64,000 nucleotides of DNA from Octopus vulgaris. Taxonomy: Eukaryota. The translations under genes and the position numbers were made by a program. The notes under the pieces were generated by a model that had not been told where the DNA came from, did no database searches, and saw only the letters and a list, made by a program, of their open reading frames with translations. The stretch covers positions 80,786,001 to 80,850,000 of the forward strand of contig OX597825.1 in the NCBI GenBank assembly GCA_951406725.2, in the 5' to 3' direction. Below are positions 1-64,000 of this stretch, in pieces (the stretch's first letter is position 1; each line of letters starts with the position of its first letter).

Positions 1-484
1 TTTTTAAAATCCTCACAACGTAGCAGTTCGGCCAAAAGCGTTCGATAAATTGACCCGAAAATATGTATTCGGGTAAATTTGTTCAACTCAATCCTTCAAT
101 GTTTTGCCCCAGCATGGCCACAGTTCAATGACTGAAACAAGTGGGAAAGAATTAAAAAATAATGGTTATTGTGGGCGATGATTAAACACTCCATATTTGT
201 ACACAGATTCAGTTCATTCCACCCAGGTAAAAAAAAAACTACAAAATATACAGAAGAAAGCAAAACAAAAGACCACTCCTGCAGTTACCTGGGTGGATTA
301 TTGACTCGCATTTTACTGAGTCTATAGAAAAAAAATTCTATTTATTTACTATTTAGAAATAAAGAAACGATGAATTAGTTGGTACAGGGTGTGTGGGGGA
401 GAAAGAGAAAAGGCAGCCAAGTAGAACAGTTTATAGATAAATAGATAGAGAGATGGGTAGATTGACAGATAGATAGATAGAAGG

Positions 485-537
<53 letters not shown>

Positions 538-965
538 AGAGAGAGAGTGGTTGTGTTTTGAGGGTGTGACATGAAAGGGAATGTATTTTTAATGTTGTGA
601 ACGTCACAAAAGGAAACTTTTCACGCCTTGCTAAGCAGCGTAATGTTCAAAATTTATAGGTCTGAGTCAGGACACAAGTATGCCACAGGAGAAATACATT
701 CATCATAAAAAAGTTATTTCTGACGACCATAAAGCAACACTATGAAAGCAAAACAGATTAACAATGGAGTCAATGATATGCTTCAAGTTGCGGCCATCCA
801 AATCGCCCTCAAATGCCCATCTCTTGCCCGTCTTATTGTTTTAGTCAAAGGACAGTCGCACTGATTGAGAATAACCTATAATCAAAGCCATTACATTGTT
901 TCTCTTTCGCTTTTGTTTCATATATATGTTTCATTTAACACACTACTTTCATGGCACTCCTACAT

Positions 966-967
966 TC

Positions 968-1005
<38 letters not shown>

Positions 1006-1075
1006 CTTCTTCTTCTTCTTCTTCTTCTTCTTCTTCTTCTTCTTCTTCTTCTTCTTCTTCTTCTTCTTCTTCTTC
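966..1075. repeat. compound microsatellite (TTG)n(TTC)n
   Basis: Visible directly; source of the poly-V/L/C/S/F pseudo-ORFs. Confidence 0.95.
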
Positions 1076-1370
1076 CCTGCCAAGAATTCACAACGACCTC
1101 GAACCCGCAAGAGTAAACAAGAGAGACAGAGACAGGCAGAAACAAGGAAAATGACACTTGTATTTGAACACTATGCAAATATTCTTTTAAAAAAATTTAT
1201 CTTTTAATTTTCCCAAAATTTAATTGTTTTCCATACTTACAGTTGAAAAAGTCTCAATGTCTGGAACCGGTACTGAAATGTTTTTTTATAAAATTAGTCT
1301 AGCATTTTCTATATTGACATTTTTCCATTTTTTTCTCTCCTTGTTTCTTTTCGTGTTTCTTTTCTGTGTA

Positions 1371-1408
1371 TCTTTCTGTTGAAGAGCGTAGGCTCGAAAC
1401 GTAAAAGA
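1371..1408 (+). ncRNA. minimal type-I hammerhead ribozyme-like motif (A6U core variant), Penelope-like terminal repeat remnant
   Basis: TCTTT-CTGTTGA-A-GAGC gtag GCTC-GAAA-CG-TA^-AAAGA: stem I TCTTT/AAAGA, stem II GAGC/GCTC, palindromic stem III ACGT; related copies at 18579 and 62100. Confidence 0.6.
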
Positions 1409-1504
1409 CTTGTTTTATTTATATTCCTGAGCGCCATACTAATACAATTGTTTGTTTGTATTCCACCTGCCTTCGTCTTTTGTTTATTTTCATAAAGCTT
1501 CCCG

Positions 1505-1575
<71 letters not shown>

Positions 1576-1602
1576 AATATGTTACATTACTCGATAGTCA
1601 AG

Positions 1603-1655
1603 ATAAAACTCTGAGTTTCAGATGCCGAAGTGGGAATCCACGACATCTCTTCTTA

Positions 1656-1656
<1 letters not shown>
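1603..1656 (-). ncRNA. degenerate hammerhead-like motif between (TA)n tracts
   Basis: Minus strand ...GAAGA-GATGTCG...CGGCATC-T-GAAA-CTCAGAG-TT; the 5' CU of the core is missing. Confidence 0.3.
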
Positions 1657-1706
<50 letters not shown>

Positions 1707-1709
<3 letters not shown>

Positions 1710-1780
1710 TAATTAGGCCCGATGTTGCTTAACTTCGGTGATGGCATGAAAACTGGCGTTTTCAAAGTGATATGGCCGTA
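1707..1780 (-). pseudogene. 5S rRNA-derived fragment (5' ~75 nt; pseudogene or SINE3-type head)
   Basis: Minus strand TACGGCCATATCACTTTGAAAACGCCAGTTTTCATGCCATCACCGAAGTTAAGCAACATCGGGCCTAATTAGTA matches the 5' two-thirds of metazoan 5S rRNA with substitutions, then runs into (TA)n. Confidence 0.8.
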
Positions 1781-1786
1781 TGAAGT

Positions 1787-1880
1787 GTAGGACAAAAGCC
1801 CCCTACGACAAAACCCCCCGGACAAAAAACCCTTGGGCAAACCCCCATAGTTATGTGTAGAAGGGGACAAAAGCCTCCAC
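1787..1880 (+). repeat. short GGACAAAAGCCCC-type repeats, probable DNA-transposon subterminal region
   Basis: About 5 degenerate GGACAAAA(A/G)CCCC units. Confidence 0.45.
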
Positions 1881-3425
1881 GGTTATATTTTCGGTTATTT
1901 TTATTTTTTTTCACTTTTTACTTGTTTCAGTCATTAGACTGTGGCCATGCTGGGGCATCGCCTTGAAGAATTTTTAGTCGAATGTATCGACGCTAGAATT
2001 TTTCCTTTTTACTTGTTGTAGTTATTAAACTGCGGCAATACTGGGGCACCTCCTTGAGGAATTTTTAGTCGGATGTATCGACTTTTGTCCGGATCTCGGG
2101 CGTCTGATATAAAGAAGAATGCATTTTGGATTAAAAAAACAAACCAATATGAGAGTTTCTCTCGAGGTAACTACCGCAGTATAGTTTGTTCTAACAGTAC
2201 GTTCACGTTCAATTGGGGATGCATATTATTTTTTGTTTTATGGACATACTGGCACAAGTATGGCTCTGTGGTAATAAGTTTGCTTCCCAACAATATGGTT
2301 CCAGGTTCAGTCCTACTCCGTGACACCTTCGGCAAGTTTCTTCTACTAGACTCGTATGTATATATAATATTTGAAGAAAAGAAGGATAAAGAAAAGAAAG
2401 ATTTTCACCAACCGCAAGGTTTTTTTTAACATAACACTCGCGATTGTCGAGGGATTACTGCATAAGTAATTGTTACATAGCTGGTGTAGCTGTGTAGTAA
2501 GAGGCTGGCTTCCCAGCCACGTGGTTCTGAGTTCAGTCCCACTGTGTGGAACCTTGGGCAAGTGTCTTCAGCTATATTGGTGAAAATCCGCGAAGTAGAA
2601 ACTGTACTGTATTTTTTGAAAATCATTTTTATAATGTGTTTATATTTATTTTATTATAAATGCAAAACAACACCACAGAGGAATCGACGTAGGCTTAAAT
2701 AATAAACGGCGACAGGTGAACCACAATATGGTGAGGGATACCATTAAAGTAACCAATCCTTTCCCGAATATGGTCGGAATATGCACTAAAAGCTATCCTT
2801 TCTTTACAAAACCCTGTGTTTACACAGATTTGGCCTTGATCACGACGAGGTTAAAGCAGCTAACAAAGAAAAAAAAAACCATACAAAGAACTGTTTTGGG
2901 AAGTACAATCTGACTGACGCATATTGTTGCAGAAGTCATAGGTCAACAGCTTCTTCAAGTTGTTTAGAATTGAGTCCACATAATGTCTTCCGAAAGGGAC
3001 ATTAACCAAAATAGCTCCATAGCCTTACGTGTGTTGGCTGAAATCAGTGACAAATGGAAGACAACAAGAGCCCCAGAAAACATAGGATTTATTCATTTAG
3101 GACAAAATGGCCTGAGTCTGCAGAATGAATTAATTAGAATATTTGTAACCAGTCAAACACTCGAACAAGTTTTTTTTGGGGGGAGGGCAGCTTTGGAACA
3201 GACCAAAGACCGTTCTAGAAATTAGACATCATCAGCTGAGTAGCATAGCTAGAGTGTGTGCTGCCGAAGGAAAACCTCGAGCTTGTTGTCCCACCAAGTT
3301 TCGAAGATATACAGGCTTTTACAGCAGGCTCAAAGTCCTTACTCTTAGCGGATCGCCTCTCGCCCTCACCGTCCCTTCACGAAATCTGAGATTCCATTTA
3401 GATTCAAGCTCTGTGGAAGGATATA

Positions 3426-3667
3426 TCTATATATATAAAACTGTAGTTGTGTGAGTGTCTGTCTCCTTCGATTTAGATTCCTAACTACTCCCATATTTTG
3501 CGGTGCAGTTTAACCAAATTCGGGTATCTTATAGTCGTGATTTATATCGAGCCCGTCTGAGTATTAGCGCGCGTCTACGATGAGTCTACGATTTTAAAAA
3601 TAATTTAACATCATTTTTTATTCCATTTTAATGCATAATTTTTCGTGTGTCAATGGCGGCGGAGTTT
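3426..3667 (+). mobile_element. non-autonomous Helitron, 3'-truncated copy
   Basis: Starts TCTATATATATAAAACTG and is near-identical to the 5' half of the complete copy at 34536. Confidence 0.8.
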
Positions 3668-3830
3668 ATACTCATACATGCATGTATTATACTCATACAT
3701 GCTTATGAGTATAATACAGTAAAGAATTTCGTCTGGACTATATAAAAGAGAGGCAGACCCTGGGAGAAAGTTTTTAATGATGTCAGACAGAACAAAAAGT
3801 GTAAGTAAATGGACCCATTACAACGAGATT

Positions 3831-4211
3831 GGAGGCGCAATGGCCCAGTGGTTAGGGCAGCGGACTCGCGGTCATAGGATCGCGGTTTCGATTCCCAGAC
3901 CGGGCGTTGTGAGTGTTTATTGAGCGAAAACACCTAAAGCTCCACGAGGCTCCGGCAGGGATGGTGGTGATCCCTGCTGTACTCTTTCACCACAACTTTC
4001 TCTCACTCTTACTTCCTGTTTCTGTTGTACCTGTATTTCAAAGGGCCGGCCTTGTCACTCTCTGTGTCACGCTGAATATCCCCGAGAACTACGTTAAGGG
4101 TACACGTGTCTGTGGAGTGCTCAGCCACTTACACGTTAATTTCACGAGCAGGCTGTTCCGTTGATCGGATCAACCGGAACCCTCGTCGTCGCAACCGACG
4201 GAGTGCTTCCC
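3831..4211 (+). mobile_element. tRNA-derived SINE family S1, full length with 12-bp TSD
   Basis: A box TGGCCCAGTGG, B box-like GGTTTCGATTCCC; TSD TACAACGAGATT at 3819-3830 and 4212-4223; near-identical copies at 26993 and 42169. Confidence 0.9.
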
Positions 4212-4815
4212 TACAACGAGATTTTATCAATACTACGTGTGTTCCACTTTTCAAAGTCACACACACTTTCATGTTCAATTTATTACTTTTATGTTTATAA
4301 TAATGTAAACGAAGAATAATGTCCACTTATAAATCTATGAGCAATATAATGTACGCAATATATTTACCTCAGCATGATATTTATAATGCTTCTTTTATTG
4401 CAGTTTCAGTATATAAGACACGCCTTCGTTCTTGATTACGTTACCTAAATGGCATTATAGTGAGTTGAAGGCTTTCATAATGTATAAACTGATACAGGTG
4501 ATTTATAAAAATAAGTAATAAATACTTTTCTTTAAGATTTTTATTGCTACGCATTTATTTTTTATCGCAGACGTTCTTCAAAGTTTTTTTTGTTTTTTCC
4601 ATGTTGAACTCGAAAAATCTTCCCCCCCCCCGCCTCGAAGGAGTGGCATCTCTTTAACACACTGCTACAAAAAATTTCACTATGCAGTCATTCTCTGACT
4701 CACTCTCTCCTTCTCTCGCACAAATCATCAGACACATGTGTGTGTCTATATATGTACACAGAGTGACCCAAGGTTTCGTATTCACAAAGCCAAAACCTTG
4801 TGGACATGTCTTCAG

Positions 4816-4874
<59 letters not shown>

Positions 4875-5025
4875 GGATAAGCAAGTTAGGCAAGCCGATA
4901 TGCAAAAATATTAAATACATTCAATATAAAAAAATGTACATATGTTTACATATAAAAAAAGATCCAAATTACACAGAATAGAAATGATATCAGGAATAAA
5001 AGAGGCCGAATAAGAGTTTTACGAG

Positions 5026-5108
5026 TCCAACAGCTGTTTCTGGTGGTCCAAAATAACGATTGTAAATTGATTACATCATCGGATAATACCAGCCTCCATC
5101 TTCAGGGA
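5026..5108 (-). ncRNA. type-I hammerhead ribozyme motif with extended stem II
   Basis: Minus strand TCC-CTGAAGA-TGG...CCA-GAAA-CAGCTG-TT^-GGA; palindromic stem III ACAGCTGT. Confidence 0.7.
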
Positions 5109-6127
5109 AGAATTTTACATTTGAGGTGTTGACAGAAAGGAGATTAGAGATTTTATATGTAAACATGTAATTTTTTTGTATCAAATGTATTTAATATTTT
5201 TTCGCTAACTTGCTTATTCTTACATTTACTCCTCTACATGCTCAAGTTTAAATCTCTTGAACATTAAGAAAGGTATTTCGTGCGGAGTATATCTGTCTCT
5301 CATCTACGTATGTATGTATGTATGTATGTATGTATGTATGTATGTATGTATACATATACATACATACATACATATATATATATATATTTTTTTTTCTAAT
5401 ATATATATATATATATATATCTTAGAAAAAATAAGGTATTCAGAGATGCTTTTACAAATCACATACTTTCATCTACTCTAATAGATTCTTCAGATTTAAA
5501 TTGTATGAAGGGATTTGTCTCTTTTGATAGTATTAGTGAATGGTTTGGGGTGGAGAGAGAGAGGGGGGGGAACAAGAGTAATGTGGAATGTAAAGGATAG
5601 GAAAAGAGAGGAATGGAGAGATAGTGGAGGGAAAAAGTGAGAGAGAGTGTGTGTGTTTGTGTGTGTGTATGCGTGTGTGTGTATGTGTGTGTGCCTGTGT
5701 ATCTGAAAGGAAGTGTTTTGAACAAGAGATAAAGAAAAAGAATGTTTTTAAGTAGGTGGCTGGAACAGATGCTTACTTTGGTTCAGCCAGCTCACCAGTA
5801 GGTCTGAAAGAAAAATGTTTTCAAAGTGAAAAAATGTGTTTTTTTGCTTAATATCAATAGAAAATAGAAGGAAAGAAAGAAAGGAAGAAAGACAGAAGAA
5901 AAATTGTGTTTATATCTATACATAGTTCTCTTGGGGAGATTCAGTGTCGCACAAAATGTTACAAGGCCGGCCCTTTTCGAAATACAGGTACAACTCATTT
6001 TCGCCAGCTGAGTGGAGTGGAGGAAGGTGAAATAAAGTGTCTTGCTCAAGAACACAAAGCAGGACCGGGTATCGAACTCAGGACGTTGCGATCGTGAGCC
6101 GAATATCCTAACCATTATTCCACGCAC

Positions 6128-6413
6128 ACACAGAGACCACATACACATTTAAACACACTCACCCACATAAACATACGCATACTGACACATAAACACATTT
6201 ATACACGCTCACACACACACACACACTCACACACAGAGACCACATACACATTTAAACATACTTACCCACATAAACATACACATACTGACACATAAACACA
6301 TTTATACACGCTCACACACACACACACACTCACACACAGAGACCACATACACATTTAAACATACTTACCCACATAAACATACACATACTGACACATAAAC
6401 ACATTTATACACG

Positions 6414-6440
<27 letters not shown>
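6128..6440. repeat. CA-rich minisatellite, ~103-bp unit x3
   Basis: CACACAGAGACCACATACACATTTAAAC... recurs at ~6128, ~6231 and ~6334. Confidence 0.85.
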
Positions 6441-6455
<15 letters not shown>

Positions 6456-6894
6456 TAAACACACGCAGTGGTGCGTAATGATTTTTCATAAGTTTTATAC
6501 GCTCTAAATATAATTACTCAAGATACCCCTTTCTCCCTCTCTCCCCTCCTATACATATTTCAGCGCAATGATTAAAATGTTTTCTCACAATGCTGTAATT
6601 AATTAATACGCTTCATGACGTCATGACGAAATAATATTTCTCCTACAATAATTCATGTCTGTTTTAAGTGTTTTATTCAGGTAGCCAAAGTTTGTCCGTG
6701 CGGTCTTCTTTTACTCGTCCTCCGCCAGACGCAACTGACCTGGTTAACCGAATTAACCTAGCTGACCCCGTTTGACCCAGTTAACCTGACTAACCCGGTT
6801 GATTTGGCCCCAGAAATAACGCTTCAAGACGCGACTCCTTTCAGTCACGGGTTCTCCGTTTATCAACAACCGGATAATCTACAATCTCTTTTAC

Positions 6895-7316
<422 letters not shown>

Positions 7317-7320
<4 letters not shown>

Positions 7321-7481
7321 TCACTCAGGCTTGCGAGAAAGGGATGGCCTCCCTTTGCAAATACTCCAAAGACAGAGATATTGTGTTTAGAGCCAGCTAG
7401 AGACGAAGATCTCTTGGGGCTATAAAGCTACAGTAACAACACCCTCCCCAATGTGGTTAGCCATGATAAGATGGCTTCTAT
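7317..7481 (+). repeat. left 165-bp direct repeat
   Basis: CGTATCACTCAGGCTTGCG...GATAAGATGGCTTCTAT; contains TATAAA at 7421. Confidence 0.95.
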
Positions 7482-7755
7482 ACCTTACATTATCGAGCGA
7501 TTACTGTTTCAATCTCATTCTGAGATTTAATTATGCTTACTGTTCGTTTTTCGACATCAGTGGCAGACGCCATTAGAAAAACTTATATCCATTTGCAATG
7601 ACCGCTGCCTGTTGAGTGAGTTCGTTGCCGTTTGTGTGTTTTGTCTGTTTGTGTATTATTATTGAACTGTTGATTACGTTGATGTTGAGTGGAGGTGGTG
7701 AGTTCGAGTGATTTGTTTGAGGTGTTGAGGGATTTTTTTTTGGTTTTTCTTCAAA

Positions 7756-9060
7756 ATGCAAACCCAAACATACGCAGGAGCAGCAAGCAAGGATTTAACT
7801 ACTAACGAAATACAGTTGGAAGACGTCACAATAGAAAATGATATTTTGAAGAGTTACTTCGACAGCTTGAAAAGGGAAGGTGACTGTGTAAGGATTACAC
7901 CACCTGAAGAAGAAGCTAAAGAAGCTGAAAAACGGATAACATACCGAACATGGAAGGTAGATTCAAAGAAAATAGAATTGGCAGAAACTGCCGAGATTGA
8001 ATGTTGTCTGCAGAAACTTGAAGGAGAGCCTACCTTCTATAACAGAGGTAGAAAATTTGCAACAGTTGTTGTCCATTTTAAAAGCGAAGACGATGCGAAG
8101 AAGAACGCTACGCAAATATTAAAATCAGAAAAATGGATTTTATTACCTAGTTATTGTGGGAAAAGAGCAGTTAGAATAAGAATAAGTAAGATTTTGCCAG
8201 AGCTAAAAATGGAGAGAACATTAGCAGCAGTTGTCTTTAACTGCAAAGAAAGTGTTGAAATTTTAAATGTAAAAAGATCTCAAGATGTACAATGGTGGGG
8301 TTATGCAGTGCAGGTTGTGATTCATGTAACCATACCTGATCTGTATAAAATCCCAGAGGAGTTGGTTTTCCCCGACGAGACTCGACTGAGAGTCATGGTG
8401 GAGGGCAGACCACCAGTGTGCTACAAGTGCAAAATAAGAGGACACATGAAAGATGCATGTCCGACTAGAACATTGAACAACAATAAGACAGATGTGGTGC
8501 AAGCGGAAACGGTGGAATGTGTAAACACAGAAATTGCAGAAAGTGGTGAAGAAAAAACAGATGGAAAAGAAGATAGAAAAAGAGCGAGGGTGGAATCACC
8601 ACCTACAGCTCAAAAAAAGAAAAAAAAAACGAAAAATAAGACTATAGAGGAAAAGGATGATAGAATGTACGAAGATAAGAGAATAAAAGAGCCAGAGATA
8701 GAAGAGGAACGTTTATCGATAGAACAAAAGTGGGATAGAAAAGTGTCAGAGAAGTTAAAAGCATGTAAAGAAGGAAGAAGACCAGTAGGAAATAATCTCA
8801 AGGCAGTAATTTTATACATGAAAGATAAAGAAATAGAAAAAAGACTGGCAGGTAAGAAAGGGTTAATAAGAGTTAGGCTAAACCCAGAAATATTTGATGA
8901 TAAAGTAAAGTCGGTGATAGTAGATAAAGAGACATTTTTAAAATTGAAAAGTGTTTTTCCAGGTATTTACATAACGCAATATGTTCGATTCGAGAGTTTG
9001 CCTGCAATAATAGAACAGGAAGATATTTTAGAGTACTTAACAGATGAACGGCCAGTATAA
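7756..9060 (+). CDS. 434-aa gag/LINE ORF1-like nucleic-acid-binding protein (putative RRM-like region, CCHC zinc knuckle, basic region)
   Basis: Only long complex uninterrupted ORF in the window; N-terminal TYAGAA motif, RGRKFATVVVHFKSEDDA, LRVMVEGRPPVCYKCKIRGHMKDAC (CX2CX4HX4C), KKKKKTKNK. Confidence 0.85.
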   Translation: MQTQTYAGAASKDLTTNEIQLEDVTIENDILKSYFDSLKREGDCVRITPPEEEAKEAEKRITYRTWKVDSKKIELAETAEIECCLQKLEGEPTFYNRGRKFATVVVHFKSEDDAKKNATQILKSEKWILLPSYCGKRAVRIRISKILPELKMERTLAAVVFNCKESVEILNVKRSQDVQWWGYAVQVVIHVTIPDLYKIPEELVFPDETRLRVMVEGRPPVCYKCKIRGHMKDACPTRTLNNNKTDVVQAETVECVNTEIAESGEEKTDGKEDRKRARVESPPTAQKKKKKTKNKTIEEKDDRMYEDKRIKEPEIEEERLSIEQKWDRKVSEKLKACKEGRRPVGNNLKAVILYMKDKEIEKRLAGKKGLIRVRLNPEIFDDKVKSVIVDKETFLKLKSVFPGIYITQYVRFESLPAIIEQEDILEYLTDERPV

Positions 9061-9254
9061 CAGAACTGTATTTTAAATGATTTTACGAGTTTTGGGGGGC
9101 TTGTAAACATTCCATATAATTCATTATACATAATTCATTTCATGACATATTTTATTTTATTCTATGTACCCCACGTCCCGTTTTTGTATCGTCCCCTCTA
9201 TTTTTCGGGCCATCGTGCCTATAATAAAGATTTTCATCGCTACCTGGTGGTTAC

Positions 9255-9297
9255 CGCCCGTTGACGAGGGACAACCATCCCGAAACTAGTTCGAGCG
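9255..9297 (+). ncRNA. minimal type-I hammerhead ribozyme
   Basis: CGCCCG-TTGACGA-GGGA caacca TCCC-GAAA-CTAG-TT^-CGAGCG: stem I 5/6 bp, stem II 4 bp, palindromic stem III ACTAGT, predicted cut 9291/9292. Confidence 0.75.
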
Positions 9298-9460
9298 TAT
9301 CACTCAGGCTTGCGAGGAAGGGATGGCCTCCCTTTGCAAATACTCCAAAGACACAGATATTGTGTTTAGAGCCAGCTAGAGACGAAGATCTCTTGGGGCT
9401 ATAAAGCTACAGTAACAACCCCCTCCCCAATGTGGTTAGCCATGATAAGATGGCTTCTAT
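9296..9460 (+). repeat. right 165-bp direct repeat
   Basis: Copy of 7317-7481 with 3 substitutions. Confidence 0.95.
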
Positions 9461-9461
9461 C

Positions 9462-9531
<70 letters not shown>

Positions 9532-9619
9532 GTGTGTGTGTGTATGTATGTATATATATATATGTGTGTGTGTTTGTTTGTGAGTGTGTGTGTGTGTGTT
9601 TGTTTGTGGGTGTGTGTGT

Positions 9620-9830
9620 ATTTGTGTGTCTGTGTTTGTTCCCCACCATCGCTTGACAACCGATGCTGGTGTGTTTACGTCCCCCGTAACTTATCGGTCC
9701 GCAAAAGAGACCGATAGATTAAGTTCTAGGCTGACAAAGAATAAAGTCCTGATGTTGATACGCTCGACTAACACCCCTTGTAAGTGGTGCTCCAGCACGG
9801 CCACACTCAGATGACTGAAACAAGTGAAAG
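9620..9830 (+). mobile_element. SINE family S2, 3' half
   Basis: CATCGCTTGACAACCGATGCTGGTGTGTTTACGTCC...GACTGAAACAAG. Confidence 0.8.
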
Positions 9831-10484
9831 GAACAATAAAAAAAAAAATCAGTGATGCAGTATATCGTGGCGGGTAGTGGTGGGGGAGACTCTGTTAGGC
9901 GCAAATAACAGACGTGGCCTTATGTGGGGCAAGAAAGAAGAAGAAGAAGGCGAGCTTTGTTATGGTCGCTTGTTGTCCTACTAATTAAAATGAACGTCTT
10001 GTATAAAATTTCAGAGAACAGTGAATTGTTATGAAAATGAAAGCTTCTCGCTTCCTCTCCGTTCTCATTGACACCCATAGAAATCTGAGAACTAGGTTAC
10101 ATAACATACGATTTCTAATCTGTTGCCTAGGTTACACGAGTAATTATTTATACAGTAAATCTAGAAAAAAACTGCGTTTTGCAAAATACAATGTATTCAC
10201 TTTGAAAACACCTCTTAGCAAAAAAATCTTCAGTGGCAATGTTATTAAAACTGCAGAATTTTATCTAAAGAACAGGACCAGACACCGGCATGGCTCTGAG
10301 GTAAGAAGCCTTGCTTTCCAACTACATGATTTCAGGTTCAATCTCTCTGCTTGGCACTTCAGGTAAGTGTCTTTTACTGTAGATCCAAGCTGACCAAAAC
10401 CTTGTGGAGGAATTTGGTGAACGGAAGCTGAAAGCAGCCTTTCATGTGCGCGCGCGCGCGTGTGTATATATATAGATATATATT

Positions 10485-10805
10485 GTGGCTGTGTGGTAAG
10501 TGGCTTGCTTACCAGCTTCATGGTTCCGGGTTCAGTCCCACTGCGTGGTACCTAAGGCAAGTGTCTTCTACTATAGCCTCGGGCCGACCAAAGCCTTGTG
10601 AGTGGATTTGATTGACGGAAACTGAAAGAAGCCCGTCGAATATATATATGCATACATACGACGGGCTTCTTTCAGTTTCCGTCTACCAAATCCACTCACA
10701 AGGCTTTTGGTCGACCCGAGGCTATAATAGAAGACACTTACTCAAGGTGCCACGCAGTGGGACTGAACCCGGAACCATGTGGTTGGTAAGCAAGCTACTT
10801 ATCAC
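10485..10805. mobile_element. two S2 SINE 5' halves in inverted orientation
   Basis: 10485-10637 (+) and 10660-10805 (-) are the same tRNA/CORE-like head facing each other across a short TA-rich spacer. Confidence 0.85.
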
Positions 10806-10880
10806 AATTTTTTCAGTTGGGGGAGATCATCCAATTTTTGAATGGGGGTGAGATCACCAAAAAGTACCGGACGGAGTTTA

Positions 10881-11297
10881 ACCTATTTCTTTACTACCCA
10901 CAAGGGGCTAAACACAGAGAGGACAAACAAGGATAGACAAACGGATTAAGTCGATTACATCGACCCCAGTGTGTAACTGGTACTTAATTTATCGACCCCG
11001 AAAGGATGAAAGGCAAAGTCGACCACGGTGGAATTTGAACTCAGAACGTAACAGCAGACGAAATACCTATTTCTTTATTACCCACAAGGGGCTAAACATA
11101 GAGGGGACAAACAATGACAGACATAGGTATTAAGTCGATTACATCGACCCCAGTGCGTAACTGGTACTTAATTTATCGACCCCGAAAGGATGAAAGGCAA
11201 AGTCGACCTCGGCGGAATTTGAACTCAGAACGTAGCGGCAGACAAAATACGGTTAAGCATTTCTCCCGGCGTGCTAACCATTCTGCCAGCTCGCGGC
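10881..11297 (-). mobile_element. SINE family S3 with tandem duplication of its 3' part
   Basis: ACCTATTTCTTTA(C/T)TACCCACAAGGGGCTAAAC...GACGAAAT unit at 10881 and 11065; GCCTTTCATCCTTTCGGGGTCGATAAATTAAGTACCAG central domain on the minus strand. Confidence 0.85.
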
Positions 11298-11733
11298 CTG
11301 AAACGAAGTTTAACCTGCTTGCCATGACATATTAACGATCGTTGTCAAAACACTGTCTACTTGCTGAATGACAGGCCGGTTCGTCGCAGGGCCCGCGCTA
11401 TATTTCGACGACGTTGGACGGGTTGGCAAGAAACCGGCATTTAGATCAACGCCTCACCAACCCCTTTTCCACTAACCTCGTCATTGTTGAAGGGACGAGA
11501 GAAATTGCACTTGACTGCTTTTCAATTTTGTTTTCTTCTCTGTTAGTCGAACGAAGAAGAGATGTTACCAATGACTTGTGCAAACACTCCGAAACTGTTG
11601 AATTCAAATTGATAACAACTTTTATCTCTTTGATGTCCTCCTGTATTTAACGGAACTACCTTCGGCTGACCAATCAGTCATTCCTAAGTCATTAAAGAGC
11701 AAACAAGACCGCCACACCCCGCCCATCAAACCA

Positions 11734-11803
<70 letters not shown>

Positions 11804-11844
11804 GTAATAATAATAATGATGATGCTGATGATGATGATGATGAT

Positions 11845-11899
<55 letters not shown>

Positions 11900-11935
11900 G
11901 TAATAATAATAGTAATAATAATAATAGTAATAATA

Positions 11936-12034
<99 letters not shown>
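11734..12034. repeat. (AAT)n/(GAT)n compound microsatellite
   Basis: Visible directly. Confidence 0.95.
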
Positions 12035-12589
12035 TGCCCTGATGCAGTACCAGGCAGTGGCTCTCATGGCTTCTGATCTTAACTGATTGGAAGTGTTATC
12101 ATGTACATTGTTTTGTCTTGGTATAAAAGATGGGCTACAACAAATATTCTGCTCAATACCACAGATTTGCTTGTCAGTTGTTTGACCTTAACCAGTTGAG
12201 CATGTCCCTTAGTGGCTGACGATATGTGCATCTCTGATCACGAGCAGAAGTAGTGGGGGAGCATCATAGCCATGTGTTGAGAGGGATTCTTTGGGGTTTG
12301 AATAATTCACCTCTGGAAACATGGGTGGATCTTTCAACATCCTTAAACAACCCTTATTCAGGGACCTTTTGAGCGGGATGGGCTACTCAACCTGAAGAAA
12401 ATTCTAACTGGGCCCCACCTGCAAGGTCATGTGCTGTTTATGTTGATATGAGATCACCATGTCGCGCACATATGGTTGTGATGCATGTGCCTGGTGTACC
12501 TTTATCAGACGGGTAGTCATGATGGGTATATTGGGCTTCGTATATTTTACTCCAGTGTCACTTTGATGGCATGCACTGCTCTCTCACTC

Positions 12590-12590
<1 letters not shown>
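12035..12590 (+). mobile_element. (AAT)n-associated non-coding retroposon (LINE 3' region or SINE)
   Basis: Flanked by (AAT)n on both sides; shorter copies with the same 3' end CTCTCTCACTC(AAT)n at 32568-32795 and 58360-58528. Confidence 0.75.
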
Positions 12591-12667
<77 letters not shown>

Positions 12668-12799
12668 AAGAAAGTAATAAAATAGAAAATAAGGAAAGGA
12701 TGAGGGGGTGTGTTCACTTTTGATTTTCTTTTCTTTTAATTTTTTTTACTTCTTCCAGTCGTTGGACTGCGACCATTCTGGGGCACCACCTTGAAGAGT

Positions 12800-12976
12800 T
12801 TAAATCAAAGGGGCCGAGTCGATTACATCGACCATTCAACTGACGCTTACTATATCGACCCTGAAAGGGATGAAAGGCAAAGTCGACTTCAGCGGAATTT
12901 GAACTCAGAACGTAAAGACGGACGAAATGCCGTTAAGTATTTTGTCCGGCGTGCTAACGATTCTATCAACTCGCCA
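12800..12976 (-). mobile_element. SINE family S3
   Basis: GAAAGGCAAAGTCGACTTCAGCGGAATTTGAACTCAGAACG...CTCGCC. Confidence 0.8.
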
Positions 12977-13399
12977 CCAATAAGGTGGAAGTCAACATAC
13001 TTGATTAGATAAACTATATAACTTTAATTAAAATTATACTCTTTGTGATAAGAAAAAAAAAATCATCTAATTCTGTTCAAAAGAAAATGGGGAGACAACT
13101 TCGAAATTTTAGGTATTTAGTAGAACAGGACAATTCCGCAAGTGTTTCAGTATTATTATGCTGCATCACCGAATCTTAAACCGTGATTGCTTATCATTTT
13201 ATCTTTATATTTTACTTTTTTCGGTCATTGAACAACAGCCTTCCTGGGGCACCGTCTTCATGGGTTTTAGTCGCAGTGCTTGTTTTTTGAAGTCTGGTAT
13301 TTATTCTGTCAGTCTGTTTTGCTGAACCGCTATATTACGTGGACGCAAACAAACCAATACTGGTTGTTAATCGGCGGAAGAAGACAAACACATACATAT

Positions 13400-13590
13400 G
13401 TTTGTCCCCTCAACATCGCTTGACAACCGATGTCGGTGTGTTTACGTCCGCGTAACTTAGCGGTTCGGCAAAAGTGACCGATAGAATAAGTACAAGGCTT
13501 ACAAAGAATAAGTCCTGGGGTCAATTTGCTCGACTAAAGGCGGCGGTGCTCCAGCATGGCCACTGTCAAATGACTGAAACAAGTAAAAAA
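13400..13590 (+). mobile_element. SINE family S2, 3' half
   Basis: Matches the S2 tail. Confidence 0.8.
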
Positions 13591-14111
13591 GTATATAGAC
13601 AACGAGCTTCCACACAGTTTCCGTCAACCAAAATCACCCATAGGGCATTGGTCTACCCGGGGCTGTAGTAGAAGATGTTTTTCCAAAGGGCCGTAGAGAA
13701 GGGCTGAACCAAACACCACGTGACAGCAAAACAAGTTCGTTAACCGCGCAGCCACTTCCGCACCTTTTTGATGAATAGGATATTAGTCATGGGAAAATAT
13801 CTTAGATTTCCTTGATGTATATAAGAATAACAAACGGGAGAGTTGTCAGATGTATAATCAGGGAAATTCTTTCAAGTACAAACACACCTCGTTGTGTTAC
13901 GGATGTTGTCAAAGATAAATTTAATCAAATCTCAATTGTTTTTATCTTTTTTTGCATAAGTGGTGTCGAATCCACTTTAGGATTGAGTCGCCGACCTCAC
14001 TGCACACGCAAACACCCCCCCCCCACACACACACCGTTATAAGAATATGTGTGCGTGTGTTGTCCAGAGGTGTCACACTTTCGGTCAAAAGTTATACCTT
14101 TTCCCTAACAG

Positions 14112-14487
14112 CAGTGGTTCTCAGCTGGGGTCTACATGACTTCTGAGGTTCCATACAAGATCGTTGGAGTCCAGACAAGCAAAATAGGACATTGAAGATC
14201 CATAGTTGTAATTTAAGGGTCCATGTAATTATTACAAGTAACAGCAAGGTTTCTTTTCTCTGACATTCTAAATACCGACTCAAGCGAATGGGCGAAAAAC
14301 CAAATAGGAATTTTGTAAAAAGTAGCTATAAAAATCATTTTCAGACATCAAATGGACATAAAGGGGGTCACCCTTTATGAAGAGTAATGAAAAGGGTCCA
14401 ATAGTGCAGAAGAATAACCAAAGGGATCCACCAGTGTAGAAGCTTAATGGAAGGGATCCACAAGTAAAAGATGGTTTGGAACTTCTG
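14112..14487. mobile_element. hAT-like MITE (degenerate)
   Basis: CAGTGGTTCTCAGC ... GGTTTGGAACTTCTG imperfect TIRs with internal GGGTCCA/GGATCCA repeats; no clean TSD. Confidence 0.5.
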
Positions 14488-15326
14488 TGTCATAGCATAT
14501 CTCTAATATTTGAATTTAATTAAATCTTAGTATTTCTGTCACGTGCCTTCCTTAATGAAGAGGAAGCTTTATTAACATTTAATGGCGTTTACTTCTTATG
14601 TCACTTGGACCAAACGGCGAGCTGGTGGAATCGTTAGCACTCCGGATAAATGCTAGGCAGTGTTTCGACCGTCTTTACGTCCTGAGTTCAAATTTTGCCG
14701 AGGCACTTTGCCTCTCATCCTTCCAGGGTCGATAAATTAAGAAACTGTTGAACACTTGAATTGAGGTAATGCAATCGACTATGTAATCTCCGGTAATGCA
14801 CTGGCATTCGAATGGTTTAAATTTGAAAAGCCTAACCTGTTTCACAAATTTATGATTTTCAAAAGCTGAGGTAGGAAGACGTGGAACTATTTGCAACTGT
14901 CTTGCTTCTGACTGGAGTTCAGAATTTCTCTTGTTTTTATAGAGAGTAGATGGCACAAATTAGTATCTGTTTTGGGTATGTTTTGCTCAACCGACCATGA
15001 TTTAGAAATTTTCATTGGTTGCCCGCTACGTCCTTGCGTTAATATGTGACTATATTTTTTTGCGCCGAAGATTAATACTGACACGGTTGAGTGGATAGGC
15101 CTTGTGACTGTCCATAAACACGGTTCTCTAAATTTAATCTGTCAAGTGGTAGAGCGGTCAGAAGTTGAATCTATGTAATCCGCTAGCTGAATAGCCGAAT
15201 AGTTGTGATTTATTTCTGCCTGTCTCTGTCTATTTGTCTGTCTGTCTCTCTCCTCTCTATCTCTCTAAATATATATATAAATTTATAATAAAGGCAAGCG
15301 AGTAAGTACACAGGTTTAACCACATG

Positions 15327-15383
<57 letters not shown>

Positions 15384-15866
15384 TGTTTCAGTAATTTTGA
15401 CTGCGGCCATGCTGGAGCACTGCCTTTAGTCGAACAAATCGACCCCAGGACTTATTCTTTGTAAGCCTAGTACTTATTTTATCTGTCTCTTTTGCTGAAC
15501 CGTTACGATACGGGGACGTAAACACCCCAACATCGGTTGTCAGGAGATGGTGGTTGGACAAACACAGACACACAAATACAATATATTCATATATTAATAT
15601 ATATGAGACAACACGCACGAATGTGCAAATTCTACTTGAAAAGTATAATTTAAAAAATTGAAATATAGTTTATAGTATTGAACTATGTAAAAGTGATATA
15701 GGGGTCTGATGATTGGGGTTATATTTTAAGAACGATTCCAGCAAAACACGGAGTGGTTTAGGAACCGGGAAATGTACCTCATGAAACACGTGTATCCAAG
15801 TAGCAGGTATTTAAAATAAAAAATTCTTTTTTATATGGTGAGATGAAGGGGCCTACTATCTCTAAA

Positions 15867-15901
<35 letters not shown>

Positions 15902-16040
15902 GATGAGTTCAGCAAAAAATTTAGATTCAGATGAATATGGTACATAAGTTGAGGCATCAGAATTTAGTACGGTATTATATATACAATTTCAAAGTAAGGT
16001 GATTAAAATCAAAATAAGCAACAAGGATATCCAGAGGTAA

Positions 16041-16127
16041 TGCAGTACGATCGTTTCATGCAACTCCATTTAATTGAACAATGCAATCATTACATCAATT
16101 TAAAATGCAGAGCAATCCTCAGCTGCA
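16041..16127 (-). ncRNA. type-I hammerhead ribozyme motif with extended stem II
   Basis: Minus strand TGCAG-CTGAGGA-TTGC...GCAT-GAAA-CGATCG-TA^-CTGCA: perfect 5-bp stem I, canonical core, palindromic stem III ACGATCGT, GUA site. Confidence 0.8.
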
Positions 16128-16501
16128 CAAAGACATAGAATTTAATTAAATTAGATCAGATGGACACATTAGTATAATTATAGCTAAAATCTCCAGGAAG
16201 TTAAGGAGATAGACAAAGAACATGTTGTTTCCACTTCAGCATAGAAGTTACTAGAATTATCAAGAAGACTCTGCCTGTCACTGATTTTATTTGTTTTTAT
16301 TTAAGTTTCAAGCAACTTCAATATATCTGTTGCCTGCTTCCTTCACCTTATAGTTTGAAAAGGCCACAACCGGCGAAGTGACAGAACAAAGTTATAAGAA
16401 ACATGTTGCTCTCCAAATAGGTATTGAGTCCTCTAGTCGCTTAATGCTCACTGTTTTTAAACATTTAAAGAAAAACACAAACAAACACACGCACGCACGC
16501 A

Positions 16502-16540
<39 letters not shown>

Positions 16541-16542
16541 GC

Positions 16543-16588
<46 letters not shown>

Positions 16589-16691
16589 GCGCGCACACAC
16601 ACACAAACGACGCTGAACGTATTCTGAATAGAAAATCTGCTATTCAGTTCAATGAAATTTTTGACACAAAAATTGCTCCTTCCCCAAAACA

Positions 16692-16758
<67 letters not shown>

Positions 16759-17056
16759 ACGCACAGTCGATAATGCTCTGAAAAGAAATCTACCATTCAA
16801 TTCAATAGAATTTTTGACAATAAATCTTTTCAACTGAATAGAATTTCTGATATTTGACCCCTTGAACTTCGTTCCGGACCACTACCTAGACAACGTACAA
16901 AGCATACGAAATGAAATATCAAATATATTCTTAACTACGCACAAAATACGACAACAAACGTTTTTTTTATTTCTGATTTTTTTTTTCTTATTTCTTAAGT
17001 TGTGACTTTGCACTTTTAATATTTGATAAGATGGACACACACGTCGAAACCCGTAA

Positions 17057-17451
17057 TCTTTATATATGAAAGAGAAGTTGTGTGTCTGTCTCCTACGATT
17101 TAGATTCCTAACTACTCCCACATTTTGCGGTGCAGTTTAACCAAAACCGGGTATTTTATAGTCGTGATTCATATCGAGTCCTTCTGGGTATTAGCGCGCG
17201 TCTACGATGAGTCTACGATTTAAAAAAAAATTACCATCCTCTTTTTCCATTTTAATGCATTTCTTCGCTATTATATGAGGGAAGTAATTCTCTAAAAATG
17301 TCTACGATGAATCAACGATTTAAAAAAATTTACCATCATTTTTTTCCCATTTTTAATGCATTTTTTTGCTATTTTTTGGCTATAACTCTCTAAAAATGCT
17401 TATATAGTTATTTCCTTTACAAACCCGAGCAACGCCGGGCGATACTGCTAG
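17057..17451 (+). mobile_element. non-autonomous Helitron, subtype B
   Basis: 5' TC, 3' hairpin CCCGAGCAACGCCGGG then CTAG, inserted between A and T, no TSD. Confidence 0.9.
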
Positions 17452-17799
17452 TATTTTATAAAAGTCACTTAATATAGCAAACTTAAAAAATACATTTTAC
17501 GTCAGATGAAAGGAGAAAAAAGCAAGACAATCTTTAACGCCATAGCGACGGCTTTTTTTAAAAAAATCATCTCGGTTGAAATCATCAATTAGCGCAGGTC
17601 AATGGTTGGGTGTATACTTAAATCAACTACTTTAACCAGTTTGCAGAGGTGATTCCTTCGGTTGCCTCCACGTGGCAACGGCAATCGCGCCGATTGAAGT
17701 CAGCACTCAGTGCAAGATGACGTGCGGCATATATTTACGTGTCAACTGCTTTAGTATACATAAATACATACATACATACATACATACATAAACACATTA

Positions 17800-17831
<32 letters not shown>

Positions 17832-17882
17832 TCATACATACAGCACAGTCCATACATATATACATATATATACATACATACA

Positions 17883-17921
<39 letters not shown>

Positions 17922-17926
<5 letters not shown>

Positions 17927-18134
17927 GGTCGATCACGTGATATATATATATATATAGTCTGGTCGATCACGTGATATATATATATATATATATATATCTG
18001 GTCGATCACGTGATATATATATATATATCACGTGATCGACCAGACTATCAGAATGTTGCTACACATCGCTGGTCACAATGCGCTTCGCATTGCTTTAGCC
18101 TCCAAATGACGCCACCCGCTGGCTAAGCGAGCAG

Positions 18135-18138
<4 letters not shown>
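17922..18138 (+). mobile_element. short (TA)n-embedded repeat element with inverted CTGGTCGATCACGTGA end copies
   Basis: Body 18028-18138 is homologous to 34291-34450 (-); three inverted copies of its 5' end lie upstream. Confidence 0.65.
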
Positions 18139-18187
<49 letters not shown>

Positions 18188-18578
18188 GCATGCACACACA
18201 CATACACAGAGTATATGAGAATTATGATAAACACAAGTTTATAAAATGTGTTTCTACGGCTACCATCTTCAAGCTGGAGAGATTGGCATCTGGTTAGATA
18301 CGGTAATGTTTATATGCATTCCCTACTGGTTGCATATTCTTGACTTGCTGCACACTCTGTTTACCGACATTACAATTATTACGTAATTACAATCCTTCGG
18401 AAACAGCTGTCGGACCTGAAAGTTCATGCCTTCTCCCCTTAGTTTTCAATATAGTTTGTTTCCTTTTATTTCTGTAAATATATAAACATCCAAATGCTTA
18501 TTCATGAATGTTCATCTGAATATTTTCACCTTTTGTTTCTCTCTCTATATACGTATATATATATTTACATGTATATTC

Positions 18579-18614
18579 CTTTCTGTTGAAGAGCGTAGGC
18601 TTGAAACGTAAAAG
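18579..18614 (+). ncRNA. minimal hammerhead-like motif, same family as 1371
   Basis: CTTT-CTGTTGA-AGAGCGTAGGCTT-GAAA-CGTA^-AAAG, with downstream homology to the 1371 copy. Confidence 0.55.
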
Positions 18615-18739
18615 ACTTTTTTTACCTTCGTGAGCATTTAACTATTACACCTGCTTGTTGTTTATACACCTATCTTCGTCTTTTGTTTTTCTGTAAATTT
18701 CAACTCTCTCCCCCACCCTCTCTCTTTATTATATATATA

Positions 18740-18812
<73 letters not shown>

Positions 18813-18889
18813 GATGGTAAGATAAGATCAACAAAGAAAGTACTCCATCTGGTGAGAGATAAATAGTATTTGATAAACACAATATTTAT

Positions 18890-18971
18890 GTGCTACTATT
18901 AGTTTCATGTGCCGAGAGCATGCTGGCAGTATTTTTAACATGTCTGGTGTTCTACAACAATCATCAGGCAC
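18890..18971 (-). ncRNA. type-I hammerhead ribozyme motif with extended stem II
   Basis: Minus strand GTGC-CTGATGA-TTGT...ACAT-GAAA-CTAATAG-TA^-GCAC: stem I GTGC/GCAC, canonical core, GUA site. Confidence 0.8.
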
Positions 18972-19201
18972 TGCCCATATGGCATAATTAGCTAAATATG
19001 AGATGATAGGACGAGGGAAAAAGCAAGAAATGGCGAGAAAAGTAGATACAAAAGATGGAAGGTTGAAAAACCGGAAAGCGAAAAGAATTCAGAAAGAAAC
19101 CAAAGGGAGAATTAGAGTTATTTCCCTTTAGATCGTAAAATACAAAGCTGAAAAAGATAGTGGCATAGAGTCTGTGGTACAGTCATTCAATCAAAGGATA
19201 G

Positions 19202-19281
<80 letters not shown>

Positions 19282-19636
19282 AATGAGATGGATACACAAA
19301 GAGAAAGAGTTGTGTATATACAAATAAGTCAACAGGAACTTAGTCATATTTTTACAAACGCTGAAAATTTCAGATCTAGAATTCAGTAGTGAGTTCGAGC
19401 TCCAAGATCTGAAAAGGATCTCAGTTCTCTCAGCTACGCATGGCTTACATTTTTTTCATTCGTTAACATATCGTATGGATTTTTCGACTATATTCCATTT
19501 ATCCTATGCGGAATGGCGTCCGATTTCAAGCCCCATACGTGCTTTACTTTCTTTGCCTTGTGTCAAAAGAAAAGTAAAGCTACTAAGTTGTGTATATTAA
19601 ATGATATATATGTATATATATATATATATGTATATA

Positions 19637-19801
19637 GACGTAGAAGTGGATGTGTGGTAAGTAGCCTACTTACCAACCACATGGTCCCGGGATCAGTCCC
19701 ACTGCGTGGCACATTGGGCAAGTGTATTCTACTATAGCCTCGGGCCGACCAAAGCCCTGTGAGTAGATTTGGTAGACGGAAACTGAAAGAAACTTGTCGT
19801 A

Positions 19802-19842
<41 letters not shown>

Positions 19843-20070
19843 GTGTGTGTGTGTGTATGTGTGTGTTTGTGTATCTGTGTTTGTCCCTCCCAACATCGCT
19901 TGACAACCGATGCTGGTATGTTTAAGTTCCCGTAACCTAGCGGTTCGGCAAAAGAGACCCATAGAATAAGTACTAGGCTTACAAAGAATAAGTCCTGGGT
20001 TCGATTTGCTCGACTAAAGGTGGTGCTCCAGCATGGTCACAGTCAAATGACTGAAACAAGTAAAAGAGTA
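19637..20070 (+). mobile_element. SINE family S2, full length (tRNA head, CORE-like motif, internal TA/TG microsatellite)
   Basis: GTGTGGTAAGTAGC...CAGTCCCACTGCGTGGCAC-TTGGGCAAGTG...(TA)n(TG)n...GACTGAAACAAGTAAAAGAG. Confidence 0.9.
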
Positions 20071-20679
20071 TATGTACACACATATACATATACGTATGTA
20101 TGGCAATACGCTTGTGTGTAGGCGTGTATGTTTGCATATGTGAATGGCAGTAATTTGTCATAGGAATATTGAATTAATACCAGCGCTCGAGCGGTACTGT
20201 TTTTCTTTTTACCGACCCCAGAAGTGTGGAACTTCGAACGGGTGCAAAATACCAAACACAGCAAAGCATTTAGTCCGGCGCTCGAACAATATCCTGTCAA
20301 TTCACCATCGCTTGATTTGCTAGATATAACTGCTGAATCATCCAGATGTCTGGAGACTTAAAAAACATGCGTTGATTTAATTGTGTTTCTTGAATAAGCA
20401 ATGCGTAGGAAGGAGCATTGAGGGCTCGGCTGGAACATATTTGTTTTTTTTTTTCGGTCTGTTGGACTAATGTTGACCTCGGCTTAAACAAAAGCAATAC
20501 CAACAACAACGTTTACAACAATGCCGGGTGGAGTTACCAGTTGAAAAGGTAATTAAGAAAGCAGTAAAAACACGAACACAAAACAGGATTCGTTGAGTTT
20601 ATTAAATCAGGCGTTGCGAGTGGGAGAATAAAAGTGTCAGAGATAGAGAGACAGATATAGATAGATAGATAGATAGATT

Positions 20680-20742
<63 letters not shown>

Positions 20743-20743
20743 T

Positions 20744-20778
<35 letters not shown>

Positions 20779-20799
20779 TGATAGATAGATAGATAGATT

Positions 20800-20838
<39 letters not shown>

Positions 20839-20852
20839 TGATTGATAGATAG

Positions 20853-20883
<31 letters not shown>

Positions 20884-20992
20884 TTTAATGAGATGGATAC
20901 ACAAAGAGAAAGAGTTGTGTATATAAAAATAAGTATATTAGAAGTATATGTATATGTATGCATGTATGTATGTATGTATGTCTCTCTCTCTG

Positions 20993-21038
<46 letters not shown>

Positions 21039-21166
21039 CCCACATATACGCAAGCACGTAAGAAATGGAGAGATAGATAGATAACAAGATAGGCAGATAG
21101 ATAGATAGATTGACTGACAGACAAATTGATGGATGGCTGAATGCACAGATTGATAGATAGATAAAA

Positions 21167-21251
<85 letters not shown>

Positions 21252-22139
21252 ATATTTTATTTTATATGTCTTTCGTATATATTTTTATTAATGCACCCAT
21301 TTTTTAAAAGCAATGTTTTTTTTAAAAAAAGCAATGTTGTCAAATTTAGAATGTTTATATAAGTTTGTGTATAGCAAAGCATATGTATTTGTAAGCATAC
21401 GTATCTGTGTATGTGTAAGTGAAAGTATGCTTGTGCTTAAGCACGCATACACACGACGGTATGTATATGTATCAATTCAAACTTGTGTATGTATACTGGC
21501 CTCTATAGATGCCAATAATATCGCTACAAGTTTTTTCCCCACCCCTCCTTCGTTCCTTTTTCTCTCTTTCCCTTTCTTTCGTTCCCCCTCCTTGCTCAGT
21601 ATATGAGAATTGCTACATAGATGAATTTTAGCTTGCGTGCGAGACGGTTTTGCGTGAATATATGTACACATGCTTTTATGTGTATAATTTAGATTCATAT
21701 TCATACGTCTGTATATGTATGTATGAAATATGTATTGCAGTATTTATAACAGGTTTAATTTCTATGCATTAATTTGTACTGTCTTCATTAACGGCAATAG
21801 GTTTTTCCTCGGTTTTTCCTCGGATTTTATAATTTTTATAAGTTTTTTTATATATATATACATATATTTTTGACCTTTTTGTTTATCGCTCGAAGATTGA
21901 CCGTTTTTTCTAAAGGGCCAATCAAACAAGCCCATTTCTTTTTAAAGGTGTAGCGTTTGTAAGAGTATAGATTGAATTAATATATATGTTCCATTCTAGC
22001 AAAAACTGTCTGATGAACGGCAACGAGATAACAAGATAGGCAGATTTTGATGAATAGATTGACTGACAGACAAATAAAGATGGATTACTCTATGCACAGT
22101 ATTTGAGTAGATAGATCCACCTTGTTTCACATTTATGTG

Positions 22140-22175
<36 letters not shown>

Positions 22176-22176
<1 letters not shown>

Positions 22177-22827
22177 GGTGCAGGAGTGGCTGTGTGTGAG
22201 ATTGTGCCACCTTCTTTCCTCAGTAGGGAAAGGAAGGCTTGTTTTTCCTGCGTAGTAGCCATATTGAAAGAAACAGTATGGAAGACGCGTACGAAAGGTA
22301 TAGTGACAGGTACCTTTGTATCCGGCCAGGGGTTGGTTAACTTTTCAGTTACCACCTCGATAGTAAGATCAGGCTGGAGAAGAGGTGTCTGTCACGAGAT
22401 ATGTTTGCGAAAAGATGGAAGTCTGTAGCATGCAAGCTGGGTATATCTGGCACCAGGTAAGTGTGGCCGGATCAAGAAGTAAAGGTTCTACTCAGATGGC
22501 TGGGATCCGTGCCCTACTGTATAATAACAAATTTTTAAAACTTTATATTGTAAATATTATATATATTTTATTGTAATCACCAACGTTTTAAGCTACAACA
22601 CCCTATATGTTTGTCTGTATTTGTATGTCCCCTCTATGTAACGCCTTAATGGCGAATCTTTCATGAAATAAAGTAGCTTGCTAACCAACCACATGGTTCC
22701 GGGTTCAGTCCCACTGCGTGGCATCTTGGGCAGGTGTCTTCTACTATAGCCTCGGACCGACCAATGCCTTGTGAGTGGATTTGGTAGACGGAAACTGAAA
22801 GAAAAGTCCGTCGTATATATGTATATA

Positions 22828-22876
<49 letters not shown>

Positions 22877-22891
22877 ATATGTATATATGTA

Positions 22892-22971
<80 letters not shown>

Positions 22972-23190
22972 TGTGTGTGTTTGTGTGTCTGTGTTTGTCC
23001 CCCTAGCATTGCTTGACAACCGATGCTGGTGCGTTTATGTCCCCCGTTACTTTGCGGTTCGGCAAAAGAGTCCCGATAGAATAAGTACTGGACTTACAAA
23101 AGAATAAGTCCCGGGGTCGAGTTGCTCGATTAAAGGCCGTGCTCCAGCATGGCCGCAGTCAAATGACTGAAACAAGTAAAAGAGTAAAGA
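22176..23190 (+). mobile_element. SINE family S2 interrupted in its head by an insertion
   Basis: Head begins GGTGCAGGAGTGGCTGTG and resumes AAGTAGCTTGC at ~22671. Confidence 0.85.
22195..22663. mobile_element. probable solo LTR
   Basis: ~470-bp unique insert with TG...CA ends and short inverted termini TGTGAGATT / AATCTTTCA; no clear TSD. Confidence 0.5.
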
Positions 23191-23211
23191 GTATATATAT
23201 ATATATGTATG

Positions 23212-23265
<54 letters not shown>

Positions 23266-23364
23266 TAAAATGGTAAGATAACAAAAGAAAGAAAGAGACC
23301 TCGATGTTATGTAAATAGAGGAATTTATCATGGCTACCGAATAATTGTCACATAATACATTTAC

Positions 23365-23410
<46 letters not shown>

Positions 23411-24975
23411 CATACTACATAAATAGATAGACAGAGAGACAGACAGGCCAAGAGAGAAAGAGAGAGACAGAGAGAGACAGATAGGTGGATAAAGGTAGTT
23501 AGTGATGCAGAGACAAGGAGAGCCACAAAGATTAATGAAAAAAGGGGAGGGGTATTAGTTAGGGAGTGGCCTTGACAGATCATTACTACGTAGTTAAATG
23601 CAGAGAATAACATTTACAGAGAGAAACTTCTCCGCGACACCATCTGCAAGAAAAAGCAATAGCTCAGTCAAAAGCTACCATATTCAATTCAATTCAATAA
23701 AAACCTAATTGGAAATAATTATGCGTTGAAGAAAAGACAATATTAGAGGCTGATAGTGTTATAATTATTCTGAGAAGTAGGGGAGATAACTTCAGCAATG
23801 TTTATCCTAGTCTCTTGCGTTAGTGATTGAATTACGGCCTTGCTGGAGCATCGTTTTGAAGACTTTTGTCGAACAAAGTGACTCTGTTATTTATTCTAAA
23901 AGTTTAGTACTCATTTTATCGATCTGTTTGCTGGATCGCTACGTTATGGGGAGGAAAGCAAAGTAAAACTGGTTGTCAAGCGGCAAGGTAGGGGAACAGC
24001 CACACACATACACGCACACACGCATGTACATATGCACACACTGACACACGCACACACACATATAAAACATACTCATACACACATACACACACACAAACAC
24101 ACACACGCACACACTGACACGCATACACATATAAAACATACTCATACACACATACACGAAAAACACACTCACACACAAACACGCACGCACACACATGCAC
24201 ACACACAAACACACACACACAAACACTCACACACGCACACACTGACACACAAAAACTCACATATAAAACAAACTCATACACACAAACACACACACAAACA
24301 CACATACACAAACACGCACGCACACACATGCACACGCTCACACGCACACACACAAATGCACACACACACACACTCACACACACACACACACACACGATGG
24401 GTTTCCGCACAGTTTCCGTTCTAAATTCACTTACAAAGCATTGGTCGTGGGACACACATGACCAAGGTGGCGTGAAGTAGAACTGAACTCAAAACTACAC
24501 AGTTTGAATTACCTTCAGCTAAACAGACATTACCGACCAGAGAATTATTCTTATTAAATAATTCTTCTTTCGAGGTCGATAAATTAAGTACCAGTTACGC
24601 ACTGGGTTCGATCTAATCGACTAGACCCCTCTCCAAAATTTCGAGCCTTGTGCCTAGAGTAGAAAAGAATATTAACGAAGTTTATTCTCTTGCAATCATT
24701 TGGATCACCAAGTTTCCAGTTTGTGAGTGACTCCTCACACCACTTCCGGTGGCCCTGAAAATAAAATTATTCATGACCCTTTCCGTTGCTGATTGTGTTG
24801 ATAAGCGTAGGCTATCTTCACAACCACATGGCTAAGTTGCTCGCTTTGCAACACTTTGGACAAGTGTCTTCTACTATAGCCCCGGGTTGACCAATGCCTT
24901 GTGAAGGAATTTGGCCGACGGAAACTGTGGAAGTCTGTCGTGTATATATATTATTATATATAAAATTAATTTAAA

Positions 24976-25410
24976 CAAATGTTACTAAATGTGACTAGGG
25001 TGTTAGGAAACACCTACGTTAGTAGGAATAAGAGTTAAACCACTCTACCCTAATCACATTTAGTGACATTTGTAATTCTCCTTTTTGGTGAAACATTGCA
25101 AACTGCTGTTTATACTAATTTTATATATACACATTAGCGAATCGCTAAATCATCAAATAATTTGGATGACGAAAACATAAAAACTAATGGCGAGGCGAGT
25201 CCTGAAATAGCCGAACAATCAAGCGGCCTTAACTGATGAAGCAAAGGAAACTGCCGAAACAGATGCGTCAGTATTAAGAATTCTTTTCGGCACTTTTCAG
25301 ACGATTATGGTCTCTGTTAGTGTATATGTTTTCACTCATGCGATTTAACTACAACAATAGAGCCTTTTAGCTCTTATTTCTAGCCATGTAGGTGTTTCCT
25401 AACTCCCTAG

Positions 25411-25415
<5 letters not shown>
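24976..25415 (+). mobile_element. element with inverted termini and internal hammerhead-like motif (Penelope-like remnant)
   Basis: TGTGACTAGGGTGTTAGGAAACACCTAC (24990) inverted at 25388-25415; CTGATGA-AGCA...TGCC-GAAAC...GTC at 25233-25269. Confidence 0.5.
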
Positions 25416-25470
<55 letters not shown>

Positions 25471-25813
25471 CCTTTCAGTTCGTTTTCAGGAAACGTTTTG
25501 AAAACGCGTATAAATATGTTTGTTCTATTATCCTGGTTACAGCTTGATAATAGTAACTGCCAATAACAGTTTTTTTGGGTGGTACAGAGCCGTGCCGATA
25601 TAACATAGCATAAATATAACAACAACAACAACAATAATAATCCATGGATGGAATTTATAAATATTTTAATGTATCACTATGCACATTTCTACAAATCACA
25701 TGTTTCTTAAGATCATAGTCCATATTCCTGGGATCACTACAATACAATCCGTACATCGGGTGGATCATATTGATGCGTTTATTTCTTCTTCGGGCGATAC
25801 ATACATACATACA

Positions 25814-25890
<77 letters not shown>

Positions 25891-25943
25891 CACATATATA
25901 TATACATATATATACATACATACATATACAATCACACTCATGT

Positions 25944-25974
<31 letters not shown>

Positions 25975-26663
25975 TGCATATAACTTAATAACCGGTGTTA
26001 GCTTGTTTACGTCCCCGTTATGTAGCACAAAAGAGGACGATAGAATAAGTATTGGAGTCGATTTGTTCGATTAAATCCGTTCAGTGTGGTGCTCCAGTAT
26101 GGCTGCAGTCCCATGACTTAAAGCAAATAAAAGATCAAAGAAACAAGGAAAACCCAAAAGAAATTATTTCGAGGCGCCATACACATGAAAACAACAACAA
26201 CAACAACAACAACAGCCAAATCGGTGTTGTTGCCATATTTATTGAAAGGAAAGACTTATGTGGAGTGGCGAAAGAGAATGTTTACGAATGACTAACGATT
26301 AACTTGCACGGTTCAATGTTTCTGTTTAGGCTTTAAAACGAGCTCAATTTGTTGACGTTTATTCCTCCACCTACGCACTCTGCATTCAACGACATTTGCT
26401 TTATCATTCATTAACGTTGTCAGCAGCGAAACCGATTCTCTTTTCAACAGTTTCATTATGACGCAAAAGCGAAAATATGCTTAACAAACGATAAAGCCAA
26501 AATGTCCTCTTACTTTTGCACGCATGTTAAAAAAAACATTCTTTCATCTCATTTAAATTCTATTAGCTATTGCGTATTTTTATATTTCTCATGTCATAAT
26601 AAAATTCCTTTCAAAGCAGATAGGTTTATATTCTAAGTAGGTTTATTACTCTAGTCAAATACA

Positions 26664-26930
26664 TATAAGGTGGTAACAAAACGTTCCCAGACTAGTTCTG
26701 TTTAGTAGATATCTATCTATCTTATTTACCTAAGTTTTAACGACATCTCCGTCGAAATACTCGCCTTGTGCAACAATACACTGGCCCCAGTGATTATGCT
26801 ATTTTTGGAATCCGACCGGGATGTCGTTTTCTGTAAGGGAGTCGAGGACCTTCTGCGAATCGCTGCGGATCTCGACAATGCTGTTAAAACGGCGATCTTT
26901 GAGCTGCATTTTCATCTTGGGGAAGAGATA
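26664..26930 (-). mobile_element. mariner transposase C-terminal remnant and right end
   Basis: Minus translation LFPKMKMQLKDRRFNSIVEIRSDSQKVLDSLTENDIPVGFQK*HNHWGQCIVAQGEYFDGD. Confidence 0.8.
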
Positions 26931-26992
26931 AAAGACACTTAGCAAACACATTCGTTCCCAGCTGTATACATAAAATTACTATGGACAGATGT

Positions 26993-27376
26993 GGAAGCAC
27001 TCCGTCGGTTACGACGACGAGGGTTCCGGTTGATCCGAATCAACGGAACAGACTGCTCGTGAAATTAACGTGTAAGTGGCTGAGCACTCCACAGACACGT
27101 GTACCCTTAACGTAGTTCTCGGGGATATTCAGCGTGACACAAAGAGTGACAAGGCTGGCCCTTTGAAATACAGGTACAACAGAAACAGGAAGTAAGAGTG
27201 AGAGAAAGTTGTGGTGAAAGAGTACAGCAGGGATCACCACCATCCCCTGCCGGAGCCTCATGGAGCTTTTAGGGGTTTTCGCTCAATAAACACTCACAAC
27301 GCCCGGTCTGGGAATCGAAACCGCGATCCTATGACCGCGAGTCCGCTGCCCTAACCACTGGGCCATTGCGCCTCCA
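26993..27376 (-). mobile_element. SINE family S1, full length
   Basis: Reverse complement of 3831-4210 with few changes. Confidence 0.9.
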
Positions 27377-27847
27377 CACAGAAGATGTAACCCTATTTCG
27401 ACTGCTATGTTCCCTAAGCTAAACACTGAGACTGAAGTTGGGATCGAGGCGGGAGTTAGACCCTATATATACACCACCCCATCATCTAAAAGTAGGATAA
27501 ATAGCTTCCCCCTCTATAGCGCTCCATTTTCACCGCCGATTATATAAACATTTCGTTATAAGAGTGTCAGTAAGCAGATACGAAAGCATACTTTCGCTGG
27601 TGAAGCCTAACTGGCACAAACGTTCCAGTTGTGACTCTTGTAGCTTAGCCAAACGATAGTGTTAGCTAATCTTCCACATTTGTTCCTCGGAGGCCTTCGT
27701 CGCTCAAGTTTGACAATCCTTCTTTTATATGTATGTATTGGCTTAGGCAAGATATTTTGAGGGCATCAGCTAATAATTCATGCGAATCGACTCTCATCTC
27801 TCCACGCCACCGATGTTTATTCAAGGAGAACGCCACCATTATTTCAT

Positions 27848-28060
27848 CGGCGAGCTGGCAGAAACGTTAGCACGCCGGGCGAAATGCTTAGCACTATTCC
27901 GTTTGCCTCTACGTTCTGAGTTCAAATTCCGCCGAGGTCGACTTTGCCTTTCATCCTTTCGGGGTCGATTAAATAAGTACCACTTACGCACTGGAGTCGA
28001 TCTAATCGACTGGCACCCTCCCCCCAAATTTCGGGCCTTGAGCCTAGAATAGAAAAGAAC
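27848..28060 (+). mobile_element. SINE family S3, full length
   Basis: GGCGAGCTGGCAGAAACGTTAGC...GAGTTCAAATTCC...GCCTTTCATCCTTTCGGGGTCG...AGAAAAGAA. Confidence 0.9.
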
Positions 28061-28302
28061 ATTTGAATCTTCTGTGGTTTATTTAAAATGTGAAAACATT
28101 GAGAATACTTGCAGCCATATTTTTATTATCTTGAAAGGCCGCTGTTGACCAATAAGAACTATGTTCAAAGGCAAACTGTCTTTGACCGTTCTAACTTATT
28201 TGTAGATAGAGGTCGTTCTACAGGTTATACCTTATTTTGATTTTTAACATCGGTACAAAGATACATATTTTCAGAAAAGGATATAATTAAACTCACTCAC
28301 CG

Positions 28303-28459
28303 ATAAAATTTCCACTTTTTTCTTATTTTTATTTCCCTAAAATTTTCGTTGCGTCTTGCAAACCTTTTCAGTAATTTTGAGTCAAAAACTATTGAAAAGG
28401 TTGCAAGGCGCAACGAACATTTTAGGTGAATAAAAATAAGAAAAAAGTGGAAATTTTAT
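28303..28459. repeat. ~157-bp imperfect palindrome, each arm with a minimal hammerhead-like motif
   Basis: ATAAAATTTCCACTTTTTTCTTATTTTTATT...AATAAAAATAAGAAAAAAGTGGAAATTTTAT; motifs at 28337-28374 (-) and 28389-28425 (+). Confidence 0.85.
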
Positions 28460-28902
28460 AGTGTGTTACATTGCAAGGCACAAAAAGAAAATGACTCTCC
28501 CCAGACACAACAGAATATGCTTCAACACAAGAACTCATATAAAGAACCTTGCAAACCAAATCCCAAAACGAGATATAATTAAATAAATCACAGAGTGATT
28601 TAATCGGTGGAGCATCATAAAACATGCCATGTGGTAGTTTAGTAATGTCTTATTATGCTCTAGATTGTGTTCAAATCTGGGTGAGGTCGATGTTTGCGTT
28701 TCCCCTTTTATGGGTCAATAAGACAAGCCCTTGGAGCTAAAAGAGCAACATCTCTCTCTCTTTCTCAAATCTTTTGTTAAATTCTTCTGTTAAAAAACAA
28801 GTTTAACTTCTTCCAGGACAGACAAGGTTTTTATGTGAGAAATATTTTCATGCTTTGCTTTACCAGTTTGATTTCAATAAAGTTATTTTTTTATATCTAG
28901 AC

Positions 28903-29455
28903 CTGTGCGTGTGTGCATGTGTGTATGTGTGTATGTGTGTGTGCGTGTGTATGTGTATGTGGTGTGTGTGTGTATGTGTGTTGAATGTTTGTGTGTTTGT
29001 GTGTGTGTGCGTGCGTATGTGTATGTGGTGTGTGTGTGTATGTGTGTTGAATGTTTGTGTGTTTGTGTGTGTGTGCGTGCGTATGTGTATGCAGTGTGTG
29101 TTCGTGTGTATGTGTGTGGAGTGTTTGTGCGTGTGTATGTGTGTGGTGTGTTTGTGTGTTTGCGCGTGTGTGTGTGAATGTGGTGTGTGTGCGTGTGCAT
29201 GTGTGTGGTGTGTGTATGTGTGTGGTGTGTTTGTGTGTGCGTGTGTATGTGTGTGGTGTGTGTATGTGTGGTGTGTTTGTGTGTGTGTGCATGTATGTGT
29301 ATGTGGTGTGTGTGCGTGCGTATGTGTAGTGTGCGAGTATGTGTTTGTGTGTGTGTATGTGTATGTGGTGTGTGTGCGTGTGTATGTCTGTGGTGTGTGG
29401 TGTGCTTGTGTGTGCGTGTGTTTGTGTGTGCGTGTGTTTGTGTGTGTGTGTGTGG
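28903..29455. repeat. degenerate (TG)n tract with internal ~66-bp duplication
   Basis: Visible directly; GTGTTGAATGTTTG recurs at ~28978 and ~29044. Confidence 0.9.
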
Positions 29456-29950
29456 GCACGCGTTTGTCGGTGTTTCTGAGTGGGAGAGAGAGAGAGAGAG
29501 ACAAAGAAAGGAAGGAGTGATTGTCTTTATGCGTGTGAGCATATCTCTATGTGTGTGTGTGTGTGTTGTAACTGAGAGAGCGGAAGAGAGATGGGTGAGA
29601 GAGAAAGGGAGAGGAAGGGAGTAAATGTGGGAGGAAAAGGAAATGGGAAGAGGAAAAATGAGTGAGAGAGAGAGAGAGGGATTGGGAGGGTGTAAGGGTG
29701 GGGCGAAAGGGATAGGAATTGTTTATAAGTGCGCGGGCGAGGGTGTGGGTGTACAGGGGAAGAAAGAGAAAGAAAAAGAGAGGGAGAGAAAGAGGCAGAG
29801 AGAGGGAGAGAGAGAGTGATTATGCATATGCGTGTGTTCGTATCTGTGTGTGCATGGGTGTCAGTGTATAAATGAATGTGAGTTTGTGTGTGTGTATATA
29901 TGTGTGTGACTGTGTATGCGTGTGTGAGAGCGAGAGGGAGACAGAGAGAA

Positions 29951-29999
<49 letters not shown>

Positions 30000-30094
30000 G
30001 GGGAGAAAGACAGACGGAGAGAGAAAGGAGGAGAAGGAGAGAAAGAGTAAAGGAGAGAGAGAAGGGGGAGAGAGAGAAGGGAGAGAGAGAGAAG

Positions 30095-30131
<37 letters not shown>

Positions 30132-30334
30132 GGAGAGAGATGGGTCGAATAGAAAGAGTTATGAGGTCGCCTCATCGTTTGCTATGAAACCAAAGCTGAT
30201 GAAGCGGGACATGAAGAGGTCGAAAGGTTTTCCGTCCCCTAACTAGAGCGAAAAACCCCCCAAAAACTAGTGAGGCGCTCCACACAGCATGGGCGGCCCT
30301 TTCTCTCACGATAAAGATAATATATATATTAAAG

Positions 30335-30387
<53 letters not shown>

Positions 30388-30394
<7 letters not shown>

Positions 30395-30960
30395 TGGGGA
30401 TTCTGCCATCTTCCATACGGCTAACATGTCCAAGCCATCTCATACGTCTTTGTGTGAGGAGTGCAAACATGCTTGGTATTCCTGCTTGCTTGAGGACATC
30501 TTTGTTGGGGACATGATTCTGCCATTTGATGCGAAGGATTTTACGGAGGCAGCGCAGGTGAAAGATATTTAGGCGACGCTCTTGGCTTGTGTATGGCGTC
30601 CAAGTCTCACTTCCATACAGTAGAGTGCTAAGTACACATGCCTGGTAAATCTTCATTTTTGTGGTCTTGGTCAGCTTATTGTTGTCCCATGCCCGTTTGG
30701 AGAGTTGGACCATCACAGCAGCTGCCTTGCCAATGCGTATATTGAGCTCGGCATCAAAGGATAGCTTGTAGGTGATGGTAGAGCCAAGATAGCTAAACCT
30801 CTCCACCTCCTGTAGTCTGTGGTCTCCAATATGTATGTTTGGGATGTCCGATATAGCCTGACACATGATGTTGGTCTTCTTGAGGCTAATAACTAAGCCA
30901 AAGTTACAACATGCTTGCTCAAAACGGTTGATGAGCCTTTGCATGGCTTCTTCAGTGTGC
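30388..30960 (-). pseudogene. RTE-clade LINE, RT C-terminal/thumb region (inverted 5' part of the insertion)
   Basis: FGLVISLKKT, VERFSYLGSTI, RIGKA, VLSTLLYGSETW, FHLRCLRKILRIKW, RRMRWLGHVSRMEDGRIPK. Confidence 0.92.
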
Positions 30961-31322
30961 TAGGGGCACTAGGTCTGTGGAAAGACCGTTCTTACGATAC
31001 AAGGATGTTTGCGAAAGGGACATGAAGGCCTGCGGCATCAATATTAGCAACTGAGAAGCAGTTGCCAGGAACCGTGGAGATTGGCGACGGACCGTAAAAG
31101 AGGGAACACAAAGGAGTGACAGAGAGAGAGAGAGAGGAGAAATGGAAAGACAAGAAAAGACGTCAACAAGAAAGTATGACACTACAACCAGCCAGGCAAA
31201 GTCTTCGCTACATTTGCGGCACCTGCCAGAGGGAGTGTTTGTCCAGGATAGGACTACACAGCCACAGCAGGAGATGTATTAGGACTAGATTATTTTATGT
31301 GCAACTCCATTGTCTCTCGACA
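30961..31322 (+). pseudogene. RTE-clade LINE, extreme C-terminus and 3' end
   Basis: GTRSVERPFLRYKDVCERDMKACGI...W..TVKEG...CGTCQRECLSRIGLHSHSRRC (C2H2), then CCATTGTCTCTCGA tail. Confidence 0.88.
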
Positions 31323-31464
31323 TTTACACTTTGCTCTCCGTCTTCACTGCGCACATTCTCTTCTCACTGGACACATCGTTGGTGAAGTGTTATTTCTATC
31401 TTCTACTTTCCTCTTTATCGCTTTTATTTCTATGTCTGTTAACCACCCTTTTGCTTTTACTACT

Positions 31465-31589
31465 CTTGCCAACCACATGATTCCGCGTTCAATCCCACTA
31501 CATGCCACCTTGAGCAAGTGTCTTCTACTATAGCCTTGGGCCGACCAAATCCTTGAGTGGATTTGGTAGACGGAAACTGAAAGGAAGCC

Positions 31590-31684
<95 letters not shown>

Positions 31685-31870
31685 TCCTCCCCACCATCGC
31701 TTGACAACTGATGCTGGTGAGTTTACATCCCCGTAACCTAGCGGTTCGGCAAAAGATACCGATAGAATAAGTACTAGGCTTACAAAGAATAAGTCCTAGG
31801 TTCGATTTGTCCGACTGAAGGCGGTGCTCCAGCATAGCCGCAGTCAAATGGCTGAAACAAATAAAAAGAA
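31465..31870 (+). mobile_element. SINE family S2
   Basis: Head, internal microsatellite and tail all present. Confidence 0.85.
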
Positions 31871-32430
31871 AGCCAAAAGAAAATTACAGATGAGTATTAC
31901 ATTCCAAGGGAAGTAACTTCTGCATAACAATAATTGTCATCTCACAGTAGCGTCCCTTTGTTCAGTCGCCCTAATTTTATGATGCAACCGGGTTTTATGC
32001 TATTTTAGCTTTATTTAATATTCGTTTTGTGCGGCTTATTGCAAGAAAGTCAGCATTCTTGACTGATTGAAAGGAAAGAAATTATTCTCAGACTGGAGAC
32101 GAGGCCCGACTACTTACTACGGGCGTCAAACTTGTTGATGGATGAAGTGAAGTACCCAAAAGTCATGTAGGGTGTTACGAGTTTTGTTTGAAGATAACAT
32201 TTTAGAACCTTAATAACAAATTAAGGTTGCATTCGTTTACTAATTGCGACATCAATTAAAAGAAAAGGAACTTACATAATGTGGTTGTTTCTCGTTTTCT
32301 CCTCTATTTATTTTTTATTTTGCTTAGTTTTCATACAAGACTCTTCTCAAATTACGCCATGTTTCTCTTTATTTACATTATTTACATTATTTACATTTGA
32401 CAGATATTTGTCCTTATCTTGTTTGTTGTT

Positions 32431-32476
32431 AACATAACGTTTCGGCTGATTTACCCTCCAGCCTTCATCAGGTGTC
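32431..32476 (-). ncRNA. minimal hammerhead ribozyme motif in a short dispersed repeat
   Basis: Minus strand ACAC-CTGATGA-A-GGCTG gagggtaaat CAGCC-GAAA-CG-TT; same family as 46808. Confidence 0.75.
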
Positions 32477-32567
32477 TTGGGGAAATTTCGAACTTGGGCT
32501 CTCATTCCTAAGGTATTTTTCGATGTTATTATTATTATTATTGTTGTTGTTGTTGTTATTATTATTA

Positions 32568-32795
32568 TTGAGTGAGAGAGCAGTGCATGCCATTAAAAGT
32601 GACGCTGGGGTAAAATATACGAAGCCCAGAATACCCACCATGACTACCCGTCTGGTACACTAGGCACATGCCTCACAACCATATGTGCGCAACATGGTGA
32701 TCTCATATCAAGATAAACAGCACATGACCTTGCAGGTGGGGCCCAGTTAAAATATTCTTCAGGTCGAGTAGCTTCAGGTCCCGCTCAAAAGGTCC
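32568..32795 (-). mobile_element. 5'-truncated copy of the (AAT)n-associated retroposon
   Basis: Homologous to ~12360-12590. Confidence 0.8.
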
Positions 32796-32929
32796 CTTCG
32801 TTTTTCATCACTTCGGGGTCGATAAATTAAGTACCAGTTGCGTACTGGGGTCGGTCTAATCGACTGGCCCCTTGCTCCAAAATTTCGAGCCTTGTGCCTA
32901 GAAAAAGAATATTCGAGTTAATTCGTTCC

Positions 32930-33002
32930 CGGAGAACTCTCGTAAAGCGAAAACTCGTAAAAATTCGTAAAGCGAATTCTCGTAAAGCGAGGTATTACTG
33001 TA
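32930..33002 (-). mobile_element. pogo/Tigger-like MITE end
   Basis: Minus strand TA-CAGTAATACCTCGCTTTACG with repeated TCGTAAAGCG subterminal motifs. Confidence 0.6.
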
Positions 33003-33352
33003 TATAGAAGTTGTATCTACAATTACCATCGCTAGCGACAGTATTCCAGCCGGACGAAACCTTTGTCCAGACTCCAGCTTATCAGGATTTCTAGAAGATT
33101 CTTATAGGTCCCAGAAGGAAATGCACAACTGACCGCGCTGAAGGTCAGCGAATATTCTATGGCACGTGACCAGTATCAGTCGCCGTGTTCAGTCGTCCCA
33201 ACGGAATAAATCTGTTTTCGTTGTTTTTGGTGGAATTATTTAAGAACTGAATTGGCCCAAAGCGTTTGAGTTCCAATTAGGAAAATATTCAATCAGTGGA
33301 GCGTAAACAGAGCAATCTGAACACGCATCAGCGACGCGAAAAATAATCTACT

Positions 33353-33396
<44 letters not shown>

Positions 33397-33590
33397 GCAC
33401 ACACACATGTGTATGTATATTATATGCATATATATATATATATATCTATCTATCTTCACACGTGTATATACATACATACACACATACATACATTATGAAT
33501 ACTACCGGATTACTGGAATCCATATATTGCGACTTAAAATTATACATACACACACACAGACACACAGAGACAGACTGACACACATACATA

Positions 33591-34271
<681 letters not shown>

Positions 34272-34290
34272 TATATATATATATATATGT

Positions 34291-34450
34291 ATTGGCCTGC
34301 TCGCTTAGCCTGCTCGTATTGTACGTATTGGCCTGCTCGCTTAGCCAGCGGGGTGGCGTCATTTGAAGGCTTAAAAACAATGCGAAGCGCATTGTGACCA
34401 GCGATGTGTAGCAACATCTGATTGCCTGGTCGGTCACTGTGATCACGGTG
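34291..34450 (-). mobile_element. short (TA)n-embedded element, family of 18028-18138
   Basis: TTGGCCTGCTCGCTTAGCC (locally duplicated)...GCGAAGCGCATTGTGACCAGCGATGTGTAGCAACAT. Confidence 0.65.
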
Positions 34451-34535
34451 ATATATATGTATATATATACATAAATACATACATACACACACACATACAC
34501 ACAAACACACGCACACACAAACACACGAACATATA

Positions 34536-35049
34536 TCTATATATATAAAACTGTAGTTGTGTGAGTGTCTGTCCCCTTCGATTTAGATTCCTAACTACTC
34601 CTAACTATTTGCGATGCAGTTTAACCAAATTCGGGTATCTTATAGTCGTGATTCATATCGAGCCCGTCTGAGTATTAGCGCGCGTCTACGATGAGTCTAC
34701 GATTTTAAAAATAATTTAACATCATTTTTTATTCCATTTTAATGCATAATTTTTCGTGTGTCGATGGCGGCGGAGTTGGCGTCCATGGTCACACCTGCAC
34801 CTGTTTGCTTCTCCCCCTTCTTCCCTCCCTCGTGAAGCTGTGGGGAAGGGAGTGTAAGGAAATCAACGTCGTAAAGCGTTGTCAAGGAGACCAGCGTTCT
34901 TTTAGAACAACGACTTCATGGCTTGAAGACACCAAAACAGAAATGGCTAAGAAAGCCCGAATTGGCATCTATAAGGGAATTAACTCTCTAAAAATGCTTA
35001 TATAGTTATTTCCCTTACAAACTCGAGCAACGCCGGGCGATACTGCTAG
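34536..35049 (+). mobile_element. non-autonomous Helitron, subtype A
   Basis: TC...hairpin...CTAG; near-identical to 33766. Confidence 0.9.
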
Positions 35050-35443
35050 TCTTTATATATAAAAGAGAAGTTGTGTGTCTGTCTCCAACGATTTAGATTC
35101 CTAACTACTCCCACATTTTGCGGTGCAGTTTAACCAAAACCGGGTATCTTATAGTCGTGATTTATATCGAGCCCTTCTGGGTATTAGCGCGCGTCTACGA
35201 TGAGTCTACGATTTTAAAAATAATTTACCATCATTTTTTTCCATTTTAATGCATTTTTCGCTATTATATAAGGGAAGTAACTCTCTAAAAATGTCTACGA
35301 TGAGTCAACGATTTAAAAAAAATTTACCATAATATTTTTTCCATTTTTAATGCATTTTTTTGCTATTTTTTGGTTATAACTCTCTAAAAATGCTTTATAG
35401 TTATTTCCCTTACAAACCCGAGCAACGCCGGGCGATACTGCTA

Positions 35444-35444
<1 letters not shown>
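35050..35444 (+). mobile_element. non-autonomous Helitron, subtype B, abutting the preceding copy
   Basis: CTAG|TCTTTATATATAAAAGAG junction; near-identical to 17057. Confidence 0.9.
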
Positions 35445-35487
<43 letters not shown>

Positions 35488-35504
35488 TTTTGTATATATA
35501 TATA

Positions 35505-35920
35505 TATATACTCTTTTTACTCTTTTTACTTGTTTCAGTCATTTGACTGCGGCCATGCTGGAGCACCGCCTTTAGTCGAGCAAATCGACCCCGGGACTTA
35601 TTCTTTGTAAGCCCAGTACTTATTCTATCGGTTTCTTTTGCCGAACCGCTAAGTGACGGGGACGTAAACACACCAGCATCGGTTGTCAAGCAATGCTAGG
35701 GGAACAAACACAAACACACAAACATATTCACACACACTTATATATATATACATACATATATACGACAGGCTTCTTTCAGTTTCCGTCTACCAAATCCACT
35801 CACAAGGCATTGGTCGGCCCGGGGCTATAGTAGATGACACTTACCTATGATGGCACGCAGTGGGACTGAACCCGGAACCATATGGTTGTGAAGCAAACAT
35901 CTTACCACGCAGCCACGTCT
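35505..35920 (-). mobile_element. SINE family S2
   Basis: Tail, microsatellite and head on the minus strand. Confidence 0.85.
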
Positions 35921-36594
35921 GCATTTATATATATGTGTGTGTGTATGCGTGTGCGCATGCGCGTGTGATCTTTTATTATATCTCTGTCTGTCCTTTCTTT
36001 CCTTCTCTCTCTCTCTTCACCCCCTCTCTCTGTTTCTTTCTCTACACACAAGTATACATCTTCATCTCAAGTCTGTGTTATCTTAGTTGAGCCAGCAATA
36101 TCAGACCCCGATCTCTCTCAGACTGGAAAAATAATAAGTTCGCCTCAGTGAGCCGGAATTGTGTTTGCTCTTTTAGTTTCTGTAATAAAGTCTGCGAGGG
36201 TTTTCGCTTTTTGCGATAGTGATTGCTGCCAATGCATTTCCTATCCTGATTACCATAACATTATGCGCCGCATTAAACATGGCGCTTTGAAACTGATTGT
36301 GACTAAAGATTAAAACTGATTGTGACTAAAGATTAAAACTGTTGCCAGTCTTTTACCGAAAGAAGACAATTAAGTAAGAAAGCGAAACATTTTCCTCGTG
36401 GATTAGGACGGAGCTGTCGGAGCTAAATGTGGTCATTCGTTTTGCTAGAAATAGGAGTCAAATGTGTCTCACTGTGCGCTGTTGCGTGGACACATTTAAG
36501 GAGAATTTCGTTTGGGAAACGCATTGTCTAAGGTGATGGTCACCGCTGGAATGCCTTTGATTATATGTCTGCAATATCTACTCTATAATATGCA

Positions 36595-36840
36595 ACAGGA
36601 GAAAAGAAAAAAGATGAAGACGAAGAAGAGGAAAAAGAAGGAGATGAAGAAGAAGAAGAAGAAGAAGAAGAAGAAGAAGAGAGGAAGACGAAGAAGAGGA
36701 TGAAGACGAAGAAGGGGATGAAGACGAAGAAGAGAATGAAGAAGAAGAAGAAGAAGAAGAAGAAGAAGAAGAAGACGAAGAAGAAGAAGAAGAAGAAGAA
36801 GAAGAAGAAGAAGAAGAAGAAGAAGAAGAAGAAGAAGGAG
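36595..36840. repeat. (GAA)n microsatellite
   Basis: Visible directly. Confidence 0.95.
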
Positions 36841-36859
36841 GTCCATTCTTATTTTTGGA

Positions 36860-37150
36860 GAAGCGAATTATTTCGAGGTTTCTACGCAAATCAGTCGTTT
36901 CACAGCCCGGTGCTCATACGACAAGAGAACCGAATGAAAATCTTTAGCCTGGATATAAGAACTGTAAGCTTCGCTTCAGTTCTCCATAGATGTTCTCCTT
37001 TTCACTAATTTCTGAAGAGACCCTCACATCTGCTGGGTTGTCGGCCTCTCTACAACGATGCACAACTTTTGCTTTTGGTCCAATACAAATATATTTGACC
37101 TATTGTGGTTACATGAGGTTGCCGTCTTTTTAATGTTCCATCAATATTCC
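36860..37150 (-). pseudogene. R4/Dong-like LINE restriction-like endonuclease remnant
   Basis: Minus translation WNIKKTATSCNHNRSNIFVLDQKQKLCIVVE.../PADVRVSSEISEKENIYGELKRSLQFLYPG*RFSFGSLVV*APG. Confidence 0.7.
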
Positions 37151-37505
37151 TTGTTTTATGCATGTATGTATATTTATATAACTGCATACAACAAAAATTA
37201 ATTCGTTAAGTTATTTTCGTAAGAATCTGAAATATCGGTGGAATACTCGGCTAAGACTTGATGAATTATGTTAGAGCAAAGTCAATAAAAATAATTAGTT
37301 GTTTGAACAGGATTTATGAAAACACTTGAGCATTATTTAATCAATAAAAAGAGTTTCAGTTTACTTCGATATTAGATTGGGTTTGCGCTATCGTCCAGAT
37401 ACCTAAATAACTGAAATGTTTATGTAACGAAATTCAATGTCCTGAAATAAAATAAATCAAATTTGTGTGGCATATATATATATATGTGTATGTGTGTATG
37501 TTGTG

Positions 37506-37550
<45 letters not shown>

Positions 37551-37654
37551 GCACACAAACTTGAAGGTCTGCAAATCTAACGGAGGCCTCAAGAGACATT
37601 TTAGAATGTGTGTGCGTATATATATATACATATTCGTATATACACACACACACA

Positions 37655-37725
<71 letters not shown>

Positions 37726-38471
37726 ATATATATATACACCCCCCCACACACACATATATACGCACACACAGTATGGTGGCGGCGAGCTAGCACAATCGTT
37801 AGCTCGCTGGTTAAAATACTTTGCTGTATTCGGTGCGTTTTTGCGTTCTGTGTTCAAATTTAGTCGTGATCGATTGTGCTTTTCATCCTTTCGGGGTCGA
37901 TAAAATAAGTACCAGTAGAACACTGGGGTCGATGCAATCGACATATTCCTTCCTTCGAAGTTACTGGCTTTGTACCAAAATTTGAAATTAATATATACCT
38001 AAGCAGTTGACAAACAAATTGCTGTGGTTTTCATCTGAGATAAAATTCTCTCACGGACGTGCTGTGCTTAAAACACAAGATATATACATCGGAGGTAGAC
38101 GAAAAATCGTGCAATTTAACAAACAAAAATTTGAAAAGCAAATTTGCACATTTGATCCTCACCGATCTTTATGATTGATAAAATAATTAGTTCCAATAGA
38201 CACATATAGAACTTAAGAAACGAAGTCATTGCTATTCCACTAGAATTTTCTCTTGTTGGTGTCTTTTATTCGTCAGATGAGATTGCTAACTTCTGATGTC
38301 AAAATGCAATTCCTTGTCTACTTAATCATGTTCTGCCGATATTTTAAAACTTTGGTTCACTTGCCTTGAAATAATTATTTACCATTTTACGGTTTTATGG
38401 AATTTTTTCCTTGTGAAAGACCGTCAATTTCTACAAGTTTTACTCAGTCTTTCATAACTCATTATGATGTA

Positions 38472-38760
<289 letters not shown>

Positions 38761-38809
38761 TTTATACACATACATACATATGCGTGTGTGTGTATGTTCA
38801 GAAATATGC

Positions 38810-38856
<47 letters not shown>

Positions 38857-38936
38857 TATATATTCACAAATATGTACACACCTATATACACGCACGCGTG
38901 CATACATATATGTACACATATATATTCTATATGCAC

Positions 38937-39006
<70 letters not shown>

Positions 39007-39150
39007 TGAGAGAGATGTACTCGCATAGCAAGTGATTTGATCTGAGATCGTGTGCTGAAACGAAAATAATTGCAGCGTGGAAGGTGTTTGTAAGCCATTT
39101 AAGAAACACACAAAAGCCGTTCGATTCACTTCAGCATTTAAGCTTAATTT

Positions 39151-39195
39151 GTCAAAATATTTTCGTCGCTTTAAGACCGCGACCTGTTCACTGAC
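39151..39195 (-). ncRNA. minimal hammerhead motif, G3:C8 variant
   Basis: GTCA-GTGAACA-G-GTCGC ggtcttaaa GCGAC-GAAA-ATAT-TT^-TGAC. Confidence 0.65.
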
Positions 39196-39224
39196 AAAAA
39201 TCCGGGCTGCATCTCGGATTTTTC

Positions 39225-39266
39225 TCAGTGAACAGGTCGCGGATTTTAGCGACGAAAATATTTTGA
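39225..39266 (+). ncRNA. minimal hammerhead motif, G3:C8 variant (second arm)
   Basis: TCA-GTGAACA-G-GTCGC ggatttta GCGAC-GAAA-ATAT-TT^-TGA. Confidence 0.65.
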
Positions 39267-39351
39267 CAAATTAAACTTAAATTGAAGTGAATCGAACGGC
39301 TTTTGTGTGTTTCTTAAATGGCTTACAAACACCTTCCACGCTGCAATTGTT

Positions 39352-39398
<47 letters not shown>

Positions 39399-39774
39399 TT
39401 ATGTATATGTATGCGTATACACATACTCAGATGTGAAACAAATTAATATCGTTTATCGAATATCGTTAATTTACCTGGAATTTCTTCTCAGGAAAACCAT
39501 AAAATAATAAAATAATAATTAAAAACGTAAACGTAATGACCGTTTATTGAACTGATACGTGGCGTCAGCCAAATAATCGCTTTCCTTTACGATGAATGGA
39601 AATGATGAGAAAATTAATGAACTTCTAAAATTTCTCCGTTAGTAAAATCCCCCTCCCAAGAAAAACATCAAAAGAAACGTAGAAATACATAAAATGTTCA
39701 CATTTAATTTTTAAGGCGATATTTGGAAATGCCCTCAACAATGAAAGCAAATTGAAATGAATTTTAATTAGAAG

Positions 39775-39775
39775 C

Positions 39776-39843
<68 letters not shown>

Positions 39844-40123
39844 TAAGAATAATAATAATAATAATGATAATAATAATAATAATAATAACAATAATAATAA
39901 TAATAATAATAACTATAACAATAACAATAATAATAATAATAATAATAATAATGATAATAACAATAACAATAGCAATAATAATAATAATAATAATGATGAT
40001 AATAACAATAACAATAATAATAATAATAATAATAACAATAACAATAACAACAATAATAATAATAATAATGATAATAATAACAATAACAATAATAATAACA
40101 ATAACAATAACAATAACAACAAC

Positions 40124-40164
<41 letters not shown>

Positions 40165-40300
40165 TAATAATAATAATAACAATAACAATAATAATAATAA
40201 TAATAATAATAATGATAATAACAATAACAATAACAACAACAATAATAATAATAATAATGATAATAATAATAACTATAACAACAACAATAGTAATAATATT
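39775..40300. repeat. long (AAT/AAC)n microsatellite
   Basis: Visible directly. Confidence 0.95.
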
Positions 40301-40679
40301 GATAAAAACAATAGAGCATAGAATAAAGATTAACAGTTGTAAAATAATAGTTTCTTGAATGCACATAGTTGGAATGTATTTTTTTGAGGGCGTTGGGAAA
40401 TTGAAGCCAGAGGGTATGTTTTTCGTAGGGGAAATTAATTTTATTTAACAGACAATAGACTTGCAGCTGGTGTTACTCATAGTAGAAAAGGAGGAATATT
40501 GAATCTCACTCGTTCAGTAAAGGTTTGTAACACAATAACTCGAACTGGTATGCAAGAAATAGCTGCCAGCTACTTCATTTAAACAATCTGTACCACTTTA
40601 AATTAAAAAAAAAAAAAAAAAATGAAACATTCTTTACGATAAAACGACATATTTCGTGGTTGAAAGAAATTATGGAGAC

Positions 40680-41622
40680 AATCAATGCCAATGACAATAA
40701 TCAAACCGATTCTAACCCTGACAATGGAATCTTATCGAGTTACCAAACAAAGAATATCAGGTCCGTTATGTTTGCACCGAATTTTCTGTTTCTATTGGCG
40801 TGTTCCACCAATATTCCTGGATTTTAAAGGTGTGAATCCATGCTGGTTCTGACATGGCTTTGATGTATACGTCAGGACAATCCTTCCCTTGGATAGCATT
40901 GCAAAAAGTCTCTGCAACTATATCATGCCAAAGGGGTAGGTAGTATCTCGTAGACATTTAGGGGCAGCTGCTTATGATGTGGGTCATATCTTCGACACTG
41001 GTATAGCTAACCCAACATTCTCTATCACAACGTGGAGCTTTGGTGGTATTTTTTGTCTCTTGTTTCTCAGCTATTTAGTAGCTGTCTCCTGTTCCTGGAT
41101 AGCGAAGGCATATTTTTCTATGCGGGGCGTAGAGTATCAATCACTGCCCCAGGAGAGGAGGCTACTCCTCCTGTCAATGTTATCCTCCAGCTTACAGGAT
41201 ATGCATCCATGCATTGGTTTTTGCTGGTATGGTGCCTGCTTCTCTCCCAAGCTTTAGTGCTTAGATAGGCCAGTCCAGCCTCTTTTGTGATTCATGAGAC
41301 AGTTGTATTCTCAGAATGTTTGCTCGGTAGTTCTTCAGGAATTCTGAAGATGTTGCTTCCACTTTCGAGTTTGCATGGCATCTACTTCTTTCTTTCTTTC
41401 TTTCTTTTTTCTATTCAACCAGTGCTGTCTGAGTGATACAACGCCACCTCGTGCCTCTGCCGCCATCTCTTCGTCTCACATCGATCCAATCCGTGTCAAT
41501 ATCGATGTGGAAGTTGCAAGTGGTGGTCAGTATTTTTCTAGTTTTGGTGTCCAGGCTGTGGATCTCGCCCAGTCCAATATTCCAGATGTTGGTACTAGCG
41601 CTGCCACTTCAAAGGAATTGTA
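40680..41622 (-). pseudogene. R4/Dong-like LINE 3' fragment (CCHC zinc region plus start of RLE)
   Basis: Minus strand EKYAFAIQEQETATK, VEDMTHIISSCP, MSTRYYLPLWHDIVA, EYWWNTPIET, PDIL; stops and frameshifts. Confidence 0.8.
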
Positions 41623-42168
41623 AGATATGATCTTGTTAAAGTGGACATTAAATGATGACGAGGATGACAACGACGACGACGACGACGATGATGACGATGA
41701 TGATGACGATGATGATGTCACGTGCGCGCACACACAGACGCGCGTGCACATTAAAGAAAAAAAAAACACAAATAAACTCCTGATCCAACTGTTGCAAGAG
41801 AAATATTTGTTTTGAGGCGATGTCGAAGAAAATTGACAGAAAATTCAAGTCTGAAGAATTTCTTCCTTGACATTGCTCCAGGACATGTTTGCTTCTTTGC
41901 CAATTCTGTAGATAAGGTCAGCCGAACTCTGATACACTCATCGAGAGATTAAATGTCGCAAAAGAAAGAACTCAAAGAATGGCAGAAATAAATTTGGTTT
42001 TACTAGCTTTATTTATTTATTTTTGTATTTTTTGTATTAACCTTTTTAGTTGTTATTTATTTGATATTTATGAATGTGTTCCCTTTCACAGAATATATAC
42101 GTGCACGTGTATATATGTACGTGTACACATACACACACAAACACACACGCACACATATGTATATGTGT

Positions 42169-42546
42169 GAGGCGCAATGGCCCAGTGGTTAGGGCAGCGG
42201 ACCCGCGGTCGTAGGATCGCAGTTTCGATTCCCAGACCGGGCGTTGTGAGTGTTTATTGAGCGAAAACACCTAAAGCTCCACGAGGCTCCGGCAGGGGAT
42301 GGTGGCGACCCCTGCTGTACTCTTTCACTCCAACTTTCTCTCAGTCTTTCTTCCTGTTTCTGTTGTACCTGTATTTCAAAAGGGCCAGCCTTGTCACACT
42401 CTGTGCCACGCCGAATCTCCCCGAGAATTACGTTAAGGCTACATGTGTCTGTGGAGTGCTCAGCCACTTGCACATTAATTTCACGAGCAGGCTGTTCCGT
42501 TGATTGGATCAACTGGAACCCTCGTCGTCGTAACCGATGGAGTACC
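42169..42546 (+). mobile_element. SINE family S1 (diverged copy)
   Basis: Homologous to 3831-4210. Confidence 0.9.
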
Positions 42547-42549
42547 ACG

Positions 42550-42640
<91 letters not shown>

Positions 42641-42855
42641 TTATATATGAGGATAATATCGATATTTAAGTGTCGAAATTATCAAGTGGCCAGCATGAAA
42701 GAAATACCTTACAAAGGTAAAAAAATTTTTAACAATTAAAAATGTTGGTGTCTTTTAGACACCCTCATTTTTAATTATATATATATATATATATGCGTAT
42801 ATGTTATATATGTACATGCATAAATATTTGAAAACTAAACGTACATATATATATG

Positions 42856-42887
<32 letters not shown>

Positions 42888-43407
42888 TATATCTCGCGCA
42901 TGTATATATATATATATATATATATTTCTATGTATGTATATATCGATCCTTATATATACATATATGCATCTGAGTGTATGACACAAAGAGATAGAGATAG
43001 AGAGAGGGAGAGTGAGGGAGAGGGAGAGAGGGAGAGGGAGAGTGAAAGAGAGAGAGAGAGAACCTGTTACAGAATATTGCTTTTCAGCATAAAAACCCGC
43101 CTTCTTTAATTTCTTCTAAAATTAAATTTCGAATTTGTTTTCATAAATTGCAGTGTATAAAGACAACCATGATGTCATATATAATTCAAAGAACGGATCT
43201 ATTGGCGTTCGTTCTTGAAATATTTAATCCATATTTGCCATTCCTGCCTACATTAAGCTGAAACATTGCTTGCGTAATGAATTAAACATTATGGAATTAA
43301 GTTTTCCTGACGCAAAGCACCGCAAGACTTACCAAATTTTATCGAATATATACGCTTCTTGACAATAATGGTCTGTAACACTTCTAAGGTCGTAGACTGA
43401 CAGAATT

Positions 43408-43629
43408 ATTCTTTTCTATTCTAGGCACAAGGCCCGAAATTTGTAGGGGTGGGGGTGAGGGCAGTGGATTAGATCGACCCCAGTGCGTAACTGGTGATTA
43501 ATTTATCGACCCCGAAAGGATGAAAGGCAAAGTCGACCTCGGCGGAATTTGAACTCAGAACGTAACGGCAGACGAAATACCGCAAAGCATTTCGCCCGGC
43601 GTGCTAACGTTTCTGCCAGCTCGCCGCCT
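43408..43629 (-). mobile_element. SINE family S3, full length
   Basis: Homologous to 27848-28060. Confidence 0.9.
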
Positions 43630-44264
43630 TTTATAGTTTCTGTCTACCAAATTCCATACACAAGACTTTGGACAACCTGCGGCAGGGACAGAGGTCACAG
43701 TTGCAGGGCAGAAGGATCAAATCCAAATTCCACAATTTTGAAGAGATACTATTGAGTCAATCGGCCCCAGTAGTTGACTGGTATTTATTTACTTATTTAT
43801 TTTATTATCCCAGCAGGTAAAAGTTATGTAAATAAATACCACGAGGTATTTTTATCATTCTTTCATCAAATCTACCAACACCGAATTCCTGCATATTATT
43901 GCATTGTGAATGGTAATTTGAGTATGAGTCATTTTAACGGAGCCGTTTTGGCGCTGCTTGTTTGGCGCCGCTGTCACGACGTTTTAATGTTTCCCTCGTT
44001 TTAACTTGTTTCTCCTTTAATCCTTATCGCATCTTGATGTTTATCTTGTTTTCTCTCTCCTCGTTCCCTTCTTTCTGTGTGTAAACCTATTTCTCTTTAT
44101 GCGTATGAGGCGAAGGGGGGGGGGCGAAGTGTTTATATTAATCGTATTCAATTAATATATTGCATTGTCTTTTTCTTTGTCTCATTCTGTCTCTATTTGT
44201 ATGCGTATGTGTGTTTGCCTCCTGTGCCAAAAAGTACTGTGACCAAAACAGGCTGGATGTTCAA

Positions 44265-44470
44265 TCAGCCGAGCCAAATCACCGGCTCTCAAACAGCCTT
44301 CGCCAAAATCGCCAGCATTCTAACAACAGTCGCGCCAGAATCGCCAGCGTCCAAACAAGCCTTCGTCAAAATCTTCAGGATTAAAACAAGAGCCGCGCCA
44401 CAAATGCCAGCGTCCATACAAGAGCAGCGCCACAAACGCCAGCGTCCAACCAAGAGCCGCGCCAAATTGT
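44265..44470 (+). repeat. degenerate ~30-bp tandem repeat (CGCCAAAATCGCCAGCGTCCAAACAAG-like)
   Basis: About 6-7 units; related inverted motifs GTTTTGGCGC / TTGTTTGGCGCC at 43940-43972. Confidence 0.7.
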
Positions 44471-44669
44471 CTCGTTTCCACAATAATTCATATTCCACAC
44501 AGAGAGAGTCTCACTCATAAATATCCATAGTAACACTTGTTTATGCTTCAACATTTGAAGGCAAACTAGTGGACGCCATGGATATTCTAAGGCTTAAAGT
44601 GAATCTAAACACCAGATATTAAAGGTCTCTAAGGCACTTTAAATATTTTATTTATAAGTTATATATACA

Positions 44670-44824
44670 TAGGCGCAGGAGTGGCCGTGTGATAAGTAGC
44701 TTGCTTACCAACCGCATGTCCAGTCCCACTGCGTGGCACCTTGGGCAAGTGTCTTCTATTATAGCCTCGGGCCGATTACAGCCATGTGTATGGATTTGAT
44801 AGATGGAAACTGAAAGAAGCCTAT

Positions 44825-44864
<40 letters not shown>

Positions 44865-44880
44865 TGCGCGTGTGTGTGTA

Positions 44881-44929
<49 letters not shown>

Positions 44930-45062
44930 GTGTGTGTGTGTGTGTTTTGGTCGGTCCAAGGGTATAGTAGAAAACACATGCCCAAGGTACCACGTAGTGG
45001 GACCGAACCCGGGACCGTGTGGTTGGAAAGCAAGCCACTTACCACACAGCCACGCCTGCACC
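44670..45062. mobile_element. two inverted S2 SINE 5' halves across a (TA)n/(TG)n tract
   Basis: 44670-44822 (+) and 44945-45062 (-). Confidence 0.8.
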
Positions 45063-45564
45063 TAATAATTTAAAATGTAATAAGTTGGTTTAATAAATAA
45101 TGTAATTTTCTTTTAGGCGGTTAATTTTAATAAAACACAAGAAAAAGCACCCATAATTCATAATCTACTGAAAGCTCTGTTTTCAACCATTCCAGAAATC
45201 AATTGATCATTCTGGTTTTAACTTTGAAAAAGTCTCCTTCACTCAAGAATATTTCTCTTGAATTTTTGACAGATGCCAAAGAAACAGCTTTTCCATTGCC
45301 TACATTTCATTATTAATGCTTATTTTTTTTTTAAATACAAAAATTAAGGTTTGAAAGAAAATAAATCAACATATATAACTTGTATTTATTTCTACTGATT
45401 AAAAAATAAACAACCCTTATATTATTCCAACCGAACCTGACGTCACCAAATACAATCGACAAGCTGTTAGCGTTCGATATCGATCCATTTTGCATTGATT
45501 TCTATGTTTTATTTCAGTTAGTATTGTTTTTTTACAACTTTTTCTATTCGATTAAAAACATATC

Positions 45565-45566
<2 letters not shown>

Positions 45567-45658
<92 letters not shown>

Positions 45659-45707
45659 AATAATGATAATAATAATAATAATGATAATAATAATAATAAT
45701 AATAATG

Positions 45708-45741
<34 letters not shown>

Positions 45742-45752
45742 TAATAATAATG

Positions 45753-45783
<31 letters not shown>

Positions 45784-45800
45784 TAATAATAATAATAATG

Positions 45801-45834
<34 letters not shown>

Positions 45835-45922
45835 TAATAATAATAATAATAATAATGATAATAATAATAATAATAATAATGATAATAATAATAATAATGA
45901 TAATAATAATAATGATAATAAT
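45567..45922. repeat. (AAT)n/(GAT)n microsatellite
   Basis: Visible directly. Confidence 0.95.
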
Positions 45923-46600
45923 CATTATAGAATAGACAACACATCAGAAAGCGATAAGTGCAGAATCTGTGGACAAAAAGGTGAAACCGTATAGCATATT
46001 ACTAGCCAATGTACACCACTAGCGCAGAAGGAATATAAGAGATGTCACAATATAGCCAGGCTTGTCAACTGGACACTTAGCAACAAGTATGGACTCGACA
46101 GAGCAAAAAATTGGTACGACCACAGACCCGAAAGCATCGTCAAAAATGAGAGTGCAAAGATCCTGTGGGATTTTATGATCAAGTGCGACCGTGAGATAGA
46201 GAATACGAAAGCCGGACATAGTATTAATTGAGAAAGAAAACAAACTATGCTGGATCATAGATATAGCATGACCAGTTGACAACAAGGTATGCGATAAGGA
46301 AGAAAGAAAAGCTGAGAGATATGACAGGTTAGCTTGGGAAGTTAAGCAGTTGTGGTCGATGAAAAATGTAGTAGTAGTACCAATAATTGTCGGAGCTCTG
46401 GGAACAGTGAGTAAAAATCTCGAGAAGTACATGGAACAAATAGGGGCTGCAATAAGGGTGGAGCACTTGCAGAAAACAGCACTGCTTGGAACCGCTCGAA
46501 TACTCCGGAAGGTGCTCGAAAAATAAGAGGTGTTACCTTAGTTCAGTGGTAGTGAACAGCTGACACCGTAATGCATCTCCAGCTGACACCGTAGTGCATC
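45923..46600 (+). pseudogene. R4/Dong-like LINE 3' end (CCHC plus PD-(D/E)xK restriction-like endonuclease), 5'-truncated at (AAT)n
   Basis: DKCRICGQKGETV*HITSQC, ILWDF, RKPDIVLIEKENKLCWIIDIA, VVPIIVGALG, LQKTALLGTARILRKVL* (stop ~46526). Confidence 0.9.
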
Positions 46601-46807
46601 TGCTCGTGAAATTAACGTGTAAGTGGCTGAGCACTCCACAGACACGTGTACTCATAACGTAGTTCTCGGGAAGATTCGGCGTGACACAGAATGTGACAAG
46701 GCTGGCCCTTTGAAATACAAGTACAAGTACTAATTTAATTTTCTGATTAAATTAGTGAAATTGAATAATACCTTAGGAATGAGAACCCACGTTCGAAATT
46801 TCCCCAA

Positions 46808-46852
46808 GACACCTGATGAAGGCTGGAGGGTATATCAGCCGAAACGTTGCAT
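46808..46852 (+). ncRNA. minimal hammerhead ribozyme motif in a short dispersed repeat
   Basis: CTGATGA-A-GGCTG gagggtatat CAGCC-GAAA-CG-TT; stem I degenerate. Confidence 0.72.
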
Positions 46853-46891
46853 TAACAAGAAACAAGAAAGGAGTGGGTGTGTGGTAAGTAT

Positions 46892-47062
46892 AGGCGTAGG
46901 AGTGGTTGTGTGGTAAGTAGCTTGCTTACGAACCACATGGTTCTGGGTTCAGTCCCACTGCGTGGCACCTTGGGCAAGTGTCTTCTACTATAGCCTCGGG
47001 CCGACCAAAGCCTTGTGAGTGGATTTGGTAGACGGAAACTGAAAGAAGCCCGTCATATATAT

Positions 47063-47158
<96 letters not shown>

Positions 47159-47352
47159 ATATATGTTTGTGTGTCTGTGTTTGTCCCCCCCAACATCGCT
47201 TGACAACCAATCCTGGTGCGTTTACGTCCCTGTAGCTTAGCGGTTCGGCAAAAGAGACCGATAGAATAAGTACTAGGCTTACAAAGAATAAGTCCTGGGG
47301 TCGATTTGCTCCAGCATGGCCACAGTCAAATGACTGAAACAAATAAAAGAGT
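46892..47352 (+). mobile_element. SINE family S2, full length
   Basis: As 19637. Confidence 0.9.
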
Positions 47353-48546
47353 AAGATGGGGACAAATATCCGTCAAATGTAAATAATGTACATAATTCCT
47401 CGTGTCTTAAACATAGAACTATGTAAGCATTAGTCCGACAGAAAAAAAGTGCTCTTCGGACGAATTCTTGTTCAGTAATCATCAAAGGAAACTCTCCTGC
47501 CTCTCTCGGGAATGAAACGTCTTAATGATCACCCAATTACAATATAAAATATAACAAAAATATACTGAAAAACGAGAAGTGATCGAGCAGTCATTGAACT
47601 TGCTTCTTGTGTAACCCATTATGATTCTTCCTTGGATTTAACGAAGGTACATAATTAGGCCACGTATTTCACCTGGCTGTTGGAAGAAGTAGAAATGATT
47701 ATCTCTTGGGAAGTTACCGCTAATTCTATCCAATAGTTTTATCATTTAGACGGCTGACAGTATGGAAACTATTTCGGCTCAATGGATATTCTGTTTTGTG
47801 AAATGATTAAATTAGTGAAATTGAATAATATTATTGCTAAAATGAGAAACGTACTGTTGCACAAATATAATTGCATTTGATATTATATCTGCAGTTTTTG
47901 CGTTTTCTCTCTTATTTTTCTACTCCAATAGAAAGAATATACAGATCAAACAGTTCTAATCAACAGAAAAAAAAGAACTTTGAGGACAGCGCTGACATTT
48001 TAGTTTGTAATTACAAAGCGTCTTCATTTTGAAAACGTGAAACTACTGCCATGTTTTACGGAATGGCACAAGAATGGAATTATACAACAAAATTAATTCT
48101 CTTAGTTGTTCGTTCATTTGTTTAAAATTAAGCAAATTTATACTCAGATCATAATCAAATGCGCATACTCTCGCACAGATCAAGCTTTTTCACCACTAAT
48201 AACAAAAAGCAAAACGCAAGCAAAGCAACAAAAAGTAATATTGCAATGGTATGGAACGAAGATTCTGGTTCCGAAGATATTTGAGTTCAAAATCGAGGAA
48301 TAATCTGTAGAAGGAGACTCACAAAACAGAAAATAAGAAATAGGAAAGTCACAAAACATTGTTTCCCGAGCATCAACTTCTCCAACTGGCAAATTACCTA
48401 CAACACCACTGGATAGGTCGCCAGTCTATCAGAGGTAACCTCTCTTAAGACAATGATATTTATTTCCTAAAATTAAGTGGACTACCGAGAGATACATGAA
48501 TTGCCGACTGCAGATAATAGATGATGAAACAGTTCAAAGATCAAAA

Positions 48547-49240
48547 TACAGAGCGCGATGTGTAAATTGTCACATTTCATATTTCTAATTTCGCGCATGC
48601 GCATTGTATGTTTTAGATTTGGTCGGCTATACAGTATGGTAGGGTCAGTTGGGTACCGTCTATGAGAAAAACAGCAACATGACGCTGTTCGCCCTGCCAG
48701 AAATTTGGAAACAACATACTGTTCTGCTTGGCATTCGAGTCGGAAATTGCAATATGAACATTTCAGAGTGTTTGAGTGTCAATCTGAGGACAGTGCAATC
48801 TGAGGACATGTACTGAGAGTAAATAGTATTTGGGAGTGATGGCGACATTATGCCTACATTCATCTTCCCACACGGCCTCAGACTCAACACGGAGGTCTAC
48901 ATCAAGTGCCTGGTGGAGGTAGTGCTGCCCTGGATCAAGAGGGTGGCTGCTGCAACACCCTATGTCTGGCAACAGGACTCTGCACCATGCCACACAAGCA
49001 GGAGAACCCAGTCGTGACTGTCACAATTTCTGCAACCACATCTCCCCTAACATCTGACCACCTAACTCCCCAGACTTCAACCCCCTTGATTATTATGTGA
49101 GGGGCGCAGTTGAGCGAGAGATCAACAAAACTCCTTGTAACACCAAAGATGAACTGAAGGCAAGGATTATGGCAGCATTCACCAACTTAAACAAGGAGAC
49201 CGTCCAGAAAATTTACTGGCGATTCCGAAGTCGTCTGGAT
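48547..49240 (+). mobile_element. Tc1/mariner-superfamily (maT/DD37D-like) transposon remnant
   Basis: YIKCLVEVVLPWIKRVAAATPYVWQQDSAPCH...PPNSPDFNPLDYYV.GAVE...ELKARI...RFRSRL; starts TA-CAG. Confidence 0.85.
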
Positions 49241-50042
49241 TTGAATATTATTTCGACATATCTCAAGATCCGCCCACAAGGCTACAGCCATTTTTGAAAT
49301 GCATGAATATAAGGCCCCGTATATTTATTCATTCATAAGCTACGCTGCTGCTGTGATATTATATTAAATATATTAGAACATATCGGAGGTCGAACTGACA
49401 CAAAACGTCAACGTAAAATAGCAATATTTTATGAAATTGCATTGATGTATTGATTAAAAAAGTAAATTCGATTATGTTTGCATCTGTTATAATTTCGAAA
49501 TGAATACAAAAATTATAATTAAGAAATACGTAATAAATATACAAATGAAATATCTTTGCTTTTATCACATTTTAAATATAAATATTCCTATATTTGAAAT
49601 AACATAGTTAACTGTGTTTCGATTGGATAATAATAAATCAGTCTGATGAGGTGAGCCTACCAGGAAGTCTCATTGCATGAAATAGCAGCCAAATCTCACT
49701 CAAATCGGAGCCTGTTACCCATGTGAACAAAAAAAGAAAGCGACAGGCTGGCCACGGTTGGAATGTCTTTATGTTATAGATTTGTTTGACTAAGGGGCAT
49801 GGTATAAATTCGCTTTTATGTTCTTCACAAAAACGACCGTCGCCCCGCTTCAGATGGCTCACTTTAACAAAACCTCGAGAGAAATAGAGAGAAGGACAGA
49901 TTTATTGAAGACTGAAGTCAGTGTGGAATATTCTGGAATTCATGAATGTGTAATCCACTTGTATATCCGAACTTGACTCCTATCACATGATTAGGTTGAA
50001 TAATCAGCTGTATCAAGGGGACTTATTACATGTAACTGTCTG

Positions 50043-50090
<48 letters not shown>

Positions 50091-50163
50091 AATCTATCCT
50101 TCCGTCCGCCCATCTGTCTGTCTGTCCACTCCACCTCTCTCTCTCTCTCTCTCTCTCTGTATA

Positions 50164-50218
<55 letters not shown>

Positions 50219-51118
50219 ATGTATATATATATATATATATATTTCAATTTATGTATCACTTTATGTACACGTTGTTCTGGGCCTTCGTTATAAGAACGAG
50301 GGTTTTCTAACAGTGCCATGAATTTTCTGGGGTAGGGAACATGGTATTCCTCGACTTCAATATACGACAGGTTCTTCATTTTTGTCGATCTTCGAAAAAC
50401 TGAATGGCAAAGTCGACCTTGGAAAGATTTAAAGCCACAAGAATGCGACTTAGTACTATAACACATTTTATACTCCGCCATTTTAACAGCTCTGCCATTT
50501 TATGGCTTTTAGTTAAATAGATAATACGATCTAAGCATTAAAAATAAGACAAAAAGCGTGTAGGTTGTTTCTTGTTTAAAACATTAGCGTAGAAAAGTTA
50601 GGTTGACCTTTTACGTAGAATTGGCGAAAAAAGCAAATACAGCCTGAAGCAATTTGACAGAAGAAAAATATAGAATGAGAATTGCCAGTCAAATACCAAA
50701 TTTATATTAAATCAATAAATATAAAACAAATCTAAAACTTATATCGAATTATCGCTGAATCAAGATTGAATTTTTGGTTTTCTGTTTATGACAAACGTAG
50801 CAGGTATTGCCGTGTGGTTAAGAATTTCCTTTCGTAATCGTTTGAATTCCGGTTCGATTCCAGTTCTGCTGAGCGGTGCTTTGGACATGTGACTACAACT
50901 GAAGTCTGGGCTGTTAAATGCTTTCTGAGGTGGAAACTCTGTGGAGATCAATCGTGTGTGCGCGTACACACACCCACACGCGCACGCACACGCACACACA
51001 CACACATACATTCACATGCGCATATACATATGTAAGAGAGTGAGCAAACCGAAACTTCGAAGTCACTATAACCTCTACCAAAACGTGTTGAGCATTTCTC
51101 GTTTAATGACAAGTTGAT

Positions 51119-51150
<32 letters not shown>

Positions 51151-51504
51151 AACACACACATATATATGTATGTACATACATATATACATATACATACATA
51201 GACACGATTTTCGCGGGAAGGAAAATTTTATTGAAGTCATGTATCGCCTTGACCTTTCGAAACGTGGAGTAGATGAAACTAAGGCGACTGAAGAAGGGGA
51301 ATTTTCCTTGTGTTATTTGTCCTGTACTCTATTTTTTCGTTGTTTAAAAGAAATGTCCATTTCCTTGTTTTTGTGTTTATGTTTTCGTTTCTCATTGTGT
51401 TCGACGTTTTTTTTTGTGTCCTGTACCCATATATGCATGTATATATACATGTAGAGGTAGGTACGTACATATATGTATGTATATAGGCATATGTTTTATT
51501 TATT

Positions 51505-51543
<39 letters not shown>

Positions 51544-51969
51544 CTCTACCACTGGTATTTGAGTACTCCTTTTTCCACCTCGTTTCACATTTATGTGTTT
51601 ACTCCGGTATATATATATATATATAAATATATGTATATATATATATATATATGTGTGTGTGTTTGTATCTATGTTTGTGTGTATGTGTGTGTGTGTGCGT
51701 GTGCGCAGTAGTATGCGTGCGTACGTGTGCGCAGTAGTATGCGTGCGTACGTGTGCTCGTGTGAGTGTGTGTGTCCCCGCTTCGCTATTCAACAGACTTC
51801 TGAAACGATTTCCATGAAGAGCAGCCAACAACTCCCAAACACAGTCCAGAAGTGGCCATTAACGCTGCATCTCACTTTCAATGGTTTCTCCTAAGTCAAT
51901 CGACAAATACGAAAATCTTGTTAATTTACTGCGTTCATCAGTTGATATCAATCAAACAGCCAAGCTTCA

Positions 51970-52124
51970 ATTCTCTCTCTATTTCTCTGTCTGTCTGTTT
52001 GTCTATCTCTCTCTCACTCTCACTCGCTCCCTCTCTCTCTTTCTGTCACTGTCTTTCTCTCTCTCACTCGCTCTCTCTTTCTCTGTGTCTCTTTTCCTCT
52101 GTGCCTCTTTCTTTTTTCTTTTCT

Positions 52125-52205
<81 letters not shown>

Positions 52206-52342
52206 TTGTCTCTTTCTTTCTCCCTGTCTCTTTCTTTCCCTTTCTCTGTTCTTGTCTCTTTCTCTCTCCCTGTCTTCTTCGTTCCCTTTCTCTCCATTGT
52301 CTCTTTCTTTCTTTCCCTTTCTCTCTCTCTCTCTGTCTCTTT
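51970..52342. repeat. polypyrimidine (CT/CTTT)n tract
   Basis: Visible directly. Confidence 0.95.
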
Positions 52343-53691
52343 TACAGAATCAGTCGTGCGCCATGCTGGAAGAAATGTCTTTTATTAATTACTTTCATGA
52401 AGGTGGTCGGTTGGCAGAACCCTTAATTCGCCGGACAAAATGCTTAGCGCCATTTCTTCTGTTTTTCTGATCCGGGTTTAAACTCCACCCAGACCGACTA
52501 TGCATTTCATTCTTCCGGATAAAATACCAGTCAGGTTCTGGGGTCGACATAATCGACTCCCTCTTTCCATTAAATTTCAAACTTATATTAGTAAAAAGGA
52601 TTATTTGCATTAATAAATCAGCATGCTGATAAAATCATTAACATGCCGGACAAAATGCTTAATGGCATTTCTTCCGGTTCGCTACGGCGTGTGTTCAAAT
52701 TCCGATGAGGTCGACTTTCTTTTCAAGGCCGATAAAATAAGTACCAACGATATACTGAGGTCGATGTAATCAATTAGGCCCCATCCCTTGATTTCAGGTC
52801 TTGATATAGTTATTTTTACTTTCATCTCTTCTACTTTGTGAGATCGAATCCCGTTCAGATTTAATTCGACTTTTATACTTCCCAGATCGATAACAAGACT
52901 TGTGATATAAAGTGCCAATGATGTTTTACAACAGTAAAATTAATTTTTCAAAAATTTTCTTTCTTTTCCTTTTTGTCAACCTTTCAAATGTGGGAGATAT
53001 TTCTGCCGCACCCTATACATATATATGTATACAGAAACAGCTTAAGCTAATGAATTTTGCTGAACAACCTCTGCTCATTGTCATTCATGTATTTATATTG
53101 TTGTGATTGTTGTATAACCACAGACCAGCACACCGAACAAGCAGGCCTACGGTATGCTGGGTTCGAATCATGACTATGCCATCTTTTATTCGGACACTAT
53201 TTATTCATGGTCAACGTTCTGTAATATGAACACTAATTCTTTTTTTTTTTTCTATAACAGCAGGAGAATTTATCTACTATTTTTAGAAGATCGAACTACC
53301 ATGTAGAGGCTTCCCCGTTGGTTCATAAAATAACAGTTGTTATCGTTTTAGATATCATTCGACAAACGATACTGCTGGAAACGGAATACATTTACATTTT
53401 AATGATTATGTTATTTCAGTTTCGCTAGATTATGCCGTTACCTGCTTCTCATTAACGTATCAGGTGATCACAAAATCGATTTATCATTGTTTTATGCTAT
53501 CTCTGCTCTTTATTCTAGGAAAAGACTGTTCTGAATCAGCATAGGAATGGGAAAAGGAAGAAAAATAAGCAAAAAGATAAATTAAAGTAAAAAGATTAAT
53601 AAAAATGGGTTTATTCAGTGTAGGACATGGTAAGATGGACGAGCATATGAAAGTAGCGTGTGGTGTGCCTTGGGAAGAAACGGTTATCATA

Positions 53692-53754
<63 letters not shown>

Positions 53755-53810
53755 TTATATATATAAAATATATATATATATAAATATATATATTTATATA
53801 TATATTTATA

Positions 53811-53857
<47 letters not shown>

Positions 53858-54133
53858 CAGTATATATCATACTGATGTGTACACAAACTGAATAGAGGCA
53901 AAAGCGTATGTTTACATACAAATATATATGCATGTATGTAAATATATATCTGTGTATGTGTGTGTATGTGTGTATGTGCACTTATCATTCATAACATATA
54001 CGTATATAGACGGATAGATAGGTACATATATATATATATAAACACACAAATATATATATGTGTATATATATATATGTATATATACATATATATATGCACA
54101 TGCATATACATATATATACATATACATACATAC

Positions 54134-54164
<31 letters not shown>

Positions 54165-54585
54165 CGTATATGTATCTACAAATACATACGTACTTATATA
54201 TATATATACATGTATATATTTATATATATATATATGCATATATGCATGTATGTATAAACATATACACTCATACATGTCTTCAGTACTGCCACACGTTCAA
54301 TGCATTACGCCAAACTGAGCAACCAAACTGTGAAATGCATTTGTCTTGTCAAGGAAAAGTAAAACCGTATTATTTATGCGTATTTGAAAGCACAGGCGTT
54401 ACGTAACACACACACACACACACACTCACACATGCAGGCACACATACATTCACACACACGCAGGCGCACACACACACATACAACCCCGCCACAAACACAC
54501 GCACACTTTAAAATAGCGGGATATTAATTTTAAAATAACCACTGTTGTATATATCGATACTACACATGCTGACATGTATACAATC

Positions 54586-54683
<98 letters not shown>

Positions 54684-55059
54684 TCGTGGTATATAAGCAG
54701 TAAAGAGATTTATCCCGTTTTCAATAAATAATTGCTTAAATTTCGCATTTTCTCATATTATTAAAAACATATCCACTGCATTTCATGTATATATATATGC
54801 CAAATTTGTCCGAATTTGTATGTCCAAATTTGGCCAAATGCTCTTTTTTTCAACATTTATTGATGCTTACAATAGCCAGTTCTTTTGGTTAAACTATCGT
54901 ACCTCCAGCTTCTTCAGATGCCAAGATATCAAAAATGATGAAAGTGTAGTACAACCGTTTTGATATGAAATGGTGAAACTATTTTTTCGTTTTCTGAAAA
55001 AGCAACGTTTCGGACTTATGACACTTTTGCATAATAGCAGCGATATATTTATATATTTA

Positions 55060-55526
55060 TACTTTTACTCTTTTATTTATTTCAGTCATTTGACTGCTGC
55101 CATGTTGGAGCACTGCCTTTAGTCGAACCCAGAACTTATTCCTTGTAAGCCTAGTACTTATTCTATCGGTCTCTTTTGCCGAACCGCTAACTCAGGGGAC
55201 GTAAACACACCAGCATCAGTTGTCAGGTGATAGTGGGGCAACAAACACAGACGCACAAATATATACATAATACATACATACATATATACATACATACATA
55301 CATACATAATACATACATACATAGATACATACATACATACATATATATATATACACACACGAAGGGCTTCTTTCAGTTTCTATCTACCAAATCCACTCCC
55401 AAGGATCTGGTCGACCCGAGGAGGCTATAGTAGAAGACACTTACCCAAGGTGCCACGCAGTGGGACTGAACCCGTAACCATGTGGTTGGTAAATAAGCCA
55501 CTTACCACACAGCCACTCCTGCGACC

Positions 55527-55527
<1 letters not shown>
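55060..55527 (-). mobile_element. SINE family S2, full length
   Basis: As 19637, reverse strand. Confidence 0.88.
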
Positions 55528-55586
<59 letters not shown>

Positions 55587-57089
55587 TTTATTTGCTCCAG
55601 CCATTTGCCTGCGGCGATGCTGGAGCACAGCTTTGCAGAATTTCTTGTAGATTGAATCGATAGAGTGCTTTTTTTCTTTTTATAACCCGGTACGTATTCT
55701 ATCGGATACCTTTTGCTGGACCGCAAAGTTACGGGGAGGTAAACACACGAACGCGGTCGTCAAGTGGTAGTGGGGGACAAAAACAGACACACAGTCACAC
55801 TCGCACTCTCCCTCTCTGTCACACACACTCACACATACACACACACGCGCGCGCGCACACACACGCACATCAATTTAATACATATTACAAAAGAGCTACT
55901 TGTAGTTTCATGCTTTTGTGATACTTTGGATAGGGAGATTTATAAAACATTCCATTTATCTCCAAGCAATCTTTCGGAATCTGTTTATGCGTTAGATGTA
56001 TTTTAAAAACCAGAAGGCTGGACAGTGAGAAAATAAGAAAAAGAAAAATGAGAAAACGCGAGAATGGTGCAAAAAAATGGAACGAGAAGAAAGAAACGAA
56101 AGCAAGAAAACCAAGATCCCTATCACCCCCTCATTGCAAACCCCCAAATAATGCAGCTGGTGTAGAACAATATAACAAAAGACAAGTCAGATTATGCAAA
56201 ACAGAAACCCAATCCAGAGCTGGTGGGGGCTCTCCAGTTCGACAAAAGAAACTTGTTCATGTGCTTGCATCTGGTAAAAATTTCAGATCTGGAATTAAGC
56301 AGTGCGGTGGAATTCTTGGCTCTAAGAAGAATGTGAGATCTTTCTACTATGAGGCGGGGAATCAAATTATTTTCCCATATCTGTTTTTGGTCTATTTTTA
56401 TGATTCATATTTTTACTTGAAGGGTTGTAAAATATCTTATCATTGAAGCCGCTGTTATCTAGGGCATTGTTATCGTAGGGAGCTGCCTAACTAATTATTT
56501 CTTTAGAAAGGAGATTTGACTGGTATATTTTCCCTGTATTATCTCTCTCCCTTTTTCTTTGTTTTATTTCTTTACTTTATTCCTATCTTCCTGTTTTTTC
56601 TTTTTTTCTTCTTTTTTCTCTTTTGTTTTCTCTTTTCTCTATTCCTCTCTTCATGTTTTCGATTTGATCTTACAAATACATTCCCTACTTTTAGGTCATT
56701 TTAAATAAAACCCTCGATTCAATAGCACTATGTACAAACTCTATACTTGGAATGACCAACCTTCAATACTTTTGGAATTTACAATGACCAATTTTAAATA
56801 CTATTGGATTTTACTCACAAGGTATTGGAATCTTATATGTATATCATTCTGCCTAAATAATGGATCTACAAACACAAATCCCTGTAATATCCCTGCATAT
56901 CTTACATCTATTTTCATTTATCCACTTCACTTTCTATTTCGTATCTTATCTAAATCAATTATTGCTTAACCATTTTCTCACACCGTCTTCGATGAATGGA
57001 TATAATAAATATCCTGGAAACAGCAGTAAGACCTATTTATAAATGTTCTAAAATCCTCACAACCTTGGTTTTTTTATCTCATTCTGAAA

Positions 57090-57176
<87 letters not shown>

Positions 57177-57339
57177 ATATGTATATATATGTATATGCAT
57201 ATATTAATATATATATATGTATGTATATGATTTTTTTATATCTTTTCTGTCTCCACCTTCTCTTTTAAATACAGACACGTGCGCACAAACACAGAGGAAG
57301 AAAGAGAGGTAGAGATAAGGAGTAAGGGAGAGGGAGAGA

Positions 57340-57375
<36 letters not shown>

Positions 57376-57492
57376 GGAGAAAGAGAGAGAGAAAGAGAGA
57401 AAATGCGATAGATGGATATATGTATTACGTTGTGATAATTTTGAAATAACCTTGTACTAAAAGTAGCATAGATGAGCATGTATGTACGTATG

Positions 57493-57523
<31 letters not shown>

Positions 57524-57529
57524 GAATAA

Positions 57530-57568
<39 letters not shown>

Positions 57569-57687
57569 CACATTACACACACACATATATATATAAAGTA
57601 GTGTCTGTGTGAGTGGCTGTTCGTATTGTTAGGTTTAAATATGGTAGTGAATAAATAGAATATCATTCTGTCATAATAATATTGATA

Positions 57688-57855
<168 letters not shown>

Positions 57856-58143
57856 ATATCTATATATATAGGCAAAGAGAAAGAGATAGAAATAATTGAA
57901 AAGTGAGAGAAAGAGAGAGAGGGAGAGAGTAAAAGTTGAAGGGTGAAGTGTGGGGGTGCAGTTGGAGTGAAAATGTCGAGGGGATATTGTGATGGTCGGT
58001 TAAGTTATTCTTATATTTATAATAGCCATTAACGAAGTCGATTCAATTACGGAGTAGATTTTCATACTTTATTTAGTAATGAAATATGGTCTAATGGCGA
58101 AATTTCATCATTCCGCTACTGCTACATAGGTAAATTAATTTCA

Positions 58144-58212
<69 letters not shown>

Positions 58213-58307
58213 ATGTAATGCTTCTTCTTCTTCTTCTTCTTCTTCTTCTTCTTCTTCTTCTTCTTTCTCATCTACCTCTTCTACCGCTTCTTCTTCTTCT
58301 TCTTCTT

Positions 58308-58338
<31 letters not shown>

Positions 58339-58359
58339 TTATTATTATTATTATTATTA

Positions 58360-58528
58360 TTGAGTGAGAGAGCAGTGCATGCCATCAAAGTGACCCTGGA
58401 GGAAAATATACGAAACCCAGTATACCCATCATGACTACCCGTCTGATAGGGGTACACCAAGCACATGCATCACAACCATATGCGCACGACGCGGTGACCT
58501 TGTATCAAGATAAACAGCTCATGACCTT
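58360..58528 (-). mobile_element. 5'-truncated copy of the (AAT)n-associated retroposon
   Basis: Homologous to 12422-12590; (TTA)n on both sides. Confidence 0.85.
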
Positions 58529-58592
58529 ATTATTATTATTATTATTATTATTGTTGTTGTTGTTGTTGTTGTTGTTATTATTATTATAATTA

Positions 58593-58656
<64 letters not shown>

Positions 58657-58698
58657 GTTGTTGTTGTTGTTGTTGTTGTTATTATTATTATAATTATA

Positions 58699-58755
<57 letters not shown>

Positions 58756-58797
58756 GTTGTTGTTGTTGTTGTTGTTGTTATTATTATTATAATTATA

Positions 58798-58857
<60 letters not shown>

Positions 58858-58899
58858 GTTGTTGTTGTTGTTGTTGTTGTTATTATTATTATAATTATA

Positions 58900-58970
<71 letters not shown>
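58528..58970. repeat. (TTA)n(TTG)n compound microsatellite with ~100-bp higher-order period
   Basis: (TTG)n-TTATTATTATAATTATA junction recurs four times. Confidence 0.9.
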
Positions 58971-59291
58971 GCTAGCATTATCTTAAATACGAGAGTTTTA
59001 TAGGAAATCTCAGAACGCGAAGAACGAACGGAATTCTATATTATGTCCAAGACTTACCAAAGTTCCAGAACAGGTTCTCTAAGAGCCAATATAAGTAACA
59101 GATTTCGATAACTGAATTCGATATTTTTCAATACAATTACTGGATATCAATATTCGATCAATCATTAATGGACGTAAATAGATAAAGATGCTTCGCTGGG
59201 GAGTTTATAAGAACTCATTGAGATGAATAGAGAAAAGCACACCTGCTTTCTCACATTATCAATTTATTTTCAACATACAGCACAAACATAT

Positions 59292-59384
<93 letters not shown>

Positions 59385-59632
59385 CAGGTATACATACATA
59401 CAGGTATACATACATACATATATAAATATGTGTGCATATATATATATATATGTATGTATGTATACCTGTATGTATATATATATGTATATATGTATATATG
59501 TATGTATGTATATATGTATATGTATATATGTATATATGTATATGTATGTATGTATATATACATACATATATATGTATATATGTATATATATACATGCATA
59601 TATATGTATATATGTATATATGTATATATGTA

Positions 59633-59663
<31 letters not shown>

Positions 59664-59709
59664 GTAGAGGTAGACTGTGTATATAGGAAGCAGAAGTGGA
59701 TATTTAATA

Positions 59710-60907
59710 TTGAGTCATCCCATAAATAATGCGGTTTTTTCAATTGCATGAAATTAAAGTTGGAGGGAGACGGGATAAGTTACCCGTATCAACTTGCTAT
59801 AAAAACAGATAGTAATTTTGCCTTGTACTTATTCTTAATCCAAGTTTTGAAGAGTGCAGTTCCATTTTAACAGTTACGGAACGTGCGAGGAATATTAATG
59901 CAATATGGGGGATTGGACACTAAGCGTAAGCCAGTGTCAATGGTGGTTCCAGAAATTCCGAGCCGGAAACTACAGTCTTGAAGACGAGCCTCGTCCTGGA
60001 AGATCTGTAGTGTTCGACAAGGATGTCCTGCAAATCTTGGTGGAACAAAATTCTATTGTAACTGTTGAGGAACTTGCAGAGAAGCTTAGATTTGGTCATT
60101 CAACCATTCATTGACACCTGTGTGCCATCGGGAAAGTCAGCAAATTGGGACAATGGGTTCCTCACAAACTTTCCGAGTTTAATCGCAAGTAGAGAGATTG
60201 TGCGCTCTTTTTGCTGTCACGTCTTACGAATGAACCGTTTTTGGACCGAATAGTGACTGGTGACAAGAAATGAGTTCTCTATAAAAATGTCAAGTGCCGA
60301 AGACAGTAAGTAGCAAAAGGAGAAACACCGGCACCCCAGGTAAAAGAAGGATTTCACCCACGTAAGGTGTTGTTATCTGTTTTGTGGGATATGAAAGGTT
60401 TAATCCACTTTGAACTTTTAAACCCAAACCAAACGATAACAAAGGAGATCTACTGCGAACTGGCAGAAACGTTAGCACACCATACGAAATGCTTAGCTGT
60501 ATTTCCTTTGTCTTTATGTTCTGAGTTCAAATTTTTCCGAGGTCGACTTTGCTTTTCATCCTTTCGGGGTCGATAAATTAAGTACCAGTTGCGTACTGAG
60601 ATCGATCTAATCGACTGGTTCCCCCCTCAAAAATTTCGAGCCCTGTGTCTAGAGTAGAAAGGTCTTCAAAATCATTTAGAGGGAAACATATGAATTCTGT
60701 AGACAAGGTCTGGACAGTATTGGAGGAGTATTTTTCATCACGGACAAATGAATTTTGGAAGAGGAACCTTGCAAGTCTACCAGATAGATGGAAGAGCATT
60801 GTAGAAAATGAAGGAGTGTATATTTTAGATTAAAGAAGAACTTTGTTCATCTTAATTTTGAAAAACAAAAGAATTAAAAAAACCGCTTTATTTATGGGGT
60901 GACCCCT
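59710..60907 (+). mobile_element. mariner transposon (defective), both TIRs and TA TSD, with nested S3 SINE
   Basis: TIR TTGAGTCATCCCATAAATAATGCGGTTTTTT / AAAAAACCGCTTTATTTATGGGGTGACCCCT; WFQKFRAGNYSLEDEPRPGR, WVPHKL, DRIVTGDKK, LLSVLWDMKG, LPDRWKSIVENEGVY. Confidence 0.92.
60455..60660 (+). mobile_element. SINE family S3 nested in the mariner
   Basis: GCGAACTGGCAGAAACGTTAGC...GTCTAGAGTAGAAA. Confidence 0.88.
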
Positions 60908-61121
60908 TACATAGATACATATATACATACATATGTACATACATACATATAAAATATACAGGCATGGCTGTTTGGTAAGAAGTTTGCTTCTCTGCTACAT
61001 GGTCCTGGGTTCAGTCCTACTGCGTGGCACCTTGGGCTGGTGTCTTCTACTATTGCCCCAGACCAACCAAAGTCTTGTGCGTGGTTTTCAGAGATGGAGG
61101 CTAGGAGAATCTCGTCTATAT

Positions 61122-61176
<55 letters not shown>

Positions 61177-61991
61177 GCAACAACGACAACAACAGCAACA
61201 ACAACAGCAATAACAACATTTACAATAACAATACTGGCATGAACAATACGAACATCAACACCAAGAAGAACAAGACAAACGACAGCAGAGCTATTCTTGA
61301 ACTATCGAACACAAAATCAATCAATATCGTATTTTTGTTATTTGATTGAAAGTTTTCCTTTTCTCGACTTCTGTTTTTTCTTTATATTTTTGTTTTGTTT
61401 TGTTCTCACCCCCCACCTCTCATCATTTTAATAAAGAAATGTTTGCCGGGAATGCAGTCAAAAATAATCACCATTGTTTGTTTGGATGTTTCCAATCCAT
61501 GTTAGATCAATAGCATGTGTGTCATGTGTAAGAGAATGGAATCGATACGAAACAAATTCTGAAGAATTCAAAGAAATTCTTTAAAAACATCAACAACAAC
61601 AAAAAAGAAAACAAAAATCGAAACAAAAACTAAAAGCTCAATATTTTTGATAACAGCAAATAATTGTGGCAGATTGGAACACATGGCAAGCACATTTGGA
61701 AGAGGTGCTAATGCGATAACATCAACCCCAGTATTCAACTGGTATCTATTTTATCGAAAGGGGAAGTCGACATCCATTGAACTCGGTGCTTGATAGGTGG
61801 TTTATTTTTATCGATCCAGGAAGAATGATAAGCAAGTTGACCATGGCAGGATTTGAACCCAGATCCCAGACGATGTCAATTTGCCGTTGTACTTACCGAA
61901 GAATACAATGCACTGTGCTGTTTACAGAGTGAGATTTGGGGCATAAAAAAATCGTAATCTATGTTATACTTTTTCACACGTGGGAAAAGTT

Positions 61992-62022
<31 letters not shown>

Positions 62023-62099
62023 GTGCGTGTGTGTGGGTGTGTGTGTGTACCACTGAACCCAACATGTTTTTTTTCATTCTCTCTCTATTTCTTCTTATT

Positions 62100-62137
62100 T
62101 CTTTCTATCGAAGAGCGTAGGTTCGAAAGGTAAAAGA
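62100..62137 (+). ncRNA. degenerate copy of the 1371 hammerhead family
   Basis: TCTTT-CTATCGA-AGAGCGTAGGTTC-GAAA-GGTA-AAAGA. Confidence 0.4.
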
Positions 62138-62216
62138 CTTTTCCATTTTTGTCGAGTGTCAAACACTTGCTCGTTGTTCCTATACATGCCTTCGACCTTG
62201 GTTTTCTATAAATTTG

Positions 62217-62299
<83 letters not shown>

Positions 62300-62331
62300 C
62301 ATACATATATATACATATACATACATATATA

Positions 62332-62374
<43 letters not shown>

Positions 62375-62459
62375 GCACACACTCACACACATATATAACC
62401 CTGTATATATACCCTGGAAACTTGCATCATATGTGCGTATGTTTGTGTGTGTCTGAATA

Positions 62460-62690
62460 TTTTTTTATTCCCTACAAGTGGATAAACATAGAGGGAACAA
62501 ACAAGGACAGACAAAGGGATTAAGTCGATTACATCGACCCCAGTGTGTAACTGGTAATTAATTTATCGATCCCGAAAGGATGAAAGGCAAAGTCGACCTC
62601 GGCAGAAATTTGAACTCAGAACGTAACGGCAGACGAATTACCGCTAAGCATTTCACCCGGCGTACTAACGATTCTGCCAGCTCGCTGCCC
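62460..62690 (-). mobile_element. SINE family S3
   Basis: Homologous to 11065-11297. Confidence 0.88.
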
Positions 62691-63787
62691 TCTGGGACAC
62701 TTGTATTGGTTCTGGAACCAATCAGATCTTGCACTATGCGATTCAGTATCATAACTATTTACTGCATCCGGAGCTTCACTGATTTTCTCAACTCAATATG
62801 TCCTCTTGCCTCTCCTACAGCTTTTTCTTCACATGTCTCTCAGCAACTTATCAGAATGCGACAAGGCTGGCCCTTTTAATTACTGGAACTCATTTTTACC
62901 AGCTGAGCGGACTGGAGCAATGTGAAATAAAGTTTCTTGCTTAAGAACACAATGCGTTGCTGGATATCGAACTCATGACCTAGCGATCATAAGCCAAATA
63001 TGCTGAACACTAATCGAAGCGACTTCGCGGAAACTGTTTGTAATAGAATTTTACATTCAGCGTTAATCCGTTTAACCCTATCTTTCCAAAACATTTCACA
63101 CAGGGCATTATAGGTTCCATTATGAGAACAGAGAGAGCCTTCCTACAAATAATAGTAGTGGTGGTGGTGGTGGTAGATTTTGACACGGAAGTGAGGTGTG
63201 CGCATGTAATTTAGTATGTTTATGTGTGTGAGTGTGTGTGTATGTGGTTGACATTATGCGTGTCTTACATTAATAGACATATCGTACGCCGAGATATCTA
63301 TGTGAATGACTTAATATATTCTAACAGAGAATAAGAAAATGGTAAAAAGAACCTTAGATCTGTTGTTAACTGTTGAAGAGTGATAAACATGATGGCGTCA
63401 AAGATCCATCCAGGAACTGTCGTTTTTGTAGAGCTTCGGTAATGACTAGTTTTATCTAAATATCTTGGATAGGATTTAAACTGAAGAACTAGAGAAATAT
63501 TCAATTCGAGCGTCTTTTAGATAAAATAGTGAATGCTCTACCGTTGGCGGTAGGCTTCGGTTGCAGTAATTTCACATTTTCCCGCTTATTTTTATCGATA
63601 AAATATAACTGCAGCTACTTGCATTCGTCTAGATGATGGATCTACATGGGTAGACATAAATATATAGATATATCAAATAGAAAGATAGAGAACGAAATAG
63701 ATATATCACTTTGATACATCACATGGATAGATCAGACACACACAAACACACGCACACATGATGGATGTATCTCATAGATAAATATAT

Positions 63788-63839
<52 letters not shown>

Positions 63840-64000
63840 ATATAGATATATAGATAGATATATGAGATAGATAGGGCAGATAGATAAATTGATGAATATG
63901 TGCGGTAATGTATAAAGGCGAATAAATTCGCTTTTATTCTCTTGGTGTAATTACATTTATGACCTGAACTGCACAAATAGATTGCAAGTTCATGGACAGA

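Follow-up and report, generated by a model that had tools for sequence, protein, structure and literature searches.

The locus described here lies between positions 7039 and 9563 of the window, that is, of the whole 64,000-nt stretch of octopus DNA that was analysed. On its left side stands a SINE-like repeat (7039-7138, minus strand) flanking the insertion. It is the original arm of an inverted duplication, as 100 of its 100 nucleotides equal the reverse complement of the inverted flank copy at 7221-7320 (plus strand, as are all the following features up to 9460), which likely arose when the end of a cDNA switched onto target DNA. The SINE copy to the right of the insertion differs from both of these arms. 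The left part of a hammerhead-bearing repeat, the retrozyme, runs from 7317 to 7598 and corresponds to unit positions +5 to +285, with 96% identity to the natural unit in a wrap-around alignment. At its 5' junction, at unit position +5, the four bases CGTA (7317-7320) belong to element and flank alike, which confirms in the sequence the 4-nt overlap noticed by the first-pass annotation. A motif resembling the promoter of snRNA genes, a predicted proximal sequence element found with a U1/U2-trained matrix, is located at 7552-7567 (TCAGT at 7557-7561). Nested in the retrozyme is a half-LINE (7599-9231), an ORF1-only Tx1-like non-LTR element. Its ORF1 (7756-9060, 434 aa) is open and encodes a CCHC zinc knuckle at residues 221-236 (8416-8463), and its 3' end bears AATAAA (9223-9231), with a 17-nt terminal motif that is present 90 times in G000, the genome searched for copies, motif sites and junctions. 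The right part of the retrozyme (9232-9460) extends from unit position +298 across the unit junction to about +169 and is identical at 229 of 229 positions to the copy L003. It contains a predicted transcription start at 9236, placed by U1/U2 spacing, and a predicted type I hammerhead ribozyme at 9243-9308 (core 9261-9291, predicted cut 9291/9292). Finally, a (TA)n target tract (9458-9563, unstranded) is joined to the internal 3' end of the retrozyme. Two tandem repeats were also seen in the window, one at 6121-6441 (103 nt, 3.1 copies) and one at 10881-11250 (184 nt, 2 copies).

The first-pass annotation had taken the insertion to be one cut-to-cut monomer of about 2 kb plus some 170 nt. When G000 was searched with 9200-9460, however, copies were found to continue upstream into the sequence of 7317-7598 and not into the ORF. 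The natural cut-to-cut unit is 356-358 nt long in all ten units found (nine of them distinct), the 1.63 kb between 7598 and 9232 are separate from it, and the composite junction 7598/7599 has one match in the genome with up to 2 mismatches allowed, so that a 2-kb monomer does not hold as a family. An 18-nt motif just past the cut occurs at 646 sites in G000 (at most 1 mismatch), a two-unit pattern gives 20 matches, and the longest array seen comprises 2.5 units. The median length of retrozyme insertions is near 300 nt, and 53 of 144 segments are longer than one unit. Units in succession within one insertion differ less than the between-insertion median in 16 of 18 cases, and three units, each compared with 60 shuffles, folded as circles better than the shuffles did (z -4.4, -5.2 and -2.1). 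As the unit is non-coding, lies within 150-450 nt, carries one type I ribozyme and is arranged head to tail, and as its insertions have PLE-type anatomy (internal 3' ends, a tail and an inverted partner), the window repeat is what PMC7229834 calls a non-LTR retrozyme, with a 357-nt hammerhead unit. The retrozyme itself thus belongs to an already known kind of element. It is not an autonomous PLE with an RT and GIY-YIG ORF between pseudo-LTRs, its sole long ORF being the CCHC ORF1. A reading of the direct repeats as those of an LTR retrotransposon was ruled out, the repeats being segments of a permuted tandem unit.

The hammerhead core (9261-9291) consists of U3, U4, G5, A6, C7, G8 and A9, stem II GGGA/TCCC, GAAA, stem III ACTAGT and U at H17. 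It thus has the conserved core and NUH triplet of a type I hammerhead, with U3 replacing C3. Both peculiarities pointed out earlier, U3 and the palindromic stem III, proved to be features of the family: U3 is present in 109 of 109 copies (A8 in 19), and stem III is palindromic in 90 of 104 parsed motifs, with six different spellings across families. H17 is U in 94 of the 109 copies and C, making a GUC triplet, in the other 15. Across families the core classes are U3.G8 (68/104 motifs), U3-A8 (33/104) and C3-G8 (3/104). Helices I and II are retained in differing spellings across families, as expected of compensatory change; because the parser demanded both helices, only the stem III palindrome is an unbiased covariation result, and motifs were counted irrespective of relatedness. 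An Rfam scan of the window gave no match at gathering score, including to any hammerhead model, and a free fold of 9240-9310 did not stand out from its shuffles (z -1.15); the core motif and covariation are therefore what the ribozyme call is founded on. In the youngest subfamily, to which the window copy belongs, the core has U3.G8, the triplet is GUU and stem I contains a C.A mismatch, and its ribozyme may therefore cut poorly. A palindromic stem III is what would be expected if the ribozymes pair as dimers (PMC4209133); among Xenopus retrozyme dimers, 8 of 9 are described as giving no cleavage in vitro (bioRxiv 2026.07.22.740005). A further ribozyme-like motif, with another core spelling and A at the cut position, was noted in L018 and L037.

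The left part of the retrozyme begins at 7317, which is equivalent to 9296 (98% identity over 165 nt) and thus lies 4 nt past the predicted cut, as had been reported. The first-pass annotation saw in this more than chance, proposing that reverse transcription had stopped at a ribozyme-made 5' end and that the boundary was an indirect sign of cleavage in vivo. We tabulated the 5' breakpoints of other copies in three samples. Sample 1 comprised the first 100 listed sites of the 646-site motif and yielded 94 segments (6 sites were inside multi-unit segments or were not recovered); sample 2 comprised all 63 sites of a second motif search and yielded 59 segments, with the window excluded; sample 3 comprised copies longer than one unit (19 distinct). 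Samples 1 and 2 were picked by motifs downstream of the cut, and copies ending at the cut would therefore be caught. Segments were mapped by wrap-around alignment to the natural unit, the ends of local alignments being uncertain by a few bases. The samples partly overlap and were deduplicated into a pooled set of 158 segments, in which the window's own segments were left out and censoring was applied to 2 segments that stop at a LINE 3' end. Counts of motif sites across the cut (473) and after it (646) were dropped as a test, since the two motifs mutate differently.

No accumulation of 5' ends at the cut was found. Ends at +1 to +7 were seen in 3 of 94 segments of sample 1 (hazard ratio 0.60) and 2 of 59 of sample 2 (0.87), while 13 of the 19 long copies cross the second junction, with one end at +3 and another at position -1 of the third junction. 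In the pooled set 155 passes enter at +7, 9 of them stop by position 355, and the remaining 146 run through the cut. Within 5 nt of the cut 12 ends were observed against 11.4 expected (ratio 1.06, 95% interval 0.53-1.90), at +1 to +7 there were 5 against 7.5, and at the exact junction (356, 357 or +1) 5 against 3.1 (p 0.20), which leaves room for a small surplus there. The predicted transcription start shows no pile-up either (5 ends against 8.1 in the pooled set). Splitting the data into plain and head-to-head junctions revealed nothing significant, the plain ones giving 7 ends within 5 nt against 4.2 expected (p 0.15). The hazard of a 5' end is 0.0069 per nt, which means that about 7 of 100 passes end at most 5 nt from any given point; a pure exponential describes the breakpoint distances closely but not fully (KS p 0.048). 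The cut is absent from the best-scoring windows of the unit. The 5' ends are most numerous at unit positions 222-230 and 165-167, near the initiation sites (best uncorrected p 0.005, not significant after the scan of all windows), and the seeming surplus of ends (3 cases) that sample 1 showed at the second junction was gone in the dedicated long-copy sample. Since sister copies do not end at the cut more often than expected, chance most likely placed the truncation of the window copy at +5, where the 4-nt microhomology fixed it. As evidence of cleavage in vivo this boundary falls away, contradicted by the 158-segment sample, and the family-wide measurement takes its place.

The other two components of the earlier proposal, an internal start of reverse transcription and copying across the ribozyme junction, are borne out by the family, the latter by the passes just described. 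Retrozyme 3' ends fall at two fixed sites in 178 of 195 cases, 99 of them at +165 to +185 and 79 at +217 to +240, and in 114 of the 195 TATA or ATAT follows within 6 nt. Head-to-head pairs include 118 of 204 segments, and 39 of 59 head-to-head joints overlap by at least 1 nt; a flank duplication like that of the window was found at 2 of 204 5' junctions. Because the two fixed 3' ends and the head-to-head pairs match the tail and inverted-copy signature of PLEs, we adopt a PLE copying model, and dependence of retrozymes on PLEs has been argued before (bioRxiv 2026.07.22.740005). G000 contains a young PLE family (L323-L328) with an intact 781-aa RT/GIY-YIG ORF, preceded by a second, overlapping frame of up to 479 aa. 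Its pseudo-LTR carries a minimal U3-A8 ribozyme. Two 3' ends of this family, roughly 38 nt from one another, fall in (TA)n, and the first of them resembles, by eye, that of the retrozyme. However, a blastn comparison of the retrozyme families with 36 PLE loci gave no nucleotide similarity, and this PLE would be a candidate partner only.

The 1.63 kb at 7599-9231 form a repeat family of their own, with 90 exact 3' ends in G000. ORF1 is 31% identical over 188 aa to ORF1 of the L101 element (E 9e-33), a decayed full-length endonuclease-RT relative, and is thus homologous to that of an APE-RT element, as would be the case for a Tx1 derivative. Its match to the zf-CCHC domain (17.6 bits) is below the cut-off, a word-based protein search for ORF1s of similar length gave no match, and a full HMMER search gave 363 matches, all of them unnamed. 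For the RT of the relative most matches are also unnamed, the one named match being 'Transposon TX1 uncharacterized 149 kDa protein' (E 1.8e-70, 34%). By these ORF1 and RT sequence matches the half-LINE would be classed as Tx1-like. A frame at L101:119-874 resembles a mariner-type transposase. As in HAL1 elements, ORF2 is absent (tblastn of ORF2 pieces against the window half-LINE and 8 other loci found no remnant), the element is multi-copy and it has its own 3' end. A frame of at least 400 aa is kept in only 5 of 25 module copies, while that of the window is open. Many copies of the family are bounded by 14-21-bp target duplications, so that a fixed target site with duplication applies to the family; the window copy itself has no clean duplication at its 5' end, where 12 target bases were lost. 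This loss and the uniqueness of the composite junction make insertion in place the simplest order of events. Among the sequencing contigs listed none spanned 7316/7317, and no allele without the insertion came to light. An intron reading of the insert was rejected, given the duplications, the other hosts and the lack of an AG end.

Among the first 30 half-LINE 3' ends by position (an AT-rich false ribozyme call, L295, was dropped), 22 lie just upstream of retrozyme ribozymes of several families, 14 with a ribozyme core called by script 22-37 nt further on and 8 with the same target heads recognised by eye; the other 8 are elsewhere. The module was found with at least 5 other target families, and one copy has a U2 upstream motif on one side and a complete U2 gene on the other. 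Longer endonuclease-RT relatives, full-length or deleted (L101, L206, L207, L165), occupy the same site of the window's retrozyme family, and the 3' end of an L101-type element stands directly before U2 +1 in 2 of 25 U2 loci. In L228 and L235, upstream of position 1501, the 3' end of a Tx1-like element abuts U2 +1 inside U2 clusters.

The retrozyme targets and U2 both appear to carry, some 58 nt further upstream, the motif that precedes U1/U2 genes. TCAGT lies at -56 to -60 in 20 of 20 U1 loci and 22 of 25 U2 loci. A promoter matrix trained only on U1/U2 upstream DNA has its best site at 244-245 in each of the ten natural units, which is 58 nt ahead of the U2-like start. Its best site lies at -52 to -59 from the start of the duplication in only 14 of 18 retrozyme targets, and the promoter-like motif also forms one arm of a small hairpin. 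A precedent for such a promoter motif is newt satellite 2, which is reported to use an snRNA promoter (cited in PMC2220036).

Taken together, we think it probable that the locus is a copy of the 357-nt hammerhead repeat, 1.5 units long and likely made from circular RNA by a Penelope-like enzyme, that was later split by an ORF1-only element and whose 5' edge is near the cut most likely by chance. In the mechanism that we propose, a putative snRNA-type promoter inside the unit would start an RNA about 56 nt before the ribozyme. The two ribozymes of a tandem copy would then pair through the palindromic stem III and excise a 357-nt monomer, which would be ligated. As the genomic pattern of 3' ends shows, copying is primed in AT-rich DNA and begins near +178 or near +224. 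It crosses the ribozyme junction and ends at a near-constant rate of 0.7% for each base, halting neither at the cut nor at the predicted start. In the window, the cDNA probably ended at +5 on a 4-base match to the flanking SINE, 100 nt of which would then have been copied, leaving the inverted duplication. The Tx1-like element, whose target is seen across the family, presumably inserted later, at the predicted start; it would borrow ORF2 from a full-length relative and likely also the promoter of its target.

Copying that ignores the cut site is what is expected of a circular or long uncleaved template. Since there is no pile-up at the start and more than one unit is covered by 53 of 144 segments, a 5' end was usually not close by on the template, and judging from the copies it would be either a circle or a long uncleaved multimer. 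Read-through is a better indirect argument for cleavage than the boundary, because a circle needs both cleavage and ligation; we infer cleavage in vivo in this sense only, as uncleaved tandem transcripts would give an identical breakpoint pattern. A plausible objection is thus that a small number of donor arrays supplied such long transcripts as templates and that the young subfamily has a weak or idle ribozyme. The lack of stops at the cut, the U3.G8 core, GUU triplet and stem I mismatch of that subfamily and the use of uncleaved RNA by the Anolis element PAc in vitro (PMC11167929) all agree with this. The assembled arrays are short, however, with only 20 two-unit matches among 646 sites and none longer than 2.5 units, no transcript start is visible as a pile-up, and compensatory change keeps the helices and the palindrome across families, and we consider this explanation rather unlikely.

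That copying did stop at a ribozyme-made RNA 5' end, with four bases trimmed, so that the boundary records cleavage in vivo, seems to us improbable. The boundary at +5, the five other segments ending at 356, 357 or +1 (3.1 expected) and the small surplus at plain junctions (7 against 4.2, p 0.15) would fit, but 146 of 155 passes cross the site, the ratio within 5 nt is 1.06 (0.53-1.90), the cut is not among the top-scoring windows, and the end coincides with an available microhomology. Still less credible, in our view, is that retrozyme and ORF1 moved as one 2.1-kb RNA, a protein-coding retrozyme cut by two ribozymes. The open ORF in the window, when so few module copies keep theirs, and the missing clean duplication speak in its favour; against it stand the unique junction, the presence of the module with at least 5 other target families and with duplications and the median insertion length of only some 300 nt. 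We therefore retain the retrozyme copied from circular RNA, with a separate element inserted into it.

A broader picture, which we put forward tentatively and think somewhat less likely than not, is that of a parasitic system. It would have three layers: retrozymes with their own snRNA-type promoter, a Penelope-like enzyme copying their RNA circles, and a Tx1-like LINE with ORF1-only dependants, guided to snRNA-type starts by the bound initiation complex and not by target sequence. If true, a Tx1-like lineage could switch between U2 genes and unrelated ribozyme repeats, and the flat 5'-breakpoint curve would be the trace left in the genome by rolling reverse transcription of circular RNA. The nested half-LINE itself points to a class of targets, the predicted snRNA-type starts of ribozyme repeats. 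A 357-nt unit whose genome also contains a young candidate PLE now allows the role of PLE ribozymes to be tested directly.

Several known systems bear comparison with the retrozyme. PAc, which initiates internally at two sites in vitro with an optional tail, shares both properties with it (PMC11167929), and PLEs share AT-rich targets and inverted, 5'-truncated partner copies (PMC8557442), as well as the U3-A8 core variant of their ribozymes (PMC11167929; PMC4209133; PMC8557442). PAc transposition in vitro did without its ribozyme, and the PAc reads described there include no RNA ends at the ribozyme site, much as the retrozyme lacks a breakpoint stop (PMC11167929). Unlike PLEs, the retrozyme has no RT or GIY-YIG gene, and its ribozyme is of canonical and not minimal size (PMC11167929; PMC4209133). 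With metazoan non-LTR retrozymes, whose units measure 350-390 bp in mussels, it has in common a tandem, non-coding unit of 150-450 nt that bears a type I hammerhead, low GC, a short palindromic helix III, a stable circular fold and co-occurrence with PLEs (PMC7229834; bioRxiv 10.64898/2026.07.22.740005). It differs from them in that the octopus copies are mostly shorter than two units, with fixed internal 3' ends and mapped head-to-head pairs, and in its U3 core and snRNA-like promoter motif, its circles being predicted only.

The half-LINE resembles Tx1L in Tx1D, Keno in U2 and Tx1-Mar in its CCHC ORF1 and its fixed site in a repeat or U2, and its relatives have the APE endonuclease, RT, zf-RVT and 14-21-bp duplications of Tx1-clade LINEs (PMC4494074). 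What sets the half-LINE and its relatives apart is their target, the predicted start of several ribozyme repeats of little mutual similarity together with U2 +1. With HAL1 (half-L1) it shares being non-autonomous and encoding ORF1 only, and it differs in its Tx1-like lineage and site specificity (PMC5753468). ORF1-only elements such as HAL1 and Tx1 families targeting repeats or U2 are known separately. A literature search limited to main texts found no paper on Tx1 elements with retrozymes or on a half-LINE targeting start sites, and an octopus repeat annotation, in the passages covered, mentions neither ribozymes nor snRNA.

Two further observations concern the half-LINE family. In L069, L081/L292 and L220 the half-LINEs lie 20-30 nt behind TATA-like boxes and before unidentified sequence, possibly at other transcription starts; these targets have no snRNA-like motif and, where scanned, no Rfam match. 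In other loci (L064/L085/L208, L089/L210, L071/L212, L077, L217, L219) half-LINEs and full LINEs are stacked head to tail as trains in one target site, with a target duplication separating each copy.
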